Source: a virus
Lineage: Duplodnaviria > Caudoviricetes
IMG/VR virus record: IMGVR_UViG_3300019370_000055
Coordinates: 60,012 to 124,011 of that record
Strand: one strand, 5' to 3'
Length of the DNA: 64,000 nucleotides
Every line of letters starts with the position of its first letter. The first letter of the stretch is position 1. The notes under the pieces were generated by a model. The model searched no databases and was not told the origin of the DNA. It saw only the letters and a list, made by a program, of their open reading frames with translations. This document shows, one piece after another, positions 1 to 64,000 of this stretch. A program made the translations under genes and the position numbers.

Positions 1-64
1 AAGATCGTGTCAATTATATAAATGAAATTTTAAAAGATGATGATATTGAAGTGGAGGTACAATA

Positions 65-346
65 ATGGAAAAGGGTTTTAATGCGGAAAAGTTTATGGCC
101 TATCTGGAGCAGGAATTTAATGGCATGGAAAACTGTATGTTGCGTCAGATTGTGGAAAATTTGATTAACTATGGACACAAGCATGAACAAGTTAGCAAGG
201 ATCAGTTTGTCCAGTGGTTAGCCGACATGATCCCCGAAGTATCTTTTGGTGAAGTTGCCGCTTTTATGGAGGATGATTGTTTGACAGAAAACGGCAAGCG
301 GGAAAAACAAGCAGCCTTAAAGAATATCAAGTGGCCTATGTATTAA
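65..346 (+). CDS. hypothetical phage protein
   Basis: 93-aa ORF with GGAGGT RBS. Confidence 0.7.
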   Translation: MEKGFNAEKFMAYLEQEFNGMENCMLRQIVENLINYGHKHEQVSKDQFVQWLADMIPEVSFGEVAAFMEDDCLTENGKREKQAALKNIKWPMY

Positions 347-359
347 TGGAGGTAGAAAT

Positions 360-614
360 GTGAACTACATAGATAAAGAATGGGCAGAACTTGAGCGGAG
401 ATCAGAAAAGATAGACAAGGTAGAAAAGATTGTACGGACTATTTCAGGTTGGGCAACGGCAATATTCTTTTTCTTGATTTTAGGAAAAGCTGGTGCTTCA
501 GATTGTGGCGCACCGTGGGAAGAAATTTTCCCGTCAACATTTATCTATTGTGGATTGATGATCCTATCGTTTCATATATGGGAGTCCGCTGGAGGTAATT
601 GTGTAAGCAAATAA
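360..614 (+). CDS. small membrane protein
   Basis: RBS, GTG start, two hydrophobic segments. Confidence 0.65.
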   Translation: MNYIDKEWAELERRSEKIDKVEKIVRTISGWATAIFFFLILGKAGASDCGAPWEEIFPSTFIYCGLMILSFHIWESAGGNCVSK

Positions 615-762
615 CGACATACTCAATAAAGGATGGTGGAAACGTGACGTACATTATTTGTGGTATTCCTTGTATTGAAGTTTGTATGGAAAGTGACCAC
701 AAAAAATCATTCTTTTATGCAGGGAGGTATTTTGTAAAACTGTCAGATTATTATGAAGAGGA

Positions 763-1221
763 TTGATTAAAGTGAAATGTTCACAATGCGGAAAAATCAT
801 TTCAAACAAGCGTTATGGAGGATTGTGTCAGGGTTGTTACAAGTATTTCAAAAATGGTGGAAAGATACATGACATTCCAGCAGCGGGAACAATCGCTTAT
901 GACAATCGGGGAAAAATCATATGTCACATTTGCGGAAAATCCTTTGTGCGATTAGGAAGTCATGTACGGGAAAGTCACGGAATGACCATTGATGAATACA
1001 AAGAGCGTTTCGGATTATGTCATAGTGCAAGAACTACAGAACAAAACTATTCTAACATAATGCGGAAACACGCAAAAGAAAATGGAATGGTGCAACAGAT
1101 TTTAGACGCTGGAAAAGGTACACGGATCAAAAAAGGTGAAACACATTTGAGAAAAGGAAAGAAAGTAAGATTGCAAGAAATTATTAATAGCAATTTGCGC
1201 AAGCGGAAAAATCACAAGTAA
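763..1221 (+). CDS. Zn-finger protein with Ros/MucR-like domain
   Basis: CxxC..CxxC followed by IICHICGKSFVRLGSHVRESHGMTIDEYKERFGL. Confidence 0.7.
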   Translation: MIKVKCSQCGKIISNKRYGGLCQGCYKYFKNGGKIHDIPAAGTIAYDNRGKIICHICGKSFVRLGSHVRESHGMTIDEYKERFGLCHSARTTEQNYSNIMRKHAKENGMVQQILDAGKGTRIKKGETHLRKGKKVRLQEIINSNLRKRKNHK

Positions 1222-1261
1222 CTACAAACCAAAATTAACAATTATAAAGGAGAATATTACA

Positions 1262-2377
1262 ATGAATAGACTTAATGTACAGTGGACAGCAAAGACTCTT
1301 GTTAATCAGATGAAGCGTGGAAACGTCAACTTTGACAATGCGGTGCAGCGTGGCCTTGTGTGGGACGTGGAAAAGAAGTCCCTCCTTATTCACAGTATGA
1401 TTTACGGCTATGCAATCCCCGCTATGTATTTCACACGTGACGAGAATAAGATTTATGACAGTCTGGATGGAAAGCAGCGGAGTAATGCAATCTGTGAGTT
1501 TATCAGTGACGAGTTTGCACTTTCCACCAATACGCCTCCTGTTTTTGATGATGATGGAAACGTGGAGGACATTAGCGGAATGACGTTTAGCCAGTTGCCC
1601 GAATGGGTACAGGATCGGATTAACGAGTATTCCCTTACGATTTACTACTATGAAGATATGACGGAGCAGGAGATCAGGGAGTTCTTCAGGCGGTTGAATA
1701 ATGGTAAGCCCTTGACGGCGGTTGAGTTGACCAGAGTAAATACGCCTTGTCTGGTAGTGTTCCAGCAGCTTGCAGGGCATGACGCTATCCAGAATGTTGT
1801 TACAGCAGCGGGCAAAAAGCGGTTTACCGATGAAAACATTGCAATGCAGCTTTATCATATGGCAACTGTGGAAAACCCGGACTTCTCCACCAAATCTTTC
1901 CGTGAATGGGCAAAGTCTGTACAGACTGACGATGATACTATCGGAAAAATCCAGTCTGGCCTTGACGCTTACAGCGCATTCCTTGAGAGTCTTGATCCTA
2001 CCGATGATAAGAAAATCCTTCGGGCAGTAAAGACACGGACGCATTTTGTAAGCTGTGCTTACTATTGCTATCTGGCAGTACAGGAGGAAAAGACGCAGGA
2101 CGAGATTAACCAGACGTTGCGGACGTTCTTTAGCGGAAATCCTTCTACTTCCGATGATTATAACAAGACTGTCGGTAGTGGTAGTGCGAAGCCCGGAGCA
2201 GTTCAGACACGGCAGCGGATTATGCGGGAATTGGCTGGTGTAAAGGTGCGGGAGGAAAATAACGTAGAGGATCAGAATGCAGTACAGGATCAGGAGCCGT
2301 TGAATGATGGCGAAGCGGAAAATCATGATGAATCTGGTGAGCAGCTTACTATTACAGATGGAGAAAAGCAGGAGTAA
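1262..2377 (+). CDS. DUF262 (ParB/Srx superfamily, GmrS-like) protein
   Basis: VQRGLVW, LDGKQR and FRRLNNGKPLT motifs. Confidence 0.85.
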   Translation: MNRLNVQWTAKTLVNQMKRGNVNFDNAVQRGLVWDVEKKSLLIHSMIYGYAIPAMYFTRDENKIYDSLDGKQRSNAICEFISDEFALSTNTPPVFDDDGNVEDISGMTFSQLPEWVQDRINEYSLTIYYYEDMTEQEIREFFRRLNNGKPLTAVELTRVNTPCLVVFQQLAGHDAIQNVVTAAGKKRFTDENIAMQLYHMATVENPDFSTKSFREWAKSVQTDDDTIGKIQSGLDAYSAFLESLDPTDDKKILRAVKTRTHFVSCAYYCYLAVQEEKTQDEINQTLRTFFSGNPSTSDDYNKTVGSGSAKPGAVQTRQRIMRELAGVKVREENNVEDQNAVQDQEPLNDGEAENHDESGEQLTITDGEKQE

Positions 2378-2610
2378 GCTATAGCGGAAAAGCTGACCTA
2401 TCGGCTATACGGGGAGAAAGGAATTAAACAATGCGAAAAATATCTAATAAAGAAAAGATTATTTATCAAAATCAAAATGGGAAAATTATTGCCATTGAAA
2501 ATATGATGTTTGGTGGAACACGATATATCTTACTGAATGCAGATGGAAATTATGTACAAGATTTAATAGTTCCATTTGCTGTAGCAGATTATTTATGAAG
2601 GAGAATTAAG

Positions 2611-2811
2611 ATGATTAGATGTAATAATTGCGGAAAAATATTTATGAATGAAGAAGATATACCTATTCTTATTGAATGGGAAAACGGGGAAACAAAAATA
2701 TTGGAGGTTGGAAAATTTACAAAGCCCGGAGGTGAGACATTTAGAGGCTGTCCGCATTGTATGACGGATATGTATTTGATGGATATGGAGGATAATGAAA
2801 ATGCGAGTTAA
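2611..2811 (+). CDS. small Zn-ribbon protein
   Basis: CNNC...CPHC; RBS. Confidence 0.6.
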   Translation: MIRCNNCGKIFMNEEDIPILIEWENGETKILEVGKFTKPGGETFRGCPHCMTDMYLMDMEDNENAS

Positions 2812-2995
2812 AACGGTTTATGTCAAAGACAAGCAGCGTCTTAATTTGAGCAGTTTTCCGAATTTCAGTGTGACAGGCAGTATTGCGGGAATGAAGAAAA
2901 AATACTATGGTGAGGACGCATTACTTGTTCGTTGTGGCAGTTGGATTTATAACGTAACCAGTAGACCAGACATTTACTATGGTGAGGCACATTAA
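2795..2995 (+). CDS. hypothetical phage protein
   Basis: ORF with GGAGG RBS. Confidence 0.6.
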   Translation: MKMRVKTVYVKDKQRLNLSSFPNFSVTGSIAGMKKKYYGEDALLVRCGSWIYNVTSRPDIYYGEAH

Positions 2996-3012
2996 ATAAG
3001 GAGACTGGAAAA

Positions 3013-3213
3013 ATGGATCGTATCAAATTAGGTATTAATCATGAAAAGTTGGCAGAGCAAGGTTGGAGTTTTGAAGATTGGAGCGATATTTATTCTTACA
3101 TAAGCGGACTTGTGGATTGGCTGGAAAGTCACAACAAAAATTACACAAAAGAACAATATCATAAGATTGTTATTTTAAAGGAAATTCTGGATTGTATTGA
3201 TTATGGAGTATAG
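3013..3213 (+). CDS. hypothetical phage protein
   Basis: ORF with RBS. Confidence 0.6.
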   Translation: MDRIKLGINHEKLAEQGWSFEDWSDIYSYISGLVDWLESHNKNYTKEQYHKIVILKEILDCIDYGV

Positions 3214-3242
3214 GCAGTAATGCCAGAAAGGACAAAGTAAAA

Positions 3243-3446
3243 ATGGATAGATGGACGAAAAAACAACTTGAAGAAATGAACGATTTAGATTTTGCGATTT
3301 GTATTTTGACGGAGCGGAGAAATAAAGTAAGCCCTTATTCTCCATTAGGTTTGAAATTAGATCAAGCACGACGCACATTAAATAAAATAAGAAATGAAAA
3401 GGTTGGTATGTCATTATTGCCTATAAGGGAGGAATTGGAAAAGTGA
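3243..3446 (+). CDS. hypothetical phage protein
   Basis: ORF with RBS. Confidence 0.55.
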   Translation: MDRWTKKQLEEMNDLDFAICILTERRNKVSPYSPLGLKLDQARRTLNKIRNEKVGMSLLPIREELEK

Positions 3447-3646
3447 CCAGTATTGTATATCAAGATAGAGTTGGCGGTTTAATGTACATATATCAACCTA
3501 AATATCCAGCACAGCGTAGTTTGTTTGAACAAAAGCGTACAGAACGGATTATTGCAGCACTGGAAGAATTAAAGCATATTGGAAACATTAATGTCTTTCT
3601 TTATAAGAAAGGTAAGTTGCGGAAAATTGCAGAACACAAAATATAG
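3443..3646 (+). CDS. hypothetical phage protein
   Basis: ORF coupled to the upstream stop (GTGA). Confidence 0.55.
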   Translation: MTSIVYQDRVGGLMYIYQPKYPAQRSLFEQKRTERIIAALEELKHIGNINVFLYKKGKLRKIAEHKI

Positions 3647-3656
3647 GAGGTTTAAA

Positions 3657-3812
3657 ATGCAAGTATATATTGTTTGTGGCGGTTGTGTAGACGATCATCA
3701 TATCATTGCTGTGTATAAATCATAAAAGAAAGCGGAAAAGCGTGTAGAGCAGGAAAATAAAGAATGCAAAGGGCTTCATGCTTATATTGAAGTATATGAA
3801 ATTTCAAAATAG
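3657..3812 (+). pseudogene. small ORF with premature TAA
   Basis: GGAGG RBS and ATG at 3657; in-frame TAA at 3723; frame continues to TAG at 3810. Confidence 0.5.
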
Positions 3813-3826
3813 AGGAGGAAATCACA

Positions 3827-4063
3827 GTGGATAGTATTAAAGCTATGGCAATTTTTACAGAAATATTAAAGGCCGGAAATGTGGATCAACATATGGACGA
3901 AATTAAAGATTGTTGCAATAATATGTTAAATGATGAATTAAGAAATGTTGCATTGGAATTGATTAAGTCAGTTTACACGAACTGTAGATTGAGTGTTTAC
4001 ATGAAAGTATTTTTAGATACAGCTATTGAGTTAGACGAAAAATATGATACACAATATCAATAA
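3827..4063 (+). CDS. hypothetical phage protein
   Basis: ORF with RBS. Confidence 0.6.
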   Translation: MDSIKAMAIFTEILKAGNVDQHMDEIKDCCNNMLNDELRNVALELIKSVYTNCRLSVYMKVFLDTAIELDEKYDTQYQ

Positions 4064-4099
4064 TAAAGTAAACCGCATAGCGGAGAAAGGAAAATTATA

Positions 4100-4546
4100 A
4101 TGGCAACTTATAAGGTATTAATTAACACGGACAACTTCACGCATTTTCCTTGTAGCAAAAAGAATTGGGAGCCGGGAACAATTAATGATTTTATGATGGC
4201 TATTAATGGCTGGAAAAGTACAGAACATAGCCTTCAGGAAGTTCGTTGGAGGATTGAGTTATTTTTCAAACACGCACATTATCATTGTGGAAATCAGCAT
4301 TGGGAAAAGTGGTTTGACCAGAAAAAGAACAAGATTAAATATCGGGATCGTCTTTGTGAATTAGATAGAGTGGATGATATTTCTGTTCCGGGATTTGCAC
4401 AGGGATATGTAGATATTGAAGAATTGCTGGAAAAGTTGAAGGCAGAAGGAGTAATTCGTATTCCGTTTAATATGGGTTATGATATGCGGCAGCGTGGGAG
4501 TAAGGCTTATAAAGGATGTTATATGGAGATTAAGAAGGTGGCGTAA
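4100..4546 (+). CDS. hypothetical phage protein
   Basis: 148-aa ORF with RBS. Confidence 0.7.
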   Translation: MATYKVLINTDNFTHFPCSKKNWEPGTINDFMMAINGWKSTEHSLQEVRWRIELFFKHAHYHCGNQHWEKWFDQKKNKIKYRDRLCELDRVDDISVPGFAQGYVDIEELLEKLKAEGVIRIPFNMGYDMRQRGSKAYKGCYMEIKKVA

Positions 4547-4872
4547 TGGAACGTAGAAAGCGTTATCAGGTTAGACATAGTAAAAATGAACGGATTGGAA
4601 TATTAACTGGTCTTTTAGATTGTGAAGGAAACGAGATTAAGACTGGCGATTATATTAAAGTAAAAGGAAAACATTACGATGGTATAGTTTTGTGGCATAG
4701 GGAGCAGAAATGTTTTGGGGTTTTCTTTGGCCTTTGGTATCTTGACAGAAATCCATATAATGCAGATTGTTATGGAAAGTTTGTTGATATTCCTAACGAT
4801 CAAGGTATGCGAATGGAATTGTTACCCATAAGCAAAGATGAAATTACATATGATAAGGAGAATTTGAAATGA
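4546..4872 (+). CDS. YopX-like protein
   Basis: TGLLDCEGNEIKTGDYIK resembles the YopX TG.D.NG.EI.EGDI motif. Confidence 0.6.
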   Translation: MERRKRYQVRHSKNERIGILTGLLDCEGNEIKTGDYIKVKGKHYDGIVLWHREQKCFGVFFGLWYLDRNPYNADCYGKFVDIPNDQGMRMELLPISKDEITYDKENLK

Positions 4873-5105
4873 ATACCAATCTGATTGATACTATTAAAAG
4901 AGATTGTGAACATTGGCAGCGAATTAAAGATGGTGGGTTTTATCATCGTCTTTGCCTGAATGAATGCGCTAATAGTAAGGAAAGTGGTTTGTACCAGTTG
5001 ATTTTGAATGGTATGGAATTGTGGTATGGAACCTTGCAGGAAATTAATGCAGTAGTAAAGTCTATGATTGCTTTGATTGAAAAGAAAGATGAATACGAGG
5101 TTTGA
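4869..5105 (+). CDS. hypothetical phage protein
   Basis: coupled ORF. Confidence 0.6.
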   Translation: MNTNLIDTIKRDCEHWQRIKDGGFYHRLCLNECANSKESGLYQLILNGMELWYGTLQEINAVVKSMIALIEKKDEYEV

Positions 5106-5299
5106 AAATGGAAAAGACAATTTTTGGTGGTAGGCCAAAGAATCCAGTAGCCTACTGCGCCCTTCATTGTGGATCACTAACCGTAAAAGAAATGAAACGT
5201 AAAGGCTGTCTTGGAAAACAGTGTTGGCATTTGCAAAAGAATGAACAGCATGAATACTGGAAACAAAGAGAATTGGCAAAGGCCAGAAAGGAAAAGTAA
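5102..5299 (+). CDS. small Cys/His-rich protein
   Basis: CxxH..C..CxH. Confidence 0.55.
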   Translation: MKMEKTIFGGRPKNPVAYCALHCGSLTVKEMKRKGCLGKQCWHLQKNEQHEYWKQRELAKARKEK

Positions 5300-5300
5300 T

Positions 5301-5603
5301 ATGAATGACGAAATCTTCTATGTTTTGATGGACGATCATATTGTTACTCGGCATGAAGTTGATATGGCATTCTATGTGACGCATGGTTATCATAATACGT
5401 ATAGGCATGAGCAGGAATTTTTGAAGTGGTTGTATTCTTTGTTGGGGAAAACTATTAAACAGTTAATCCCGGAGTATGATATGCAAGTGGAAAAACTGGC
5501 GCAGAGTCGTCCGATTCTTGCGGTGAAATTGTATCGGGATCGTTATGGATGTACTTTGAGGGAGGCCAGAGAATATGTGGAAAACTTGAAAGATAAGTCT
5601 TGA
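5301..5603 (+). CDS. protein with C-terminal bL12 (L7/L12)-CTD-like motif
   Basis: AVKLYRDRYGCTLREAREYVE resembles the AIK.VR..TG.GLKEAK..VE motif. Confidence 0.5.
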   Translation: MNDEIFYVLMDDHIVTRHEVDMAFYVTHGYHNTYRHEQEFLKWLYSLLGKTIKQLIPEYDMQVEKLAQSRPILAVKLYRDRYGCTLREAREYVENLKDKS

Positions 5604-5628
5604 CAATAACGATATAATCAATTATAAT
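5600..5628 (+). promoter_or_regulatory. consensus sigma-A promoter whose 17-bp spacer is the repeated operator
   Basis: TTGACA-ATAACGATATAATCAAT-TATAAT. Confidence 0.85.
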
Positions 5629-5667
5629 CAAAGGTAGAAAATTAATTAGGCGAGGTATTGAAAAGCT

Positions 5668-6009
5668 ATGGATAATATAAAAGAAGTCAGATACTTTGAA
5701 TGTACGTGCAGCGGATGTGATAAGGTTGTCAAAAATAAGCGTGGTTGGACTGATCTGCGAATGAATGGATGGAAACAGATAGGAGAAAGGCTATTATGTC
5801 CAGACTGTTATAGTCCATTTGCTAATCTTAATCCACAAATAGGCGACAAAGTTCAGTGTTTGCTTAAATCTGATTCATGGAATAGAATGGAATTTGGAAA
5901 AATTTATAAAGTATGTGAACTGGTAAAGAATGATCCCGGAACAATTTATGTTGATGTTGGTGATGGATGGCAGCGTAAATTGGTTCGTGGCGAATACCAG
6001 ATGGCATAA
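5668..6009 (+). CDS. Zn-binding hypothetical protein
   Basis: CSGC...CPDC. Confidence 0.6.
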   Translation: MDNIKEVRYFECTCSGCDKVVKNKRGWTDLRMNGWKQIGERLLCPDCYSPFANLNPQIGDKVQCLLKSDSWNRMEFGKIYKVCELVKNDPGTIYVDVGDGWQRKLVRGEYQMA

Positions 6010-6020
6010 GGGAGTTACAT

Positions 6021-6407
6021 ATGGATAATTTAACGCTTGGACTTATCTATGCTGTTAAACATAGTGGAAAATCTGCAAAAGAATCCATCATTAATTTTCT
6101 TTCTGAATATACTGGAACACCAAAGGAACATTATTCTGATAGTGAACTGGTACGGATAACTCGTGATGCTTTTGTGGATTATTTAAAAACTGCGGATAAA
6201 CCAGCTTTTGATGTGTGGCAATACTTTGATGCAAAGCGACAGCAGGAAAACTTCAAAGACGTTTTTCCAGAGCAACAAAAGAAATATGCGGAACGTGATG
6301 GAAAGATGGACATTGATACTGAAGCTATTGTTTCTGCATTGCGGTTAAGTCATGTTCAGGAAAATGGTAAATATATAAATGGATTTAGGGAGTGGAATAA
6401 TGATTAA
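6021..6407 (+). CDS. hypothetical phage protein
   Basis: ORF with RBS. Confidence 0.65.
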   Translation: MDNLTLGLIYAVKHSGKSAKESIINFLSEYTGTPKEHYSDSELVRITRDAFVDYLKTADKPAFDVWQYFDAKRQQENFKDVFPEQQKKYAERDGKMDIDTEAIVSALRLSHVQENGKYINGFREWNND

Positions 6408-6570
6408 ACAGTGGGAAATAACAGCAGAAATTAATATGGATGCTTCAAGATATAAGACTGTAATTGTAAAAGCAAATACTGAAAGAAAGGCCAGACAATT
6501 TGCAATCGAAAAGCTAAAAAAAGATGGTGCATTTTTTGTTACAAATATTTCAATTAAGCAGATTGCTTAG
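6400..6570 (+). CDS. hypothetical phage protein
   Basis: ORF; ATG after GGGAG. Confidence 0.5.
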   Translation: MIKQWEITAEINMDASRYKTVIVKANTERKARQFAIEKLKKDGAFFVTNISIKQIA

Positions 6571-6582
6571 AAAGGAAATTTT

Positions 6583-6792
6583 ATGAAAAAGGTTACTGGA
6601 TATATAAGCGTTCGTGCTTTGGGATGTTACGATTTTGAGTTTTACGTAGACGATAATGCAACGGAAGATGAAATCAAGCAGAAGGTTGATGATGTTGCGG
6701 AAATGTCTATGGACTATCATGTTGAAGAAGGATATATTGCAGAGCAACAAACTGTCTATCGGAAAAAGCAGCCTTGGGAGGATAGAAAATGA
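6583..6792 (+). CDS. hypothetical acidic protein
   Basis: ORF with RBS. Confidence 0.6.
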   Translation: MKKVTGYISVRALGCYDFEFYVDDNATEDEIKQKVDDVAEMSMDYHVEEGYIAEQQTVYRKKQPWEDRK

Positions 6793-7150
6793 AACAACCA
6801 ATTACAAATTATCTTACGCTTATCGAAAGAAGAAATAATCCAATCGAAAAATTCTATTCAAGATATGTGTTAAGATATTTCATTGATACAGATGTATTTA
6901 CCGCCGTAATAAAAAACTTGGTGGATATACTTATAATCTTTCTGTTGGTAAAATTGGCAATGTTACTATTTTTAGTGGATACACATGGTTGTCTGTGAGT
7001 GAAGTTGACTCTTACGAAGATGGCGATATGTGGGCTAAGAAGTTTGAAGAAGCATTTTTTGAATACATGAATGAAAACAATCAAGAATTAAAAGAAAATA
7101 AAATGCTGTCGAGTTTTGGTATAGAATAACATAATGAAAGGAAACTTAAC

Positions 7151-8174
7151 ATGAATATTCAGGAAGTCTTGAGCCGCCCGGAATATCAATTCATTCAGAC
7201 CAACCCTCATCTTGGGGGGGTCGATGCTGTTTGCAACATTTGGTGGTAGTCATGCGTATGGTACAAATAAACCTACGTCTGATATTGATATACGTGGATG
7301 CGCTCTAAATTCTAAAAGCGATTTGCTTGGAAGAACAAACTTTGAGCAAGTTCTTGACAAAGATACAGATACTACAATCTACGCATTTAATAAGCTGATT
7401 GGTCTATTGGAAAATTGCAACCCTAATACAATCGAAATGCTCTTTTGCAGACCTGATAGCTATGTGTTCTATCATCCTATTGGAAAAATGATGATTGAGC
7501 AGCGTGATATGTTCCTTTCGCAGAGAGCAGTTCAGTCTTTTGGTGGCTATGCTAATCAGCAGCTTCGGCGGCTTGAATGTGCGGTTGCTCGTGATCGTCT
7601 GCCACAGGCCAAGAAAGAGGAACATACTCTTAACTCTATGAAAAGTTCTCTCAAACATTTTGAAAGCAAGTACACAAAATTTGATAAGGGTAGTATCGTT
7701 CTTTATACTGCGGAAAGCCCTCGTGAGGAATGTGATACAGAAATCTTTGCTAATATTACGCTCTCTCATTATCCAGCACGTGAGTTTAACAGCATCATGA
7801 ATGAATTGAGTAATGTGCTTGGCACATATGAAAAGCTGAATCATAGGAATCATAAGAAAGATGAAGAACATTTGAATAAACACGCTATGCACCTGATCCG
7901 TTTATATCTGACTTGTATTGATTTGTTGGAGAATGGAGTGTTTTCTACTTATCGTGAGAAAGATATTCCTCTGCTTATGTCAATTCGTAATGGTGCATAT
8001 CAGAATGAGGATGGTACATATAAGCAGGAGTTTTTTGATATGGTAACTGACTATGAAAATCGTATGAAACACGCCAAGGAGCATACTGTTTTGCCGCCAA
8101 AGCCTAACTATAAGCAGATTGAGAAATTTGTGATGTATGTAAATGAAGAAGCGATAAAAATTACTGGAGGATAA
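7151..8174 (+). CDS. Pol-beta superfamily nucleotidyltransferase (RlaP/YcgL-like), frameshifted at G7 tract 7214-7220
   Basis: GGSHAYGT..SDIDIRG motif; ATG 7151 with RBS is in frame with the body only if the tract is G6. Confidence 0.85.
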
Positions 8175-8177
8175 TAT

Positions 8178-8336
8178 ATGCGGTGGCTTGGGAATTTTGT
8201 TGGTGAGGAACAGGTTGTAAGAAAATTTGCATTCTTACCAATTAAAGCTAATGGGGAATGGTGATGGTTGGAATTTGTATATGTCCATCAAACTTGGCAT
8301 GGAAGTTCATGGTACAATGATTGGTTTGAAGATTAG
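8178..8336 (+). pseudogene. small ORF with premature TGA
   Basis: RKFAFLPIK..GEW*WLE; TGA at 8262, probably from CGA. Confidence 0.55.
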
Positions 8337-8345
8337 GAGAATATT

Positions 8346-8615
8346 ATGATTGCAAATGTAGTAATTGAAAAACCTCTTGTATCGCCAGAGTCATTATTGG
8401 CATTAGATCAAGAGGATTGGGAACATATAGAAAAAGAACAAACTTTATTTACAGAAACCAGATGCTTACCAGCAATTATGAAAGAGGCCGGAATTGTATC
8501 GTCTACAAATGAAGTTCGTAGAAATAATCAAAAGTACAATATAACACTGGAAAAACCAGATTGTATGATGATTAAATGGGGAAAGAAATTTCTGTTCGTT
8601 GTTGTAGGAGAATAG
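8346..8615 (+). CDS. S4-like RNA-binding domain resembling the TyrRS C-terminus
   Basis: LPAIMKEAGIVSSTNEVRR...IKWGKK. Confidence 0.6.
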   Translation: MIANVVIEKPLVSPESLLALDQEDWEHIEKEQTLFTETRCLPAIMKEAGIVSSTNEVRRNNQKYNITLEKPDCMMIKWGKKFLFVVVGE

Positions 8616-8616
8616 A

Positions 8617-8982
8617 ATGAAAAATAAAATTCGTGTAAAATATTTTAATCAAAAAGGATTTCGATTTAATTGCAGTAGTTTTAAAGACACTTTTCGTTAT
8701 CCAATTTATAGGAATGTTACTATTTCAAAATCGGTAAATGGCGTATGTTGGTGGTTTGATTCAGAAAACAAATGGTTTAATTGGGATGATGCTATTAGAT
8801 TAGGGCTGTTGGATAAAAATAGTCGTGGTTGTTCAACCCACAGCAGAGAAATTCGTAGCGTAAAAGCGGCTATTCGTCATGCCAAAAAGCATTGTGAACT
8901 TCCCATTGGAACTGTGCTTACACTTTGTTCAAATTTTGTTGGCATAGGAGTTGAGATAAGTATTATTGGAAAAATAGATTGA
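8617..8982 (+). CDS. hypothetical phage protein
   Basis: ORF with RBS. Confidence 0.6.
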   Translation: MKNKIRVKYFNQKGFRFNCSSFKDTFRYPIYRNVTISKSVNGVCWWFDSENKWFNWDDAIRLGLLDKNSRGCSTHSREIRSVKAAIRHAKKHCELPIGTVLTLCSNFVGIGVEISIIGKID

Positions 8983-8999
8983 TAAATATGGAGGCAAAC

Positions 9000-9254
9000 A
9001 TGGAAACTAAATTTGATTTGACTTTTATAGAGGCTATGAACGCTGTATTAGCTGGTAAGTATATTCAAGGTGAGAATTTTATGTGGAATGTTTATCTTGC
9101 CGCAAAGGATGGAATTGTGATGATTAATTCTTTTCATGGTGATGATATGATAAAATATCACGTAGATGGGAAACTTTTCATTACGAATGGCGTACTTTCA
9201 CAGAAATATAGGGAAGTTTCAGTATTGAATGAAAGTGGACTGTTTCATATGTAA
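9000..9254 (+). CDS. hypothetical phage protein
   Basis: GGAGG RBS; LTFIEAMNAV N-terminus. Confidence 0.55.
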   Translation: METKFDLTFIEAMNAVLAGKYIQGENFMWNVYLAAKDGIVMINSFHGDDMIKYHVDGKLFITNGVLSQKYREVSVLNESGLFHM

Positions 9255-9448
9255 TTAAGGAGAATTGAAATGATTCAAATTGATATGGAAATGCCTACTG
9301 ATTGCAATGTATGTCCTTGCTGTCAGTCAAATGTGCATTTCACTCATTTTAGCTGTGGCATAACAGAAGATGATGTTGTAGATGATGAAACAGGAGAGAT
9401 TTTTAAAGATCGTCCGTCTTGGTGTCCGTTAAAAGAGGTATAGATACT

Positions 9449-10792
9449 ATGGGAAAAATAATTAACATTCCAGAGGCTCCAAAGCAGCTTATGAAAGTTT
9501 TGCTGGATGCAGGATATGAAGCCTATGTGGTAGGCGGCTGTGTTCGTGATTTTCTGCTGAGTCATGAACCACATGATTGGGATATTTGCACGAATGCACT
9601 TCCTAATCAGATGAAAGAGTGTTTTGCCAGCTATCATGTAATTGAAACTGGCTTCCAGCATGGAACGCTTACTGTCATGGTGGATCATGTTGGATATGAA
9701 ATTACCACATACCGAACAGATGGAGAATATACAGATCATCGGCATCCTGATTCTGTACAGTTTGTTGGTAGGCTCCAAGAAGATTTGATGCGCCGTGATT
9801 TTACAATCAATGCAATGGCTGCTGACATTAGTGGAAAAATCCGAGACTTTTATGATGGACAGTTTGATTTGGAGCATAAGTGGATTCGTTGTGTGGGTGA
9901 TCCTAATAAGCGTTTTATGGAAGATCCATTGCGTATTCTTCGTGCTATGAGGTTTCAATCCAAATTGGGATTTGTAATCGAGCAAAGCACAGAAGATGCC
10001 ATGCGTAGGTATCGGCATTTGCTTCAGTACATTTCAGCAGAGCGAATTAATTCTGAACTAACTGGAATTTTGATGGGCGATTGTTATTCTACACTGACCT
10101 GTTTTCCTGATGTGTTGTCGGTTTGCATTCCTGAAATAAAGCCTTGTATTGGATTTCAGCAGAACAATCCACATCATAATAGAGATGTTTGGGAACATAC
10201 GCTGTTTGCTATTTCTGCGGCTCCTAAAGACCTTTATACTCGGTTGGCGTTGCTGTATCATGATATTGGAAAACCTTTGTGTTATTCGTTTGAGAGCGGT
10301 GTAGGACATTTTTATGGACACGCTGCTATTAGTAAAGACATAGCGGAAAAATCCTTGCGAGGATTACGGTATGATAATCAAACGGTTAAGTTGGTCACAC
10401 AGCTTGTCGAAGCCCACGATAGAACGATTGAACCACGAAAGCCAGTAATTCGCCGCTGCCTGAATAAAATGGGTCTGGAGCAGTTTCTTCGGTTACTGGA
10501 TGTAAAAGAGGCTGACTATGCGGCACAAGCACAGTTATATGGAGATCGGTTGCATAAGATTGAGATTCTTCAAATGACAAATGAAATACTATTAGCACAA
10601 AAATATCAAGAGGATTGTTTCTCTCTCAAAGATTTGGCTATCAATGGAAATGACCTGATCCAGCTTGGATATAAACCCGGAAAAAAGATTGGAGCAGTAT
10701 TAAACCAGTTGCTTGAAATGGTGATTGATGGTATAATGGAAAATAATAAGTGTCAGCTTAGATCATATGCAATAAGTCAAATGGAGGAATAA
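9449..10792 (+). CDS. cca: CCA-adding tRNA nucleotidyltransferase with HD domain
   Basis: VGGCVRD, DWDI, RRDFTINAMA, EDPLRILRA, ERI and HDIGK motifs. Confidence 0.93.
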   Translation: MGKIINIPEAPKQLMKVLLDAGYEAYVVGGCVRDFLLSHEPHDWDICTNALPNQMKECFASYHVIETGFQHGTLTVMVDHVGYEITTYRTDGEYTDHRHPDSVQFVGRLQEDLMRRDFTINAMAADISGKIRDFYDGQFDLEHKWIRCVGDPNKRFMEDPLRILRAMRFQSKLGFVIEQSTEDAMRRYRHLLQYISAERINSELTGILMGDCYSTLTCFPDVLSVCIPEIKPCIGFQQNNPHHNRDVWEHTLFAISAAPKDLYTRLALLYHDIGKPLCYSFESGVGHFYGHAAISKDIAEKSLRGLRYDNQTVKLVTQLVEAHDRTIEPRKPVIRRCLNKMGLEQFLRLLDVKEADYAAQAQLYGDRLHKIEILQMTNEILLAQKYQEDCFSLKDLAINGNDLIQLGYKPGKKIGAVLNQLLEMVIDGIMENNKCQLRSYAISQMEE

Positions 10793-10796
10793 ATTT

Positions 10797-11102
10797 ATGT
10801 TGTTTTTAAAAGGCGATAGAGGAAAAAGTGTTGTATGCGATGCAATTATTCGAGGAAATAGAAATGTGATTTGCTGTCAGTATGTACAAGAAGTTGTTCC
10901 TACATTAAATTCATATATTGTTTCTTTAGATAACTCACAGGAACTTTTGGGTGAGAAACTTTTTCATGAAGTTGAAATAAGTAATCCCGTTATGCTTGTG
11001 ATATATACAAACGAAAAGCAAGAGAATTTAATTGTACTTCAAAAATGGATTAATAAAATTGAAAGTTCTTTCGGTTGTATAGTTGTTCTAACGTGTAAAT
11101 AA
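10797..11102 (+). CDS. hypothetical phage protein
   Basis: ORF with RBS. Confidence 0.55.
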   Translation: MLFLKGDRGKSVVCDAIIRGNRNVICCQYVQEVVPTLNSYIVSLDNSQELLGEKLFHEVEISNPVMLVIYTNEKQENLIVLQKWINKIESSFGCIVVLTCK

Positions 11103-11111
11103 GGTGATAAT

Positions 11112-11459
11112 ATGATTAAGTGGAGATATAAATTAGAGTACCACGGCAAGGCCCTCCGTGAAACTATTAATACTGGTGGCGATGATTTAGAGTCATGTAA
11201 GAAAACGCTTTTAGCTTTAAAGGATTGTTATGACCAGATTAAATCATTAGTGAAAGATGATTGGTGGGAATTTGAAAGTGATTACAATACTTTGAATTTC
11301 TATATTGAAGCATTAAACAATCCAGATGAAGGCAAACGTGAAGATGCTTTGCTGGACGGTGGCTATGATGGGTATAATCCAGCACTGGATTGTGTAAATG
11401 ACAGCCTTAAAACTTTTTATGATCTTTGCGACTATCATAGGATTTGGGTAGGAGTGTAA
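11112..11459 (+). CDS. hypothetical phage protein
   Basis: ORF ending FYDLCDYHRIWV. Confidence 0.65.
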   Translation: MIKWRYKLEYHGKALRETINTGGDDLESCKKTLLALKDCYDQIKSLVKDDWWEFESDYNTLNFYIEALNNPDEGKREDALLDGGYDGYNPALDCVNDSLKTFYDLCDYHRIWVGV

Positions 11460-11460
11460 A

Positions 11461-11712
11461 ATGACAAATAAAGAGAAATTTATTCTTTTGCGAAAAGGTA
11501 TTGAAACAGCAAAAGAATTACAGGACAAAGCAACCGAAGCAGAAGATTTAATTTTCAAAGCATTAGACGATCTTGGCGTTGATTCTGCAAAGCATAATAC
11601 CGCAGCAGAAAATGCCAGTAATCTATTAGAAGCTATATCTTGTTATATACATTATGGAGAATATTCTATTGATGGCTTAATGAAAGAAATTCAGAAGGCA
11701 TATGAGGAATAG
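11461..11712 (+). CDS. hypothetical phage protein
   Basis: ORF with RBS. Confidence 0.6.
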   Translation: MTNKEKFILLRKGIETAKELQDKATEAEDLIFKALDDLGVDSAKHNTAAENASNLLEAISCYIHYGEYSIDGLMKEIQKAYEE

Positions 11713-12044
11713 TAATTATGGAATTGTATTGTAAAACTTGTGATAGACATACGAATCATAAATATATGGGTAATTTTAAAGACGGCAATCGTTTGTTGGG
11801 CAGATATATTTGCAAAGAATGTGGAACAGAACAAGAAGATGAGCCAATGAAAAAGGAGAACAATCATGAAAATGAAATATTTTAATGGCAAAGAACTTGA
11901 CGATGCGAAAATCATTGAAACTTTATCTAAAGTGGTAAGTATGTATGACAATGGCGAAATAGCAGAAGTTAGGGATGAACTTTCTGAAATTGTAAATGCG
12001 ATTGATGAATTTGAAAGACAATACAATATGAAGGAGTAATTCTT

Positions 12045-12302
12045 ATGAAAGAAATTGAACAGATTAATACGTGGCTTGGTCAACGTATGAAGAATATGAG
12101 CGAAGCTGAACTTGCAGAATTGTTTAAAGAAATTTCTGGTTTTCGTAGAACTGGAGTTTTAAAAGGTGAACAGTTAAGAAATTTGGCAAAAGAATTTTCA
12201 GATAATGTTGCTCATACTGACTATGGACAAAATATGCGGTTAGTTGAAGATGAAGTTCTTTTTGAAATGAGCCGTAGATATTATAATTCTTTGTTTTTCT
12301 GA
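12045..12302 (+). CDS. hypothetical phage protein
   Basis: ORF with RBS. Confidence 0.6.
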   Translation: MKEIEQINTWLGQRMKNMSEAELAELFKEISGFRRTGVLKGEQLRNLAKEFSDNVAHTDYGQNMRLVEDEVLFEMSRRYYNSLFF

Positions 12303-12311
12303 GGTATCAGT

Positions 12312-12602
12312 ATGAGAAAATTTGATCACAATTCAACATGGGAAGATGTTCAAAATATGACTATCGAAGAAGCTATTGCTGTACTTTCGCATGATGCTGA
12401 TTCAGATGGAAAGGAATGGTCAGCCAGACCGCATAAAGCAAAGGCTGCTCAAATGGCTATTGAAGCATTGAAAAAGACTGATTATGAAAAATCATGTCTC
12501 GGTTGTATTCGTTCAAATGGCAAATTTCCAGCGGGGTTAGATTGTCATGACTGTTCCAGATGTTATTCTGATTTGTATAAGGAGAAAGAAAATGAGGTTT
12601 AG
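12312..12602 (+). CDS. hypothetical phage protein
   Basis: MTIEEAI..AIEAL plus Cys-rich tail. Confidence 0.6.
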   Translation: MRKFDHNSTWEDVQNMTIEEAIAVLSHDADSDGKEWSARPHKAKAAQMAIEALKKTDYEKSCLGCIRSNGKFPAGLDCHDCSRCYSDLYKEKENEV

Positions 12603-13113
12603 AGATATTCCACAATTTATCAGTGATGGATCATATCAAGTCAACGTGTCGTGGGAGTATATGATGGATTGGCTTGACAGGCTGGTGAACGAAGAAGGAT
12701 TGCAACTTAATCCAGATTTCCAGCGAGGTCATGTTTGGACTGAACAACAACAGATTAAATTTTTGGAGTTCATTCTTCAGGGTGGTAAAACTGGTCGTGT
12801 TCTTTACTTCAACGATCCATACTGGCATAGCTGTGGCCCTAAGACTGGATACAGCGACTTTGTATGTGTTGATGGCCTCCAGCGGATCACAGCTATTCAG
12901 CGTTTTATGAACAATGAAATTCCTGTGTTTGATATGTTTCATTCTGATTTTGAAGGCGATACAGATTTGATTCGTCATAGTATGGTGTTCAATATCAATG
13001 ATCTCAAAACAAAGAAGGAAGTATTACAGTGGTACATTCAGATGAATGCTGGTGGTACGCCGCATTCCGCAGAGGAAATTGATCGTGTGAAAAAGTTGAT
13101 GGAGGAATGTTAA
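12592..13113 (+). CDS. short DUF262 protein
   Basis: LNPDFQRGHVWT, VDGLQR and MNAGGTPH motifs. Confidence 0.85.
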   Translation: MRFRDIPQFISDGSYQVNVSWEYMMDWLDRLVNEEGLQLNPDFQRGHVWTEQQQIKFLEFILQGGKTGRVLYFNDPYWHSCGPKTGYSDFVCVDGLQRITAIQRFMNNEIPVFDMFHSDFEGDTDLIRHSMVFNINDLKTKKEVLQWYIQMNAGGTPHSAEEIDRVKKLMEEC

Positions 13114-13114
13114 A

Positions 13115-13300
13115 ATGAAAATAAAGATTGATACATATTTTGATATATCGTGTTGTCAATGTGCAAAAAGTAGAAGTACAGATTATGAGCAGGGAATGGA
13201 GGTTAGTAAAAGTAAATTATCAAAATTAGCATATTTAGAAGGATGGAAATGTATAAACGGTAAAACGCTTTGTCCTGTTTGTGTAAAAAAGGAGAAATAA
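13115..13300 (+). CDS. small Zn-binding protein
   Basis: CCQC...GW...LCPVC. Confidence 0.55.
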   Translation: MKIKIDTYFDISCCQCAKSRSTDYEQGMEVSKSKLSKLAYLEGWKCINGKTLCPVCVKKEK

Positions 13301-13302
13301 AA

Positions 13303-13488
13303 ATGTGTGAATTTTGTGAGCGATTTGATTTTGGTTCTGCTTCTTATGAAATAGATCGGTATGGAACAAGAATTGTTATGGCTGGTGGTAGCTATCGGTT
13401 TCCACCTGAAAGGCAGTTTGAATTTTGTCCTCGCTGCGGAGCATCCCGTGATGAAATATTAGCCAAGCGTCTTACCGAAAATAATTGA
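13303..13488 (+). CDS. small Zn-binding protein
   Basis: MCEFC...FCPRCG. Confidence 0.6.
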   Translation: MCEFCERFDFGSASYEIDRYGTRIVMAGGSYRFPPERQFEFCPRCGASRDEILAKRLTENN

Positions 13489-13497
13489 GGTGGCAAG

Positions 13498-13725
13498 ATG
13501 AGCGATAAATCTTGGACTAAGATAGATTTAAGGAAAGGTGAAAAGACACTTCCTCCAGCACATAAAAAAGTATTGCTTTACATTAATGGTGAATATCAGA
13601 CTGGCATAATTGGTGGGCTAACGCCATTGTCAACAATCCGTAGATATGCTATTTATGGTAATGTAGTACGGAGTTTAAAATCGTGCAGGGTATGGTGGCA
13701 AGATTTACCGCAGCCGCCTATTTAG
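13498..13725 (+). CDS. DUF551-like small protein
   Basis: W..I....LP...VL ... WWQDLPQPP. Confidence 0.5.
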   Translation: MSDKSWTKIDLRKGEKTLPPAHKKVLLYINGEYQTGIIGGLTPLSTIRRYAIYGNVVRSLKSCRVWWQDLPQPPI

Positions 13726-13752
13726 TAAGCTAAATAACGATATATTCAACAG

Positions 13753-14559
13753 GTGATTGTAATGATTAGAATAAGTGAAAACGAACTAAACCTAAGAACA
13801 ATTATGGATAGTGGTCAGTGTTTTCGTATTTTTATTGTTGAAGAAAGTTACTTTGTTGCTGTTTATGATGTGATTGCAATGAATAAATATGTTCGTGTTT
13901 ATCATGTCAAATCAGAGGGAGCATATTTCTTTAATTGTGATAAGAGCGAATGGGATTTTTGGAATATGTATTTTGACCTTGATACAAACTATGAAAAATT
14001 CTATATCGCTATAGCAAATTCCGATGATAACTTTCTAAAAGATGCAGCAGAGTATGGAAAGGGTATGCGAATATTAAGGCAATCATTTTGGGAGGCACTA
14101 ATTTCTTTTATTATTTCGCAAAATAATAACATACCACGAATTAAAAAGTCTATTGAATTGCTCTGTGAAAAATTTGGTAAGCCTATTGAAAGATATGGGA
14201 TGGTTCGATATTCATTTCCTAATGCAAAAGATTTAGAGAATGTAACTATGGATGATTTGTCTGATTTAGGATTAGGTTATCGTGCAACTTATATCTATGG
14301 TGTATGTAAACGTAATCCAGCTTTGGTTATGCCTAATTACGATATGTTGTTGGCTATTCCGGGTATTGGCAAAAAGGTAGCCTCCTGCATCATGCTATTT
14401 GGTGCATATGATCTTACACAGTTTCCGATTGATACATGGATGAAGAAACTACTGGATGAAGTTTATAATGGGCGTTTTGATACAACCCCATATAAGGGGT
14501 TTGAGGGATTTATTCAGCAACTTCAATTCTATTATTACCGCCATTTGAAAGGAAAATAA
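13753..14559 (+). CDS. 8-oxoguanine DNA glycosylase (OGG/HhH-GPD family)
   Basis: SGQCFR, RILRQ, SQNNNIPRI, GLGYRA, PGIGKKVA and FPIDTW motifs. Confidence 0.92.
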   Translation: MIVMIRISENELNLRTIMDSGQCFRIFIVEESYFVAVYDVIAMNKYVRVYHVKSEGAYFFNCDKSEWDFWNMYFDLDTNYEKFYIAIANSDDNFLKDAAEYGKGMRILRQSFWEALISFIISQNNNIPRIKKSIELLCEKFGKPIERYGMVRYSFPNAKDLENVTMDDLSDLGLGYRATYIYGVCKRNPALVMPNYDMLLAIPGIGKKVASCIMLFGAYDLTQFPIDTWMKKLLDEVYNGRFDTTPYKGFEGFIQQLQFYYYRHLKGK

Positions 14560-14560
14560 A

Positions 14561-14953
14561 ATGCGAAAACCTACAGTAAAGAACAAATATAATCTTACTA
14601 TGGCAAAAATCCGTAAATTAAAAATTGTTGATAGAAGCAAGGTCGGCAAACCTTTGTTTTGGCGTAATGATGTAATTGGCGCATGGTGTATTGTTGGTTC
14701 TGCTGGTAATAAGATGGATGTTGTGTTTGGTACAGATAACGAATTTTGGATTGGCATATATGATGATAATGCTAAAACATATGCAGGAAAGTTTCGTGTC
14801 CATCTTACTTCTTATGGCGGAATGTGTAGCTATAAATTCAATCAATTCTTTAGAGAAAAAGACATTCAATGTGATAATGACTTACGTATTCAAGAAAAGT
14901 TTCTCGGCAAAATAAATGAATTAATTGATTTGGGAATTTTAAGCCAGAGGTGA
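14561..14953 (+). CDS. hypothetical phage protein
   Basis: 130-aa ORF. Confidence 0.65.
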   Translation: MRKPTVKNKYNLTMAKIRKLKIVDRSKVGKPLFWRNDVIGAWCIVGSAGNKMDVVFGTDNEFWIGIYDDNAKTYAGKFRVHLTSYGGMCSYKFNQFFREKDIQCDNDLRIQEKFLGKINELIDLGILSQR

Positions 14954-14957
14954 TATT

Positions 14958-15434
14958 ATGCTATTATATATATTCTTAGTAGTTTTAGTCTTTGCTTTGA
15001 TTTGTGTTGCTCTCTATTTTTATGTTGATTGGAAGGTTGATAAAGAAATTGAGCAAGAACACAAAGAGCGTATTGTTGCTGAAAGTAGACTTACAGAATC
15101 ATTGAAAACATTATGTACTCAACTTGGTATTGGTTTATCATATCATGAAAAACTTGGAACTGCGGCTGGACGTATCTTATATCATTCAATGAATGGGCGA
15201 CTTTTTGTTGATGATGCAAAGATTGAAATTTTAGAAAAGTATAAAGATGAGCCTTATGTTCTTGCTCATGAACTCGGTCATTATATGGCAATCAAGCAAC
15301 GCCAAGATAATTCTGAGCGTGGAGCAGATGATGAAGCTGATAAATTATGTCGGTTAATACTAAATAAAAAAGAACAGGAGTTACTTTCGATTGGTTTAAA
15401 GTGTCATTTTCATAATAAGGAGGTAGATGAATGA
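14958..15434 (+). CDS. membrane-anchored zincin-like metallopeptidase
   Basis: N-terminal TM helix; LAHELGH...E..AD. Confidence 0.7.
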   Translation: MLLYIFLVVLVFALICVALYFYVDWKVDKEIEQEHKERIVAESRLTESLKTLCTQLGIGLSYHEKLGTAAGRILYHSMNGRLFVDDAKIEILEKYKDEPYVLAHELGHYMAIKQRQDNSERGADDEADKLCRLILNKKEQELLSIGLKCHFHNKEVDE

Positions 15435-15880
15435 CTGTAGTAGTCATGTCTCGTGATGCTGCAATGAGATACTGTAGTGAGTATCATAATAAGCCAGCAA
15501 TTATGATTTCAATTTCTGATCCCTATATTACATATCCTACGGAACCATATTGTTCTAATAAAAATGGCCTTGTAGCAATTCAGCCTTTGTTTTTCACAGA
15601 TGCAGATAAACCCGGAAAAGATGTTTATGATCGTGAAGTGACTGAGAATGATCTTATTACCGAGGCCGATGCCCAGCTTGTCAGACAGCTATTAGACAAG
15701 TATCCAGATACAGATGTGATTGTTCATTGTGACGCTGGTATTTCTCGTTCTTCTGGTGTAGCTGCGGCAATCTTGAAAGCCAAAACAGGTGATGACTCGC
15801 AAATTTTTAATAATCCAAAGTATCGTCCTAATATGCGGTGCTATCGGATAGTATTAGATGAATTTATGCAGGAGGATTGA
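15431..15880 (+). CDS. protein-tyrosine/dual-specificity phosphatase-like protein
   Basis: VHCDAGISRS (CX5R). Confidence 0.85.
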   Translation: MTVVVMSRDAAMRYCSEYHNKPAIMISISDPYITYPTEPYCSNKNGLVAIQPLFFTDADKPGKDVYDREVTENDLITEADAQLVRQLLDKYPDTDVIVHCDAGISRSSGVAAAILKAKTGDDSQIFNNPKYRPNMRCYRIVLDEFMQED

Positions 15881-15881
15881 T

Positions 15882-16061
15882 ATGTATTGTAGTGGTGATT
15901 GTAAATATTTAAACAGTAAGAATCATGTTTGCAAACTTACTGGTGAAAAACTTACTCACATGAGATTTGGTAGCAGAGGATTTCGATACCAAGTACATGA
16001 GCATAATGGAATTTGTGAACAAGATAAAATTGAAATGGAGGTAACGAAAAATGGGAAATAA
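15882..16061 (+). CDS. small Cys-rich protein
   Basis: GGAGG RBS; C-x3-C..C. Confidence 0.5.
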   Translation: MYCSGDCKYLNSKNHVCKLTGEKLTHMRFGSRGFRYQVHEHNGICEQDKIEMEVTKNGK

Positions 16062-16920
16062 TCGTGATAGTCTTGGGGATCGCATGAAGCGGTATGAGAA
16101 TGTTCCAAAGGTAAGTCTGGTGCGGCGTATGCCTGTAATTATTCGGCTTGATGGGAAAGCATTTCACACGTTTACCAGAGGTTTTGTAAAGCCGTTTGAT
16201 GCCCTGTTGATGCAGACTATGAATGATACCATGAAATATCTTTGTGAGAATATTCAGGGCTGTGTGATGGCTTATACGCAATCCGATGAAATTTCTCTTG
16301 CGCTGGTAGATTATCAGACACTTACAAGTGATGCTTGGTTTGATAATAATGTTGAGAAAATGTGCAGTATTGCTGCGTCTATGGCTACGTTGGCCTTTAA
16401 TACCGCATGGCGTAGGAATGTTGATATTTGGGCGGCAAGCAAAATTCCCGATTGGTATAATAGTGGTACAAATAATTTGCGCTGCATAGATCAGCCAGCC
16501 GTAAAGCAAGCACAGATTTATTCTTCTCGTTTTGATCGTGCGCTTTTCGATGCTCGTGCTTTTAATGTTCCAAAAGAGGAAGTTATGAACTGCCTTTGCT
16601 GGCGGCAGCAGGACGCTACACGAAATAGTATTCAAGCAGCGGGACAGGCACAGTTTTCACACAAGCAGCTTATGGGGAAGTCTTGTAACGAGATTCAAGA
16701 TATGTTGTTTACAGAGAGGGGCATCAACTGGAACGACTATCCTACATCATGTAAGCGTGGTACGTGTTGTGTTAAGAAGCCTATGACTTTTGAGGCCAGA
16801 GATAAGAATGGTAATGTTACTGGTATCTGTTCTCGTAATAAATGGGTTATTGATACGGAGATTCCTATTTTTAATCGAGAGCCTAACTATATTAATTCTC
16901 GCATTTTTGTTGGTGGTTAA
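16051..16920 (+). CDS. Thg1-like tRNA(His) guanylyltransferase / 3'-5' polymerase
   Basis: RMKRYE, IRLDGKAFHTFT, YTQSDEIS, FDAR and WRQQDATRNSI motifs. Confidence 0.93.
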   Translation: MGNNRDSLGDRMKRYENVPKVSLVRRMPVIIRLDGKAFHTFTRGFVKPFDALLMQTMNDTMKYLCENIQGCVMAYTQSDEISLALVDYQTLTSDAWFDNNVEKMCSIAASMATLAFNTAWRRNVDIWAASKIPDWYNSGTNNLRCIDQPAVKQAQIYSSRFDRALFDARAFNVPKEEVMNCLCWRQQDATRNSIQAAGQAQFSHKQLMGKSCNEIQDMLFTERGINWNDYPTSCKRGTCCVKKPMTFEARDKNGNVTGICSRNKWVIDTEIPIFNREPNYINSRIFVGG

Positions 16921-16938
16921 ATGTAGGAGGGTGATTTA

Positions 16939-17262
16939 ATGAACAATGTTTTTATTAAAGGGCAAGCCCCTGATTTGAATTTGGATCGTAAGCTAAATTT
17001 GCATAATGGTTCATTGATTATCGTAAAGTATGGAGGTGTTGCAACTGGTATTTATATGGTTACATCATTCCGGGACAATAAAAATAAATATGATGGTTGC
17101 AATACTACATCTTATTGTTCACTTGTAAATTTAGATAATGGTTCCTTGGTTTTTGAAGAGCGGTGTAGTCGTAACACTACTGTACGTAGAGTTCTTAATC
17201 ATATTTTACGTCTTGGTTTTTCAATGCCTTATAATCCAAATTCAAAAGAAAATGATGGTTAG
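16939..17262 (+). CDS. hypothetical protein, possibly truncated by a premature TAG
   Basis: The frame continues about 21 codons past TAG 17260. Confidence 0.55.
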   Translation: MNNVFIKGQAPDLNLDRKLNLHNGSLIIVKYGGVATGIYMVTSFRDNKNKYDGCNTTSYCSLVNLDNGSLVFEERCSRNTTVRRVLNHILRLGFSMPYNPNSKENDG

Positions 17263-17332
17263 ATGAAGAATTATGACATTGACTATTATGGGAATGGTAC
17301 GTATAAACTTGAAGTTGATTTGAGGTGATAGT

Positions 17333-17524
17333 ATGAAATTTATTTTGGCGTTCTTTGTTTTGGCATATGTGTTTACATTCTTTTATCCTAAATTTACAGT
17401 TTCATTTAATGGTGTTCGTAACAATAGTTTTTCTGCGAGAATTATAGGAGCATTGGCGGTTGCTATATTGCTAACATTGTTTATTGGTTTGCCGCTCTTA
17501 GGTGTTATTTCATTGTTTGCGTAA
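17333..17524 (+). CDS. small two-TM membrane protein
   Basis: two hydrophobic segments. Confidence 0.6.
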   Translation: MKFILAFFVLAYVFTFFYPKFTVSFNGVRNNSFSARIIGALAVAILLTLFIGLPLLGVISLFA

Positions 17525-17934
17525 TGGGAGGATTTATGGGGATTGGATTTGTACTTGATGAAGAAGGTAATATTATTACATTTGATGATCCAGAAAAGAA
17601 TATTCAACAAAGTTTAAATTCAATTAAACAGGCTGCGAATTATCTTATGCGGGATAATAAGGCTTTACGTGCTACATTAAATAAGTACAATAAAGATGTT
17701 GAGATTAAGGCCAAGGATGATGAGATTCGATCCATTCAGCAGCGGTCTATTAGTGTCCTATCACCAGTAGAGTATGAACGAGATAAGGAATTTCGGGAGC
17801 GACATTATCAGATTTGTAAAAATGGTAGCCATTTTATCTATGATCTTCAGGGAACCGGGATTGGTACTGTAGTAAAAATTAGGTGTCCAGTATGCGGTGT
17901 TGAAGAAGATATTACGGATACAAGCTGCTGGTAA
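17524..17934 (+). CDS. hypothetical protein with C-terminal Zn ribbon
   Basis: H...C ... TGIG..V.I.CPVCG...DITD..W. Confidence 0.65.
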   Translation: MGGFMGIGFVLDEEGNIITFDDPEKNIQQSLNSIKQAANYLMRDNKALRATLNKYNKDVEIKAKDDEIRSIQQRSISVLSPVEYERDKEFRERHYQICKNGSHFIYDLQGTGIGTVVKIRCPVCGVEEDITDTSCW

Positions 17935-17962
17935 AATTTTTAAAGAAATTTCAAAAAACCTC

Positions 17963-17991
17963 TTGACAATAACGGTATAATCAATTATAAT
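17963..17991 (+). promoter_or_regulatory. consensus sigma-A promoter with operator as spacer; second operator at 18041-18057
   Basis: TTGACA-ATAACGGTATAATCAAT-TATAAT. Confidence 0.85.
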
Positions 17992-18078
17992 AAATAATGT
18001 CAGGAGGAACAGTAAGCCAACTGACGATGATTTAAGGTAAATAACGGCGCAATCAATAATTAGAAAGGAAATCAAAAA

Positions 18079-18750
18079 ACGAACATTGAGACTAAGGCAA
18101 ACATCGGAGATACTATTTTCTATCTGAAGAAAATCAATCGTGAAACTTGCCCCATCTGCTCTGGTACTGGTAAGATTTGTATTGGAACGGCAATTAATCC
18201 GAATTTTGATTCGCCTGATAAGTTTGCTGAATCTATCAGTGATCAGATTGAGCAGAATTTGACTCAGATTTTGACAGGCGATGTAAGGGAGTATAATTGT
18301 CCTGAGTGTAAGGGTAAAGGTACTGTCAAGGTTGCTGGTCAGCCTAAGTATGAAGTTGGTTCTGGTACAGTAATTACGATTGATACAAATATGAACTCAA
18401 CATCTACAAATGTTACTTATCGTGTAATTGATAGTGATGGATCAAATAGGACGGTTTCAGATGATAAGATGTATCTGAATCAGGAGGCCGCTGAGAAGGA
18501 GTGTCGTTTTATGAATCTGGAGCGGCGAATGGTTCCTCTTGAGTGTATTCAAATTCCACGTTCTTTTGCAAATACAATTCCTTGCAATGAGAAGCTGATG
18601 CGGCGGCTGGACGAGTGGCGTAGTCATCGTAAGTTTAAGACAGAGATTTATGTAGATGAGAAGTTGAATCTGTTTGATGGTTATACTTCTTTCTTGATGT
18701 ATCGAATGCTGGGTATCTTTGATATTCCTGTTGTGATTTGGCCTGAATGA
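18079..18750 (+). CDS. protein with DnaJ-type CxxCxGxG zinc finger and ParB-like C-terminus; apparent ACG start
   Basis: CPICSGTG and CPECKGKG in one open frame from ACG 18079 behind the AAGGA RBS; LFDGY in C-terminal part. Confidence 0.65.
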   Translation, partial: TNIETKANIGDTIFYLKKINRETCPICSGTGKICIGTAINPNFDSPDKFAESISDQIEQNLTQILTGDVREYNCPECKGKGTVKVAGQPKYEVGSGTVITIDTNMNSTSTNVTYRVIDSDGSNRTVSDDKMYLNQEAAEKECRFMNLERRMVPLECIQIPRSFANTIPCNEKLMRRLDEWRSHRKFKTEIYVDEKLNLFDGYTSFLMYRMLGIFDIPVVIWPE

Positions 18751-18950
18751 AAGAAGCTGTAATGGATTTTGTAATTGGCAACACATATCAAGATCGACAG
18801 GGAGATAAGATCAAGGTTTTGGACATTGCTGAGAATCCACAAGATAAATCAAGGGTGGTTATCTATAATAGGAAAAGCAAAGGCAAGAAAGTTCTCCAGT
18901 CGTTTCATGATATATTAATGGACACTATCAAAAGAAAGGAAATGATGTAA
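18747..18950 (+). CDS. hypothetical phage protein
   Basis: coupled ORF. Confidence 0.5.
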   Translation: MKEAVMDFVIGNTYQDRQGDKIKVLDIAENPQDKSRVVIYNRKSKGKKVLQSFHDILMDTIKRKEMM

Positions 18951-19273
18951 TGAAAACTATTAAAAATATTCTTCTTGCCTTGCTTGCGGTTGTTATCGTG
19001 GTCGGAGGAACTTACACCGCTATTCAGTGGGATGCAATCGTAGGTAAATGGCAGACAGAAGCAGATCGAGAGGTATTTAAGCAGACTACAACATATTCTG
19101 AAGTTGCTGCATCGTTTTTGGCTGATAGTTATAAGCAGTATAATGATGCTGAAACAGATACAGATAAGAATACAATTATGGAGTATGTTGTGATGAGGTA
19201 TCCGAATTTGGATACAGATTCTATTGATAACGCAACTCTGCGCCAGTTTTATAATCAGTGTCTCAATCATTAA
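18950..19273 (+). CDS. membrane-anchored protein
   Basis: N-terminal TM/signal segment. Confidence 0.7.
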   Translation: MKTIKNILLALLAVVIVVGGTYTAIQWDAIVGKWQTEADREVFKQTTTYSEVAASFLADSYKQYNDAETDTDKNTIMEYVVMRYPNLDTDSIDNATLRQFYNQCLNH

Positions 19274-19292
19274 AATATAAGGAGAATATAAA

Positions 19293-19832
19293 ATGAAAAA
19301 GTTTAAGATTGTAGCTATCGCTCTTTGTGCAGTTCTTATGACTGGTATCTTGGCTGGATGTATGTATGATAGTGAGGAAACTCAGTATACCAATGAGTTG
19401 AAGGATCAGATTCAGAATAGTATTGGTTTTCCAAATATCACAAATTTCTTTGAGTATTCTCAGTTGAAAGAAATTTATGAGATGCGTGATAATCCTAATC
19501 TTATCTGTTATTGGTATACCAAGAACGAATATACAGGTAAGTGGATTTATCAGGGAACTTGCATTGGATATGGAATTCCTTATGGCGCAGCGATTACCGC
19601 ACCTGAATCTTCTCAGGAGGCTCGTGGTGGAGGAAGTTATTGGAATATTGTATCGCTTGCAGAGCCGAATGGTCTGTATACTGAAAGTGTTGTTACTACT
19701 GCCACATGGATTCTTACGACAAATGATTCTGGTGAAATTGCACCGACATATGTGGAGAGTGAGATCAGTGTAAGTCAGACTAAGATGGATGCTCGTCTTT
19801 GTGAGGACTGGTCTATTCCTGATAACTATTAA
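19293..19832 (+). CDS. lipoprotein
   Basis: LAGC lipobox; GYGIPY and AEPNGLY motifs. Confidence 0.8.
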   Translation: MKKFKIVAIALCAVLMTGILAGCMYDSEETQYTNELKDQIQNSIGFPNITNFFEYSQLKEIYEMRDNPNLICYWYTKNEYTGKWIYQGTCIGYGIPYGAAITAPESSQEARGGGSYWNIVSLAEPNGLYTESVVTTATWILTTNDSGEIAPTYVESEISVSQTKMDARLCEDWSIPDNY

Positions 19833-20044
19833 GGAGTAATTGCAATGGATGATTTTCTGCATGAAATTCTTGAGAACACAAAGAAAATGTTTCCGGGAGC
19901 AACCAGTGTAAGGATTATTGTCACAAATGAAGATGTGAAAGCTACTGCATCTTATAATGGTGAACTGTCCGATTATTCTATGAAAAAGATTGACGGATCG
20001 TGGTGTAGTAAGCGCATATAACGACTTATTCAGTAGGTGTTATT

Positions 20045-20316
20045 ATGGACGTAATTGAAAAATTCCTTCGAGAACATTCAGATGGTAAAGATTATCCAGT
20101 TTGTAGTAGTGAATTGTCAAAGCATTTTGTGTTCCTCGAACTACAATCAGGCGTATGATCAACACAGCACGAAGCAATGGAAGTCCAATCTGTTCCAGTC
20201 CCAAGGGGTATTACATAACAACCGATAGAGAGGAAATCAAAAACACAATCAGTTCATTGCGTGGGCGTATTGCAAAAATGGAAAAGGCTATTGCTGGCCT
20301 TGAAGCGTGTTTGTAA
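20045..20316 (+). pseudogene. winged-HTH protein with a 1-nt frameshift near 20128-20131
   Basis: Joined frames read ..SELSKHF/VPRTTIRRMINTARSNGSPICSSPKGYYITTDREEI..LRGRI. Confidence 0.65.
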
Positions 20317-20360
20317 AACAAAAATCTCCCCTACTGCTTCATGTAGTAGGGGAGGGATAT

Positions 20361-20451
20361 GGCAGATTAACCCTAACTGGTAAGGGACGAGTCTTGAAAA
20401 CTCGCAGTAGTCCGAAAGGGCGTTTGGGTTCGAGTCCCAAATCTGTCGCCA
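20361..20451 (+). tRNA. tRNA-Ser(TGA)
   Basis: GGCAGAT/ATCTGTC acceptor, CGAGT-CTTGAAA-ACTCG anticodon arm, long variable arm, TTCGAGT T-loop, G73, encoded CCA. Confidence 0.92.
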
Positions 20452-20516
20452 GCCTTAAATTAAGGCAAAGAAAACATATTATAATAAGAAATCAAAAACA
20501 GAAAGGAAACAAAACA

Positions 20517-21098
20517 ATGAAAAAGCTGAATGTAACTCTGATTGGTAATTCTCCCCTGATTATGCACTCTCCTAAGTGTGTAAATCCGCTGCATCCGATT
20601 AGCATTGAAATGAAAAAGTACACTTCTAAGAAGAAAAAGACAGAGGAAGATTTGCTGAAGATTTCTGATCTGGAATGGGAGTCTGGTGTTTATTGGGATG
20701 ATACTGTTGGTTTACATATTCCGAATGAGTGCATCAAGGCTACAATCCAGAATGGCGCAAAGGCCAATCGTAAGGGCGCAGATATTTCCAAGTATCTTCA
20801 GGTTGATACTTTAATGGCTCCTGTTGATATTTCTGAGCCGCAGAATTATGAGATTTTGAAAACTGATAATCGTTATCGTGATGTGCGTTCTGTTTGTGTG
20901 CAGCGCAATCGTGTGATTCGTACACGTCCTCGTTTTAATACATGGAAAGTAACTTTTGATATTTCTTATGATGAGAATATGATGGATATTTCCACTATCA
21001 TCAATGCAATCGAATATGCTGGCAGTTATGTTGGCCTTTGTGAAATGCGTGATCGTGGATATGGTAGATTCTCTGCTAATATTGTTGAGGTAGCGTAA
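20517..21098 (+). CDS. stand-alone Cas7/Csm3-like RAMP-fold protein (193 aa), putative guide-RNA-binding effector
   Basis: LNVTLIGNSPLIMH (first strand), IPNECIKATI (cf. IPGSSLKG), Arg-rich RNRVIRTRPRF, Gly-rich C-terminal loop GSYVGLCEMRDRGYGRF; AAAGGA RBS before ATG 20517. Confidence 0.78.
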   Translation: MKKLNVTLIGNSPLIMHSPKCVNPLHPISIEMKKYTSKKKKTEEDLLKISDLEWESGVYWDDTVGLHIPNECIKATIQNGAKANRKGADISKYLQVDTLMAPVDISEPQNYEILKTDNRYRDVRSVCVQRNRVIRTRPRFNTWKVTFDISYDENMMDISTIINAIEYAGSYVGLCEMRDRGYGRFSANIVEVA

Positions 21099-21116
21099 GA
21101 TTTATAAGGATATAAA

Positions 21117-21152
21117 GTCTGTACCATGCTACAAGTGTGGTATGGTACAGAC
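21117..21152 (+). other. stem-loop at the 5' end of the pentamer array (leader or processing signal)
   Basis: GTCTGTACCATGCTACA pairs with TGTGGTATGGTACAGAC; no U-tract follows. Confidence 0.7.
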
Positions 21153-21162
21153 ATAAAATTGA

Positions 21163-21412
21163 GGATTATAGGGTCTGGTATGGTGAGGTTGGATAGGCTC
21201 GGATAGGATCAGGTATGATGAGGTAAGGATTTTAAGGTATGATATGGTCAGGTTGGGTATGGTTGAATCGGGTAGGATGCGGTATGGTAAGGATTTTAAG
21301 GCCCGGTAAGGTAGTGTATGATTAGGTTAGGTTAGATTAGGTGTGGTATGAATTTTAAGATTTGGCAAGGTCAAGTGAGGTGTAATCTGGTTTGGTTAGG
21401 TAAGGATTTAAA
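21163..21412 (+). ncRNA. GGT-NN pentamer array 1: four units of 11, 11, 10 and 9 pentamers separated by GGATTTTAA
   Basis: Strict 5-nt period with GGT/GAT/GGC triplets and variable dinucleotides; delimiters at 21227, 21291, 21350, 21404. Confidence 0.85.
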
Positions 21413-21443
21413 AAGATATTTTTAATAAAGGAGTAAAATCAAA

Positions 21444-21893
21444 ATGAAAACAAATAAGCAAGTAGAAAAACTTGTAAATTATATTGTCGAAAAGGACTAT
21501 GGAACAGTAATTTTTCATCAGGAAATTGCGAATTTGCTTGGTGTTCAATATGGTTCACAGCAATATAGTAGTATTGTTCAAAGGGCAAAAAAGAAGTTGC
21601 TTGAAGCTGGCAAGATGATTGATTGTGTTCGCAAAACGGGATATGAAATTATTATGCCAGATAACTATACTAATTCCGCAGTAAAAGCACTTTCTGATGG
21701 CGCAAAAAAGATTGATAAAGGTGGCAAAATTATGGGTAATGCTCCAGTACAGAAAATGAGTCCTGCTGGTCTGGAATCATATAATCTTGTAAATGATCGT
21801 TTGCATCTTGTTCGTGCTGCTATTGCAGGAGCAGTCGTAGAAGTTAATATGCTTAGTCAAAAGCGACCTCATCCTCTTGCATTAACAAAGTGA
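21444..21893 (+). CDS. winged-HTH accessory protein located between the two arrays
   Basis: HQEIANLLG...VQRAKKKLL..IDCVRKTGYEI (HTH plus wing), helical C-terminus; AAGGAG RBS. Confidence 0.7.
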   Translation: MKTNKQVEKLVNYIVEKDYGTVIFHQEIANLLGVQYGSQQYSSIVQRAKKKLLEAGKMIDCVRKTGYEIIMPDNYTNSAVKALSDGAKKIDKGGKIMGNAPVQKMSPAGLESYNLVNDRLHLVRAAIAGAVVEVNMLSQKRPHPLALTK

Positions 21894-21906
21894 TATATTA
21901 GATTAA

Positions 21907-22030
21907 GGTAAGGATTTTAAGGTTAGGTTTGATGGGGTGTAGTGAGGTATGATATGGTGAGGTTTGGTATGGTTAGGATTTTAAGGTACGGTATGATTCG
22001 GTTCGGTTAGGTCAGGTGGGGTATGGGTGT
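21907..22030 (+). ncRNA. GGT-NN pentamer array 2: two units of 11 and 8-9 pentamers
   Basis: Same grammar as array 1; GGATTTTAA at 21912 and 21976. Confidence 0.85.
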
Positions 22031-22036
22031 AAAAAA

Positions 22037-22059
22037 TCTCCCCCATAAAGTGGGGGAGA
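22037..22059 (+). other. hairpin between array 2 and the tRNA-like gene; a similar hairpin lies at about 20326-20354
   Basis: TCTCCCCCA-TAAAG-TGGGGGAGA; may also terminate the minus-strand immR/immA-like transcript. Confidence 0.65.
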
Positions 22060-22064
22060 AATAT

Positions 22065-22158
22065 TGGAGAATGGTGGAATGGTAGACACGCCGCCACTAT
22101 AGAGCGGTGGAAGGTAGCGCAACCTTCTTTGTAGGTTCGAGTCCTACTTCTCCAGCCA
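22065..22158 (+). tRNA. class II tRNA-like gene with non-canonical anticodon loop (identity unassigned)
   Basis: TGGAGAA/TTCTCCA acceptor plus G-CCA, Leu-like D arm, long variable arm, GTAGG-TTCGAGT-CCTAC T arm; anticodon arm CCGC-CACTATAGA-GCGG. Confidence 0.75.
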
Positions 22159-22783
22159 AATTATAACGTTGATTAACCAATCTTCTCATATCATTTTCCC
22201 AAGCTGTTTTTCTGTGACTACGTTTCCACTTGAGATATTCTCTCCAACGCACATCAGAAGCCTCCCATGACAGCCCAAAGACACGCTGAACATCCTGTGC
22301 TGACTGAATACGAAGCTGGTCATATAAAGGCATAGGACAAAGCAGGAGGGCGGCAAAGTAGTCTGCTTCTCCCTCCAGTTCAGGATTAGAAAGGTTATTA
22401 AAGTTGTTTTCTGCGATCCGTGGCTCTGCCAAGTAAGGAAGATGATTTAATTTGACATGACCAAGTTCGTGTGCCAGAGTCCAACGAATACGGCCTATAA
22501 CATTGTTGTTAGCTGTAGAACTATTAACAAGGACAAGGTATCTATCGTTCGTTATGTCATAATGGGTACAGCCACTTTCACTTTCGCATAATGCAAAAAC
22601 TTCATCTAAACTACATGAATTGATTTTAGCAAAAGTAGAATATGGCATTATTCTACAGTTTTCAATCTGATTAAAAAATAGCCGAGGATTCATAGGGAAA
22701 CTGATAGAAGGTAAGCTGCGGTAAAGTTGTAGAACTTGGTTGCAAATATACGCATATCTAATCAAGAGTCTATCACCTCGCAA
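22097..22783 (-). CDS. ImmA/IrrE-family metallopeptidase (antirepressor)
   Basis: RIRWTLAHELGH...EGEADYFAALLLCP. Confidence 0.9.
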   Translation of the reverse strand: MRGDRLLIRYAYICNQVLQLYRSLPSISFPMNPRLFFNQIENCRIMPYSTFAKINSCSLDEVFALCESESGCTHYDITNDRYLVLVNSSTANNNVIGRIRWTLAHELGHVKLNHLPYLAEPRIAENNFNNLSNPELEGEADYFAALLLCPMPLYDQLRIQSAQDVQRVFGLSWEASDVRWREYLKWKRSHRKTAWENDMRRLVNQRYNLAGEVGLEPTKKVALPSTAL

Positions 22784-22817
22784 TTATCATAGCAAAATTA
22801 GTGTCCAATAAAACGGA

Positions 22818-23168
22818 CTATTCATTATCATCTCTAAAAGCATAATCAAAGCCAAGACGAAGCATCTGCATCATGCGCTGCGGGTCGCCTTTAATCATTT
22901 TTGACTTTGCTCTTTGTATTGAAATAATATCTGGATCACCACAAATTTCATCTGCCGATGTAGGAATTTCGGTTAGGCCAAGCAGATAGTCTACTGTGAC
23001 ACCAAAGTATTGTGCTATTGCTTTAATTTTGTCTACTCCGGGCGTACTGGTTGCTTTCCATTTTTTTATCGTGGAATTTGAAAATCCACAATCGCTTTCT
23101 AAACGGGCTATGCTGATTTTCCTTTCTTCACATAGTCTTTGAATGCGATCATACAGTCCAAGTTCCAT
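22818..23168 (-). CDS. XRE-family HTH repressor (ImmR/CI-like)
   Basis: ISIARLESDCGFSNSTIKKW...IAQYFGVTVDYLLG. Confidence 0.92.
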   Translation of the reverse strand: MELGLYDRIQRLCEERKISIARLESDCGFSNSTIKKWKATSTPGVDKIKAIAQYFGVTVDYLLGLTEIPTSADEICGDPDIISIQRAKSKMIKGDPQRMMQMLRLGFDYAFRDDNE

Positions 23169-23183
23169 AAAATCCCCTCCATT

Positions 23184-23263
23184 TAGAATATTATCTCATT
23201 TTATGCTTGACATTGAGAAAACTATCTGGTATAGTATGACCGTGGGATTGAGAAAGTTATCTC
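23184..23263. promoter_or_regulatory. divergent control region: + strand promoter and three candidate XRE operators
   Basis: TTGACA 23207 - 17 bp - TATAGT 23230; TTGAGAAAACTATCT 23213, TTGAGAAAGTTATCT 23248, TAGAATATTATCTCA 23184. Confidence 0.65.
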
Positions 23264-23295
23264 TACATCGCCCATTATACGGTAAATAATCTAAT

Positions 23296-24042
23296 TTGTC
23301 AATACTGAATAGGAGTGTGGTTAAGTTGCATAATAAAATTAAGCCTGTGGACAATGTGAGGATGCTTTCTTTGATTTCTCTATTGAGCAAGTACGATTTA
23401 TTCCATATCACAACTGATAATGGAAGGGAATTTAATGCGACTGAAATTGTTAGTGAAAATGAAGGATATTTAGAGTTCAAGCGTCTTTTTGCGAATTCAG
23501 TCTATTCTAATGGCTGTATTACAGATATTCAAGCCATTTGCGAAACTGAGTTTGTCTGCAAAACTTCTACTGTGACATATCATATTTCTGCATTACATAT
23601 TAAACCGCAGAATCCTATTATTAGGGAACGTAAAACGTGGAAAGAAATATCCGACTTGATGGATGTAAATTATATTGGTGAACGTTTGATTCGTTATATC
23701 AAGGAATTGGATATGCTGGTTCTGGCGATTGATCCTATTCTGTTGGGGGAATTACACCCTATGGAGCAGCGGCAGATTCAACATCTTATTAATGCCTATT
23801 TGGATGGATATTCTGATTTGTTGCAGATGAGCCGTACTGTATGTTTTCAAGTTAAGCTGTATGATGGACGGAATAGGATTTATGCTGGAGTTTATGATCT
23901 GGAAGGCCAGTGTTCAGTAACCAGTGTTCTTATTTATGATGACCGGGATAAGGAGAATTTTTCTGATGAGTTTTATAATAAGGCACAGGCCATATTAAAA
24001 TATGCAAAAACGACAGCTACCAAAATCTTCTTTCAAAATTGA
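23296..24042 (+). CDS. hypothetical protein divergent from the repressor (start uncertain)
   Basis: 248-aa ORF. Confidence 0.65.
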   Translation: MSILNRSVVKLHNKIKPVDNVRMLSLISLLSKYDLFHITTDNGREFNATEIVSENEGYLEFKRLFANSVYSNGCITDIQAICETEFVCKTSTVTYHISALHIKPQNPIIRERKTWKEISDLMDVNYIGERLIRYIKELDMLVLAIDPILLGELHPMEQRQIQHLINAYLDGYSDLLQMSRTVCFQVKLYDGRNRIYAGVYDLEGQCSVTSVLIYDDRDKENFSDEFYNKAQAILKYAKTTATKIFFQN

Positions 24043-24048
24043 ATATTG

Positions 24049-24098
24049 TGCTTGACATTTCAGGTCAAGCATGATAGTATAATAACAGGATAATCAAT
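24049..24098 (+). promoter_or_regulatory. promoter of the mazF-like gene with a palindrome over -35 and a downstream 17-bp operator
   Basis: TGCTTGAC-N7-GTCAAGCA; TTGACA 24052 - 17 bp - TAGTAT; ATAACAGGATAATCAAT at 24082. Confidence 0.65.
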
Positions 24099-24122
24099 AA
24101 TCATTGAAAGGGGGGTGCTGAT

Positions 24123-24473
24123 ATGAAGGCAATAAAAAGGGGAGATATTTATTATGCTGATTTAAGCCCCGCAATAGGAAGTGAACAAGGTGGTATTCGT
24201 CCAGTTTTAATAGTTCAAAATAATGTCGGGAATTATTATAGTCCAACTGTGATTATTGCTGTCTTGACTTCTAAATCAAAGAAACATTTACCAACACATA
24301 TCAGCATCCATTCTGGAGAAGGTAACATTGCTATGGATTCTACAGTATTACTGGAGCAACTACGAACAATAGACAAAAATAGGCTTCAGAAATATGTAGG
24401 TAGCGTTTCAGATGATACAATGGATCGTGTTGACCGGGCCATGCTGGTCAGTCTTGGATTAAATATAGCATAA
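24123..24473 (+). CDS. mazF: PemK/MazF (EndoA-like) endoribonuclease toxin
   Basis: KRGDIYYADLSPAIGSEQGGIRPVLIVQN...LEQLRTIDK. Confidence 0.93.
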   Translation: MKAIKRGDIYYADLSPAIGSEQGGIRPVLIVQNNVGNYYSPTVIIAVLTSKSKKHLPTHISIHSGEGNIAMDSTVLLEQLRTIDKNRLQKYVGSVSDDTMDRVDRAMLVSLGLNIA

Positions 24474-24544
24474 TAACAGTTTATTCAAAAAACATCTTGA
24501 CAATCGTGCTTAAATCTGTTATCATAGTAAGTGAGGTGATAATC

Positions 24545-25507
24545 ATGATTGAGCAATCCGTTATGGATAGGTACATCGCAGAATCATCTTTGAATATGAC
24601 AGAAACAAGCAGGATTAATTCTGAAAACCTTTTGACAAGATTTTTTAATTTGAAACCTTCAGTAGACTTTGTTGATCTACGAAAAGCTGACCTGATTGAA
24701 ATGTATTCTCAATTAAACCAGCATTCAATCAATGGATTCATTACTCATAAAAGTAAAATTAATGATTTTGCTAAATGGATGTATGAACAAGGTTATGGGT
24801 CAATAGAACTGTTGCATGATATTTCTGATTTAAAATATTCGGATATAAACCACGACTATTTGTACGATATTTATTATTTCAGAGATATTGAAGAATTGTG
24901 GTCTGTTATGTCGTTGATACTTAAAGATAAAGGTACAGAGTTTGATACTTTTAAAGCGGCAGCACTTTTAACTTGGTTGGGAATTGATTTGAACGATATG
25001 ACAGAGATATTAAAAACTGATTTAGATGAATCAAATCAATGTATCATTCATCCAGTCACCAGAGAAGCAGTTGAAATTCCTCCAGTAGATTTGCACGATA
25101 TGATTTTTTCTTTCTTGATTAATTATCGTGATGCAGATTCATGTGACACAAAAAAGTTTGGTGGCGGCATTCTTCCTTATGCAAATAGTCAGTATCTTTT
25201 GCGCAGCTATAAAAGCGCACATCTTACAGTTGTTCAATTAAGAAAGACTTCTGATCCTGTAAATCAATTAGCAAAAAAAGAAGAAGCACAAAGAATTTTT
25301 CAATGGAACAAGATTTATTTGTCTGGCCTATATTACCGAATTTATCAATATGAGCAGCGGTATGGTTCGATAGAGAAAGATGTAAAAATGCTTGATAAAT
25401 TCTTCCTTTGTAATCAAAAAGAAACTGTTCAAAAGTTAGTAGCATTCGATAGAAAGTATAAAGAATATCAAACATTTATAAAATGCAAAATGCGTTTAAA
25501 TGCTTGA
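24545..25507 (+). CDS. tyrosine-recombinase-fold protein lacking an obvious catalytic set; resembles the SPbeta YopR/MrpR repressor
   Basis: SAM-like N-terminus (..KINDFAKW), ALLTWLGI..D...I...D, YLLR and NKIYLSG segments; own promoter TTGACA 24497 / TATCAT 24520; operators on both sides. Confidence 0.6.
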   Translation: MIEQSVMDRYIAESSLNMTETSRINSENLLTRFFNLKPSVDFVDLRKADLIEMYSQLNQHSINGFITHKSKINDFAKWMYEQGYGSIELLHDISDLKYSDINHDYLYDIYYFRDIEELWSVMSLILKDKGTEFDTFKAAALLTWLGIDLNDMTEILKTDLDESNQCIIHPVTREAVEIPPVDLHDMIFSFLINYRDADSCDTKKFGGGILPYANSQYLLRSYKSAHLTVVQLRKTSDPVNQLAKKEEAQRIFQWNKIYLSGLYYRIYQYEQRYGSIEKDVKMLDKFFLCNQKETVQKLVAFDRKYKEYQTFIKCKMRLNA

Positions 25508-25513
25508 TTTCTG

Positions 25514-25540
25514 GTTTTAAGAGGGATAACCTCTTAAAAC
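25514..25540 (+). terminator. inverted repeat after the MrpR-like gene
   Basis: GTTTTAAGAGG-GATAA-CCTCTTAAAAC. Confidence 0.55.
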
Positions 25541-25570
25541 TTACATAAATAACGATATAATCAATAATAT

Positions 25571-25646
25571 CGCAAAGTAGTTTAATTGGAAGAACACTCT
25601 GGTGACGTGCTGGGGATGGATACTGGTTCGAGTCCAGTCTTTGCGA
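25571..25646 (+). tRNA. degenerate tRNA-like element, no encoded CCA
   Basis: CGCAAAG/CTTTGCG acceptor, GTTT/GAAC D stem, ACTGG-TTCGAGT-CCAGT T arm; G.U-rich anticodon arm without a canonical loop. Confidence 0.6.
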
Positions 25647-25682
25647 ATTTCAAAATTCAAAGATTAAAAGGAGAAATGAAAC

Positions 25683-26321
25683 ATGAACACTGAAACTATG
25701 ACCGTACATAAGGCTCTTGCTGAACTGAAGGTGCTTGACAGTCGAATTGAGAGCGCAATTCTAAGTGGCGACTTTGTTATCACTAAGAAGAACAATCAGG
25801 ATACCGTAAAAGGTAAGACGGCAGAACAGTATAAGGCCAAGGCAGCAGAGGTTTTCCAGAAGGCATCTGATTTGATTCTTCGCCGTAACGCCATTAAGAA
25901 TGCTGTAGTTGTTTCTAATGCTAAGACTACAGTAAAGATTGGTGATAAGGATTATACGGTGGTCGAGGCCATTGAAAAGAAGAATCACGGCATGGACTAT
26001 TATGTGCAGCTTCGTGATGTTCTGCGCCAGCAGCTTGCCAAGCAGAAATCCGAACTGGAGAAGCATAATGCCTCCCTCCAGCAGAAGGCCGAACAGTTTG
26101 TAACTGGCCTGATGGGTGGTAAAGAGGTTAAGACTGATAGTGCTGAATTTACTACTGCGGTAGATACATACATCAAGTCTAACACTATGACGTTGCTTGA
26201 TCCGCTTGGTATTGAAAAAAAGATTGAGGAACTGGATGATATGATCAACTCGTTCCTGCCTGAAGTTGATGCGGCCCTGTCGGTGAGTAATGCGGTAACA
26301 ACTATTACCATCGAGTATTAA
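25683..26321 (+). CDS. helical/coiled-coil protein (DIP1984-like N-terminus)
   Basis: MTVHKALAELKVLDSRI...NAKT...TVVEAI...EVDAALSVSNA. Confidence 0.7.
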   Translation: MNTETMTVHKALAELKVLDSRIESAILSGDFVITKKNNQDTVKGKTAEQYKAKAAEVFQKASDLILRRNAIKNAVVVSNAKTTVKIGDKDYTVVEAIEKKNHGMDYYVQLRDVLRQQLAKQKSELEKHNASLQQKAEQFVTGLMGGKEVKTDSAEFTTAVDTYIKSNTMTLLDPLGIEKKIEELDDMINSFLPEVDAALSVSNAVTTITIEY

Positions 26322-26327
26322 GCAAGT

Positions 26328-26731
26328 TATCTACTCGCTGCATAACGAAAACTGCGAACCATAACACGCCTGAGTTTTGGTGATGTTTTGAGGTGTAAAT
26401 TAATAAAAACTTCACCGCCTATATCAAAACTTACAGTCTTAGTAAGTTTTACATAAAAATCAAATAGATGATTTTATATTGTAAAATATTAAAAAATTCT
26501 AATAGTGTGAATAGCCGATATTAGGGCTAATTCAAGATTAGATTAAAAGGCTGTAAAGTTCAAGGCTAAAAGCTGAAGGTTCAAACTTCAACGTTCAAAG
26601 TTTATGAATCTTCAAAGTTGAAAGATTAGGCAACAAAGAACAAAGTTTTACAAAATCCTTGGCAGATGGTTTTTGGAATTGTTATGCTTGTCCAGCGGCT
26701 CACCACAAGGCTGTTATGTAGCGAGTTGATA
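26328..26731 (+). ncRNA. candidate ~400-nt structured RNA containing a heptamer repeat tract
   Basis: 26333-26346 pairs with 26713-26726; internal hairpins; no ORF. Confidence 0.6.
26555..26648 (+). repeat. 13 degenerate AAAGTTC heptamers (7 + 6, separated by 3 nt)
   Basis: aaagttc aaggcta aaagctg aaggttc aaacttc aacgttc aaagttt atg aatcttc aaagttg aaagatt aggcaac aaagaac aaagttt. Confidence 0.8.
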
Positions 26732-26753
26732 TATAGAATGTCTGATAGATATT

Positions 26754-26981
26754 ATCGGGCATTCTGTCCAGAATTTATTATGGAATGTTGGCTTAGAAGC
26801 AGCCATCATCTAAGGAGTAGATCGAACCACTGTTAAGTGCGAAATGCTTTATGTCGTACTACTTATCAATGAAAGTGGCATGAAGTGATGTGCTGACAGA
26901 AAAATGGGGCTGGCTGATATATTTATCAGAATCTTTTGGCGTAATAGCACACCATAATAAATTCTGAATAGAGTGTCCGAT
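26754..26981 (+). ncRNA. candidate ncRNA mimicking the 23S rRNA L11-binding region (H43/H44)
   Basis: ATGTTGGCTTAGAAGCAGCCATCAT (26785-26809) and GCGTAATAGCACAC (26939-26952) inside a ~29-bp closing stem. Confidence 0.75.
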
Positions 26982-26997
26982 GCAAAGGAGTGATTAA

Positions 26998-27285
26998 TTG
27001 CACAAAAAAGTAATTGCTTTTATTGACAGGTTTACATCTGGTGGTAAGCTGAAAGATACGATTACTACTTTTACAGAAGGTTGTTGTTACTGGTTTGCTT
27101 ATATTTTGCATAGTAGATTTTCAAATTCAATTATTATGTATGATGCTGTAAATAATCACTTTGTTGTAGAAATTGAGAATCGGCTATACGATATAACAGG
27201 TGAAGTTACTGGACAATATGATGTTGTTCGGTGGAGTAAATACCTTGATAAAAGGGGTATTATTCGAGACTGTATTAAATTCTAA
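26998..27285 (+). CDS. hypothetical phage protein
   Basis: FTEGCCYWFAYIL..HF...YDITG; AAGGAG RBS. Confidence 0.7.
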   Translation: MHKKVIAFIDRFTSGGKLKDTITTFTEGCCYWFAYILHSRFSNSIIMYDAVNNHFVVEIENRLYDITGEVTGQYDVVRWSKYLDKRGIIRDCIKF

Positions 27286-27300
27286 GAAGGAGAATATAAA

Positions 27301-28083
27301 ATGGAACTTTGTATTGATCAGAATGTTTTGGATCGCTTTCCTAATCTGAATGTCACTAAGGATAATGATGTAGTCAGGGTAAAGTTTGGCGAGAGTGAGA
27401 ACAATTCTGATTTTCTGTTTCCCCTGAATTTCCCGCTGCATAATCTTGATAATCTTTCTTGGGCAATGATTGATGAGATTGGTCGTGCAGGAAAGGCAAA
27501 AACGTTCTTTGCGCTTGGTGCAACCAAGAAGGATTACATGAAGAATGGTTTTGTTGTTGAGTATCAGATTATGGACTTTGACCATGATGATCTTGCTGAT
27601 GATAGCGGTAAGGCTCCTATCAGTTGGGATATGGTTGCGCTTTATAAGGATGAGATTTATATGAAGCGTAATAGTGAATCCTCTTGCTGGGATGAATGTG
27701 ACGGACGTACATTCCTGAATGGTGAGTTTTACGATAATATGTCTGATGAACTTCGTGCCATTGTTAAGCCTGTATGGAAGTTGACCGCCAACAAGAACGG
27801 TGAGATTGTAAAGTCCAAGGATTATGTCTGGCTGAAGTCTGAAAAGGAACTGTATGGACGTACATTCTATTCCAATGATGGTGAAGGCTATTGGTATGCG
27901 TTGTTTATGCAGGAGAACTTTCCGTGGTTTAAGTTGAACGGCGACAATGAGAAGGACTGGCAATGGCTGCGTTCTGTCTATGCTGGCCTCACGAACTATT
28001 TCTGCCTTGTCGACACTGACGGTTCTCCGTACTACTACAGCTCTGGCATTTCCTATGGGGTCGCCCCGGGCTTCTGTACCTGA
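27301..28083 (+). CDS. DUF6273/CLec-fold protein with DGR-type variable C-terminus
   Basis: WLKSEKE, WQWLRS...FCLV..DG.......GVAPGFC. Confidence 0.75.
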   Translation: MELCIDQNVLDRFPNLNVTKDNDVVRVKFGESENNSDFLFPLNFPLHNLDNLSWAMIDEIGRAGKAKTFFALGATKKDYMKNGFVVEYQIMDFDHDDLADDSGKAPISWDMVALYKDEIYMKRNSESSCWDECDGRTFLNGEFYDNMSDELRAIVKPVWKLTANKNGEIVKSKDYVWLKSEKELYGRTFYSNDGEGYWYALFMQENFPWFKLNGDNEKDWQWLRSVYAGLTNYFCLVDTDGSPYYYSSGISYGVAPGFCT

Positions 28084-28090
28084 GTTCATC

Positions 28091-28148
28091 GGTTCATCAC
28101 CATTATCTTGTCTAAGGCGTAAGCCGGGACAGATAATGGATGATGAAC
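28091..28148 (+). other. long hairpin just downstream of the putative DGR variable region
   Basis: GTTCATCA-CCATTATCT-TGTC pairs with GACA-GATAATGG-A-TGATGAAC. Confidence 0.6.
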
Positions 28149-28181
28149 ATTCAAACCAAGTAAAACGAAAGGAAGATATAG

Positions 28182-30374
28182 ATGAGGGTTCTGCTTTTGC
28201 TCCGTGGGTCTGCTGGAGTGGGTAAGTCTACTTATATTAAGGAACACGATCTGGAGCAGTATGCACTTTCTGCTGACAATATCCGCTTGATGTGTCAGTC
28301 GCCCGTTTTGCAAACAGATGGATCAATGGCAATCAGTCAGACAAATGAAAAGCTGGTATGGAATCTCTTGTTCCAGATGCTTGAGGCCAGAATGCAGCGT
28401 GGCGAATTTGTGGTGATTGACGCAACCAATTCTAAGACACAGGAGATCAACCGTTATAAGGACATGGCAAAGACATATCGGTATCGGATTTTCTGTGTTG
28501 ATATGACTGGCGTTCCTATGGAGGAATGTAAACGGCGCAATAAATTGAGGCCGCTTTATAAACAGGTTCCAGATGAAGTAATCGAAAAAATGTACGCACG
28601 TTTTGAAACACAAGCTATTCCTGCTGGTGTGACTGTAATCCAGCCTGACGAACTTGACAAGATTTGGTATAAGCCGAGTGACTATTCTCATTACAAAAAG
28701 ATTCATCATATCGGTGATATTCATGGTTGTTATACTGTCTTGCAAGAGTATCTAAAAGATGGATTTAAGGATAATGAACTGTATATTTTTTGTGGTGATT
28801 ACATTGATCGTGGCCTTGAGAATGTTGAGGTTGTAAGTTTCCTGTTTGAAAATATGAATCGTCCTAATGTAATCTTGCTGGAAGGTAATCACGAACGCTG
28901 GCTGTGGTATTGGGCGCATGGCGGTACGTCTAAATCGGCAGAATTTGAGAAAGTAACTCGCAAGCAGCTTGAAGCTGGGGGGTTGGATTCTAAAACTGCT
29001 CGAATGTTGTATCGTAAATTTAGTCAATGCGTGTATTATACATATCATGAAAAGACTGTGTTGGTTACTCATGCTGGTTTGAGTGTAATTCCTGATAATC
29101 TGACAAAGATTGCTTCTGAACAGATGATCCGTGGTGTTGGACGATATAGCGATTATTTGAAGGTCGCAAAGACTTTTGATGAAACAATGCCAGACAATAC
29201 ATATCAGGTATTTGGTCATCGAAATACTGAGGATTCTCCGATTGCAGCATCTAAACGTTGTTTTGATTTAGAGGGCTGTGTAGAGTTTGGTGGTAATCTT
29301 AGGGCAGTAGTTTTGGATGCAGACGGTTTTCATCCTGTAATGGTTCGGAATACAGTATTTAAGGAACATATCACAGAGGCAGAAGTTGTTCCTGCTGAAT
29401 ATACTAAAACCGAACAGAATGTTATGGAAGTTGTTGATCAGATGCGTCAGAACAAATATATCTACGAAAAGAAATATGGTGACATTTCCTCGTTCAACTT
29501 TACACGGGAGGCTTTTTACGATAAGAAGTGGAATGAACAGACTATGAAGGCCAGAGGTTTGTTTATCAATACCACAAAGGGCGTTGTAGTGGCTCGTTCT
29601 TATCCGAAGTTCTTTAATGTAAATGAGAGGGCAGAAACTAAGTTCAATATGCTCCAGCACAAATTAAGATTCCCTGTTACAGCGTATGTAAAAGAGAATG
29701 GGTTCCTTGGTATGGTGTCATATAACCCCGATACAGATGATTTCTTTATTACCAGTAAATCCAGTCCTGACAGCGAGTTTTCTGCATGGCTAAAAGCAAT
29801 GTTCTATGAGAATGTTAAAGACGCTGCTGGCCTGAAGGAATATTTGAAACAAAAGAATGTGACAATGGTATTTGAGTGCGTGGATATGGAGAACGATCCG
29901 CATATTATCAAATATGACAAGTCTCATTTGTTCTTGCTGGATATTGTTAAAAATCAACTGGAATATGAAAAGTTGCCTTATTCGCAACTTACTCAGATTG
30001 GTAAGAAATTTGGGTTTGAGGTTAAGACACTGGCATATCAGTTTAATGACTGGCAAAGTTTCCATAACTGGTATAATGAAATTACCGATGAAAGTTATCT
30101 TTATGATGGCAAGTACATTGAAGGCTTTGTTGTAGAGGATAGTGTTGGCTATATGGTGAAGTTTAAGGGCTACTATTATCATCTATGGAAACATATGCGT
30201 TCTGTTGCACAGGAAGTATTTAGAAGCGGTCAGTATCGGCGTATGGGGTCTTTGCTTACACCTCTTGAAAATAAGTTTTATGGATTCTGTAAAGAGATTC
30301 GAGAGCAGGATCATCCAACACATATCATTGCGTTACGTGATATGTTCATGCAGCGTTTAATTGAAAGCAAATAA
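28182..30374 (+). CDS. polynucleotide kinase / metallophosphoesterase / RNA ligase fusion (RNA repair)
   Basis: GSAGVGKS P-loop and IDATN; GDIHG, GDYIDRG, GNHE; ARGLF, KFFN, KENG, EGFV. Confidence 0.9.
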   Translation: MRVLLLLRGSAGVGKSTYIKEHDLEQYALSADNIRLMCQSPVLQTDGSMAISQTNEKLVWNLLFQMLEARMQRGEFVVIDATNSKTQEINRYKDMAKTYRYRIFCVDMTGVPMEECKRRNKLRPLYKQVPDEVIEKMYARFETQAIPAGVTVIQPDELDKIWYKPSDYSHYKKIHHIGDIHGCYTVLQEYLKDGFKDNELYIFCGDYIDRGLENVEVVSFLFENMNRPNVILLEGNHERWLWYWAHGGTSKSAEFEKVTRKQLEAGGLDSKTARMLYRKFSQCVYYTYHEKTVLVTHAGLSVIPDNLTKIASEQMIRGVGRYSDYLKVAKTFDETMPDNTYQVFGHRNTEDSPIAASKRCFDLEGCVEFGGNLRAVVLDADGFHPVMVRNTVFKEHITEAEVVPAEYTKTEQNVMEVVDQMRQNKYIYEKKYGDISSFNFTREAFYDKKWNEQTMKARGLFINTTKGVVVARSYPKFFNVNERAETKFNMLQHKLRFPVTAYVKENGFLGMVSYNPDTDDFFITSKSSPDSEFSAWLKAMFYENVKDAAGLKEYLKQKNVTMVFECVDMENDPHIIKYDKSHLFLLDIVKNQLEYEKLPYSQLTQIGKKFGFEVKTLAYQFNDWQSFHNWYNEITDESYLYDGKYIEGFVVEDSVGYMVKFKGYYYHLWKHMRSVAQEVFRSGQYRRMGSLLTPLENKFYGFCKEIREQDHPTHIIALRDMFMQRLIESK

Positions 30375-30410
30375 CGATATATTCAATATGTAGGGAAGGG
30401 GGCGATAGCT

Positions 30411-30913
30411 ATAAATCCAGTATTGTTAAGTACAGGAAACAATAACTGGTCTACACCACAATGGTTCTTTAATCGTCTTAATTCAGTCTTTGGATTTACT
30501 CTTGATCCTTGCGCAGACAAAGACAATCATAAATGCGAACAGTATTTCACTGTAGAAGATAATGGTTTGGCGAAAAATTGGGGGGGCAAGTAGTTTTTTG
30601 TAATCCTCCATATGGTCGTAGGACAAAGAATAATCCGGGTCAAGAGGATTGGATTGAAAAATGTTGGGAGGAATGTAAAGAGCATCATATTACAAGTGTG
30701 ATGCTCATTCCTGCCAGAACAGATACAAAGTCACAACATACATATATTTTCCCAAATGCTAAATATATTTGCTTTGTAAAAGGACGGTTGAAGTTTGGTG
30801 ATAAAGACGCAGCACCATTTCCAAGTGAAGTTGTTGTTTTTACAGAGCAAAATTATGATAATGAAATTAGGACTTTATCAGATTTAGGATTTTGGATTAA
30901 ACTAAAAGAGTAG
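30411..30913 (+). CDS. phage N6-adenine DNA methyltransferase, frameshifted at G7 tract 30580-30586
   Basis: Upstream frame NWSTPQWFF..FTLDPCA..NGLAKNWG; downstream frame VFCNPPYG..LIPARTDT..GRLKF; apparent ATA start. Confidence 0.85.
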
Positions 30914-31684
30914 GTGATAACTATAAAATATGTTGGCAGTAAATCTCGAATTGCCAAGCATATTGTTCCAATTATTCAATCATACATAGATCAGATAGAT
31001 GCCAGCTTTTATTTAGAGCCTTTTGTTGGAGGCGCAAATGTAATTGATAAAATTTCTTGTGATAAGAAAATTGGATATGACATAAATCATTATCTAATTG
31101 AATTATTCAAACATAGAAATTTGATTCAAGAACTGCCTGATGAAATTACAAAAGATGAATATGATGCAGTACGAAAATCTTATCAAGCAAATGATGGTAA
31201 ATATCCAGATTGGTATATTGGAGCGGTAGGATTTCTTGCATCGTACAATGGAAAGTTCTTTGGCGGCAGGGCTGGCATTGTCAAAACTAAAATTGGTACA
31301 ATGCGCAATTATTACGATGAAGCAAAACGTAATCTTTTATCTCAACTTCCTCGATTAAATGATGTGATATTTGGTGAATCTGATTATAGATTACTTGATA
31401 TGTCTCAGTATAGACATGGCGTAATTTACTGTGATATTCCTTACAAAAATACAACAGGGTATCAAGATAGTTTTAATCATGATGAGTTTTGGCAATGGGC
31501 CGAAGAATGCTCCAAAGAAAACATAGTTCTGGTTTCAGAACAAGTTGCTCCTGATAAATGGCAATCGGTATGGGAAAAGCCAGTAAAAAGAACGCTGGAT
31601 AATGCTTCACGGATTGATATTACAGAACAACTATACATATTTTCAAATAACAGTTTAATCAACACAGAAAGGATGATATTATGA
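30914..31684 (+). CDS. Dam-like (D12 class) DNA adenine methyltransferase
   Basis: KYVGSK, EPFVGGAN, YCDIPY. Confidence 0.88.
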   Translation: MITIKYVGSKSRIAKHIVPIIQSYIDQIDASFYLEPFVGGANVIDKISCDKKIGYDINHYLIELFKHRNLIQELPDEITKDEYDAVRKSYQANDGKYPDWYIGAVGFLASYNGKFFGGRAGIVKTKIGTMRNYYDEAKRNLLSQLPRLNDVIFGESDYRLLDMSQYRHGVIYCDIPYKNTTGYQDSFNHDEFWQWAEECSKENIVLVSEQVAPDKWQSVWEKPVKRTLDNASRIDITEQLYIFSNNSLINTERMIL

Positions 31685-31814
31685 CTTCTACAATTCGCAT
31701 TAAGAATTTGGCAATTCTTATTATTTGTGTAGCTATTATGGCGTGTGCGCTGGCCTGTTGTTCGCCCCATCCTGAACTTGTTCCAGTATTTAATATTATG
31801 TGAGGTGAAAATAT

Positions 31815-32417
31815 ATTAATACTAAAGTTTTAAGTGGAACAAATTTAGCTGGTATGTCAACCACACGAGACAGAGTAGATAATGATTTTTATGCAACTCC
31901 ATTTAATGCAACAAAGGCAATTCTTGATAAAGTTACATTACATGGATCAATATTAGAACCTGCTGCTGGACAAGGACATATTAGTAAAGTAATTAAAGAA
32001 TACTATCCAAATTGTGAAATTATTTCAACAGATTTAATTAAAAGGCAAGATAAATTTGATTGTAATATTCAAGGTGGAATTGATTTCCTTATATATGATT
32101 ATGGGCGTACTTTCGATACTGTTATTAGCAATCCTCCTTTTTCTTTGGCAAAAGAATTTGTTGAACGTGCGCTAACTCTCGCAACTGATAAGGTCATAAT
32201 GTTTGCTAAAATTCAATTTCTTGAAGGGCTACAAAGAAAAGAATTTTTTGAAAAGAATCCTCCTTCTACTGTATATGTATTTTCTAAACGAGTTAATCCT
32301 TTGCGAAATGGTGAAGAATTAGATGAACGAGGCAAGCCTTGGTCAAGTACAATGTGTTTTGCATGGTTTGTATGGGATAAAAATTATAGTGGTGAGACTA
32401 TTGTTAAGTGGATTTAA
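31815..32417 (+). CDS. amino-DNA methyltransferase (N6A/N4C); start is ATT 31815 or ATG 31854
   Basis: DFYATP, LEPAAGQG, NPPF, FAWFVW. Confidence 0.88.
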   Translation: MNTKVLSGTNLAGMSTTRDRVDNDFYATPFNATKAILDKVTLHGSILEPAAGQGHISKVIKEYYPNCEIISTDLIKRQDKFDCNIQGGIDFLIYDYGRTFDTVISNPPFSLAKEFVERALTLATDKVIMFAKIQFLEGLQRKEFFEKNPPSTVYVFSKRVNPLRNGEELDERGKPWSSTMCFAWFVWDKNYSGETIVKWI

Positions 32418-32453
32418 AAAATAAGGTCATATGTTATTTTAATTGGAGGTTAT

Positions 32454-32660
32454 ATGTTTGGAAGAAAACAGCAATAGATTTTTGAATTACAAAATCGTGT
32501 TAAAGAATTAGAAAATATTCTTTGCCCATTTAATCAACATGATTATGTTGAAATCGGAAGAACATATGATGGCGGTGATCCCATTTATTCAAGAGAAGAA
32601 TGGATTGTTTCATGTGAATGTAGGCGGTGTCATAAAAAGATTATTAAATACGAGATTTAA
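32454..32660 (+). pseudogene. small Cys/His protein with premature TAG at 32475
   Basis: GGAGGT RBS; frame continues LCPFNQHDY...CECRRCHK. Confidence 0.55.
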
Positions 32661-32671
32661 GGAGTAATACA

Positions 32672-33073
32672 ATGAAAATTTATTATGCTCATCATCTTTG
32701 GAAGTATGGAACACCTATTGAGGATTATGAAATTGAATGTATTAAAAAGAAATTTGAAGATGCTGAGATTATTAATCCTCGTACATTGTTGCCACAAGAT
32801 AAACCTGAGTCAGAGATTATGCAATTAGCATATGACACTATTAAAGGTTGTGACGTACTGGTATTTTCAACTGTGTCTGGAATGATTGGACACGGAGTTT
32901 TCAATGAAATTGCTGTAGCTGTTAATTCTGGCATTTCAATCTATCAGTTTGAAGGCAATACTTGTTATGAAATGAAGGACGTAGATTTGAAAGACATTGT
33001 ATTTCAAGGCGATAATCGGGTTTATGCACTCGTTCGTATTCCTTATGAATATCAAGAAGATACGGATTGGTGA
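32672..33073 (+). CDS. nucleoside 2-deoxyribosyltransferase-like fold protein
   Basis: IYYAH...IINP...CDVLVF...GHGVFNEI..A. Confidence 0.6.
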   Translation: MKIYYAHHLWKYGTPIEDYEIECIKKKFEDAEIINPRTLLPQDKPESEIMQLAYDTIKGCDVLVFSTVSGMIGHGVFNEIAVAVNSGISIYQFEGNTCYEMKDVDLKDIVFQGDNRVYALVRIPYEYQEDTDW

Positions 33074-33950
33074 GTGATGGGGTTAAAAGTATTATCAATT
33101 TGTGGCGGGTTAGAAACTGGTCTGCTTGCTTTAAAGGAATTAGGGATACCAGTTGATGAATACCATACATACGAAATTTTTGCTCCGGCAATCGAGTTAA
33201 GCAAACGACACTTTCCAGAAGTACAACATCATGGGGATGTAATTGGAGCGGATTTTTCACAGTTTAAAGGCTTTGATCTGGTGATGGCTGGCACGTGCTG
33301 CCAAAGTCTATCCGTAGTCCGACAAGAGAATGATGAAGTATGTTCAGGGCTAAAGGGCAAGTCTGGTATTTTCTTTGAGTATGCAAGAGCCGTCAAAGAA
33401 ATTCAACCAAAATGGTTTCTGTTAGAGAATGTAGTTCCAAAGAGTAAGACCGATCAGAGTATTATTACCGATAACTTGGGGGGGGCAAGTTCCTCAGTTG
33501 ATAAATTCAAATCTCTTTTCTGCACAAGACAGGGAGAGATTGTATTGGACGAATATTCATATCGGTTCGTTGCCTAAATCAAACACAACAGTCCTGAAAG
33601 ATATAATGGTATCAGATGTACCAGAGAAAGATTACTATGATAAACCATATATTTTTCATGGTGAAGATAAAAAGGTAATCGCCACATTACAAATCAATAC
33701 ACATGATATGTTGAAACGAGTTTACAATCCTCAATTTAAGTGTGCAACTTTGACTTGTGTGAATGGTGGGTATCAAGAAAAGAAAGTTTGGGATAATGGA
33801 CGTATTCGTAAACTAACACCCATTGAATATGAGAGGTTGCAAACATTGCCAGATAATTTTACAGAAGGATATAGTGACAATGTTCGGCGTTCACTCTGCG
33901 GCAATGGGTGGACAAAAGAGGTTATAAAGCATATTTTTAAAGGCTTATAA
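33074..33950 (+). CDS. C5-cytosine DNA methyltransferase, frameshifted at G8 tract 33478-33485
   Basis: SICGG, GTCCQ (PCQ-like), LLENV in one frame; QDRERLYW, ERLQT, GNGW in the next; G7 would fuse them. Confidence 0.9.
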
Positions 33951-33980
33951 CGATATAATCAATAAGAAAGAAGGTAATGT

Positions 33981-34304
33981 ATGGCAAAGATTTTAGAGTT
34001 AGAGAGTAGTGGTACTGATCCGATTCCTACTGAGACAAAGCAAGACAATATGACAGACACAGAAAAGGTAATTCAAGGTTTGATGCGTAAGGCTTATGCT
34101 CTCGGCGTTTCGTCTGGTGTGCGTACTATGTGCGTTTCTGTTCTGGCACAGTTAAACCAGACAAAGAAAATGAACCCGCAGAAGCAACTAAATCTTTTAC
34201 GCCAGATGTGTCAAAAGAACATTGAAAATCAAAATAAGGTTGCACAGAACGCAGATAATTCTACTACTGAAACTACTACAAATAATGAAAAGGAGAATAA
34301 GTAA
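33981..34304 (+). CDS. hypothetical phage protein
   Basis: ORF after an operator copy. Confidence 0.6.
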   Translation: MAKILELESSGTDPIPTETKQDNMTDTEKVIQGLMRKAYALGVSSGVRTMCVSVLAQLNQTKKMNPQKQLNLLRQMCQKNIENQNKVAQNADNSTTETTTNNEKENK

Positions 34305-34555
34305 TGTTTAGTCGTGATATTTTGACTGTTAAAGAGGCTCAGTTGAACGCCCTTGTCGCAGAATCGGGGGGGGCAGTATCTTTAATCACAAGTACGATTG
34401 ATCGGTTAGAGACTATTAATAGCAAGATTACTGATACACGTCAGGAGATTGCTAATTATCAGTCTGAGTTGAATCGAATTGATGGCTCAATGGAGCAACA
34501 GTTTGGTCATAATGCGAAGATTATTGGTAAATTTAAGAGTTTTCTGGAGGACTAA
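34304..34555 (+). CDS. coiled-coil protein with an in-frame G8 tract
   Basis: ORF with RBS. Confidence 0.6.
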   Translation: MFSRDILTVKEAQLNALVAESGGAVSLITSTIDRLETINSKITDTRQEIANYQSELNRIDGSMEQQFGHNAKIIGKFKSFLED

Positions 34556-35124
34556 TGAAAGAATGTTTTGAAAATGAAATTGCATGGATTCATTCACAGG
34601 ATATTCAGCAATTTGCAAAATACTGTGTAGATAATTTGCCTGATTATTTCTTTACAGTTCCAGCATCGTCCAGCGGTAAATATCATCCATCATATGCTCT
34701 TGGCGATGGCGGTCTTATTCGTCACACTAAAGCTGCGGTGGCGGTTGCGCATGAATTGTTTAATCTTGAAATGTTCCAAAAGCAATTCACAGAGAATGAA
34801 CGGGATTTAATTCTGTTGAGTTTGATTCTTCATGACGGAAAGAAACAAGGTAGCGGTAATGGTAAACATACAGTATTTGAACATCCCCTATATGCTGCTG
34901 ACTTTGTAAGAGAATGTAATTTTGAATGTTCTAAACTAACTGATAAACAAGAACAAATTGTGTGTAATGCAATTTCTTCACATATGGGCCAGTGGAATAC
35001 AGCACGAAATTCCAGAACTGAATTGCCTAAACCCGCAGATAGGATTCAGAAATTTGTACATATGTGTGATTATCTTGCGTCACGCAAATTTTTAGAAGTT
35101 AATTTTGATGCAATAAGTTATTAA
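34555..35124 (+). CDS. HD-domain hydrolase
   Basis: PASSSGKYH..GGLIRHT..LHD..HMG..DYLASR. Confidence 0.85.
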   Translation: MKECFENEIAWIHSQDIQQFAKYCVDNLPDYFFTVPASSSGKYHPSYALGDGGLIRHTKAAVAVAHELFNLEMFQKQFTENERDLILLSLILHDGKKQGSGNGKHTVFEHPLYAADFVRECNFECSKLTDKQEQIVCNAISSHMGQWNTARNSRTELPKPADRIQKFVHMCDYLASRKFLEVNFDAISY

Positions 35125-35137
35125 AGGAGAGATGTAA

Positions 35138-36283
35138 ATGAGTTATCAGGCACGATTTAATTTTGTTGGTACACCTGTTATTCCCAAGCAGAAGGCAGAT
35201 ACCAAGCGTCCGTTCTGTAAGGAAATGACTAAGAAGGATGATAAGGGCAAGAAGCGTGAAATGCTTTCTATGACTTTTGGGGTCAAAGAAAGCGATTCTA
35301 ATATGGCTTTTGTTGAGGCTTTTGACAGTGTTCAGGAAACTATTAAGACAATGAACACTGACAATGAGAAACTGGATGTTGCTTGGGCTGACCGCTTTGA
35401 TGAGGAAATTGTTTCTCAGGTTGCCAATTATCGTAAGTACATTGTTGATCTTGGCGAGGATCATGGTGGGCGGCAGGAGTTCATCACTGTCTATGATATG
35501 ATTAAGCACTTGCAGGAGTATCTTCCCGATTATGAAGGCCGTGTAGTTGTTACAGGCCAGTTTACTCGTGATTGGTATGGCAAGAAGAAGATGTACTACA
35601 GCAAGTTCCGTATTCAGAATGTTTTTGCTGCTCCAGAAGAGCGTAAAAGCCGCCTTATGATTACTGCTGATCTGTTCTATAACAAGGATAGCTTTGATGA
35701 TTCTGATTTTGATGAAAACAAGAAGATTACACTGGATTGTTATATTGAGCAGTACATCAACAAGGATGAGGGCCGTAAGTATGTTCCTATTCAGGTTGTT
35801 TTCTCTGGCGCAAAGTATGATATGGAGAACGAGCGTCATAAGAAGCTGCTTGATTATAAGATGAAGTATATCAAGGTTAAGAGCAAGGATATGGTTCATA
35901 TTCCGTGGGAAATGGTTCTACTGCGTGGTGCTGAAGAGGCTGATTTTGATGAGTCGATGTTGACTGATGCTCAAAAGGAGCAGATTGAACTTGGCATTAA
36001 GACACTGGATGATTTTAAGCCCAAGGGCAATATCTACGGTGATCGTATTGATGAGTTCCGTTTGTTCGATCCGAAGCTGGATGGCGATTTTGCTGATGGC
36101 TTGCTGGATGCCGATGACAAGGGTAGCGAGTTCGAGGAACGGATTTATCAGCCGCCGCAGGATGAGACTTTGGATGAGGCCAAGAGTAATTCTAAGAAGG
36201 GCAATAAGTCTGATGAGGATGATGAGCCGCCATTTGATAAGGATGATAAGAATGATGGCGTAGATGAAGATGACCTGTTTTAA
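35138..36283 (+). CDS. putative ssDNA-binding protein
   Basis: Position in the replication cluster; acidic tail ending DEDDLF. Confidence 0.6.
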   Translation: MSYQARFNFVGTPVIPKQKADTKRPFCKEMTKKDDKGKKREMLSMTFGVKESDSNMAFVEAFDSVQETIKTMNTDNEKLDVAWADRFDEEIVSQVANYRKYIVDLGEDHGGRQEFITVYDMIKHLQEYLPDYEGRVVVTGQFTRDWYGKKKMYYSKFRIQNVFAAPEERKSRLMITADLFYNKDSFDDSDFDENKKITLDCYIEQYINKDEGRKYVPIQVVFSGAKYDMENERHKKLLDYKMKYIKVKSKDMVHIPWEMVLLRGAEEADFDESMLTDAQKEQIELGIKTLDDFKPKGNIYGDRIDEFRLFDPKLDGDFADGLLDADDKGSEFEERIYQPPQDETLDEAKSNSKKGNKSDEDDEPPFDKDDKNDGVDEDDLF

Positions 36284-36301
36284 TGAAAGGAGTGATGTGT
36301 A

Positions 36302-37441
36302 ATGGCAAGGAAATTTGGTAAGAAGCGTGAAATCTGTATTGATCCGTTGGCATATAACATTGGCCTGATTGGTGAAAGTGGCATTGGTAAGTCTACTGTC
36401 ATTAAGGAGGTTTGTGAGAAGCTGGCTGGTGATGAGGGTTATATTGCCCTTGATATTGGTAAGGAAGATGGTCACGATGCTATTAATGGTATTGTGTCTG
36501 AAAAGATTCCTGATTGGGCTACTTTCAAGGAGTTCTGTGATGATGTGATTGAGAACAAGTTGACTGATTATAAGGAACTGCGTGTTATTGTTCTTGATAC
36601 GTTTGATCAGTTGCTTGAAATTGCAGAGCCGGAGGTTATTCGGATGCACAACCGAGCCAACCCCGATAAGCCTAAGATTACATCTATTAAGGCTGCATTT
36701 GGTGGTTTTATGGCTGGTGAGGATAAGGCGATCCAGATTGTTCTTGATAAGCTGTGGGAACTGAAGGGTGTTGGAGTTTCTTTTATTGCGATTGGACATA
36801 CAAAGAAGAAAGACGTGGATGATCCTATTACTGGCGAGTCTTATTCCATTCTGACTACTAATATGAGTCAGCGGTACTTTAATGCACTCAAGACTAAGTT
36901 GCATTTCCTTGGTGTCGCTTATATTGATCGTGAGATTGTCAAGCAAAAGACAGGTAAGAAGAATGTTGTCACTAAGCAGGAGGAAGTTAAGGGCAAGGTT
37001 TTGGGCGAAACTCGTTGTATTTCTTTCCGTGATGATAATTACAGCGTAGATTCTAAGTCTCGTTTTGCTGATATTGTTGATAAAATTCCTCTTGATTCTG
37101 ACGCTTTCATTAAGGCTTTGACGGACGCTATTCTTGCCGAGCATAGCAAGGGCGACAAGACTATTGAGCAGTCTAAAAAGGAACTGGCTGCGGCTCGTAA
37201 GGCAAAAGAGGCCGAGGTTGCCGAGAAGCTGGAGCAGGATGCAAAGAACAAGATTGATGAGGAACGCAATGCAGAACTTATGAGTGTGATTCAGAATAAG
37301 TTCTCCGATGCCAATGCTGCCACTAAGAAGAAGGTTAAAGCAATTATGGCTGAGAATGATATTCCGAATTTCAAAAATTCTGATGATATTCCTACCGCTA
37401 TTCTGGAGAATATTGTTGAGGTTCTGAATCAGACAGAGTAA
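36302..37441 (+). CDS. AAA_24/Sak4-like ATPase
   Basis: GESGIGKS, VIVLDT, IGH, KSRF. Confidence 0.8.
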   Translation: MARKFGKKREICIDPLAYNIGLIGESGIGKSTVIKEVCEKLAGDEGYIALDIGKEDGHDAINGIVSEKIPDWATFKEFCDDVIENKLTDYKELRVIVLDTFDQLLEIAEPEVIRMHNRANPDKPKITSIKAAFGGFMAGEDKAIQIVLDKLWELKGVGVSFIAIGHTKKKDVDDPITGESYSILTTNMSQRYFNALKTKLHFLGVAYIDREIVKQKTGKKNVVTKQEEVKGKVLGETRCISFRDDNYSVDSKSRFADIVDKIPLDSDAFIKALTDAILAEHSKGDKTIEQSKKELAAARKAKEAEVAEKLEQDAKNKIDEERNAELMSVIQNKFSDANAATKKKVKAIMAENDIPNFKNSDDIPTAILENIVEVLNQTE

Positions 37442-37453
37442 TAGGAGGTACTT

Positions 37454-37960
37454 ATGGCGAGGCCATGCAAATGTGCTATTACTGGCGAAAAGGGAACTAC
37501 AGATACATTTGTAAAAATCAATGGTAAGTATTATAAAAGCCAAGAAATTTATGATGCTGACCAAAAGAGTAAGGCCAAGCGTAAAGAACTGATTGATTAT
37601 GTTTGTCGGGAGTTTTTAAGGTATGGAAATGGGCAACCATTTCCTACCTCCCTTCCTAAAAAGCTAAATGAACTGTCATTTTATGATGATGATGTAATTT
37701 TAGAAACATTTAAACGATGTGCGTCTGATATTCATTATCAGATGGAACATAAGCAGTTCTCCGCTGAATATAACAAAGTCGCATATATGTTTGCGATCAT
37801 TAAAAACTCTATTGCAGATGTAAATGCAGAGTTCCAACGTAAAAAGAAACAAGAGAATACCATAAAAACAACCGAAATCGAGTGTGGCGATTTATCCAGT
37901 ATTGGGACAAAAACCCGTGGAAAGGATATTAGCAGCTTTCTCAATGATGATGAGTTTTAA
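37454..37960 (+). CDS. hypothetical replication protein (possible helicase loader)
   Basis: Directly upstream of DnaB. Confidence 0.55.
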   Translation: MARPCKCAITGEKGTTDTFVKINGKYYKSQEIYDADQKSKAKRKELIDYVCREFLRYGNGQPFPTSLPKKLNELSFYDDDVILETFKRCASDIHYQMEHKQFSAEYNKVAYMFAIIKNSIADVNAEFQRKKKQENTIKTTEIECGDLSSIGTKTRGKDISSFLNDDEF

Positions 37961-37966
37961 AGGAGG

Positions 37967-39442
37967 GTGATCAATATAGATTTAAAAAAGTATCCTGAAG
38001 AACTGATTAAAGGTCGAGATAGCGCAGAAGCCACATTCGTTTTTTGTTTATGGAAACAGCCTGACTTATATGATGATTTTCAACGTGTAAATGCAAATGA
38101 AGATCAGACATTAAAAACAGATGATGGTGTTTTCTATTTTTCACTTGGGCGGCAGATGTTCAATCAAGGCTTTAAATCTTTTGACAATGTAACTATATAT
38201 ACATTTTTAGAAGGTAAGCCAACAGTCAAAAAGCATTTCGATGAACTTGGTGGTTATGCTACAGTAAGTGAACTTTGTTCTTTAGTTAATCCTGAAAATG
38301 TCGATGCTTATTATGACAAAGTTGCAAAGATGAACACGCTTATGACTTTGTACGATAAAGGGTTTCCTGTATTGGACAATGTTGATCGTTTCTCTAAAAT
38401 GACAAATCAAGAGGTGTATGATTATTTTGATTACATTTTAAATAGTGTAAGCATTAAAAACACACACGATATTGAAATTGAAACATTGGAGATTGATGAG
38501 AAATTTCTTACTGAATGTAATGACGGATCAGCGCAGGGCATTAGTTATGGTGCGCATTGTCCTATCTTAAATTACTTAACGCTTGGTACTCCGCTTGGCG
38601 ATATGTATATGTTTGCTGGTCATAGTGGTGTTGGTAAGACTTCATTTGTATTTGAAAATATGATTCTTCCAATGACTGAGGATGGTACAAAATGCGCTGT
38701 AATCAGTAATGAACAACGTTCAAAGGATTTTAAGCAACTCCTACTTGTACATATACTTACTGCTGAATTAGATTATTGGGGGCTGACCCGAAAGAAGCTG
38801 AAGATGGGAAAGTTCACTAAGGAACAATGGGAAATGCTTCGCAAAGCTAAAGCAATTTCTAAAGAAAAGTATTCTAATATTCAGTTTGTTAAATTGTTTG
38901 ATAATGATATGAACAAGGTTAAGCGCATTATTAAGAAGCTGGCGAAACTTGGTTATCAAGTGGTTATGTTTGATACTATGAAATCTGAAGATGAAATTGA
39001 TGAATCCATGTGGCAGCAGCTTTTGATTCATAGTCGTAAACTGTTTCAGATTACCAGCCGTGAAAATATTTCATTGATCTGTACATATCAGCTTGCCTTA
39101 CATACTTTAAATAAACGATATTTGGATGCCAGTTGTCTTTCTAACGCCAAGCAAATTAAGGAAGTCTTTTCTGAAATGGTTTATGCAAGACCATTGTGGG
39201 ATGATGAATTTCCGGGAGCAAAATTTGATGTAAAACCATATCAACTGAAAAAGGATGAGAGCGGTAAATATACCAACGTGCGCAAGCTAATTCCATTAGA
39301 CCCGGAAAAGAAATATATTGTGGCATTTCTTGATAAGACCAGAAACGATGATGATAAAATTCAAGTTCTTTATGAATTTAATGGTCGTTTCAATCGTTGG
39401 AAGGAAATCGGATATTGTTCGGTGTTTAATGAACATAAATAA
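37967..39442 (+). CDS. DnaB-like replicative helicase
   Basis: GHSGVGKT, SNEQ, FDTMK, YQL, DKTR. Confidence 0.88.
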   Translation: MINIDLKKYPEELIKGRDSAEATFVFCLWKQPDLYDDFQRVNANEDQTLKTDDGVFYFSLGRQMFNQGFKSFDNVTIYTFLEGKPTVKKHFDELGGYATVSELCSLVNPENVDAYYDKVAKMNTLMTLYDKGFPVLDNVDRFSKMTNQEVYDYFDYILNSVSIKNTHDIEIETLEIDEKFLTECNDGSAQGISYGAHCPILNYLTLGTPLGDMYMFAGHSGVGKTSFVFENMILPMTEDGTKCAVISNEQRSKDFKQLLLVHILTAELDYWGLTRKKLKMGKFTKEQWEMLRKAKAISKEKYSNIQFVKLFDNDMNKVKRIIKKLAKLGYQVVMFDTMKSEDEIDESMWQQLLIHSRKLFQITSRENISLICTYQLALHTLNKRYLDASCLSNAKQIKEVFSEMVYARPLWDDEFPGAKFDVKPYQLKKDESGKYTNVRKLIPLDPEKKYIVAFLDKTRNDDDKIQVLYEFNGRFNRWKEIGYCSVFNEHK

Positions 39443-39610
39443 GGAGGATTAATGACATATCGTGAGTCTTTAGAAAAAGAGAAAATTACACTAAATGGAA
39501 ATGACTATGTACCTCTGGAGAAGGTAAAAGAAATTCTGGATGAAATAGAGAATGAGTTGGGCGTTATTCCAAATTTGTTAAAATTATTGTATTAGAAAGA
39601 AGGATGTAAA

Positions 39611-40156
39611 ATGAAGAATTTTAAGCCTATTTTGATTGGTATTGCCGTTGTTGTGGCTGCAATTTTGCTGTTTGTTTTTGCGTTTCAAGGGGTTCAGAAT
39701 AAAGCTATTTCTCTTGAGGAACAGATTAATACGGCACAGTCAGAGATTAAGGTGCAAGAGAAGCGCAGGGCTGATTTGATTCCCAATCTGGTTGATTGTG
39801 TTAAGGCATACGATGAGCATGAGTATCAGACACTTATGGGTGTGATTGGACAGCGTGGTAGTTCTTCAGATGAGAGTGTGCAAGAAATTCGGACTATGAT
39901 TCAGGCCGTGGCGGAGGCATATCCTGATCTAAAGAGTAGTGACAATTATAAGGAACTGATGAACGAACTTGCCACTACAGAGAATTTGATTGCAAATTAT
40001 CGTAGCAATTTTAATACATGGGTAAAGAACTATAATCAGTATGTTCGGAAGTTCCCTAATAAGCAGATTTTGAGTATGCTTGGGTATCAGCTTATGGATT
40101 ATACATATCTTGATTACAATGTTTCTTCTGATGCTCCAACTAATCTTTTTGACTAA
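39611..40156 (+). CDS. LemA family protein
   Basis: TM helix plus RRADLIPNLV, EAYPDLKS, TEN, YN..VRKFP. Confidence 0.92.
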   Translation: MKNFKPILIGIAVVVAAILLFVFAFQGVQNKAISLEEQINTAQSEIKVQEKRRADLIPNLVDCVKAYDEHEYQTLMGVIGQRGSSSDESVQEIRTMIQAVAEAYPDLKSSDNYKELMNELATTENLIANYRSNFNTWVKNYNQYVRKFPNKQILSMLGYQLMDYTYLDYNVSSDAPTNLFD

Positions 40157-40167
40157 AGGTAAGCAAT

Positions 40168-40896
40168 ATGAAAATCACAAAGCGGGAAGTTATTTTTAGT
40201 ATTGCGTTAATTTGCATTATGCTTGTTATTGGTATTGTTATCTCGGACAAAATCAATGATAGTTTAATGGAGCAATACCAGAAATATAATACTGCGCTTC
40301 GGATTAACGATGATCCAGAATTGTTCAAATATGGTATGCGTACAAATGTTGGTAATGCGTTTGTACATGGCGATCTGGTTGCGGTTGATCCTGTTTCCTA
40401 TCCTGAAGTAGATGGGTTATATGGTTCTATGACTAAGGTTACTGAACGTTATACAATGCACACACGGACAGTAACAAAGACAAGAACTGTTAATGGTAAA
40501 ACACAAACTTATACTGAAGTAGAAACATATTGGACATGGGATACTATTGATAGGGATTATCGTAATGCAACTACAATTTCATATCTTGGTGTAGAATTTC
40601 CATATGGAACTATTGAGTATTTCCCAGAGAACTATATTACGACAATTAAACTTTCATCACATTTGAGAGATAAGTATTATGGTTCAGATATTTCATATAC
40701 AGGCACATTGTTTGCGAATTTAAGTGACAACACAATTTCTCAAACTTCATTTTATAATGATATGCCAATAGATAAAACAATCGAATATCTGGAATCAAAA
40801 GTTCAACTGGTTATCTTTTGGGTGTTCTGGATTATTTTGATTGACGTTGCTACATATGGATTCTACTATTTGGACAATAAGTGGCTTGAGGGATAA
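40168..40896 (+). CDS. two-TM membrane protein
   Basis: N- and C-terminal TM helices; adjacent to LemA. Confidence 0.75.
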   Translation: MKITKREVIFSIALICIMLVIGIVISDKINDSLMEQYQKYNTALRINDDPELFKYGMRTNVGNAFVHGDLVAVDPVSYPEVDGLYGSMTKVTERYTMHTRTVTKTRTVNGKTQTYTEVETYWTWDTIDRDYRNATTISYLGVEFPYGTIEYFPENYITTIKLSSHLRDKYYGSDISYTGTLFANLSDNTISQTSFYNDMPIDKTIEYLESKVQLVIFWVFWIILIDVATYGFYYLDNKWLEG

Positions 40897-40926
40897 TTGG
40901 TTGTAGATTGAAAGGAGGGCGGTATT

Positions 40927-41952
40927 ATAGTAAATGCACTATCGCTGTCCAATTACTTATCTAACAATTTAGATGCCTGTATCGTCCTCCTTGAATCTAT
41001 GGACTATACGCAGATTACATATAGAAGTAAACAAAATGAATTGCGTTTTAGCCGTGAGGATGGGCATAATCCAACAGCAATGCGATTGAAACTTGATACC
41101 TTAAAGTTTGATGGGTTTTCTATAAATGAACATGGCAATCTGTATTCACTTGTAATGAAAACAAAAAAATTGTCATTTCCAAAAGCATTAAGATATGTCG
41201 CAGAAACTCTTGGCCTTGAAAAAAGCCAGTTTAGTCAAAAAATTAGGTATCCATTTGGCGGATTTTATAAAGGTCTAATGAAGGAAATTCAAGAACCAGA
41301 ATATTCAATGACTACATATGATGAATCTATTCTTGATGAGTACGCTAATAAATTTAATCTGATGTTCTTTAAAGATGGAATTAATTTTCAGACGCAAAAG
41401 CATTTCAATGTAGGATTTGATTTGGAGTCATTAAGAATTACCGTTCCTGAGTACACTTTAGATGGTAAGCTATGTGGGATCATGGGAAGGTTGAATGATA
41501 GTAGGTGTTCAAAAGATGAACGCTGGTTGCCAATCATTCCATGCTCCCGCAGCCTTACCCTTTATGGATACCATCACAACTATGAATCCATCCAGCAAAA
41601 GAATATTGTTGTTGTAGGTGAATCAGAAAAATTTGTACAGCAGCTTCATTCTATGGGCAGCTATGTAGGATTGGCTACTTGTGGATGCGATGTAAGCGAT
41701 ATTCAAGCAAAACATTTAAAAGCCCTGATGACTTCAAAAATTATTCTGGCCTATGATGAGGGCTTAGAAGAAGAACAGATAAGATTACAGGCTCAAAAAT
41801 TGCTTTTAGATAATGCAGTATTTCATAATCATGTTGGTTACGTGTTCGATAGAGAGAATTTGATCTTGCCCAAGGGAAGTAAAGCAAGCCCATCTGATTT
41901 AGGGAAGGGAGCATTTACCGAACTTATTAAGAACTATGTTGTATGGTTATAA
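40927..41952 (+). CDS. DNA primase (TOPRIM); probable non-ATG start upstream of 40999
   Basis: GIMGR, LYGY, VGESEK, AYDEG; open frame extends back to the RBS near 40912. Confidence 0.82.
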   Translation: MVNALSLSNYLSNNLDACIVLLESMDYTQITYRSKQNELRFSREDGHNPTAMRLKLDTLKFDGFSINEHGNLYSLVMKTKKLSFPKALRYVAETLGLEKSQFSQKIRYPFGGFYKGLMKEIQEPEYSMTTYDESILDEYANKFNLMFFKDGINFQTQKHFNVGFDLESLRITVPEYTLDGKLCGIMGRLNDSRCSKDERWLPIIPCSRSLTLYGYHHNYESIQQKNIVVVGESEKFVQQLHSMGSYVGLATCGCDVSDIQAKHLKALMTSKIILAYDEGLEEEQIRLQAQKLLLDNAVFHNHVGYVFDRENLILPKGSKASPSDLGKGAFTELIKNYVVWL

Positions 41953-41981
41953 CTACTTAATCAATAAAAGAGAGGTATATT

Positions 41982-43103
41982 ATGGCGAAACGAGATAAAG
42001 ACCCACGACTTCAAGCATTGTTTGATGCTAATAAGAATGTATATAGCATTTCAAAATGTAATACAATCGAGGAATGTTTATATGAAACATTTAGATCATA
42101 TATCAAACATGACAAAGGTACAAATGGAATCTATGGTGTATTGGGAACCAAAATTCACGATAAACTGGAGGAAATTATTAAAGGGGAGGCAACAGTAGAT
42201 GAATTGCCTGAAACTTTAAATCAAGAATTGTTGGATTTAGATTTGATTGGGTTAGAGTTCCCCAAGGACTTTAAGGGTAACGATACTATTCGTAATAATT
42301 GGATTGCTGATATGAAGCATTTTTGTCAGACGTTCCAGCCTCCAAAGGGTGTATTTAAGACTGAGGAATTAGTTATCTATCCGCTTTCAGATGATCGTTA
42401 TGTACAGGGCTATATTGACTTGATTCGTGAAAATTCGGATGGAACAATTTCGATTTATGATTGGAAAACATCTACTGACTTTAAGGCCGCTGAACTGGTA
42501 CATCATGGACGGCAGCTTGTATTCTATGCTCTGGCAAAAGAAGCTGAAGGATTCAAAGTTCGTGACGTATCATGGATTATGTTGAAATACTGTGAAGTCA
42601 GCTTTATGGGTAAGAAGCGTTCCAATTCTAAAAATAAAACTGAAATTGTTAAAGTTCTGAACCGTGGCAAATTGGTTTATGAACTCAAGGATCATATTCA
42701 GTGTGATCTTGAGGAACTTGGATATGATGAACTTGATATTGAGATCATGTACAAGAATGCTTTGCAAGCAAATTCTTTGGATGTGCTGCCGCTGGAAGTA
42801 CGTGAGCGGTATACGATCAAGCCTTATGTGCGCCAGTATAGTATTACCGATGAACTGCGGCAGGAAACGATTGACTATCTAAACCGTATGGCTGATTTGT
42901 TTGAATCTCTGGATCAAGACGATGAGAGTCAATGGCCTCCCCGTCAGTTTACACGGATTAATGGAAATGGTAATGAGGTTGAGGATACATTCTTTTGTAA
43001 TAACTTGTGCAATTTCCGTAATACGTGTGTTCATGTTAAGCGGTTTAATGACCAATGGGCTTTACGAAAACTGGATAAGGATGAGGATGCTAATTTGTTT
43101 TAA
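41982..43103 (+). CDS. PD-(D/E)XK exonuclease (RecB/Cas4-like)
   Basis: GTKIH, GYIDLI, YDWKT, QL.FY, C-terminal FFCNNLC..R..C. Confidence 0.85.
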   Translation: MAKRDKDPRLQALFDANKNVYSISKCNTIEECLYETFRSYIKHDKGTNGIYGVLGTKIHDKLEEIIKGEATVDELPETLNQELLDLDLIGLEFPKDFKGNDTIRNNWIADMKHFCQTFQPPKGVFKTEELVIYPLSDDRYVQGYIDLIRENSDGTISIYDWKTSTDFKAAELVHHGRQLVFYALAKEAEGFKVRDVSWIMLKYCEVSFMGKKRSNSKNKTEIVKVLNRGKLVYELKDHIQCDLEELGYDELDIEIMYKNALQANSLDVLPLEVRERYTIKPYVRQYSITDELRQETIDYLNRMADLFESLDQDDESQWPPRQFTRINGNGNEVEDTFFCNNLCNFRNTCVHVKRFNDQWALRKLDKDEDANLF

Positions 43104-43123
43104 TAAGGAAATGGTAAAGAAAT

Positions 43124-43636
43124 ATGAAACTTGTAAATGCAAAACTATATGAGGAACAAATCAAACGTAAAATGTGGGAGATTTGGTATGATGAAAAATA
43201 CCAATATTATTTCGGTGGTAGCTGGCGCAACGATTTTTCTCTCGCAGACAATAACGGTGACTACCAGAAACGTGCATTTGCTGTACTAAATAAAGACGTT
43301 GAATTGATTGGTTATATCAGCTATTCAGTTGATAATGAGTTGCGTATTGCGCAATGGTTTGGCGCAATTAATTTCAGTAATGATAAATTCACATTTGGCA
43401 AAGCACTTCGACAGGTTATTACAGATTGTTTTCTTAAATTCGGCATGGAAGTTGTTGAATGGAATGTAATTTGTGGTAATCCCATTGAATCAAGTTATGA
43501 CAAAATGTGTGAAAAGCTGGGTGGTCATATTGTTGGAATTAGACACCGTAGGGCTTTAGATTTGGCTGGCAATGTACATGATGATAAAACCTATGAAATA
43601 CTTCGTGAAGATTTTTTGAAAGCACTAAAAGGTTGA
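43124..43636 (+). CDS. RimJ/RimL-like GNAT acetyltransferase
   Basis: LIGYI, N....SY.K..EKLGG..VG, YEILR. Confidence 0.7.
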   Translation: MKLVNAKLYEEQIKRKMWEIWYDEKYQYYFGGSWRNDFSLADNNGDYQKRAFAVLNKDVELIGYISYSVDNELRIAQWFGAINFSNDKFTFGKALRQVITDCFLKFGMEVVEWNVICGNPIESSYDKMCEKLGGHIVGIRHRRALDLAGNVHDDKTYEILREDFLKALKG

Positions 43637-43639
43637 CTT

Positions 43640-43843
43640 ATGAAATGTTCTTATTGTGAAGTTGATACTAATGATTTTGTTCAGATGAATCAAACTGTTG
43701 GATATAGTGGCATTGAAATTGCTATAAATAGGCAAGGAATGTTAAGAGCAAGAATATTTGATACTTATAACAATTTAATTAGCCAAGATATTGTAGAAAT
43801 ACATCATTGCCCGTTATGTGGAAAACGATTTATGAAAGGTTAA
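43640..43843 (+). CDS. small Zn-binding protein
   Basis: CSYC...HCPLCGKR. Confidence 0.6.
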   Translation: MKCSYCEVDTNDFVQMNQTVGYSGIEIAINRQGMLRARIFDTYNNLISQDIVEIHHCPLCGKRFMKG

Positions 43844-44029
43844 TTTTATGAGGTATAAATTTTGGTTTAAAGTTGATATTCCCGATAATAAAGCATCTGA
43901 TGAAGTTCTTCAAAAGCTGTTTCAAGATGTAGCTAATGCTATTCAACCAGTCTGTTCATTTGATGATGAGGATTGGGATTTTGGTGTAGATCATGAATAG
44001 CTTTCAAAAATTAGCTTGGTGGTGATAAA

Positions 44030-44380
44030 GTGCGACTAATTATTGCTGGAGGGAGAGATTTTAACAATTATAGTTTGTTAAAAGAAACTGTAAATAAGTT
44101 TTTGACAGATTATAATGATGAACCTTGCATTATTTGTGGCAAAGCAAAAGGTGCAGACACACTCGGAGAAAGATTTGCAAAAGAGCAAGGTTATAAAATC
44201 AAGTATTTTCCTGCTGATTGGAATACGTATGGTAAATCTGCTGGATTCGTTCGCAATATAGAAATGGCTGAAAACGCAACTGCCTTGATTGCATTTTGGG
44301 ATGGAAAAAGTTCTGGAACAAAGCACATGATTGAAACAGCTAAAAAATATAATTTAAAAATTTTGATACAGAGGTATTAA
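44030..44380 (+). CDS. YspA-like SLOG family protein (DUF2493)
   Basis: IIAGGRDF, GKAKGAD, ADW..YGKSAG..RN..M, FWDGKSSGT. Confidence 0.88.
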   Translation: MRLIIAGGRDFNNYSLLKETVNKFLTDYNDEPCIICGKAKGADTLGERFAKEQGYKIKYFPADWNTYGKSAGFVRNIEMAENATALIAFWDGKSSGTKHMIETAKKYNLKILIQRY

Positions 44381-44514
44381 TATGTGGTTATATAGAAAAA
44401 TTCTTATGTCTGATTGGGAGTGGCTTCAACGAGCAACTACTATTGAAAATGATGGGTTTTATATTCGATACAAAGTGTTTGGAATTACAGTTGCGAAACA
44501 TGAGGCGGTGAGAT

Positions 44515-44807
44515 ATTAATTTGTTTGGTAAATATAAAGTTGCACATTTGCTTGGGATTACAAGAGAACACGAGCACAATTTCGCAAGGTTGAAATTGAA
44601 TTAACAAAACAAGGTTACATATGTTTTGCTCCAGCAATATATTGCTTTGAAACATATAAACAGCATCCAGAGTTGTTAGACGATATGTGTTATGAGAAGC
44701 TGTTAGTTTGTGATTTTTGCGTTGTTGTAACACCTGAACATATTGGCAAATCTACATCAAATCGTATTCGTCAAGCTATTTCTATGAACAAACCTGTTTA
44801 TGTATGA
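44515..44807 (+). pseudogene. DUF4406/deoxyribosyltransferase-like gene with a frameshift near 44575
   Basis: Joined frames give ..LLGITRE/FRKVEIELTKQGYICFAP..MCYEKLLVCD..IGKST..KPVY. Confidence 0.5.
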
Positions 44808-45029
44808 GAAAATGATGGTTTAAATGGAATTATTAAAGGTGAAAAAGATTTAAACAGATATACAAATTATAAGGGAGGGTAAATTATGCCCGGAGATTGG
44901 ACACTTGGTTTGGATTGGCCTACGTGTAGTATTGATCATCAAAAATGTCCAAGTTATTTTTCAAGATGTGATTTATGCGAAAAGAACAAGAATTTAGAAA
45001 GTGATAAAGATAAAGAAGGGAATGAGTAA

Positions 45030-48000
45030 ATGCAAAATTATCATAGACATACATCATATAGCAATATTTACATTGCCGATTCTGCTGCTGTTAATGAGGA
45101 CTATGCTAAACGTGCGGTGGAGTTAGGTCACAAAGTTATTTCCAGCGTAGAACATGGTTGGCAGGGATATTATTTTGAAACATTTGAATTGGCAAAAAAG
45201 TATGACTTAAAATTCATTTTTGGAGCCGAAGCATATTGGGTTAAGGATCGACACGAAAAGGATCGTACCAATGGACACATCATTTTGCTGGCTAAAAATG
45301 AAAATGGACGGAGAGCAATTAATTCCATCCTTTCTACGGCAAATGAAGATGGCTATTACTTCCGTCCACGTGTTGATATGGAACTGTTACTGAGTCTACC
45401 AGCAGATGATGTAATGATAACAACGGCCTGTATTGCGTTCTGGCATTATGATGACATTGAAGATTTGCTTATTCAGCTACATAATCATTTCAAGAGTAAT
45501 CTATTCCTTGAAATTCAGTATCATAATACAGACCCGCAAATTAACTTAAATAAGCGAATTTTGGCCTTGTCCGAGAAATACGGTATTGAAATGATTGTAG
45601 GAATGGATAGTCACTATATCTATCCAGAACAATCAAAAGAACGTGATTATATTCTTGCTGCAAAAAATGTTCACTATGACGATGAGCAAGGCTGGTATAT
45701 GGATTATCCTGATGATGATACTACCATGCAACGATTTTTGGAGCAAGGTGTATTTACTAAAGGTCAGATTCAAAAGGCAATGGATAATACTGATCTGTTG
45801 CTGGAGTTTGATGATTATTCTGTGTTGTCAAATGGTGAGCCTAATCCGATTTTTTCAAAAGATATTAAACTGCCCACCTTGTATGATGGCAAACACGAAA
45901 TTGATGGTAAATTATTGCCCAAGTTGACACAGGAAGAACGCAATAAGGAATATAGCAAACTGATTACAAGGCTTTTCAAGGAATATATGGAAAGTGTACC
46001 TCCAGAGCAATACGATGAATACTTTGAAGGTATTAAAACAGAAGTTCAGGTTATCAAAGACACCAATATGTCAGACTACTTTTTGATTGACTATTATATG
46101 GTGAAACGTGCAATCGAGATGGGTGGTGTTCTGACTAATTCTGGACGTGGTAGTTCAGTTGGTTACTTTACAAATACTCTCCTTGGATTCTCCAAAGTAG
46201 ATCGTTTTCAAAGCCCTATTAAGTTGTATCCAGAGCGTTTTATCAGTAAGAGTCGTATTCTTGAAACGAAAAGCCTTCCTGATATTGATTTGAATTGGGG
46301 AACACCAGATATTGCAGCCGAGGCACAGGAGCAGATTCTTGGAAAGGATCATGCTTATCCTATGATTGCTTTTGGTACGTGCAAGAAAAAGAGCGCATTT
46401 AAACTCTATGCACGTGCGCAGAATATGGACTTTGACCTTGCCAATACTATTTCGGCACAGATTGAAAAGTATGATGAAGCCTTGAAATATGCGGATGATG
46501 ATGAAAAGGACGATATTAACATCTACGATTATGTTGATGAGCAGTATCATTCCTACATTGATGCCAGTAAAAAGTATCAGGGCATTATCATGGATAAGAA
46601 GAAAGCACCTTGCGCCTATCTGCTATATAGTGGTAGCATCCGTGAAGAGATTGGCCTAATCAAATGTAAGAGTGAAACAACTAAAAAAGAATACATGACC
46701 GCCGTTATTGATGGAGCAATCGCAGAGAACTACAAGTTCTTGAAGAACGACATTTTAAAGGTTGATGTTGTTTTGCTTGTGGATATGATTTATAAGCGGA
46801 TTGGTATTAAACCACATACTGTAAATGAACTGATGGAACTGGTGAAAAATGATCCATTGGTGTGGGATATTTACGCCAGCGGTTATACGATGGGAGTAAA
46901 TCAGGTTGAGAAAGCATCTACAACAAGAAAGTCTATGAAATATCAGCCAAGAAACGTATCTGAGTTGTCAGCCTTTATCGCAGCTATTCGTCCAGCTTTT
47001 AAGTCAATGTATTCTAAACTTGAAAATCGTGAAGATTTTTCTTATGACATTCCTGCATTTGATAAGATTCTTCAAACGGAGGAACTTCCACAAAGTTTTA
47101 TTCTGTATCAGGAGCAGACCATGAACACCTTGAACTATGCTGGATTTCCGATTGATGAGTGCTATGGTATTATCAAGGCCATTGCTAAGAAACATCCTGA
47201 AAAGGTTCGTCCTCTAAAAGAGCGATTTATCAACGGATTCAGAGATCGCATTATGGAGGAAGGTACACCAAAGGAAAAGGCCGAGGAAGATGCCGCAAGA
47301 GTTTGGCAGATCATTTCCGATTCCTGCGGATATGGGTTTAATTCAGCCCACGCATATTGCATGGCACTGGATAGCCTTTATAACGCATATTTGAAAGCAC
47401 ATTATCCTTATGAGTTTTATGAAGTCTTGCTTCAGACTTATTCTGATAAGGGCAAGAAAGATAAGGTTGCTGAACTTAAACAGGAAATGAGTCGTGCGTT
47501 CGGGATTATTGAGGGTGAGTATAAATTTGGATTAGATAACAGAAAATTTGTCGCCGATCCAGATCATCATACTATTTATCCTTCGCTACTGTCTATTAAA
47601 GGTCTTAGCCAAGGTTGCGCTAATGATTTATATACGCTTGGTAAAAAGCACTATAATTCGTTCTATGAGTTATGGAAAGACCTAAAGAAGAAAAAGAATT
47701 TAAATAGCGGCAAGATTAATACTCTGATTGAAATTGGATATTTTGATGATTTTGGTTCTATTGGCAAAATTAAGCGATTTGTTGAAATTCTTGATAAACT
47801 TTATGATCGTTCTCAGTTTAGCAAGTCTAATCCTCCTATGGAATTTATTAAGTACATTAAGAAGTATTCCGAAGAAACTGAAAAGCAGTATCGTAAATTC
47901 GATTTTGATTCTGCATTACATGAAATTTGGTATGACTTAGACGATGTTGATATTCCTTTGGGAGAGCGGTTGAAATATGAACTGGACAATATCGGTTACG

Positions 48001-48305
48001 TAAAAACCTGTATGCCTGATATGTCGCCAGATTATGCGTTTGTTCAGGCGTATGAGTGCAAGTATAAGAATCCTAAACTGACATTATATCGGCTGTGCGA
48101 TGGTAGCACCGAAACCGTTAAGGTACGGCGTAAGAAATATGATGAAGCACCTATTAATGTGGGCGACATTATCAAAACTATGGAATGTTCCGAAGAAGGT
48201 CGCTGGTCAAAAGATTCAAATGGTGATTGGCAGCAGAGTCAAAGTGACAAGGAAAGTATTCTAAAGAAGTGGTCGTTTGTTCGAGAAACACCAAGGGAGA
48301 AATAA
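45030..48305 (+). CDS. dnaE: DNA polymerase III alpha subunit
   Basis: PHP domain (HRHTSYS, DSHY), GRGS, PDIDL, YQEQ, GYGFNSAHA. Confidence 0.95.
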   Translation: MQNYHRHTSYSNIYIADSAAVNEDYAKRAVELGHKVISSVEHGWQGYYFETFELAKKYDLKFIFGAEAYWVKDRHEKDRTNGHIILLAKNENGRRAINSILSTANEDGYYFRPRVDMELLLSLPADDVMITTACIAFWHYDDIEDLLIQLHNHFKSNLFLEIQYHNTDPQINLNKRILALSEKYGIEMIVGMDSHYIYPEQSKERDYILAAKNVHYDDEQGWYMDYPDDDTTMQRFLEQGVFTKGQIQKAMDNTDLLLEFDDYSVLSNGEPNPIFSKDIKLPTLYDGKHEIDGKLLPKLTQEERNKEYSKLITRLFKEYMESVPPEQYDEYFEGIKTEVQVIKDTNMSDYFLIDYYMVKRAIEMGGVLTNSGRGSSVGYFTNTLLGFSKVDRFQSPIKLYPERFISKSRILETKSLPDIDLNWGTPDIAAEAQEQILGKDHAYPMIAFGTCKKKSAFKLYARAQNMDFDLANTISAQIEKYDEALKYADDDEKDDINIYDYVDEQYHSYIDASKKYQGIIMDKKKAPCAYLLYSGSIREEIGLIKCKSETTKKEYMTAVIDGAIAENYKFLKNDILKVDVVLLVDMIYKRIGIKPHTVNELMELVKNDPLVWDIYASGYTMGVNQVEKASTTRKSMKYQPRNVSELSAFIAAIRPAFKSMYSKLENREDFSYDIPAFDKILQTEELPQSFILYQEQTMNTLNYAGFPIDECYGIIKAIAKKHPEKVRPLKERFINGFRDRIMEEGTPKEKAEEDAARVWQIISDSCGYGFNSAHAYCMALDSLYNAYLKAHYPYEFYEVLLQTYSDKGKKDKVAELKQEMSRAFGIIEGEYKFGLDNRKFVADPDHHTIYPSLLSIKGLSQGCANDLYTLGKKHYNSFYELWKDLKKKKNLNSGKINTLIEIGYFDDFGSIGKIKRFVEILDKLYDRSQFSKSNPPMEFIKYIKKYSEETEKQYRKFDFDSALHEIWYDLDDVDIPLGERLKYELDNIGYVKTCMPDMSPDYAFVQAYECKYKNPKLTLYRLCDGSTETVKVRRKKYDEAPINVGDIIKTMECSEEGRWSKDSNGDWQQSQSDKESILKKWSFVRETPREK

Positions 48306-48309
48306 GTAA

Positions 48310-48687
48310 ATGGAAGTAATTGATTTTTTAAAATCCGTCAGAAGGATTCGATCATTAAATAGAAATCCTGCTATTAGTGATGAAGATATAGAAAGTTTAA
48401 TTAATCAAGTTGATATGGTTAAAGAAAATGAAAAGCAGAATCCATATCCAATACTTAATAGCAGACCAACACAATATATTCCTCAAGGATTACTTATGGT
48501 TCATGAAAGTCAAGCATGGGAAAATCATGGACAGTCTCTTTACCAATTAAAGCAAAGAGGTGGATTGAGTTGGGCAGAGGCTCTTGCTATTATTGAGGGC
48601 AAGAAATGGAGTGATGCTATTCAAGCTGAAAAAGAAGCAGAGTCTATTGTTAAAAAACTTGCTGAAGAATTTTTGAATGGAGGATAA
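48310..48687 (+). CDS. hypothetical phage protein
   Basis: HESQAWENHGQSL..L..RGGL..E motif. Confidence 0.65.
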   Translation: MEVIDFLKSVRRIRSLNRNPAISDEDIESLINQVDMVKENEKQNPYPILNSRPTQYIPQGLLMVHESQAWENHGQSLYQLKQRGGLSWAEALAIIEGKKWSDAIQAEKEAESIVKKLAEEFLNGG

Positions 48688-48689
48688 AT

Positions 48690-48989
48690 ATGAAGAAAAT
48701 TATTACATTAATGATTACGTTGGTTTTATGTGCAAGCCTTTGTGCTTGTGGGACAAAGGCTGGATTAAAGAACTACGAAACAACTTCTGGATTAATTGCA
48801 ATTACAGGCCAAAGCAACTTGTATTACGATAGTAACACGAAGATTGTATATTTTATTTTTAATGAATATTTAAGTTATCAAGGCTATGGCTATATGTCAC
48901 CATATTATGCGTCCAATGGCCTCCCATATCGTTATGATGCAAATAATCAGACATTGATTGAAATTGATGGTGGTGAATTTAGTGGCTAA
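48690..48989 (+). CDS. lipoprotein
   Basis: LCAC lipobox; YMSPYYASNG.PY. Confidence 0.75.
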   Translation: MKKIITLMITLVLCASLCACGTKAGLKNYETTSGLIAITGQSNLYYDSNTKIVYFIFNEYLSYQGYGYMSPYYASNGLPYRYDANNQTLIEIDGGEFSG

Positions 48990-49266
48990 TCTTACTAAAT
49001 ATGAACAGGAAACCATTATCAATTATAATAATGAAGAAAAGACAGCTTCTATCTTTACTTATGACAAATCTCTTATAAGAAAGTTGGATAAGAGATTATC
49101 AGAATATCCAGATATTAAGGTAGTTCGTAGGGGGGATGATTGGGCTGAATATAGCTTGCCTAAGAAATGGATAAAGGTTGGATTCCCAAGACAATTATCT
49201 GATGAACAAAGGGCAGAAATGGCAAATAGGATGAAAGCAGCAAGGGACGGCATAAATGCGGACTAA
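48982..49266 (+). CDS. hypothetical phage protein
   Basis: EQETII...Y.LPKKW...PR.LSDEQR. Confidence 0.65.
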   Translation: MANLTKYEQETIINYNNEEKTASIFTYDKSLIRKLDKRLSEYPDIKVVRRGDDWAEYSLPKKWIKVGFPRQLSDEQRAEMANRMKAARDGINAD

Positions 49267-49818
49267 TTGGAGGTGCTTTTAGAAAATATGCTTGATTTAT
49301 ACAAGTACACTGATAAGGAAATAGATCAGCTTGTTAAGTCTATTGTGATTCTTACTGATACCAGAGAACAGAAAAATCAACATATTCTTGATTGGTTGGA
49401 TAAAAAGAAAATTCCTCATAAGACAAAGGCTCTGCCAAATGGCGATTACAGTTTCTATGTTCCTGCCAATCCCGACCTAAACATTGATAGAGATTTGTTT
49501 TTTGATAAAGAAATTATGGTTGAACGTAAGGGGTCATTGGAAGAACTTAGCGGCAACTTTTCACAGCAGCGGGCAAGATTTGAAGAAGAAATGGCTACAT
49601 ATCCCGGTGTAAAGTATCTACTAATCGAGAATGCTAAGTATCAAGATATTATTACGGGGAAATATGATACTAAGTTTTCAGCCAAAGCCTATCTTGCCAG
49701 CTTACATACCTTCAATCATAGGTATGGCCTCCAGATGATGTTCATGCCTGATCCACAGTATTCCGGGTATTTTCTGTATGGTGTATTTACATATTTTTTG
49801 AAACAAATTTTAAGATAG
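49267..49818 (+). CDS. ERCC4-domain nuclease (probable resolvase)
   Basis: DTREQ, GDY, VERKGSLEEL. Confidence 0.9.
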   Translation: MEVLLENMLDLYKYTDKEIDQLVKSIVILTDTREQKNQHILDWLDKKKIPHKTKALPNGDYSFYVPANPDLNIDRDLFFDKEIMVERKGSLEELSGNFSQQRARFEEEMATYPGVKYLLIENAKYQDIITGKYDTKFSAKAYLASLHTFNHRYGLQMMFMPDPQYSGYFLYGVFTYFLKQILR

Positions 49819-49821
49819 GTC

Positions 49822-49850
49822 TTGACAATAACGGTATATTCAATTATAAT
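49822..49850 (+). promoter_or_regulatory. consensus sigma-A promoter with operator as spacer
   Basis: TTGACA-ATAACGGTATATTCAAT-TATAAT. Confidence 0.85.
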
Positions 49851-49914
49851 AAATGGTGAACAGGTGTAGTGGCCTGTTCATCGCAAAATAAAATAACGGG
49901 AAAGGCAATAATAA

Positions 49915-51891
<1,977 letters not shown>

Positions 51892-51907
51892 ATTCTAAAC
51901 AAGAAAC

Positions 51908-51929
51908 GGGACGTGCATAAACACGTCCC
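51908..51929 (-). terminator. intrinsic terminator between convergent genes
   Basis: GGGACGTG-CATAAA-CACGTCCC; T-rich tail on the minus strand. Confidence 0.7.
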
Positions 51930-51939
51930 ATCTCAAAAG

Positions 51940-52212
51940 TCATTCTTCGGTTTTAGCTGCCTTCTTGCTAATTGCCTTTTCAAGCAAAGCATCAATTTCT
52001 TCATCCGTCAATCCTGCGTCCTTGGCCTTGGTAATAAGCAACTTGGTTTTTGCTGCCTTAGAGACACGAGGTTTAGGATTCTGAATTGATTCCTTCTTTT
52101 GCTCCAGCTTTTTAATAGCTTCTTTGTGAGCGTTGATTTTAGTATCAATTTCTGCGATACGTTCTTCAGCAGGGCGGCGAATCAGTTTCCGCTTTTCAGT
52201 AGTTTCAGCCAT
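51940..52212 (-). CDS. small basic coiled-coil protein, opposite orientation
   Basis: AAGGAG RBS before ATG 52212; RR..EERIAEID.KI...KKLE.KK..I.NPKPR. Confidence 0.7.
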   Translation of the reverse strand: MAETTEKRKLIRRPAEERIAEIDTKINAHKEAIKKLEQKKESIQNPKPRVSKAAKTKLLITKAKDAGLTDEEIDALLEKAISKKAAKTEE

Positions 52213-52292
52213 AGGTATCAACTCCTTTGTTTGATTTGGCAAAGTTATTATAACACATGAAAATCGTATTGTAAACATGAAAGGTGAAATTA

Positions 52293-53412
52293 ATGGGAAA
52301 TTATATTTATACGAATAAGGACTTGATTAAAATGCAGTCTCGTCCTTTCAGTACAAAACTTCAAGTTACAACTGCAAAGTTTCTTGAGTTTTGCCAAAAG
52401 ACTGACTATAATGTTTCCCTCTCATTTTCGGGGGGGGGCAGATAGTTCAGTTTTGTTAGATATGTTTGCGAAGTTTTGGTCATTGCATCGTGAGCAGCAC
52501 AATGACAAACCATTAACAGTGATTTATGCTAATACAAGTAATGAATTTGCATCAATGCCAAAACACGTTCAATTTTTTTGTGAATATATTGAGCAGAAGT
52601 ATGATATAAAAATTGATTTACATATTGTACGAAGTAAAACTACTTTTTTTGATGTGGTAAAAACAGAAGGGTATCCAGTAGCCAGCAAAAAGATTGCTCG
52701 TATGATCCGTGATGTTAGAGATTATTTTACAGAGCATGATATTAAATATTCTGATATTGAACCACATTTAGATCAAGGCGTATCTACCGCTGATTATTTG
52801 AGAACATTACATTTTCCAGCAACAATTATTTTGCGTTTATCTGGATATACGAGAGAGAATCATATATGTAAAACGTGGTCTATTCCGAAAAAATGGAGAT
52901 TTTTAATTGACGCTCCATTTCCAATAAGTGAACATTGTTGTGATATTTTGAAAAAGCAACCTATTAAATTGGTACAGAAAGAAGTTCAGGCCAATCCGAT
53001 TTATGGAACTTTAGCTGAAGATAGTCAAATGCGTAAGGATGCTTATTTAAAAACGGGATGTAATGCTTTTAAAAATGGGCATGGTAAATCTACACCTATG
53101 GGGTTTTGGACACGGCAAGATGTTCTTCGATACCTTCATGATTACAATATTCCTATTGCTCCACCTTACGGAAACATAATTAAATTAGAAAATGGGCAGT
53201 TTGAATTTACAGGAGAACATAACACTGGTTGCAAACTATGTTTGTTTGGTTGTCATTTGGAGCATGAGCCAAATAGAATTCAGCGATTGGCTACGATTGA
53301 ACCGAACACATATAAATTTGTAATGAAAAGCAGAGAAGAAGGAGGTCTTGGTTATCGTGAAGTGATGGACTATTTAGGTATACCATATGAAACATCAAAC
53401 AATGAAATATAA
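52293..53412 (+). CDS. PAPS-reductase-family PP-loop protein, frameshifted at G9 tract 52430-52438
   Basis: SFSGGADS motif is restored with G8; GYP, CC..LKK.P, TGC..C.FG. Confidence 0.88.
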
Positions 53413-53643
53413 GAAAGGAAATAAAAAATGAATCGCAAGCAAAAGCAAAATGAGCAGAAGCCAAAGGGCGAAAATAAACTGTGCTGCATGGAGTGTGGAT
53501 CGTCCCGTGGTACATTACATAAGATTAAACTTTCTAATGGCAAGCGAGGTTATCTTTGCGGATTCTGCTTTGATGCTTACCGAGAGCAAGATAATTAATT
53601 TTCGGCATATAACGATATAATCAATAACGCAAGGAGGAATTGC

Positions 53644-54330
53644 ATGAAAATTGTTTCACCCAGTTTTGAAATTATTACCCCGATTGATAGTGCAGAAATT
53701 CTCAAGATGATTGAGGAAGTTGGGCGCACCTGTTATAAAAGTGAAGATAAAATTACAGATGATTCTTGTATTAATTTTGTACAACGCATTATTAATAGTG
53801 GGCATGAAGCAGTAATTGAACATTACAACATTACAGTTCGACTTACAAATGATCGTGGTGTTTCTCATGAAGAAGTACGTCATCGTATTGCCAGCTATGC
53901 ACAGGAAAGTACACGCTATTGTAATTATTCCAAAGATAAGTTTGGTAATGAAATTACATATATCGACATTAAAGGTGGTATGAAACTTGATCCCAAGGTC
54001 AGCCAGCTTAGTGCAAATGCCTTTGCTGCAATTTATGATGAATGGGTTCATGCTTGTATTGATGCAGAAAATCATTATAACCGAATGATTGAACTTGGTG
54101 CAACACCACAAATTGCACGTTCTGTTCTTAATAATTCTACAAAGACAGAAATTTGTATCACAATGAATCTTCGTGAGTGGCGACATTTCTTCCGTCTGCG
54201 CACATCTCCCGCAGCGCATCCACAAATGCGTGAGATTGCAATTCAGCTTTTGATTGCCTTTAAGATGATGATTCCAGTTGTTTTTGATGACATTTATCAG
54301 GAGTATTTGGAGAGTGCCAAGAAGAAGTAA
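53644..54330 (+). CDS. thyX: FAD-dependent thymidylate synthase
   Basis: GHEAVIEH, SHEEVRHR..SYAQESTRY, NLREWRHF. Confidence 0.95.
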   Translation: MKIVSPSFEIITPIDSAEILKMIEEVGRTCYKSEDKITDDSCINFVQRIINSGHEAVIEHYNITVRLTNDRGVSHEEVRHRIASYAQESTRYCNYSKDKFGNEITYIDIKGGMKLDPKVSQLSANAFAAIYDEWVHACIDAENHYNRMIELGATPQIARSVLNNSTKTEICITMNLREWRHFFRLRTSPAAHPQMREIAIQLLIAFKMMIPVVFDDIYQEYLESAKKK

Positions 54331-54835
54331 CAGAATCATTGATTGTGGTGATTACTGTAAAATTGAATTGTATTATCCACATTCTAATTCTGTTTGCGAT
54401 TATGCACTGATTTCAAAATCTGATTTAACACTTGCAAAGCAAATCTATTGGCGAAAAACAGAATATGGATACGCCAGAGGCAAGAATCCAATAACTCGAA
54501 AAGACATTTTTCTCCATAAGTACATAACACAAACATCAAAAGAAACAGTAATAGACCATATTAATCGAAACAAGTTAGATTGTAGGCGTGAAAATATGCG
54601 CATTGCAGATAGTCAAATTAATTCTTTGAATCGCAATGCGCCACGCAATTCAACTACTGGATATAAAGGCGTTACTTTTGATTACAGAACAGGGAAATTT
54701 AGAGCATATGTAAAAATTGATAGAAAACAAATTAATCTTGGCCTTTTTGATACTGCTGAATTGGCATATCAAGAAAGAGAAATCTATGAACAATCACTTA
54801 TGACAATTATGACTATGAAATGTAAGGGGGTTTGA
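54314..54835 (+). CDS. free-standing HNH-AP2 homing endonuclease
   Basis: LH..I..DHINRNKLDCRRENMR followed by GYKGV..LGLF..AE.A. Confidence 0.88.
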   Translation: MPRRSNRIIDCGDYCKIELYYPHSNSVCDYALISKSDLTLAKQIYWRKTEYGYARGKNPITRKDIFLHKYITQTSKETVIDHINRNKLDCRRENMRIADSQINSLNRNAPRNSTTGYKGVTFDYRTGKFRAYVKIDRKQINLGLFDTAELAYQEREIYEQSLMTIMTMKCKGV

Positions 54836-54836
54836 T

Positions 54837-55367
54837 ATGAAAGTAATTTGTATTTCTGGCAAGGCTCGTCATGGTAAAGATACTTTAGCGGGTATTTTAA
54901 AGAATCATCTGGAGGATCAAGGCAATCGTGTTTTGATAGCACATTTTGGTGATCTGGTTAAATACATTTGCGAAAAATTTTTTGATTGGGATGAGCAGAA
55001 AGATGAAAGGGGGCGAACACTTCTTCAGTATGTCGGTACAGATGTAGTAAGAACACAGGAGCCTAATTTCTGGACAGATTTTATTAAAAAGGTTTTAACA
55101 TTGTTCCCTGATGAATGGGATTATGTTTTAATCCCTGATTGTCGTTTCCCAAATGAAATTGAATGTTTTAAAGACGGAGGATTTGACGCACATCTTGTAA
55201 GGATTACACGTCCGAATTGCGATTCTGGCCTCACAGAACAGCAGCTACAGCATCCCTCTGAAACAGCAATGGATGATTACCATGCAGATTGTTACATCAT
55301 TAATGATTCTACACTGTACAATCTTGAAGTTCAGGTTCCAGAAATTCTAAAAGCTATTGGAGGCTAA
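54837..55367 (+). CDS. deoxynucleoside monophosphate kinase
   Basis: SGKARHGKDT, RTLLQ..GTD, DCRFPNE, HPSE. Confidence 0.88.
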   Translation: MKVICISGKARHGKDTLAGILKNHLEDQGNRVLIAHFGDLVKYICEKFFDWDEQKDERGRTLLQYVGTDVVRTQEPNFWTDFIKKVLTLFPDEWDYVLIPDCRFPNEIECFKDGGFDAHLVRITRPNCDSGLTEQQLQHPSETAMDDYHADCYIINDSTLYNLEVQVPEILKAIGG

Positions 55368-55911
55368 GATGACAGATAAAAAGATTGTCCTATGTGATGC
55401 AGATGATACCATTGAAAACCTTTGCGAGACATGGGTTAATTATCTGAACAATCAATATGGAACAAAGGTCTTAGCTGAAAATGTTGTTGATTGGGATGTA
55501 AGCAAATTCTTCCCTGAATTAACCAAGGATCAAGTTTATGCTCCTATATATGATAAAGATTTTTGGAAACTCATTCTTCCGATTGAAGGCTGCTATCAGG
55601 TTCTCAATGAAATTAATAATAGACACAGTTTGTATATTGTGACAGCTACAAATTATCAGACTTGTGACACAAAAATTGAACGTATTATTGTTGATCTATT
55701 TCCATTTCTTCAATGGTCACAGTTTATTATTGCATCTAAAAAGCAACTTATATATGGTGATTATTTAATTGATGATGGAGTACATAATTTTGGTGGAGGT
55801 CATTATAAAGGAATTTTGTTTGATCGTCCACATAATCGTTTGTTTGACGATAAGGCTGCTGGCCTAACCCGTGTACATACATGGGATGAAATAGGTAATA
55901 TTTTATTGTAG
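55357..55911 (+). CDS. 5'(3')-deoxyribonucleotidase (HAD)
   Basis: DADDT, LIDDG..N, FDRPHN. Confidence 0.85.
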   Translation: MEAKMTDKKIVLCDADDTIENLCETWVNYLNNQYGTKVLAENVVDWDVSKFFPELTKDQVYAPIYDKDFWKLILPIEGCYQVLNEINNRHSLYIVTATNYQTCDTKIERIIVDLFPFLQWSQFIIASKKQLIYGDYLIDDGVHNFGGGHYKGILFDRPHNRLFDDKAAGLTRVHTWDEIGNILL

Positions 55912-55927
55912 GTAAAGGAGTGGTTCA

Positions 55928-58183
55928 ATGGTTGTAATTAAGCGTGATGGTAGGGAAGTCGAATTTGATAAGCGAAAAATTAGTAATGCAGTTTTGAAGG
56001 CAATTATTGAAGTTGATGGTAAGAGTACACTTGATACAGAAAGAATTGCTTATGACATTGCTGATCGGATTGAGGAAAAGAGCAAAGATACTGCTTTGAC
56101 TGTTGAGCAAATTCAAGATATGGTTGAAGTTCAACTTATGCTTAGTTATCGTAAAGACATTGCAAAAGCCTATATTCTCTATCGTAATGAGCGTACAAAA
56201 ATCCGTGACAGAAATAGTACCCTTATCAAAAACATTATGGTAAGGGCTGATTCAAAGGTTAATTATCGGTCTAATGCAAATGTTGATGAATCTTCATTTT
56301 CTGGACGTGAAAAAGAGGCTTCTGCTGATATTGGCAAAATGATTGCCTTAGATTTTGATGGTTTGTCTCATGATGTTGCTGAAGCACATAAATCAATGCT
56401 GGTATATCAGCATGATCTTGAAAAGGCTATTTATGGTATTCATAATTGTCTTAATCTTAATTTCCAAGAAATTTTTAATTATGGATTTCGTACTCGCAAC
56501 GGTGATGTGCGTCCTCCCACAAGTTTCAGTACAGCTTGTCAGCTTGTGGCTGTAGCTTTCCAGTGTCAGAGTCAAGTACAATTCGGCGGTGTAGGTAGTA
56601 TTCATTTGGATTATGACCTTGCTCCGTTTGTCATAAAAAGTTTCTTTAAGCATTATGCTGATGGTCTGAAATATCTTCACCATAATACCGATGAAGAGGC
56701 TAATAATTTTATTTCTAATTGTATTGATGAAGGTATTGGCATTAATGATATGGAATTGATAAACGATGATAGACAAGATGTATATAACTATGCTATGGAT
56801 ATGCTGGAGCGTGAAGGCAAGCAAGCAGCACAAGGACTTTATCATAATCTGAATACACTTGAATCCAGACAGGGTTCACAAGTTCCTTTTACCAGTATCA
56901 ATCTTGGACGTGATACAAGTACAGAGGGGAGGCTTGTAACTAAGTGGATTATGGAGGCCAGCATTGACGGCATTGGACAGCATCATCTTACAAGTATTTT
57001 CCCCATTAGTATCTTCCAATATAAGCAAGGTACTAACGCTAATGTTGGCGATCCTAACTATGATATGAAGCAGCTTGCCCTTGAATCTATGAGTAAGCGT
57101 ATTTATCCTAACTGGTGCAACTGTGACTGGACACAGGCACATGAAGATGAGAACAATCCAGATACATTCTTTGCCACAATGGGATGCCGTACATTGATTG
57201 GCTATGACCGTCATGGGCTTGGGTATATTCGTCAGGGTAGGGGTAATAATGTCCCCAATACAATCATTCTTCCAAAGTTAGGTATTGAATTTGGTATCTG
57301 TCTTGGTAAGCGTAATAAGCCTGATCTGGATGGATTCTGGAAGGCTTTTGAGGAAACTTTACAGTTGACAGAGCGTGGATTGCTGGAGCGTTTTGAAATT
57401 ATGGTACGGCAATCTCCTAAGTCAGCCCCATTCATGTATCAGAATAATACCATTCAAGATGCAAGGAATTGTGAAAAGGATGTATTTAACGCCCTGAAGC
57501 ATAATACGTTAGCGATTGGTTATCTTGGCATTGCTGAGATGTGTCAAGCCCTTTTCGGTAAGAATCATGTTCATGATGCAGATGTTCATGCTTTTGCATT
57601 GTCTGTTGTTAAACGTATCAATGAATATGCCGCTGAAGCATCTGAACGCAATAATCTTAATTTCTCTTGCTATGCCACACCAGCAGAGGGACTTTGCCGT
57701 ACAGCACTGGTTGGCCTTCGTAATCAGTATGGGATTATTGAAAACGTTACATCACATGAGTATTTGACTAATTCTCATCATGTTCCTGTATGGGAAAAGG
57801 TTTCTATTCAGCAGAAATTGGAATGTGAGGCTCCGTTCTGTAAATATCCCACTGGTGGTTGTATTACTTACGTTGAATTGGATAGCACTTTTGTAAAAAA
57901 TACAAAAGCTGTTGAGGATATTATTGACTATGCGTTTAAGACCTTGGACATTCCGTATTTGGCCTTTAACTTCCCGATTGACAGTTGCTTAGATTGCGGT
58001 TATCAGGGCGAGTTCAATGATAAGTGTCCTCAGTGTGGTAGCGAAAATATCCAGCAGCTTCGCCGTGTCACAGGGTATCTTACAACTGACTATCGTAATT
58101 TTAACGATGGTAAGCAGCGTGAAGTGCTTGAGCGTGAAAAGCAAAGCAACTATACTCCACAAGTTGCTTCTGATCAGAAATGA
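55928..58183 (+). CDS. nrdD: anaerobic ribonucleoside-triphosphate reductase
   Basis: ATP cone, MGCRT, YATPAEGL, TNSHH, CxxC..CxxC, RRVTGYL. Confidence 0.96.
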   Translation: MVVIKRDGREVEFDKRKISNAVLKAIIEVDGKSTLDTERIAYDIADRIEEKSKDTALTVEQIQDMVEVQLMLSYRKDIAKAYILYRNERTKIRDRNSTLIKNIMVRADSKVNYRSNANVDESSFSGREKEASADIGKMIALDFDGLSHDVAEAHKSMLVYQHDLEKAIYGIHNCLNLNFQEIFNYGFRTRNGDVRPPTSFSTACQLVAVAFQCQSQVQFGGVGSIHLDYDLAPFVIKSFFKHYADGLKYLHHNTDEEANNFISNCIDEGIGINDMELINDDRQDVYNYAMDMLEREGKQAAQGLYHNLNTLESRQGSQVPFTSINLGRDTSTEGRLVTKWIMEASIDGIGQHHLTSIFPISIFQYKQGTNANVGDPNYDMKQLALESMSKRIYPNWCNCDWTQAHEDENNPDTFFATMGCRTLIGYDRHGLGYIRQGRGNNVPNTIILPKLGIEFGICLGKRNKPDLDGFWKAFEETLQLTERGLLERFEIMVRQSPKSAPFMYQNNTIQDARNCEKDVFNALKHNTLAIGYLGIAEMCQALFGKNHVHDADVHAFALSVVKRINEYAAEASERNNLNFSCYATPAEGLCRTALVGLRNQYGIIENVTSHEYLTNSHHVPVWEKVSIQQKLECEAPFCKYPTGGCITYVELDSTFVKNTKAVEDIIDYAFKTLDIPYLAFNFPIDSCLDCGYQGEFNDKCPQCGSENIQQLRRVTGYLTTDYRNFNDGKQREVLEREKQSNYTPQVASDQK

Positions 58184-58713
58184 ATAACTGGCGGTACGCT
58201 GGGATTGAATATGACGATGTAGCAAACGGTATTGGTTTGGGGGCAGTATTCTTTACTCAAGGTTGCCCCCACCATTGTCCCGAATGTCAAAATCCTCAAA
58301 CGTGGAGTATGGATGGTGGCATGAAATTTACTGATGCAGTATTCGATCAACTAATACAGTATTACTATGATATTCCGTATGCCAGCAGACTTACGCTTTC
58401 TGGTGGTGATCCTTTAGCAAACCCCGAATTGACTTATCAAATTATTTTCAAATTTAAAACTCTTTTTCCTCATAAAACAGTTTGGTTATATACAGGTTAT
58501 AATTTTGAAGATGTTGCTTTTAATATTCCTACAACAGAAACAGAACAGCTAATTCAAAAGATTATCAAACTGTGTGATGTAATAATTGATGGTGAATTTG
58601 AAATTGATAAGCGTGATATAAGTCTACAGTTTATGGGTTCAAGTAATCAGCGCATTATTAATGTACCTAAATCTTTAAAAGAAAAAGAAATAGTTGTATG
58701 GAAGGAGAATTAA
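58180..58713 (+). CDS. nrdG: anaerobic RNR activating enzyme
   Basis: GCPHHCPECQNP, SGGDP, GSSNQR. Confidence 0.95.
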   Translation: MNNWRYAGIEYDDVANGIGLGAVFFTQGCPHHCPECQNPQTWSMDGGMKFTDAVFDQLIQYYYDIPYASRLTLSGGDPLANPELTYQIIFKFKTLFPHKTVWLYTGYNFEDVAFNIPTTETEQLIQKIIKLCDVIIDGEFEIDKRDISLQFMGSSNQRIINVPKSLKEKEIVVWKEN

Positions 58714-58928
58714 TTTGACACTAAAAGATTTTAATTCTAAACCATTGTCGGAAATTATTGAGCAGATGGACATGGTTGATTTGAAGATTCATTCGGATAA
58801 TAATGGCACAATCAATAGTATTGAAATTAAATATGCTGATCCATCCAGTCCTGAAAGTAAGATTGGAAAGAGGTAAAAATAAAATACACAACAGAAAATC
58901 TAACGATAAGAATTAGGGAGGATAATTA

Positions 58929-59477
58929 ATGCTTGTTGTAAATCTTTTCGGTGCGCCCGGAGCAGGAAAGTCTACTGGTGCAGCATATATTTTTTCACAA
59001 CTGAAACTTGCTGGTATCAATGCAGAATTGGTCACAGAATTTGCTAAAGACAAGGTGTGGGAGGAAAGCAAAGCCGTATTCCAAAATCAAGCATATATCT
59101 TTGGTAAGCAGTATTTCCGCATTAGTCGTGTTCAGGATAAGGTAGATGTAGTTATTACCGATTCTCCTATTCTGCTGTCGCCATTCTACACTGATGATCC
59201 TGTGCTGGGTGATGAATTTGATAAGTTGGTTACTAAGGTATTCAATTCATATGATTCCTTTAACGCATTTATCAATCGTGTAAAGTCCTACAATGCTACT
59301 GGTAGATTCCAGACAGAGCAAGAGAGTGATGAACTGGCTAAGAAACTGTTGGCCTTTATTACTGAACATGGTATCGCTTGCAGACACTACGATGGTGATG
59401 TAAAGAGTTATGATGTGCTTGTATCTGATATTCTTACAAGGCTTAAATGTCCCGGAAGAAGTTATGGAACACGTTAA
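58929..59477 (+). CDS. NadR-like (AAA_28) P-loop kinase/ATPase
   Basis: GAPGAGKST, EFAKD..W, ITDSP, GRFQTE. Confidence 0.8.
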   Translation: MLVVNLFGAPGAGKSTGAAYIFSQLKLAGINAELVTEFAKDKVWEESKAVFQNQAYIFGKQYFRISRVQDKVDVVITDSPILLSPFYTDDPVLGDEFDKLVTKVFNSYDSFNAFINRVKSYNATGRFQTEQESDELAKKLLAFITEHGIACRHYDGDVKSYDVLVSDILTRLKCPGRSYGTR

Positions 59478-59520
59478 TTACATAAAATAACGATATAATC
59501 AATAATAAAAAGGAGTTACT

Positions 59521-59736
59521 ATGAGAACAAGTAAAAAGAACCCGTGTGAAGGTTGCCATTATTGGAGATATTTATACCCTTGTAATGCCTGTCACTATAT
59601 GTACGTTACTGGACATAGCAGGGGATGTGAAGCTGGAGCGGGATGTACTCGTAGGAAACCAATGGACAGAGAAGAAATGAAAAAAGAAATTCCAGCACTT
59701 TTAAAAATAGGAGCGTATGAAAATGGAATTTATTGA
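59521..59736 (+). CDS. small Cys-rich protein
   Basis: CxxC..CxxC..GC..C. Confidence 0.6.
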   Translation: MRTSKKNPCEGCHYWRYLYPCNACHYMYVTGHSRGCEAGAGCTRRKPMDREEMKKEIPALLKIGAYENGIY

Positions 59737-60544
59737 TTGTAAAGCAATCGCACAGAAATGGAAAGACGAAATAAAAGCAACTGGTGTAAAAGCTACTTTA
59801 TATGTAATTTCGGCTGGCGACAATGCAGCGTCAGCCGCATATATCAAAGGTAAATTGAAAGACGCTGAAGAAATTGGGTTTGAATGTATTCACAGACATA
59901 TTAATGCAGATAACCGAGAACAACTTCTTGCAAATTTAACACTTCTATTGAATGAACTTCAATATAGTATAAACGCTGATGGTGTAATTGTTCAGTTGCC
60001 ATTGCCATTCGGAATTACATTCGATGATATTAAAATGTGGATGACAACCGAAAAGGATGTAGATGGATTCTTAGCCGACTCTCCGTTTGATCCATGTACA
60101 CCAGATGGAATAGTACAAATGCTAAAAGAAATTAATGTTGATATTGATGGCAAACTTTGTGTTATTGCTGGTAGGAGTAACATTGTAGGCAAACCATTAG
60201 CAGAAATGATGATACATGAAAATGCAACAGTTGTTCTTTGCCATTCTCATACGCCAGCGGCACTTTTAGATCGGCTTGTACATGACGCAGATATTTTCGT
60301 TAGTGCAGTAGGTCAAAAAGATTTTATTGACAGCAGCAAATTTAAAGATGGTGCAGTTGTAATTGACGTTGGTATCAACCGAACTAATCAGGGGATTTGT
60401 GGTGACATAACTATCAATCCTAAATCAAACAAAATTCTTATCACACCAGTTCCCGGAGGTGTTGGCCTACTGACACGTGCAATGCTTATGAAGCATCTGT
60501 TAGCAGCTTATCAAAAATATCACATTTGGAGGCAAACACGATGA
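59717..60544 (+). CDS. folD: methylenetetrahydrofolate dehydrogenase/cyclohydrolase
   Basis: VQLPLP, KDVDG, PCTP, GRSNIVGKP, DVGINR, TPVPGGVG. Confidence 0.95.
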   Translation: MKMEFIDCKAIAQKWKDEIKATGVKATLYVISAGDNAASAAYIKGKLKDAEEIGFECIHRHINADNREQLLANLTLLLNELQYSINADGVIVQLPLPFGITFDDIKMWMTTEKDVDGFLADSPFDPCTPDGIVQMLKEINVDIDGKLCVIAGRSNIVGKPLAEMMIHENATVVLCHSHTPAALLDRLVHDADIFVSAVGQKDFIDSSKFKDGAVVIDVGINRTNQGICGDITINPKSNKILITPVPGGVGLLTRAMLMKHLLAAYQKYHIWRQTR

Positions 60545-61050
60545 ATAAATTTGAACTCATTTCTAAAACCGAGTATGACAAGGTAGTTTCTGAGGAATTT
60601 AATGCTAAGAACGGCGTAATTGGTTATCAGCCTTATGAACATCTTCGGACACCGCAGCGGGCGACTAAAGGAAGTGCTGGCTACGATTTCTTTTCACCAA
60701 TCTCATTCAAATTAAAACCGGGGCAGACAATTAAAGTTCCTACTTGTGTAAAATGCTGTCTTAATCATGGTAATGTTCTTATGCTGTTTCCCCGTAGTAG
60801 TTTTGGATTTAAGTATAGGATGCAACTTGATAATACTGTTGGAATTGTAGATCAAGATTACTACAATAATGAATCTAACGAGGGACATATCTTTATCAAG
60901 ATTACAAATGACAGCAAATCAGGAAAGACATTAGAAGTTAATGCTGGAACTCCTTTTGCTCAAGGAATTATCATGAGTTATGCAATTACAGAAGATGATA
61001 GTGTAGTTGCTACACGTACTGGCGGCATGGGAAGTACATCAAATAATTGA
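60541..61050 (+). CDS. dut: dUTPase
   Basis: SAGYD, PRSS, GIVDQDY, AQG, RTGGMGST. Confidence 0.93.
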   Translation: MNKFELISKTEYDKVVSEEFNAKNGVIGYQPYEHLRTPQRATKGSAGYDFFSPISFKLKPGQTIKVPTCVKCCLNHGNVLMLFPRSSFGFKYRMQLDNTVGIVDQDYYNNESNEGHIFIKITNDSKSGKTLEVNAGTPFAQGIIMSYAITEDDSVVATRTGGMGSTSNN

Positions 61051-61316
61051 TTGAGAATTTTATGAAATTTATCAAGAATTTACCGTGGGGAGCAATTACA
61101 GTTTTTATAATCGTCCCTATCATTGGCATATGCTTGATATGTTGGCATACGGCATGGGAACATGACTATTTTGGTGATGGCTCATGCCATGCCTGTCAAA
61201 CTGGACATTATGAACTGTTTGATATTGAACATATAAGAAATGGCGGCGAATTTTATTATTACCGTTGTAATGAATGTCATGATATTGAAAGATATGAAAG
61301 TTATCAGGGAGAATAA
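61047..61316 (+). CDS. membrane-anchored Zn-ribbon protein
   Basis: TM helix plus CHAC..CNEC. Confidence 0.55.
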   Translation: MIENFMKFIKNLPWGAITVFIIVPIIGICLICWHTAWEHDYFGDGSCHACQTGHYELFDIEHIRNGGEFYYYRCNECHDIERYESYQGE

Positions 61317-61323
61317 TAAAGAT

Positions 61324-61668
61324 ATGAAAATGAATCACAAATTTTACATATGGCTTATTGGAGTTATAATCGGTATAGGTATTTGTTGGCAATTACTTGA
61401 AATCCTGATCTATGGCGAAATTCAACCAAGAATTATTGATGATATTATTAGTTTTCTTTGGGTTGGAGCAATTTGCTTTGCTTATCATTTTAAGGAACTT
61501 GAACTAAAAAGAATGTTAAAGAGATATGATAAGGTCAAGATTGATGCTACTTGGTGGTTAAGAAAACCTATTCCATCAGAAATGATTTCAACTGGTTATA
61601 TTGGTGATCATATTTGGATGCAATCTGAGAATGAATTTGGATTTAGGAGGAATAACACTGATGAATGA
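61324..61668 (+). CDS. membrane protein
   Basis: two TM segments. Confidence 0.55.
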   Translation: MKMNHKFYIWLIGVIIGIGICWQLLEILIYGEIQPRIIDDIISFLWVGAICFAYHFKELELKRMLKRYDKVKIDATWWLRKPIPSEMISTGYIGDHIWMQSENEFGFRRNNTDE

Positions 61669-62101
61669 TGCTGTTGAGATTATTGGTGGTGAAGGTATTG
61701 AATTAGCGTTTAAAGACCTAAATATAAATGCAAAATGCACATACAAAAGTAAGCAACTTCCATTCTATGCAGAGGTATGGGAAATTTCAGTGGATGACTT
61801 TAAAATGCTCTGCGATTATCCAGATGAAAAATGGAAAGAAGAATGGGGTTGGTGGCGGCAAGGTTATTGTGTTTATCACAACAATATTTATAACGATTAT
61901 ACCGTAAATGGCAAAATGATGTATGGATATGAGCCAGCAGAATATGAAGATTATGAACAAATACTATATGACAGTTTTTATAATTATCTTCGTTATGTTC
62001 ATAATTTGAGTACATTTTATAATTTCTGCTACTTTGCTATCAGCCTTGCTGATGATAACAATATGAAAGTATCTGATTTTCTCAAAGAATATCAACCGTG
62101 A
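61661..62101 (+). CDS. hypothetical phage protein
   Basis: GGAGG RBS. Confidence 0.6.
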   Translation: MNDAVEIIGGEGIELAFKDLNINAKCTYKSKQLPFYAEVWEISVDDFKMLCDYPDEKWKEEWGWWRQGYCVYHNNIYNDYTVNGKMMYGYEPAEYEDYEQILYDSFYNYLRYVHNLSTFYNFCYFAISLADDNNMKVSDFLKEYQP

Positions 62102-62113
62102 TTGGAGGTGCAA

Positions 62114-62398
62114 ATGGATATTAATGATGTAAAAATTGATTGGGAGGCATTGTTAAAAGCACATCAAGAATCAATACCAACGATTTCAATTCCTGAATGT
62201 TCACCCAAAATCCCATTTTGGGAAAGGTATACTTTATCAATAGAAGAAGCCGCAGCTTATTTTAGAATTGGCGAAAACAAATTGCGAAAAATAATTTCAG
62301 AAAACAAAGATGCAGATTTTGTTTTGTGGAATGGAACTCGCTCACAAATTAAACGTAAGAAATTTGAAAACTACATTGATAGATTAAATGTAATTTAA
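62114..62398 (+). CDS. xis: excisionase (Tn916 Xis-like)
   Basis: [26 protein letters not shown]...IKRKKFE. Confidence 0.92.
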
Positions 62399-62478
62399 GA
62401 GTTGCTTCAAGACTTTCGATGTGGTATAATTAAGCGTCGGAAGTCTTTCGCATTTTGGAAATTAGAAAGGAGTGTAAA

Positions 62479-63750
62479 ATGTCCGAAAAGCGAAAAGACA
62501 GCAAAGGCCGAATTTTGCGAAACGGCGAAACACAACGCTCCGATGGAATGTATATGTATCGCTATAATGATGCTGCTGGTGTGCGGCGAACAATTTATAG
62601 CTGGCGACTTGTTGAGACAGATAAAATTCCTCCACGCAAAAAATCATGTGAACCATTAAGAGAACTTGAAAAACAGTTAGAGCGTGATACAGATGATGGT
62701 ATACAATCTTTTATTGCTGCAAAGAAAACTGTGAATGATTTTTATGAGAAGTATATGGGTATGAAAAAAGAATTAAAACCATCAACTCGATCTAACTATT
62801 CCAATACGTATAACCATTATGTAAGAGACAAGTTGGGTGTAAGACCTATTGGATCAGTCAAATACAGTGATATTAAAAAGTTTTATTTGTCAATGTACTA
62901 TGATGACGGTTTGAAGCCTAATACAATCCATGCTGTTAATACGATCCTGCATCCAATTTTTACTCTTGCTGTACGTGACGGGTATATTAGATCAAACCCG
63001 GCTTATCAAGTATATGCTGAATTAAAAAAGCAAAATGCTTGGGGTCAAGAAAAGCGTCACGCTCTTACAGAACAGCAACAGTCAGCTTTTATTGATTTCA
63101 TCCGCAATTCAATCAAGTACAGGAAATGGCTCAATATATTTACTTTATTTTTAGGTACTGGTTGCCGGGTAGGTGAAGTCGTTGGTTTACGGTGGGAAGA
63201 TTGTGATTTTCAAGAAGGCATTATCTCCATTAATCATAACCTTGTTTACTGCAAGTCAGATGGTGATAAAAAATTTAGGTATTATATTTCTACACCGAAA
63301 ACTAAAGCTGGTGAACGTGTAATTCCCATGTTAAAAGAAGTCCGTAAAGCATTACTGGAGGAACGTCTTACTCAAATGCAAACCGGGTTTAATCAGACTG
63401 TCATTGATGGTTATTCTGGATTTATTTTTCAAAACCGAAATGGCGGTATGCGAAAGCCCACTGAAATCAATAGAGTTATCAACAAGATTATCGCTGACTA
63501 TAATGCTGAAGAAACTGATCAGGCCAAAAAAGAAAAGCGAGAACCTATTCTGCTCCCGCATTTTTCTGTCCATAATTTACGGCACACTTTTTGTACCAGA
63601 TTTTGTGAGAATGAAACTAACCTTAAAATCATTCAAGAAATCATGGGACACGCAAATATATCTACTACAATGGACATTTACAATGAAGCTACGCAGGAGC
63701 AAAAGAAAGCCAGCTTTGCTAATCTTGAAGGCAAAATTATGATTGGTTAA
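62479..63750 (+). CDS. int: tyrosine integrase (Tn916-like)
   Basis: RKDSKGRILR.GE.QR.DG, TGCRVGE, HNLRHTF, MGH, DIY. Confidence 0.95.
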   Translation: MSEKRKDSKGRILRNGETQRSDGMYMYRYNDAAGVRRTIYSWRLVETDKIPPRKKSCEPLRELEKQLERDTDDGIQSFIAAKKTVNDFYEKYMGMKKELKPSTRSNYSNTYNHYVRDKLGVRPIGSVKYSDIKKFYLSMYYDDGLKPNTIHAVNTILHPIFTLAVRDGYIRSNPAYQVYAELKKQNAWGQEKRHALTEQQQSAFIDFIRNSIKYRKWLNIFTLFLGTGCRVGEVVGLRWEDCDFQEGIISINHNLVYCKSDGDKKFRYYISTPKTKAGERVIPMLKEVRKALLEERLTQMQTGFNQTVIDGYSGFIFQNRNGGMRKPTEINRVINKIIADYNAEETDQAKKEKREPILLPHFSVHNLRHTFCTRFCENETNLKIIQEIMGHANISTTMDIYNEATQEQKKASFANLEGKIMIG

Positions 63751-63757
63751 ACCAGCA

Positions 63758-63781
63758 AAAGCCTACACCAAAGCCTACACC
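63758..63781 (+). repeat. tandem 12-bp repeat, probable integrase arm-type sites near att
   Basis: AAAGCCTACACC twice, just after the int stop. Confidence 0.65.
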
Positions 63782-64000
63782 ACTACAGCATCATTCTTTA
63801 AAGTGTTCTAAAACAATAAATGAAACAAAATATAAAATCCCTATAAATCTAAAGCATTTTGAGAACATTTGCGGAATGATGTAGAAAAGTTATTTTATCC
63901 CAAAAACAAGTTGCATCCAAACAAACGATTCGTTCTTTCACAGGATGTCTTGGAGATGATGCTTCGCTCTTGTGTGGGGGCGGATGAGGTGCTGAACGGT

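What the first reader, a model, noticed from the sequence alone, without database searches (positions are those of the whole stretch)
20517..22030. Solo Cas7/RAMP-like gene with GGT-NN pentamer arrays: candidate RNA-guided system with an interrupted guide code
Seen in sequence: a 193-aa protein with RAMP hallmarks (SPLIMH strand, IPNECIK, Gly-rich GYGRF loop) and no cas1/2/3/5/6 or CRISPR array in the window. Two non-coding tracts with a strict 5-nt period follow it: a near-constant triplet (GGT, with GAT/GGC/AGT variants) plus a variable dinucleotide, divided by GGATTTTAA into six units of about 50-64 nt. Dinucleotides per unit: U1 ct at ga tg ag cg ag ca at ga aa; U2 at at ca tg at tg cg ag gc at aa; U3 cc aa ag at ta ta ta ta gt at; U4 tt aa ca ga gt ct tt ta aa; U5 ta tt gg gt ga at at ga tt at ta; U6 ac at tc tc ta ca gg at. 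Every unit differs, as spacers do. Established: Cas7-type RAMPs polymerise along RNA with a fixed nucleotide period. Inference: one protomer binds each GGU and exposes the NN, so the dinucleotides jointly specify a gapped target, probably in competing phages or host defence genes. With no nuclease present, silencing is more likely than cutting. From memory and unverified here, this resembles the recently reported phage VIPR (GGY/NN repeat) architecture.
Basis: partly seen in the sequence, partly recalled or inferred. Interest (0 to 1): 0.97.

Follow-up and report, generated by a model that had tools for sequence, protein, structure and literature searches.

The report
Phage VIPR locus with compact guides
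This is a genuine example of the VIPR system first described in 2026 preprints, in which a phage uses a small Cas7-like protein and five-letter-repeat guide RNAs to silence rival phages; here three of the six guides match genes of other phages, including this phage's own relatives.

Summary
The class is already published, and this scan has noted it 260 times in at least 211 genomes.

**What the locus is**
- The 193-aa protein (20517-21098) is a Vipr. It matches PDB 36pp "SUSP1 Vipr protein" at E 2.4e-26 and phrog_4652 at 8e-49. Its AlphaFold model (pLDDT 90.5) is closest to Csm3/Cas7.
- Sixty pentamers form six guide units. The triplet positions are nearly fixed and the NN positions nearly random.
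- Contigs whose Vipr is 98% identical carry entirely different NN.
- The 124-kb phage has no Cas1 hit, no match to Pfam's RAMP model, no CRISPR-like array in the window and no other pentamer array.

**Natural targets, following the published 1-nt-skip, wobble-aligned rule**
- U1 (21/22) and U5 (20/22; 0 of 2000 shuffles reach this) hit two genes on one metagenomic contig, which comes from a relative of this phage.
- U2 matches exactly a conserved motif of YonV-like helicase genes in 14 phage or prophage sequences.

**Difference from the studied SUSP1 clade**
- Units are contiguous and separated only by an unstructured 9-nt GGATTTTAA-type element, with no pseudoknot tail. This is probably the paper's "staggered array".

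Verdict: a new member of a known kind, of modest interest.

The parts
20480..20485 (+). Possible -10 box (TATAAT) between tRNA-Ser and vipr; candidate promoter of the whole locus
   Evidence: Read directly from the sequence. The consensus promoter scan did not flag it. Inference only.
20517..21098 (+). vipr: 193-aa Vipr protein, a minimal RAMP related to Cas7
   Evidence: PDB 36pp 'SUSP1 Vipr protein' E 2.4e-26 over residues 1-190. 31% identity to phiSUSP1 ALH47069.1. phrog_4652 E 8e-49, the same family as SUSP1 Vipr. AF2 pLDDT 90.5. Top Foldseek hits are Csm3/Cas7 chains of type III-A and chains of type VII effector complexes, E about 1e-5. H17, K33, E71, R137 and R178 are conserved.
21099..21171 (+). 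Array leader: a separator-like 9-mer right after the stop codon (21099-21107), a 16-bp hairpin (21117-21152) and the leading separator GGATTATAG (21163-21171)
   Evidence: RNAfold gives -27.7 kcal/mol. The same hairpin, with a compensatory pair change, occurs in relatives L107 and L005 but not in L006-L008. No U-run follows it, so it is not a classical terminator.
21172..21235 (+). vrRNA unit U1: 11 pentamers plus the 9-nt separator
   Evidence: Natural target at 21/22 informative bases, in frame, in L120:10535-10566.
21236..21299 (+). vrRNA unit U2: 11 pentamers plus separator
   Evidence: The first 10 units match exactly 14 YonV-like helicase genes on the peptide MIQWIWRSAI, with the skipped base at the wobble position.
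21300..21358 (+). vrRNA unit U3: 10 pentamers plus separator GAATTTTAA
   Evidence: Only a weak candidate target: 16/20, intergenic, at L120:9984-10012, reached by 89 of 2000 shuffles.
21359..21412 (+). vrRNA unit U4: 9 pentamers plus separator GGATTTAAA
   Evidence: No target found; the 50 hits of an 8-unit pattern show no convergence.
21444..21893 (+). vap1-like accessory gene (149 aa), predicted DNA-binding
   Evidence: phrog_5926 E 3e-5, and SUSP1 vap1 falls in the same family at 1e-75. Profile-profile comparison with vap1 of SUSP1, LESphi2, MakoManhole and L010 gives probability 95.9%, E 5e-9. The position after the first array is conserved in relatives L005-L009.
21907..21920 (+). Leader of the second array: GGTAA plus separator GGATTTTAA
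21921..21984 (+). vrRNA unit U5: 11 pentamers plus separator
   Evidence: Natural target at 20/22, in frame on the last 10 codons and the stop codon of L120:3538-3990. None of 2000 shuffled guides reaches this score; other skip lengths give 15/22.
21985..22059 (+). vrRNA unit U6: 8 pentamers (to 22024), then GGGTG, an A-run and a G+C-rich hairpin (22037-22059)
   Evidence: GGGTG followed by a hairpin resembles the start of SUSP1-type tails. No target found.

Best explanation
The locus is a VIPR (Viral Interference Programmable Repeat) system of a 124-kb uncultured phage. It comprises vipr, a four-unit vrRNA array, a vap1-like gene and a two-unit vrRNA array, all on the + strand between two tRNA genes.

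Mechanism, taken from the published SUSP1 and P. fulva work and inferred here:
- The arrays are transcribed.
- One Vipr protomer binds each pentamer.
- Each GGY is sequestered by the RRM, G-loop and thumb of two neighbouring protomers.
- The NN pairs are presented to double-stranded DNA, which is read as NN-x-NN-x, skipping every third base.
- The resulting R-loop/triplex filament blocks transcription. No nuclease is encoded.

Shown here by computation:
- The guides read codon positions 1 and 2 of genes in other phages.
- U1 and U5 hit two genes of a relative of this phage. The phage's own orthologues differ at these sites: 18/22 at the U5 site, and an indel at the U1 site.
- U2 matches a helicase motif of YonV-like genes that this phage lacks.

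The likely biological role is silencing co-infecting or resident rival phages.

Inferred for this clade: unit boundaries are set by a 9-nt unstructured separator. It breaks the 5-nt register by one base and offers an A/U-rich single-stranded site for host RNases. It replaces the structured 3' tail of the SUSP1 clade.
For: **Family**
- PDB 36pp SUSP1 Vipr, E 2.4e-26.
- The same PHROG families as the SUSP1 Vipr and vap1.
- hhalign for vap, probability 95.9%.
- Cas7/Csm3-like fold at pLDDT 90.5.
- RNA- and DNA-contact residues named in paper 2 are conserved (H17, K33, E71, thumb Arg, G-loop Arg).

**Guides**
- 60 pentamers with a fixed triplet and variable NN.
- Relatives with 59-84% identical Vipr have the same architecture with different NN.
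- Contigs with 98% identical Vipr keep the leader and separators but carry entirely different NN.

**Targets**
- U1 scores 21/22 and U5 scores 20/22 on one 13.5-kb locus, both in frame with the skip at the wobble position. For U5, which did not select the locus, 0 of 2000 shuffles reach the score, and skips of 0, 2 or 3 nt give 15/22.
- That locus is a relative of the phage: 68-73% nucleotide identity in several genes, and the U1-target protein is 34% identical to own ORF 23296-24042.
- U2 gives 9 exact hits in IMG/VR and 5 of 6 in genome contigs, all on the same peptide of phrog_2467 / YonV-like proteins.
- Four other 20-base patterns, including U2 read backwards, gave 0 hits in IMG/VR.
- No guide matches the own genome above shuffle level.

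**No CRISPR machinery**.
Against: - No expression, RNP or silencing data exist for this locus or its clade. The mechanism is carried over from proteins that are only 31-36% identical.
- Two G-loop residues differ from SUSP1: Asp to Glu176, and Trp to Met177. The π-stacking aromatic residue is therefore missing.
- About a third of the triplets are not GGY, mostly GAT.
- U3, U4 and U6 have no convincing target.
- The 14 U2 hits are homologous and so count as roughly one independent event. I estimate about 0.1 chance hits in IMG/VR for such a pattern.
- U5 also scores 18/22 at the homologous site of the phage's own gene. That is above the papers' 80% cut-off, so either self-avoidance is imperfect or the cut-off is not functional here.
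- The 11th unit of U1 and U2 (GGTAA) does not fully pair with the targets.
Confidence: 0.92

Rival explanations
1. The locus is a decaying or inactive VIPR remnant. The protein is intact, but the arrays are degenerate and no longer guide anything.
For: 20 of 60 triplets depart from GGY. Three guides have no target. A relative, L009, has a vipr with an in-frame stop and GYT-type repeats.
Against: U2 itself has three non-GGY triplets and still has exact targets. Both genes are intact, and relatives have intact homologues of both. Guides turn over between 98%-identical systems while the scaffold is kept. Paper 1 notes frequent internal degeneracy in working vrRNAs.
Confidence: 0.05
2. The system destroys targets, or acts on RNA, instead of silencing DNA transcription.
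For: Types III-V in paper 1 carry nuclease or helicase vap genes. Cas7 relatives of type III act on RNA.
Against: The only accessory gene is vap1-like, without any nuclease family hit. U1, U2 and U5 all match the coding strand in the sense orientation, which a guide that pairs with mRNA would not do. Paper 2 reports incomplete filament assembly on ssRNA.
Confidence: 0.03
3. The pentamer tracts are ordinary simple repeats or a cis-regulatory element, unrelated to the neighbouring protein.
For: None beyond the low complexity of the tracts.
Against: The tracts are tied to vipr in every relative examined. Variability is confined to positions 4-5. Matches to foreign genes are in frame and follow the published code.
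Confidence: 0.01

Closest known systems
Type II VIPR of Escherichia phage SUSP1 and the Pseudomonas fulva prophage (bioRxiv 10.64898/2026.04.26.720920 and .720927; PDB 36pp)
   Same: - The Vipr protein is homologous over its full length.
- There is a vap1-like partner gene.
- vrRNAs are built from GGY/NN pentamers (8-11 per unit here, 9-16 published).
- Targets follow the 1-nt skip with wobble alignment and lie in rival mobile elements.
- No nuclease and no CRISPR array are present.
   Different: - Vipr identity is only 31%.
- The first array lies between vipr and vap; in SUSP1 the two genes abut.
- Units are contiguous, separated by an unstructured 9-nt element rather than a 40-60-nt structured or pseudoknot tail.
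- The G-loop Asp/Trp are replaced by Glu/Met.
- The phage's host is unknown; the named carriers of U2 target genes are mostly gut Clostridia, not a proteobacterium.
'Staggered' vrRNA arrays mentioned in the same paper (fig. S18 legend)
   Same: [quoted passage not shown] Here each unit is 5n+9 nt long, which shifts the register by one.
   Different: The figure is not available to me, so identity of the two architectures is an inference. The paper says only the other two variant architectures were confirmed by sRNA-seq.
SUSP1-family vrRNAs that target relatives and satellites (bioRxiv 10.64898/2026.10.15.759431)
   Same: Guides follow the codon periodicity of conserved genes. Match scores to other phages are higher than self-match scores, as with U5 here (20/22 on the relative, 18/22 on self).
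   Different: Here the targets are two genes of unknown function in a relative, plus a YonV-like helicase. They are not a satellite recombinase, vipr or vrRNAs.
Class 1 CRISPR Cas7 backbone (Csm3, type III-A; type VII Cas7)
   Same: RRM core, thumb and Gly-rich loop. The protein polymerises along the guide at a fixed period.
   Different: There is no adaptation module, no repeat-spacer array and no Cas5/Cas6/large subunit. The period is 5 nt with only 2 nt read per protomer. Foldseek TM is about 0.53 and sequence identity 13-16%.

Membership tests
VIPR system | Vipr protein homologous to the founding Vipr proteins | tested here: met
   PDB 36pp SUSP1 Vipr E 2.4e-26 over 190 residues; tblastn E 8e-21 to phiSUSP1; phrog_4652 shared with SUSP1 Vipr.
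VIPR system | Minimal RAMP fold with RRM core, thumb and G-loop | tested here: met
   AF2 pLDDT 90.5, pTM 0.85. 74 Foldseek hits at E <= 0.001, led by Csm3/Cas7 chains.
VIPR system | Residues that hold G1, G2, Y3 and the skipped base (paper 2) | tested here: inconclusive
   H17, K33, E71, R137 (thumb) and R178 (G-loop) are conserved. Asp is replaced by Glu176 and Trp by Met177 throughout this clade. G-loop alignment is uncertain by 1-2 residues.
VIPR system | Adjacent tandem YNNGG/GGYNN repeats (at least 4 units) with conserved triplet and hypervariable NN | tested here: met
   60 pentamers in 6 units. NN is entirely different in contigs with 98% identical Vipr.
VIPR system | No CRISPR array or cas operon; two-gene locus with a vap gene | tested here: met
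   No Cas1 hit, no match to Pfam's RAMP model, no CRISPR-like array in the window. vap1-like gene present.
VIPR system | Natural targets obey the 1-nt skip rule with the skip at the codon wobble position | tested here: met
   U1 21/22, U5 20/22 and U2 20/20, all in frame. Skips of 0, 2 and 3 nt stay at background on the same locus.
VIPR system | vrRNAs are expressed, bind Vipr and silence transcription | not testable with these tools
   Needs sRNA-seq, pull-down and reporter assays.
VIPR type II (SUSP1 / P. fulva) | vap1 accessory gene | tested here: met
   phrog_5926 E 3e-5; hhalign probability 95.9%, E 5e-9.
VIPR type II (SUSP1 / P. fulva) | Each vrRNA ends in a conserved structured 3' tail (a pseudoknot in the SUSP1 clade) | tested here: not met
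   U1-U5 end in a 9-nt separator. Units plus separator fold no better than shuffles (z -0.4 to +1.6), against z about -2.1 for SUSP1 tails. Only U6 is followed by a hairpin.
VIPR type II (SUSP1 / P. fulva) | Position in the Vipr phylogeny used for typing | not tested
   The paper's reference set and tree are not held as text. Vipr identity to type II exemplars is 31-36%.

The most novel reading that the evidence does not exclude
In this gut-phage clade, guide boundaries are set purely by a one-base break of the pentamer register at a short unstructured separator, with no capping structure. The system works mainly as kin discrimination: guides read conserved genes of the phage's own relatives at sites where its own orthologues have diverged. 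The result would be RNA-guided superinfection exclusion among relatives.
Probability: 0.35. Interest if true: 0.45.

Novelty: new member of a known kind. Interest (0 to 1): 0.3.

Why it matters
The locus adds no new principle. VIPR, its code and its role in phage-phage conflict were published in 2026.

Its value is as a well-annotated example from a different clade and habitat:
- Three guides have identified natural targets.
- The 1-nt skip rule is confirmed independently in a clade where Vipr is only about 31% identical to the studied one.
- It is a clear case of the compact array form without a structured tail, which the discovery paper did not verify experimentally.
- A compact 54-64-nt unit with a 9-nt delimiter would be a convenient natural template for multiplexed VIPR arrays, if it is shown to be processed.

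Tried and rejected
**Family libraries**
- Pfam and NCBIfam give nothing for either protein.
- Rfam finds only the two tRNAs.

**Similarity searches**
- blastn of the locus against GenBank phages found no match.

**Target searches that found nothing convincing**
- U5: exact 10-unit patterns in two registers gave 0 hits in IMG/VR and 0 in metagenomes.
- U5 with up to 3 mismatches in 401 Oscillospiraceae genomes gave only 3-mismatch hits, about as many as the reversed control.
- U1: 0 hits in IMG/VR.
- U3: the 9-unit pattern gave 2 out-of-frame hits.
- U4: the 8-unit pattern gave 50 hits with stops and no shared family, which is chance level.
- U6 was not scanned, because 16 informative bases are too few.

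**Convergence tests**
- Five whole U2-target records carry no match for the other guides and no vipr.
- Guides of relatives were scanned against all DNA held. Only one stood out: a guide of L005 on a serine recombinase of G001, at 20/22.

**Rejected readings**
- Coding Gly-rich repeat: a 5-nt period keeps no reading frame, and there is no ORF.
- Intrinsic terminator after vipr: no U-run follows the hairpin.
- A claim that U2 is a deliberate 'broad panel' guide: the 14 hits are homologous, and the breadth follows automatically from the code combined with a conserved peptide.

Full report
**1. The observation**

- An ORF of 193 codons lies at 20517-21098.
- Two non-coding tracts follow in which GG recurs every five bases.
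- The tracts are cut into units by GGATTTTAA or close variants at 21227, 21291, 21350, 21404, 21912 and 21976.

Sixty pentamers are present. Position entropies are 0.47, 0.90 and 0.21 bits for the triplet, against 1.91 and 1.81 bits for the NN. The triplets are 40 GGT, 12 GAT and a few others (GGC, AGT, AAT, GCT, TGT), and all 16 dinucleotides occur. No other place in the window or in the whole genome, on either strand, has such periodicity. The window is the second half of a 124-kb IMG/VR virus record that CheckV estimates to be 97% complete.

**2. The protein**

Pfam and NCBIfam are silent on it. Three other lines of evidence identify it:
- It matches the solved 'SUSP1 Vipr protein' (PDB 36pp) at E 2.4e-26 over residues 1-190.
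- It matches the phiSUSP1 gene flanked by the published vrRNA regions, at 31% identity.
- It matches phrog_4652 at 8e-49, the family that also holds the Vipr proteins of SUSP1, LESphi2 and MakoManhole.

An AlphaFold model built on 24 homologues has pLDDT 90.5. Its best structural matches are Csm3/Cas7 subunits of type III-A complexes and chains of type VII effector complexes, at E about 1e-5 and TM about 0.53.

Paper 2 names the residues that contact the RNA and DNA. His17, Lys33, Glu71, the thumb Arg (137 here) and the G-loop Arg (178 here) are conserved in this clade. The Asp and Trp of the SUSP1 G-loop are Glu176 and Met177 here.

**3. The second gene**

- It hits phrog_5926 at E 3e-5, which is the family of SUSP1 vap1 (1e-75).
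- A profile of it and its five relatives aligns to a profile of type II vap1 proteins with 95.9% probability and E 5e-9.
- The order vipr, array, vap is kept in relatives L005-L009.

**4. Relatives**

More than 1000 homologues exist in metagenomes. Six IMG/VR loci with 36-84% identical Vipr were fetched, and five of them (the sixth, L009, is described in section 8) show the same contiguous arrays with 9-nt separators of the GGATTWTNN or GGTTTYTAA kind and unrelated NN. Three contigs whose Vipr is 98% identical keep the leader hairpin and the separators but carry entirely different NN. So the scaffold is conserved and the guide letters turn over quickly, as published for vrRNAs.

**5. Targets**

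I used the published rule: concatenate the NN with one wildcard and search both strands.

*Own genome.* No guide matches above the level of shuffled guides.

*U2.* Its first ten units have 9 exact matches in IMG/VR and 6 in the species-genome collection.
- Fourteen of the 15 lie on the peptide MIQWIWRSAI of one protein family, in frame. The skipped base is at the wobble position, which varies among the hits.
- The remaining hit is out of frame, in a Methyloversatilis MAG, and is the expected chance hit.
- The family is phrog_2467, with a weak DEAD-box N-terminus, labelled YonV-like by the protein atlas.
- The named carriers are four Oscillospiraceae MAGs (Ca. Pelethomonas counted among them) and one Odoribacter MAG.
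- The phage itself has no such gene, and five target records have no vipr.
- Because the 14 hits are homologous they amount to about one independent event. From the hit counts of the 16- and 18-base patterns I estimate about 0.1 chance hits in IMG/VR for a 20-base pattern of this composition.
- Four other 20-base patterns, including U2 read backwards, gave none.

*U1.* It has three exact ten-unit hits in metagenome contigs. All three are one identical element, in frame on LIDWSRSHID of a 233-aa ORF, at 21/22.

*U5.* On that same 13.5-kb locus U5 scores 20/22, in frame on the last ten codons and the stop codon of another gene (phrog_5329).
- None of 2000 shuffled guides reaches this score.
- Skips of 0, 2 or 3 nt give 15/22.
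- Since the locus was chosen by U1, this is an independent test of both the targeting and the skip rule.

*The targeted contig.* It is a relative of the phage: several genes are 68-73% identical at the DNA level. The U1-target protein is 34% identical (E 2e-28) to the phage's own ORF 23296-24042, which has an indel at the site. The phage's own orthologue of the U5 target scores 18/22 at the homologous site. This echoes the lower self-match scores reported for SUSP1-family guides.

*U3, U4 and U6.* None has a convincing target.

**6. How it most likely works**

Shown here: homology, fold, array anatomy, guide turnover, and in-frame 1-nt-skip matches in rival phages.

Taken from the papers: one protomer binds each pentamer, the GGY is sequestered, the NN pair with dsDNA, a triplex/R-loop filament forms, and transcription is silenced.

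Inferred: the locus is one transcription unit running from a possible promoter near 20480 to the hairpin at 22037-22059. It silences relatives and other phages that share the host.

**7. What differs from the studied systems**

SUSP1, LESphi2 and MakoManhole vrRNAs carry 40-60-nt structured tails. Here U1-U5 are followed only by nine unstructured bases. Units plus separator fold no better than shuffles, while SUSP1 tails have z about -2.1.

Each unit is 5n+9 nt long, so successive units are one base out of register. This fits the legend of the paper's 'staggered arrays', an architecture the authors did not confirm by sRNA-seq. My inference is that the register break ends each filament and that the exposed A/U-rich linker is where host RNases cut.

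By its accessory gene the locus is type II-like. It does not meet the tail feature of the SUSP1 clade, and I could not place it in the typing tree.

**8. Side observations in relatives**
- A guide of the 84% relative L005 matches a serine recombinase gene of G001 at 20/22, in frame. G001 is a 123-kb provirus that also carries a U2 site.
- L009 has a vipr with an in-frame TAA after His17 and repeats of G-Y-T-NN type.

**9. Verdict**

The class has been in print since April 2026, and this scan already holds 260 notes on it in at least 211 genomes. A later check of one such note found that claims of deliberately broad, motif-directed guide panels did not stand, so I do not make that claim for U2. 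The locus is a new member of a known kind. Its modest added value is three natural targets, kin-directed guides, and a clear example of the compact array form.

Noticed in passing
L009:3001-3900 (IMGVR_UViG_3300045988_155164): A 59%-identical vipr has an in-frame TAA directly after His17, where the other homologues aligned have an invariant Ser. Its array uses G-Y-T-NN pentamers (mostly GTT) with GCATTTTAA-type separators instead of GGT-NN. It is either a decaying system or a variant scaffold.
   Followed up: partly
window 21117-21152: A 16-bp hairpin lies between vipr and the first unit. Its 3' arm itself reads as two GGT-NN pentamers. It is conserved, with a compensatory pair change, in L107 and L005 but absent in L006-L008. 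No U-run follows it. Its role (processing site, stabiliser or Vipr-binding autoregulator) is unknown.
   Followed up: partly
genome 29704-29735 (outside the window, minus strand): Guide U5 matches the phage's own orthologue of its target gene at 18 of 22 informative bases. That is above the 80% cut-off the papers use for natural targets, although shuffled guides also reach 18.
   Followed up: partly
window 20330-20451 and 22037-22158: Both tRNA genes flanking the locus are unusually long: tRNA-Ser(tga) at 91 nt and tRNA-Ile(tat) at 94 nt. Each is preceded by a similar A-run followed by a CTCCCC...GGGGAG hairpin.
   Followed up: no
window 22097-23168 (minus strand) and 24123-24473: Next to the VIPR locus lies the only minus-strand pair in the region: an XRE-type HTH regulator and an ImmA/IrrE-like metalloprotease (phrog_8, phrog_1914). 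A MazF-like toxin gene (phrog_1936) follows. The protease ORF runs about 60 nt into tRNA-Ile.
   Followed up: no
G001:32881-32912 (L027), minus strand: A guide of relative L005 (unit at L005:4347) matches a serine recombinase gene of the 123-kb provirus G001 at 20/22, in frame. G001 also carries a U2 site, so two related VIPR systems may aim at the same element.
   Followed up: partly
window 28182-30374: A 730-aa fusion of polynucleotide kinase/phosphatase and RNA ligase (phrog_8238, E 1e-221) is present. This is a tRNA-repair type enzyme, consistent with the phage countering anticodon nucleases.
   Followed up: no

Follow-up and report, generated by a model that had tools for sequence, protein, structure and literature searches.

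A cassette in the genome of a mouse-gut phage is a VIPR system, made up of a gene for the RAMP protein Vipr, a vap gene and two guide arrays. The nine-letter word that punctuates these arrays is very probably the junction between adjacent vrRNAs in a staggered array of the kind outlined in the legend of fig. S18 of the discovery preprint (10.64898/2026.04.26.720920). VIPR, a CRISPR-like system that silences DNA under the guidance of RNA and was first described in 2026, combines Vipr (an ancestral RAMP), vap and vrRNAs of 9-16 GGY-NN repeats, in which the NN letters read double-stranded DNA and every third base is skipped (bioRxiv 10.64898/2026.04.26.720920). According to the legend, the vrRNAs of staggered arrays derive from positions that overlap by 1 nt, so that the start of each is marked by the end of the one before; small-RNA sequencing in the preprint left this architecture unconfirmed (10.64898/2026.04.26.720920). 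The system, its code and, going by the legend, the staggered architecture are already published. The additions made here are modest. They are an AU-rich type of junction, the reading of its final two letters as part of the guide that follows, and several predicted targets. The locus is a clear-cut natural illustration of how the end of one guide and the start of another are marked in a VIPR array that lacks tails.

The window, the whole stretch of DNA that was analysed, comprises 64,000 nt (positions 60,012-124,011) of the 124-kb genome IMGVR_UViG_3300019370_000055 (Caudoviricetes), and coordinates refer to it unless the handle of another locus is given. By look-up of sequencing runs, the phage occurs in mouse gut samples of 11 studies; a 5-kb near-identity search of the phage collection gave no match. 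The edges of the cassette are formed by tRNA-Ser(tga) upstream (20361..20451, +) and tRNA-Ile(tat) downstream (22065..22158, +), both called by ARAGORN and Rfam. Between them lie vipr (20517..21098, +), which encodes a Cas7-like RAMP of 193 aa, and vap (21444..21893, +), a 149-aa accessory gene that splits the guides into array 1 (units 1-4) and array 2 (units 5-6). An Rfam search over 18000-25000 at E<=1 returned the two tRNAs only, and no ribozyme.

The sequence-only reading had placed exact copies of the word, GGATTTTAA, on the + strand at 21227, 21291, 21912 and 21976, with variants at 21163, 21350 and 21404. All were recovered at these positions, the variants being one or two letters off. 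Base composition predicts 0.008 exact copies in 760 nt, against the four observed. Genome-wide, 1.3 copies are expected per strand in 124 kb and four are present outside the locus, and the 14-mer formed by the word and its flanking letters occurs three times at the locus and nowhere else in the genome. It had also been noted that the word breaks the 5-nt phase each time, and this is what is found: each copy shifts the register by -1, the phase of GGT (position mod 5) running 2, 1, 0, 4 through array 1 and 2, 1, 0 through array 2. The pentamer before the word is, as described earlier, usually GGTAA (four cases) or GGTTA (one), with GGTAT in one case.

The two arrays, both on the + strand, can be laid out as follows. 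Array 1 is opened by junction 0, a variant ending in AG (21163..21171), and continues with unit 1 (21172..21226, 11 pentamers), junction 1 (21227..21235, exact), unit 2 (21236..21290, 11 pentamers), junction 2 (21291..21299, exact), unit 3 (21300..21349, 10 pentamers), junction 3 (21350..21358, a variant with one mismatch) and unit 4 (21359..21403, 9 pentamers); it is closed by junction 4, a further variant (21404..21412). Array 2 opens right after the vap stop with a GGTAA pentamer and the exact junction 5 (21907..21920), followed by unit 5 (21921..21975, 11 pentamers), junction 6 (21976..21984, exact) and unit 6 (21985..22029, 9 pentamers), after which no junction is found. Successive words of array 1 are spaced 64, 64, 59 and 54 nt apart, which corresponds to 9 nt plus 11, 11, 10 and 9 pentamers; the two words of array 2 are 64 nt apart (9 nt plus 11 pentamers). 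Of the 61 pentamers counted, 56 have G at position 1, 46 have G at position 2 and 58 have T at position 3; positions 4-5 carry all 16 dinucleotides. Pentamer arrays were not found elsewhere in the 124-kb genome. Repeats of CRISPR size were not found.

What identifies the neighbouring gene as vipr? Its product matches phrog_4652 (E 8e-49) and has about 130 homologues in cultured phages, including that of Escherichia phage phiSUSP1 (30.9% identity over 98% of the length, E 8e-21, tblastn). Tracts of GG-periodic pentamers are present in the gaps beside the gene at every homologous phage locus opened, in Pseudomonas, Escherichia, Mycobacterium and Gordonia phages, and such tracts adjoin the homologue in nearly all of 59 bacterial and archaeal loci, almost always on the strand of the gene. 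The window follows the same pattern, with six units of 9-11 pentamers beside vipr on the same strand, constant at positions 1-3 and free at positions 4-5. An AF2 model of the protein (pLDDT 83) predicts a RAMP fold: 63 PDB chains match it at E<=0.001, led by Csm3/Cas7 proteins of types III and VII (E 5e-6). The protein is predicted to bind the pentamer repeats.

Cryo-EM has revealed a helical filament with one Vipr protomer per repeat, in which one protomer holds G1 and G2 and the next holds Y3 (10.64898/2026.04.26.720927). The residues of SUSP1 Vipr that make these contacts are H17, R138, D177, W178 and R179 (10.64898/2026.04.26.720927). Three of the five are invariant between the window protein (H17, R137 and R178) and Vipr of the SUSP1 clade; the other two are substituted (D177 to E176 and W178 to M177).

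The vap product matches phrog_5926 weakly, and direct BLASTP against type II vap proteins is only marginal; by hhalign, vap of the gut clade belongs to the same family as vap of type II-like loci (probability 97.9%, E 5.8e-13). The locus resembles type II VIPR, as in Escherichia phage SUSP1 and a Pseudomonas fulva prophage, in its homologous Vipr (31-36% identity) and homologous vap, in its repeat code with a one-base skip at wobble positions, and in having rival mobile elements as targets. Type II guides end in a conserved pseudoknot tail of about 40 nt that caps the filament (10.64898/2026.04.26.720920; 10.64898/2026.04.26.720927), and the gaps of 45-70 nt between the tracts of type II-like loci leave room for such a tail. 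By contrast, only 9 nt lie between the guides of the window, so that no type II tail fits. None is present: RNA folding predicts no structure at any copy of the word, in agreement with the earlier remark that the repeat forms no hairpin. The staggered VIPR arrays, as the fig. S18 legend presents them, share with the locus a Vipr RAMP and GGY-NN guides that abut with a one-base overlap of register, with neither a structured tail nor a ribozyme. The 1-nt overlap described in the legend is seen at every junction of the window. Unlike the arrays of the legend, the window array is split in two by vap.

The six closest relatives with junctions (L005-L008, L011 and L012), whose Vipr proteins are 64-84% identical, have arrays in the same place, and their junctions have the length and shape seen in the window with different letters. 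The 7-nt core of these junctions is mostly GGATTAT, less often GGATTTT, GGGTTAT or GGTTTCT; in the window phage it is GGATTTT. The two letters after the core vary freely in L006, L007 and L011. The code of the next guide appears to begin with the last two letters of the word, which leaves a constant separator of seven letters. The word had been proposed as a linker; because its last two letters behave as guide letters, it is not purely one.

Identical copies within one phage could reflect a recent duplication of units, in which case the word would be a scar of duplication, or else a promoter element belonging to each unit, without any role in RNA; one promoter-like match does fall in array 1. 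This explanation is extremely improbable. The core is kept in the relatives, whose guides are entirely different, and promoter-like sites show no enrichment (7 found, 6.8 expected from shuffled sequence).

More distantly related loci show which feature of the junction is general. In a hidden-Markov parse of all fetched loci, a gap of 4 nt after a GG pentamer, equivalent to a shift of -1, is by far the commonest short linker, with 47 cases. Distant GC-rich clades have GGCAGGC followed by two variable letters at the junction, with the same -1 shift. In contrast to the AU-rich core of the window, these GGCA-type junctions are not AU-rich, and AU-richness is therefore not a conserved property.

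The composition of the junction matters for a mechanism put forward in the sequence-only reading, by which the AU-rich linker is left unprotected between protein filaments and cut by a host RNase. In the form considered here, the AU-rich part of the word would lie naked between two Vipr filaments, and a single-strand endonuclease of the host (RNase Y or J in Firmicutes, RNase E elsewhere) would cut it and release unit-length guides. The word is indeed unstructured and AU-rich, and GG followed by AUU resembles the known preferences of RNase E and RNase Y. The relatives come from MAGs labelled Clostridia, Oscillibacter and Dorea. There is no Cas6 to do the cutting: the earlier statement that no Cas6-like gene is present held up, PF01881 being absent from the 124-kb genome and found in control genomes. 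The hammerhead-separated arrays of other VIPR types also show that separating guides matters. However, the junctions of the GC-rich relatives have the same geometry and are not AU-rich, which weakens AU-rich cutting as a general rule. Cutting of the AU-rich linker by a host RNase is a reasonable hypothesis for this clade, and as an explanation of the word it is possible but doubtful. As to its products, the word does bound separate guides, but "unit-length" is too strong a term because the lengths of the units vary (9-11 pentamers here, 7-16 in relatives).

A second alternative gives the 7-nt core an active part, as a 5' handle that is recognised by Vipr or vap and that starts or caps a filament, and not as a passive gap. 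The distribution of junctions along arrays agrees with this: in the gut clade, 11 of 11 arrays open with a junction and only 6-7 close with one. So does a very similar motif in Alf5 (L002), an Escherichia phage of the SUSP1 clade with a type II locus, where GGGT(C/T)TTTTAA, often doubled, stands directly 5' of all four repeat tracts (at about 2185-2200, 2320-2335, 3580-3592 and 3733-3745). This motif closely resembles the junctions of the window and is nearly identical to those of L008. Yet the letters of the core are wholly different in the GC-rich clades, which keep the geometry, and the cryo-EM text describes flexible 5' ends and names no contact with a 5' handle (10.64898/2026.04.26.720927). 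A dedicated handle is, on this evidence, rather unlikely.

The likeness between the Alf5 motif and the junctions suggests that they may share a 5'-boundary signal. A bolder version of the idea, and a long shot, is that the AU-rich core is an ancient and sequence-specific 5'-boundary signal common to staggered and type II systems, at which Vipr itself, an ancestral RAMP, cuts. If this were true, a single protein would do the jobs that were later divided between Cas6 and Cas7.

Where does the reading of a guide begin and end? The units were decoded by the published rule of two bases read and one skipped, and were then searched in public collections, whose sizes are not given and for which chance expectations of exact scans are rough. 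Stronger support for a target comes from codon phasing, from extension of the match into dinucleotides that were not queried, and from a permutation test. Natural targets were found for three or four of the six units.

The first 10 dinucleotides of unit 2 match exactly in nine IMG/VR contigs of other phages, all at one site. The site lies in a gene for a P-loop helicase-like protein (phrog_2467), which is absent from the window phage, and every skipped base falls on the third (wobble) position of a codon. For unit 1, which has no exact match in IMG/VR, three metagenome contigs were matched; they are apparently from one study and identical in sequence. Here 23 of 24 code letters match L084:10535-10569(-), in frame within a gene of 234 aa whose product is 35% identical (E 5e-27, BLASTP) to that of a 248-aa gene of the phage itself. 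This gene (23296..24042, +) lies outside the arrays and adjoins a pair of genes with HTH and Peptidase_M78 Pfam domains (a repressor/protease pair).

The targets of units 5 and 3 came from a mismatch-tolerant rescan of all fetched sequence. Unit 5, whose first 10 dinucleotides have no exact match in IMG/VR or metagenome contigs, matches L084:3539-3573(-) in 22 of 24 letters, at the 3' end of a 150-aa gene (its final 11 codons and stop codon). It also matches L200 in 21 of 24 letters, at a place with no matching reading frame. The target of unit 3 is weak (18/22 at L084:9984-10015(-)) and intergenic, about 180 nt downstream of the gene targeted by unit 1. When the order of dinucleotides was permuted, the scores of units 1 and 5 on the 13.5-kb L084 locus were reached in 0 of 1000 permutations and that of unit 3 in 5 of 1000; skips of 0, 2 or 3 bases gave only background scores at this locus. 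The score of unit 1 is partly circular, because L084 was found with the unit 1 guide, whereas those of units 5 and 3 are not.

Unit 4, which specifies too few letters for a scan of the public collections, gave only background and no target in local scans, and no convincing target was found for unit 6. Searches of units 3 and 6 with nine dinucleotides returned two matches and one match, respectively; these look like chance, being unrelated and not codon-phased, and were rejected. Five whole phage records with the target of unit 2 contain no match to unit 1 or unit 5 at up to three mismatches. The guides have no self-targets in the phage genome.

The predicted targets fit the published picture of interference of phage against phage. 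Two guides, and weakly a third, fall on one rival element, and one of them matches a homologue of a gene of the phage's own. The element, L084 (OFFK01001449.1), is 16.8 kb long and encodes a Tn916-type excisionase, an SprT-like protein and a resolvase-like protein.

The ends of the matches coincide with the junctions. The final two letters of the junction before the unit match the target in unit 1 (AG) and in unit 5 (AA). In unit 5 the last pentamer matches as well, and complementarity spans exactly from junction to junction; in units 1 and 2 the final GGTAA pentamer is mismatched. A guide of 16 pentamers in L007, queried with 10 dinucleotides, matches more than 116 contigs, all within a motif of the family-A DNA polymerase gene. 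Its unqueried dinucleotides 11-14 match at 79/79, 79/79, 69/79 and 79/79 sites. The second letter of dinucleotide 15 matches at 79/79 and both letters at 22/79; dinucleotide 16, in the last pentamer, does not match, so that complementarity ends before the junction. Two guides of L011 match the same polymerase loci, and in one of them most targets are matched by the junction's two letters and by the last pentamer alike. The 3' limit of reading differs between guides, because the last pentamer matches in unit 5 and in L011 and does not in units 1 and 2. Nothing reads across a junction. Since the matches to targets are bounded by junctions, the units are separate guides. The target matches alone indicate that a guide is read from the final two letters of one junction up to, but not into, the following junction.

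The guides of L007 (3786-3865) and L011 (3221-3270 and 3280-3329) spell conserved motifs of the family-A DNA polymerase gene, with targets at L085-L164; the gene is represented in more than 116 IMG/VR contigs. A second L007 guide has no match. The family-A DNA polymerase gene appears to be a favoured target in the gut clade.

How might a junction keep two guides apart? The mechanism favoured here joins the register shift, the conservation of the 7-nt core in relatives and the junction-to-junction target matches, all observed in this analysis, to features taken from the literature, namely the geometry of the filament, the joint holding of GGY by neighbouring protomers and the silencing of DNA. 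The terminal pentamer GGATT, itself unread, would share one base with the pentamer that leads the next guide. This leader would carry T-W-T in place of GGY, and its last two letters would be the first code dinucleotide of that guide. The GG anchors on either side of the junction are 9 nt apart, not 5 or 10, a step that protomers spaced at 5 nt could probably not bridge. One filament would end at GGATT and a new one would start on the leader pentamer. Protomers would be out of register across the junction, and therefore each unit would have its own filament and its own guide. The transcript would be physically cut at or near the junction. Each guide would read double-stranded DNA of rival mobile elements by the two-read, one-skip code.

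The sequence-only reading had offered, next to cutting, the idea that the word caps the length of the filament. This fits, since with the published one protomer per pentamer two filaments that are separated by a step of 9 nt cannot share a register. According to the published structure the Y3 pocket excludes purines, and most relatives have a purine as letter three of the terminal pentamer. A purine at Y3 is not a general stop signal, because L008 and the GC-rich clades have a pyrimidine there.

It could also be that the array is never cut, and that a long transcript carries out-of-register filaments like beads on a string, the junction doing no more than reset the register. No nuclease or ribozyme is evident in the cassette, and contigs from RNA libraries span several units, although contigs prove little. 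The contigs that cover the arrays come from four metatranscriptome runs in three studies; they lack information on ends and strand, and carry-over of DNA is possible. An uncut array is quite improbable: the vrRNAs of type II occur as separate RNAs of about 100 nt, other types have hammerheads between their guides, and processed vrRNAs are mentioned in the legend of fig. S18. Beyond that mention, the VIPR preprints consulted do not address the processing or maturation of guides. With two genes, six guides and a 9-nt separator, the locus is compact and would make a convenient test bed for guide maturation.

The hammerhead-interspersed VIPR arrays (fig. S19 of the same preprint, 10.64898/2026.04.26.720920) likewise have several guides per transcript that must be told apart. 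There the guides are separated by self-cleaving ribozymes, of which Rfam finds none here. In class 1 CRISPR systems processed by Cas6, as in the window, a protein of the RAMP family coats the guide, and a constant element punctuates the variable guides and contributes handle letters to the mature guide. Unlike them, the window has no palindromic repeats of 24-40 nt and no Cas6; its guide code is non-contiguous, and its separator is 7-9 nt long and unstructured.

Several further features of the locus and its relatives were recorded. A hairpin of 16 bp lies between the vipr stop and the first junction (21117..21152, +). Two GGT-NN pentamers make up its 3' arm. The closest relative, L005 (about 3093-3127), has retained the hairpin, with compensatory changes in two pairs. 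Since no U-run follows, it is no intrinsic terminator; it may be a regulatory or processing element. After array 2 there is a GC-rich hairpin (22037..22059) with a terminator score on the - strand only. The tRNA-Ile(tat) gene on the + strand overlaps about 60 nt of the 3' end of a Peptidase_M78 (ImmA-like) frame on the - strand (22097-22783). In L005, apparently homologous sequence follows the array directly, with no intervening tRNA.

The vipr frame of the relative L009 (2501-3079) is broken by a stop inside the region that matches Vipr, and an ORF of 125 aa (2702-3079) is all that is left. In the array of this locus (3222-3336) the parse gives 23 pentamers in a single continuous tract, with no junction to divide it. 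The locus may be decaying, or it may represent another architecture.

A contig from an RNA library (run X19) represents a strain variant of the phage with an in-register deletion of 54 nt (21271-21324). The deletion joins pentamers 1-7 of unit 2 directly to pentamers 6-10 of unit 3, with the loss of one junction. The same contig differs at two single positions as well: the junction at 21227 begins with A instead of G, and one code letter of unit 1 (21195) is G instead of A. The arrays seem to evolve by recombination on the scale of units as well as by point changes.
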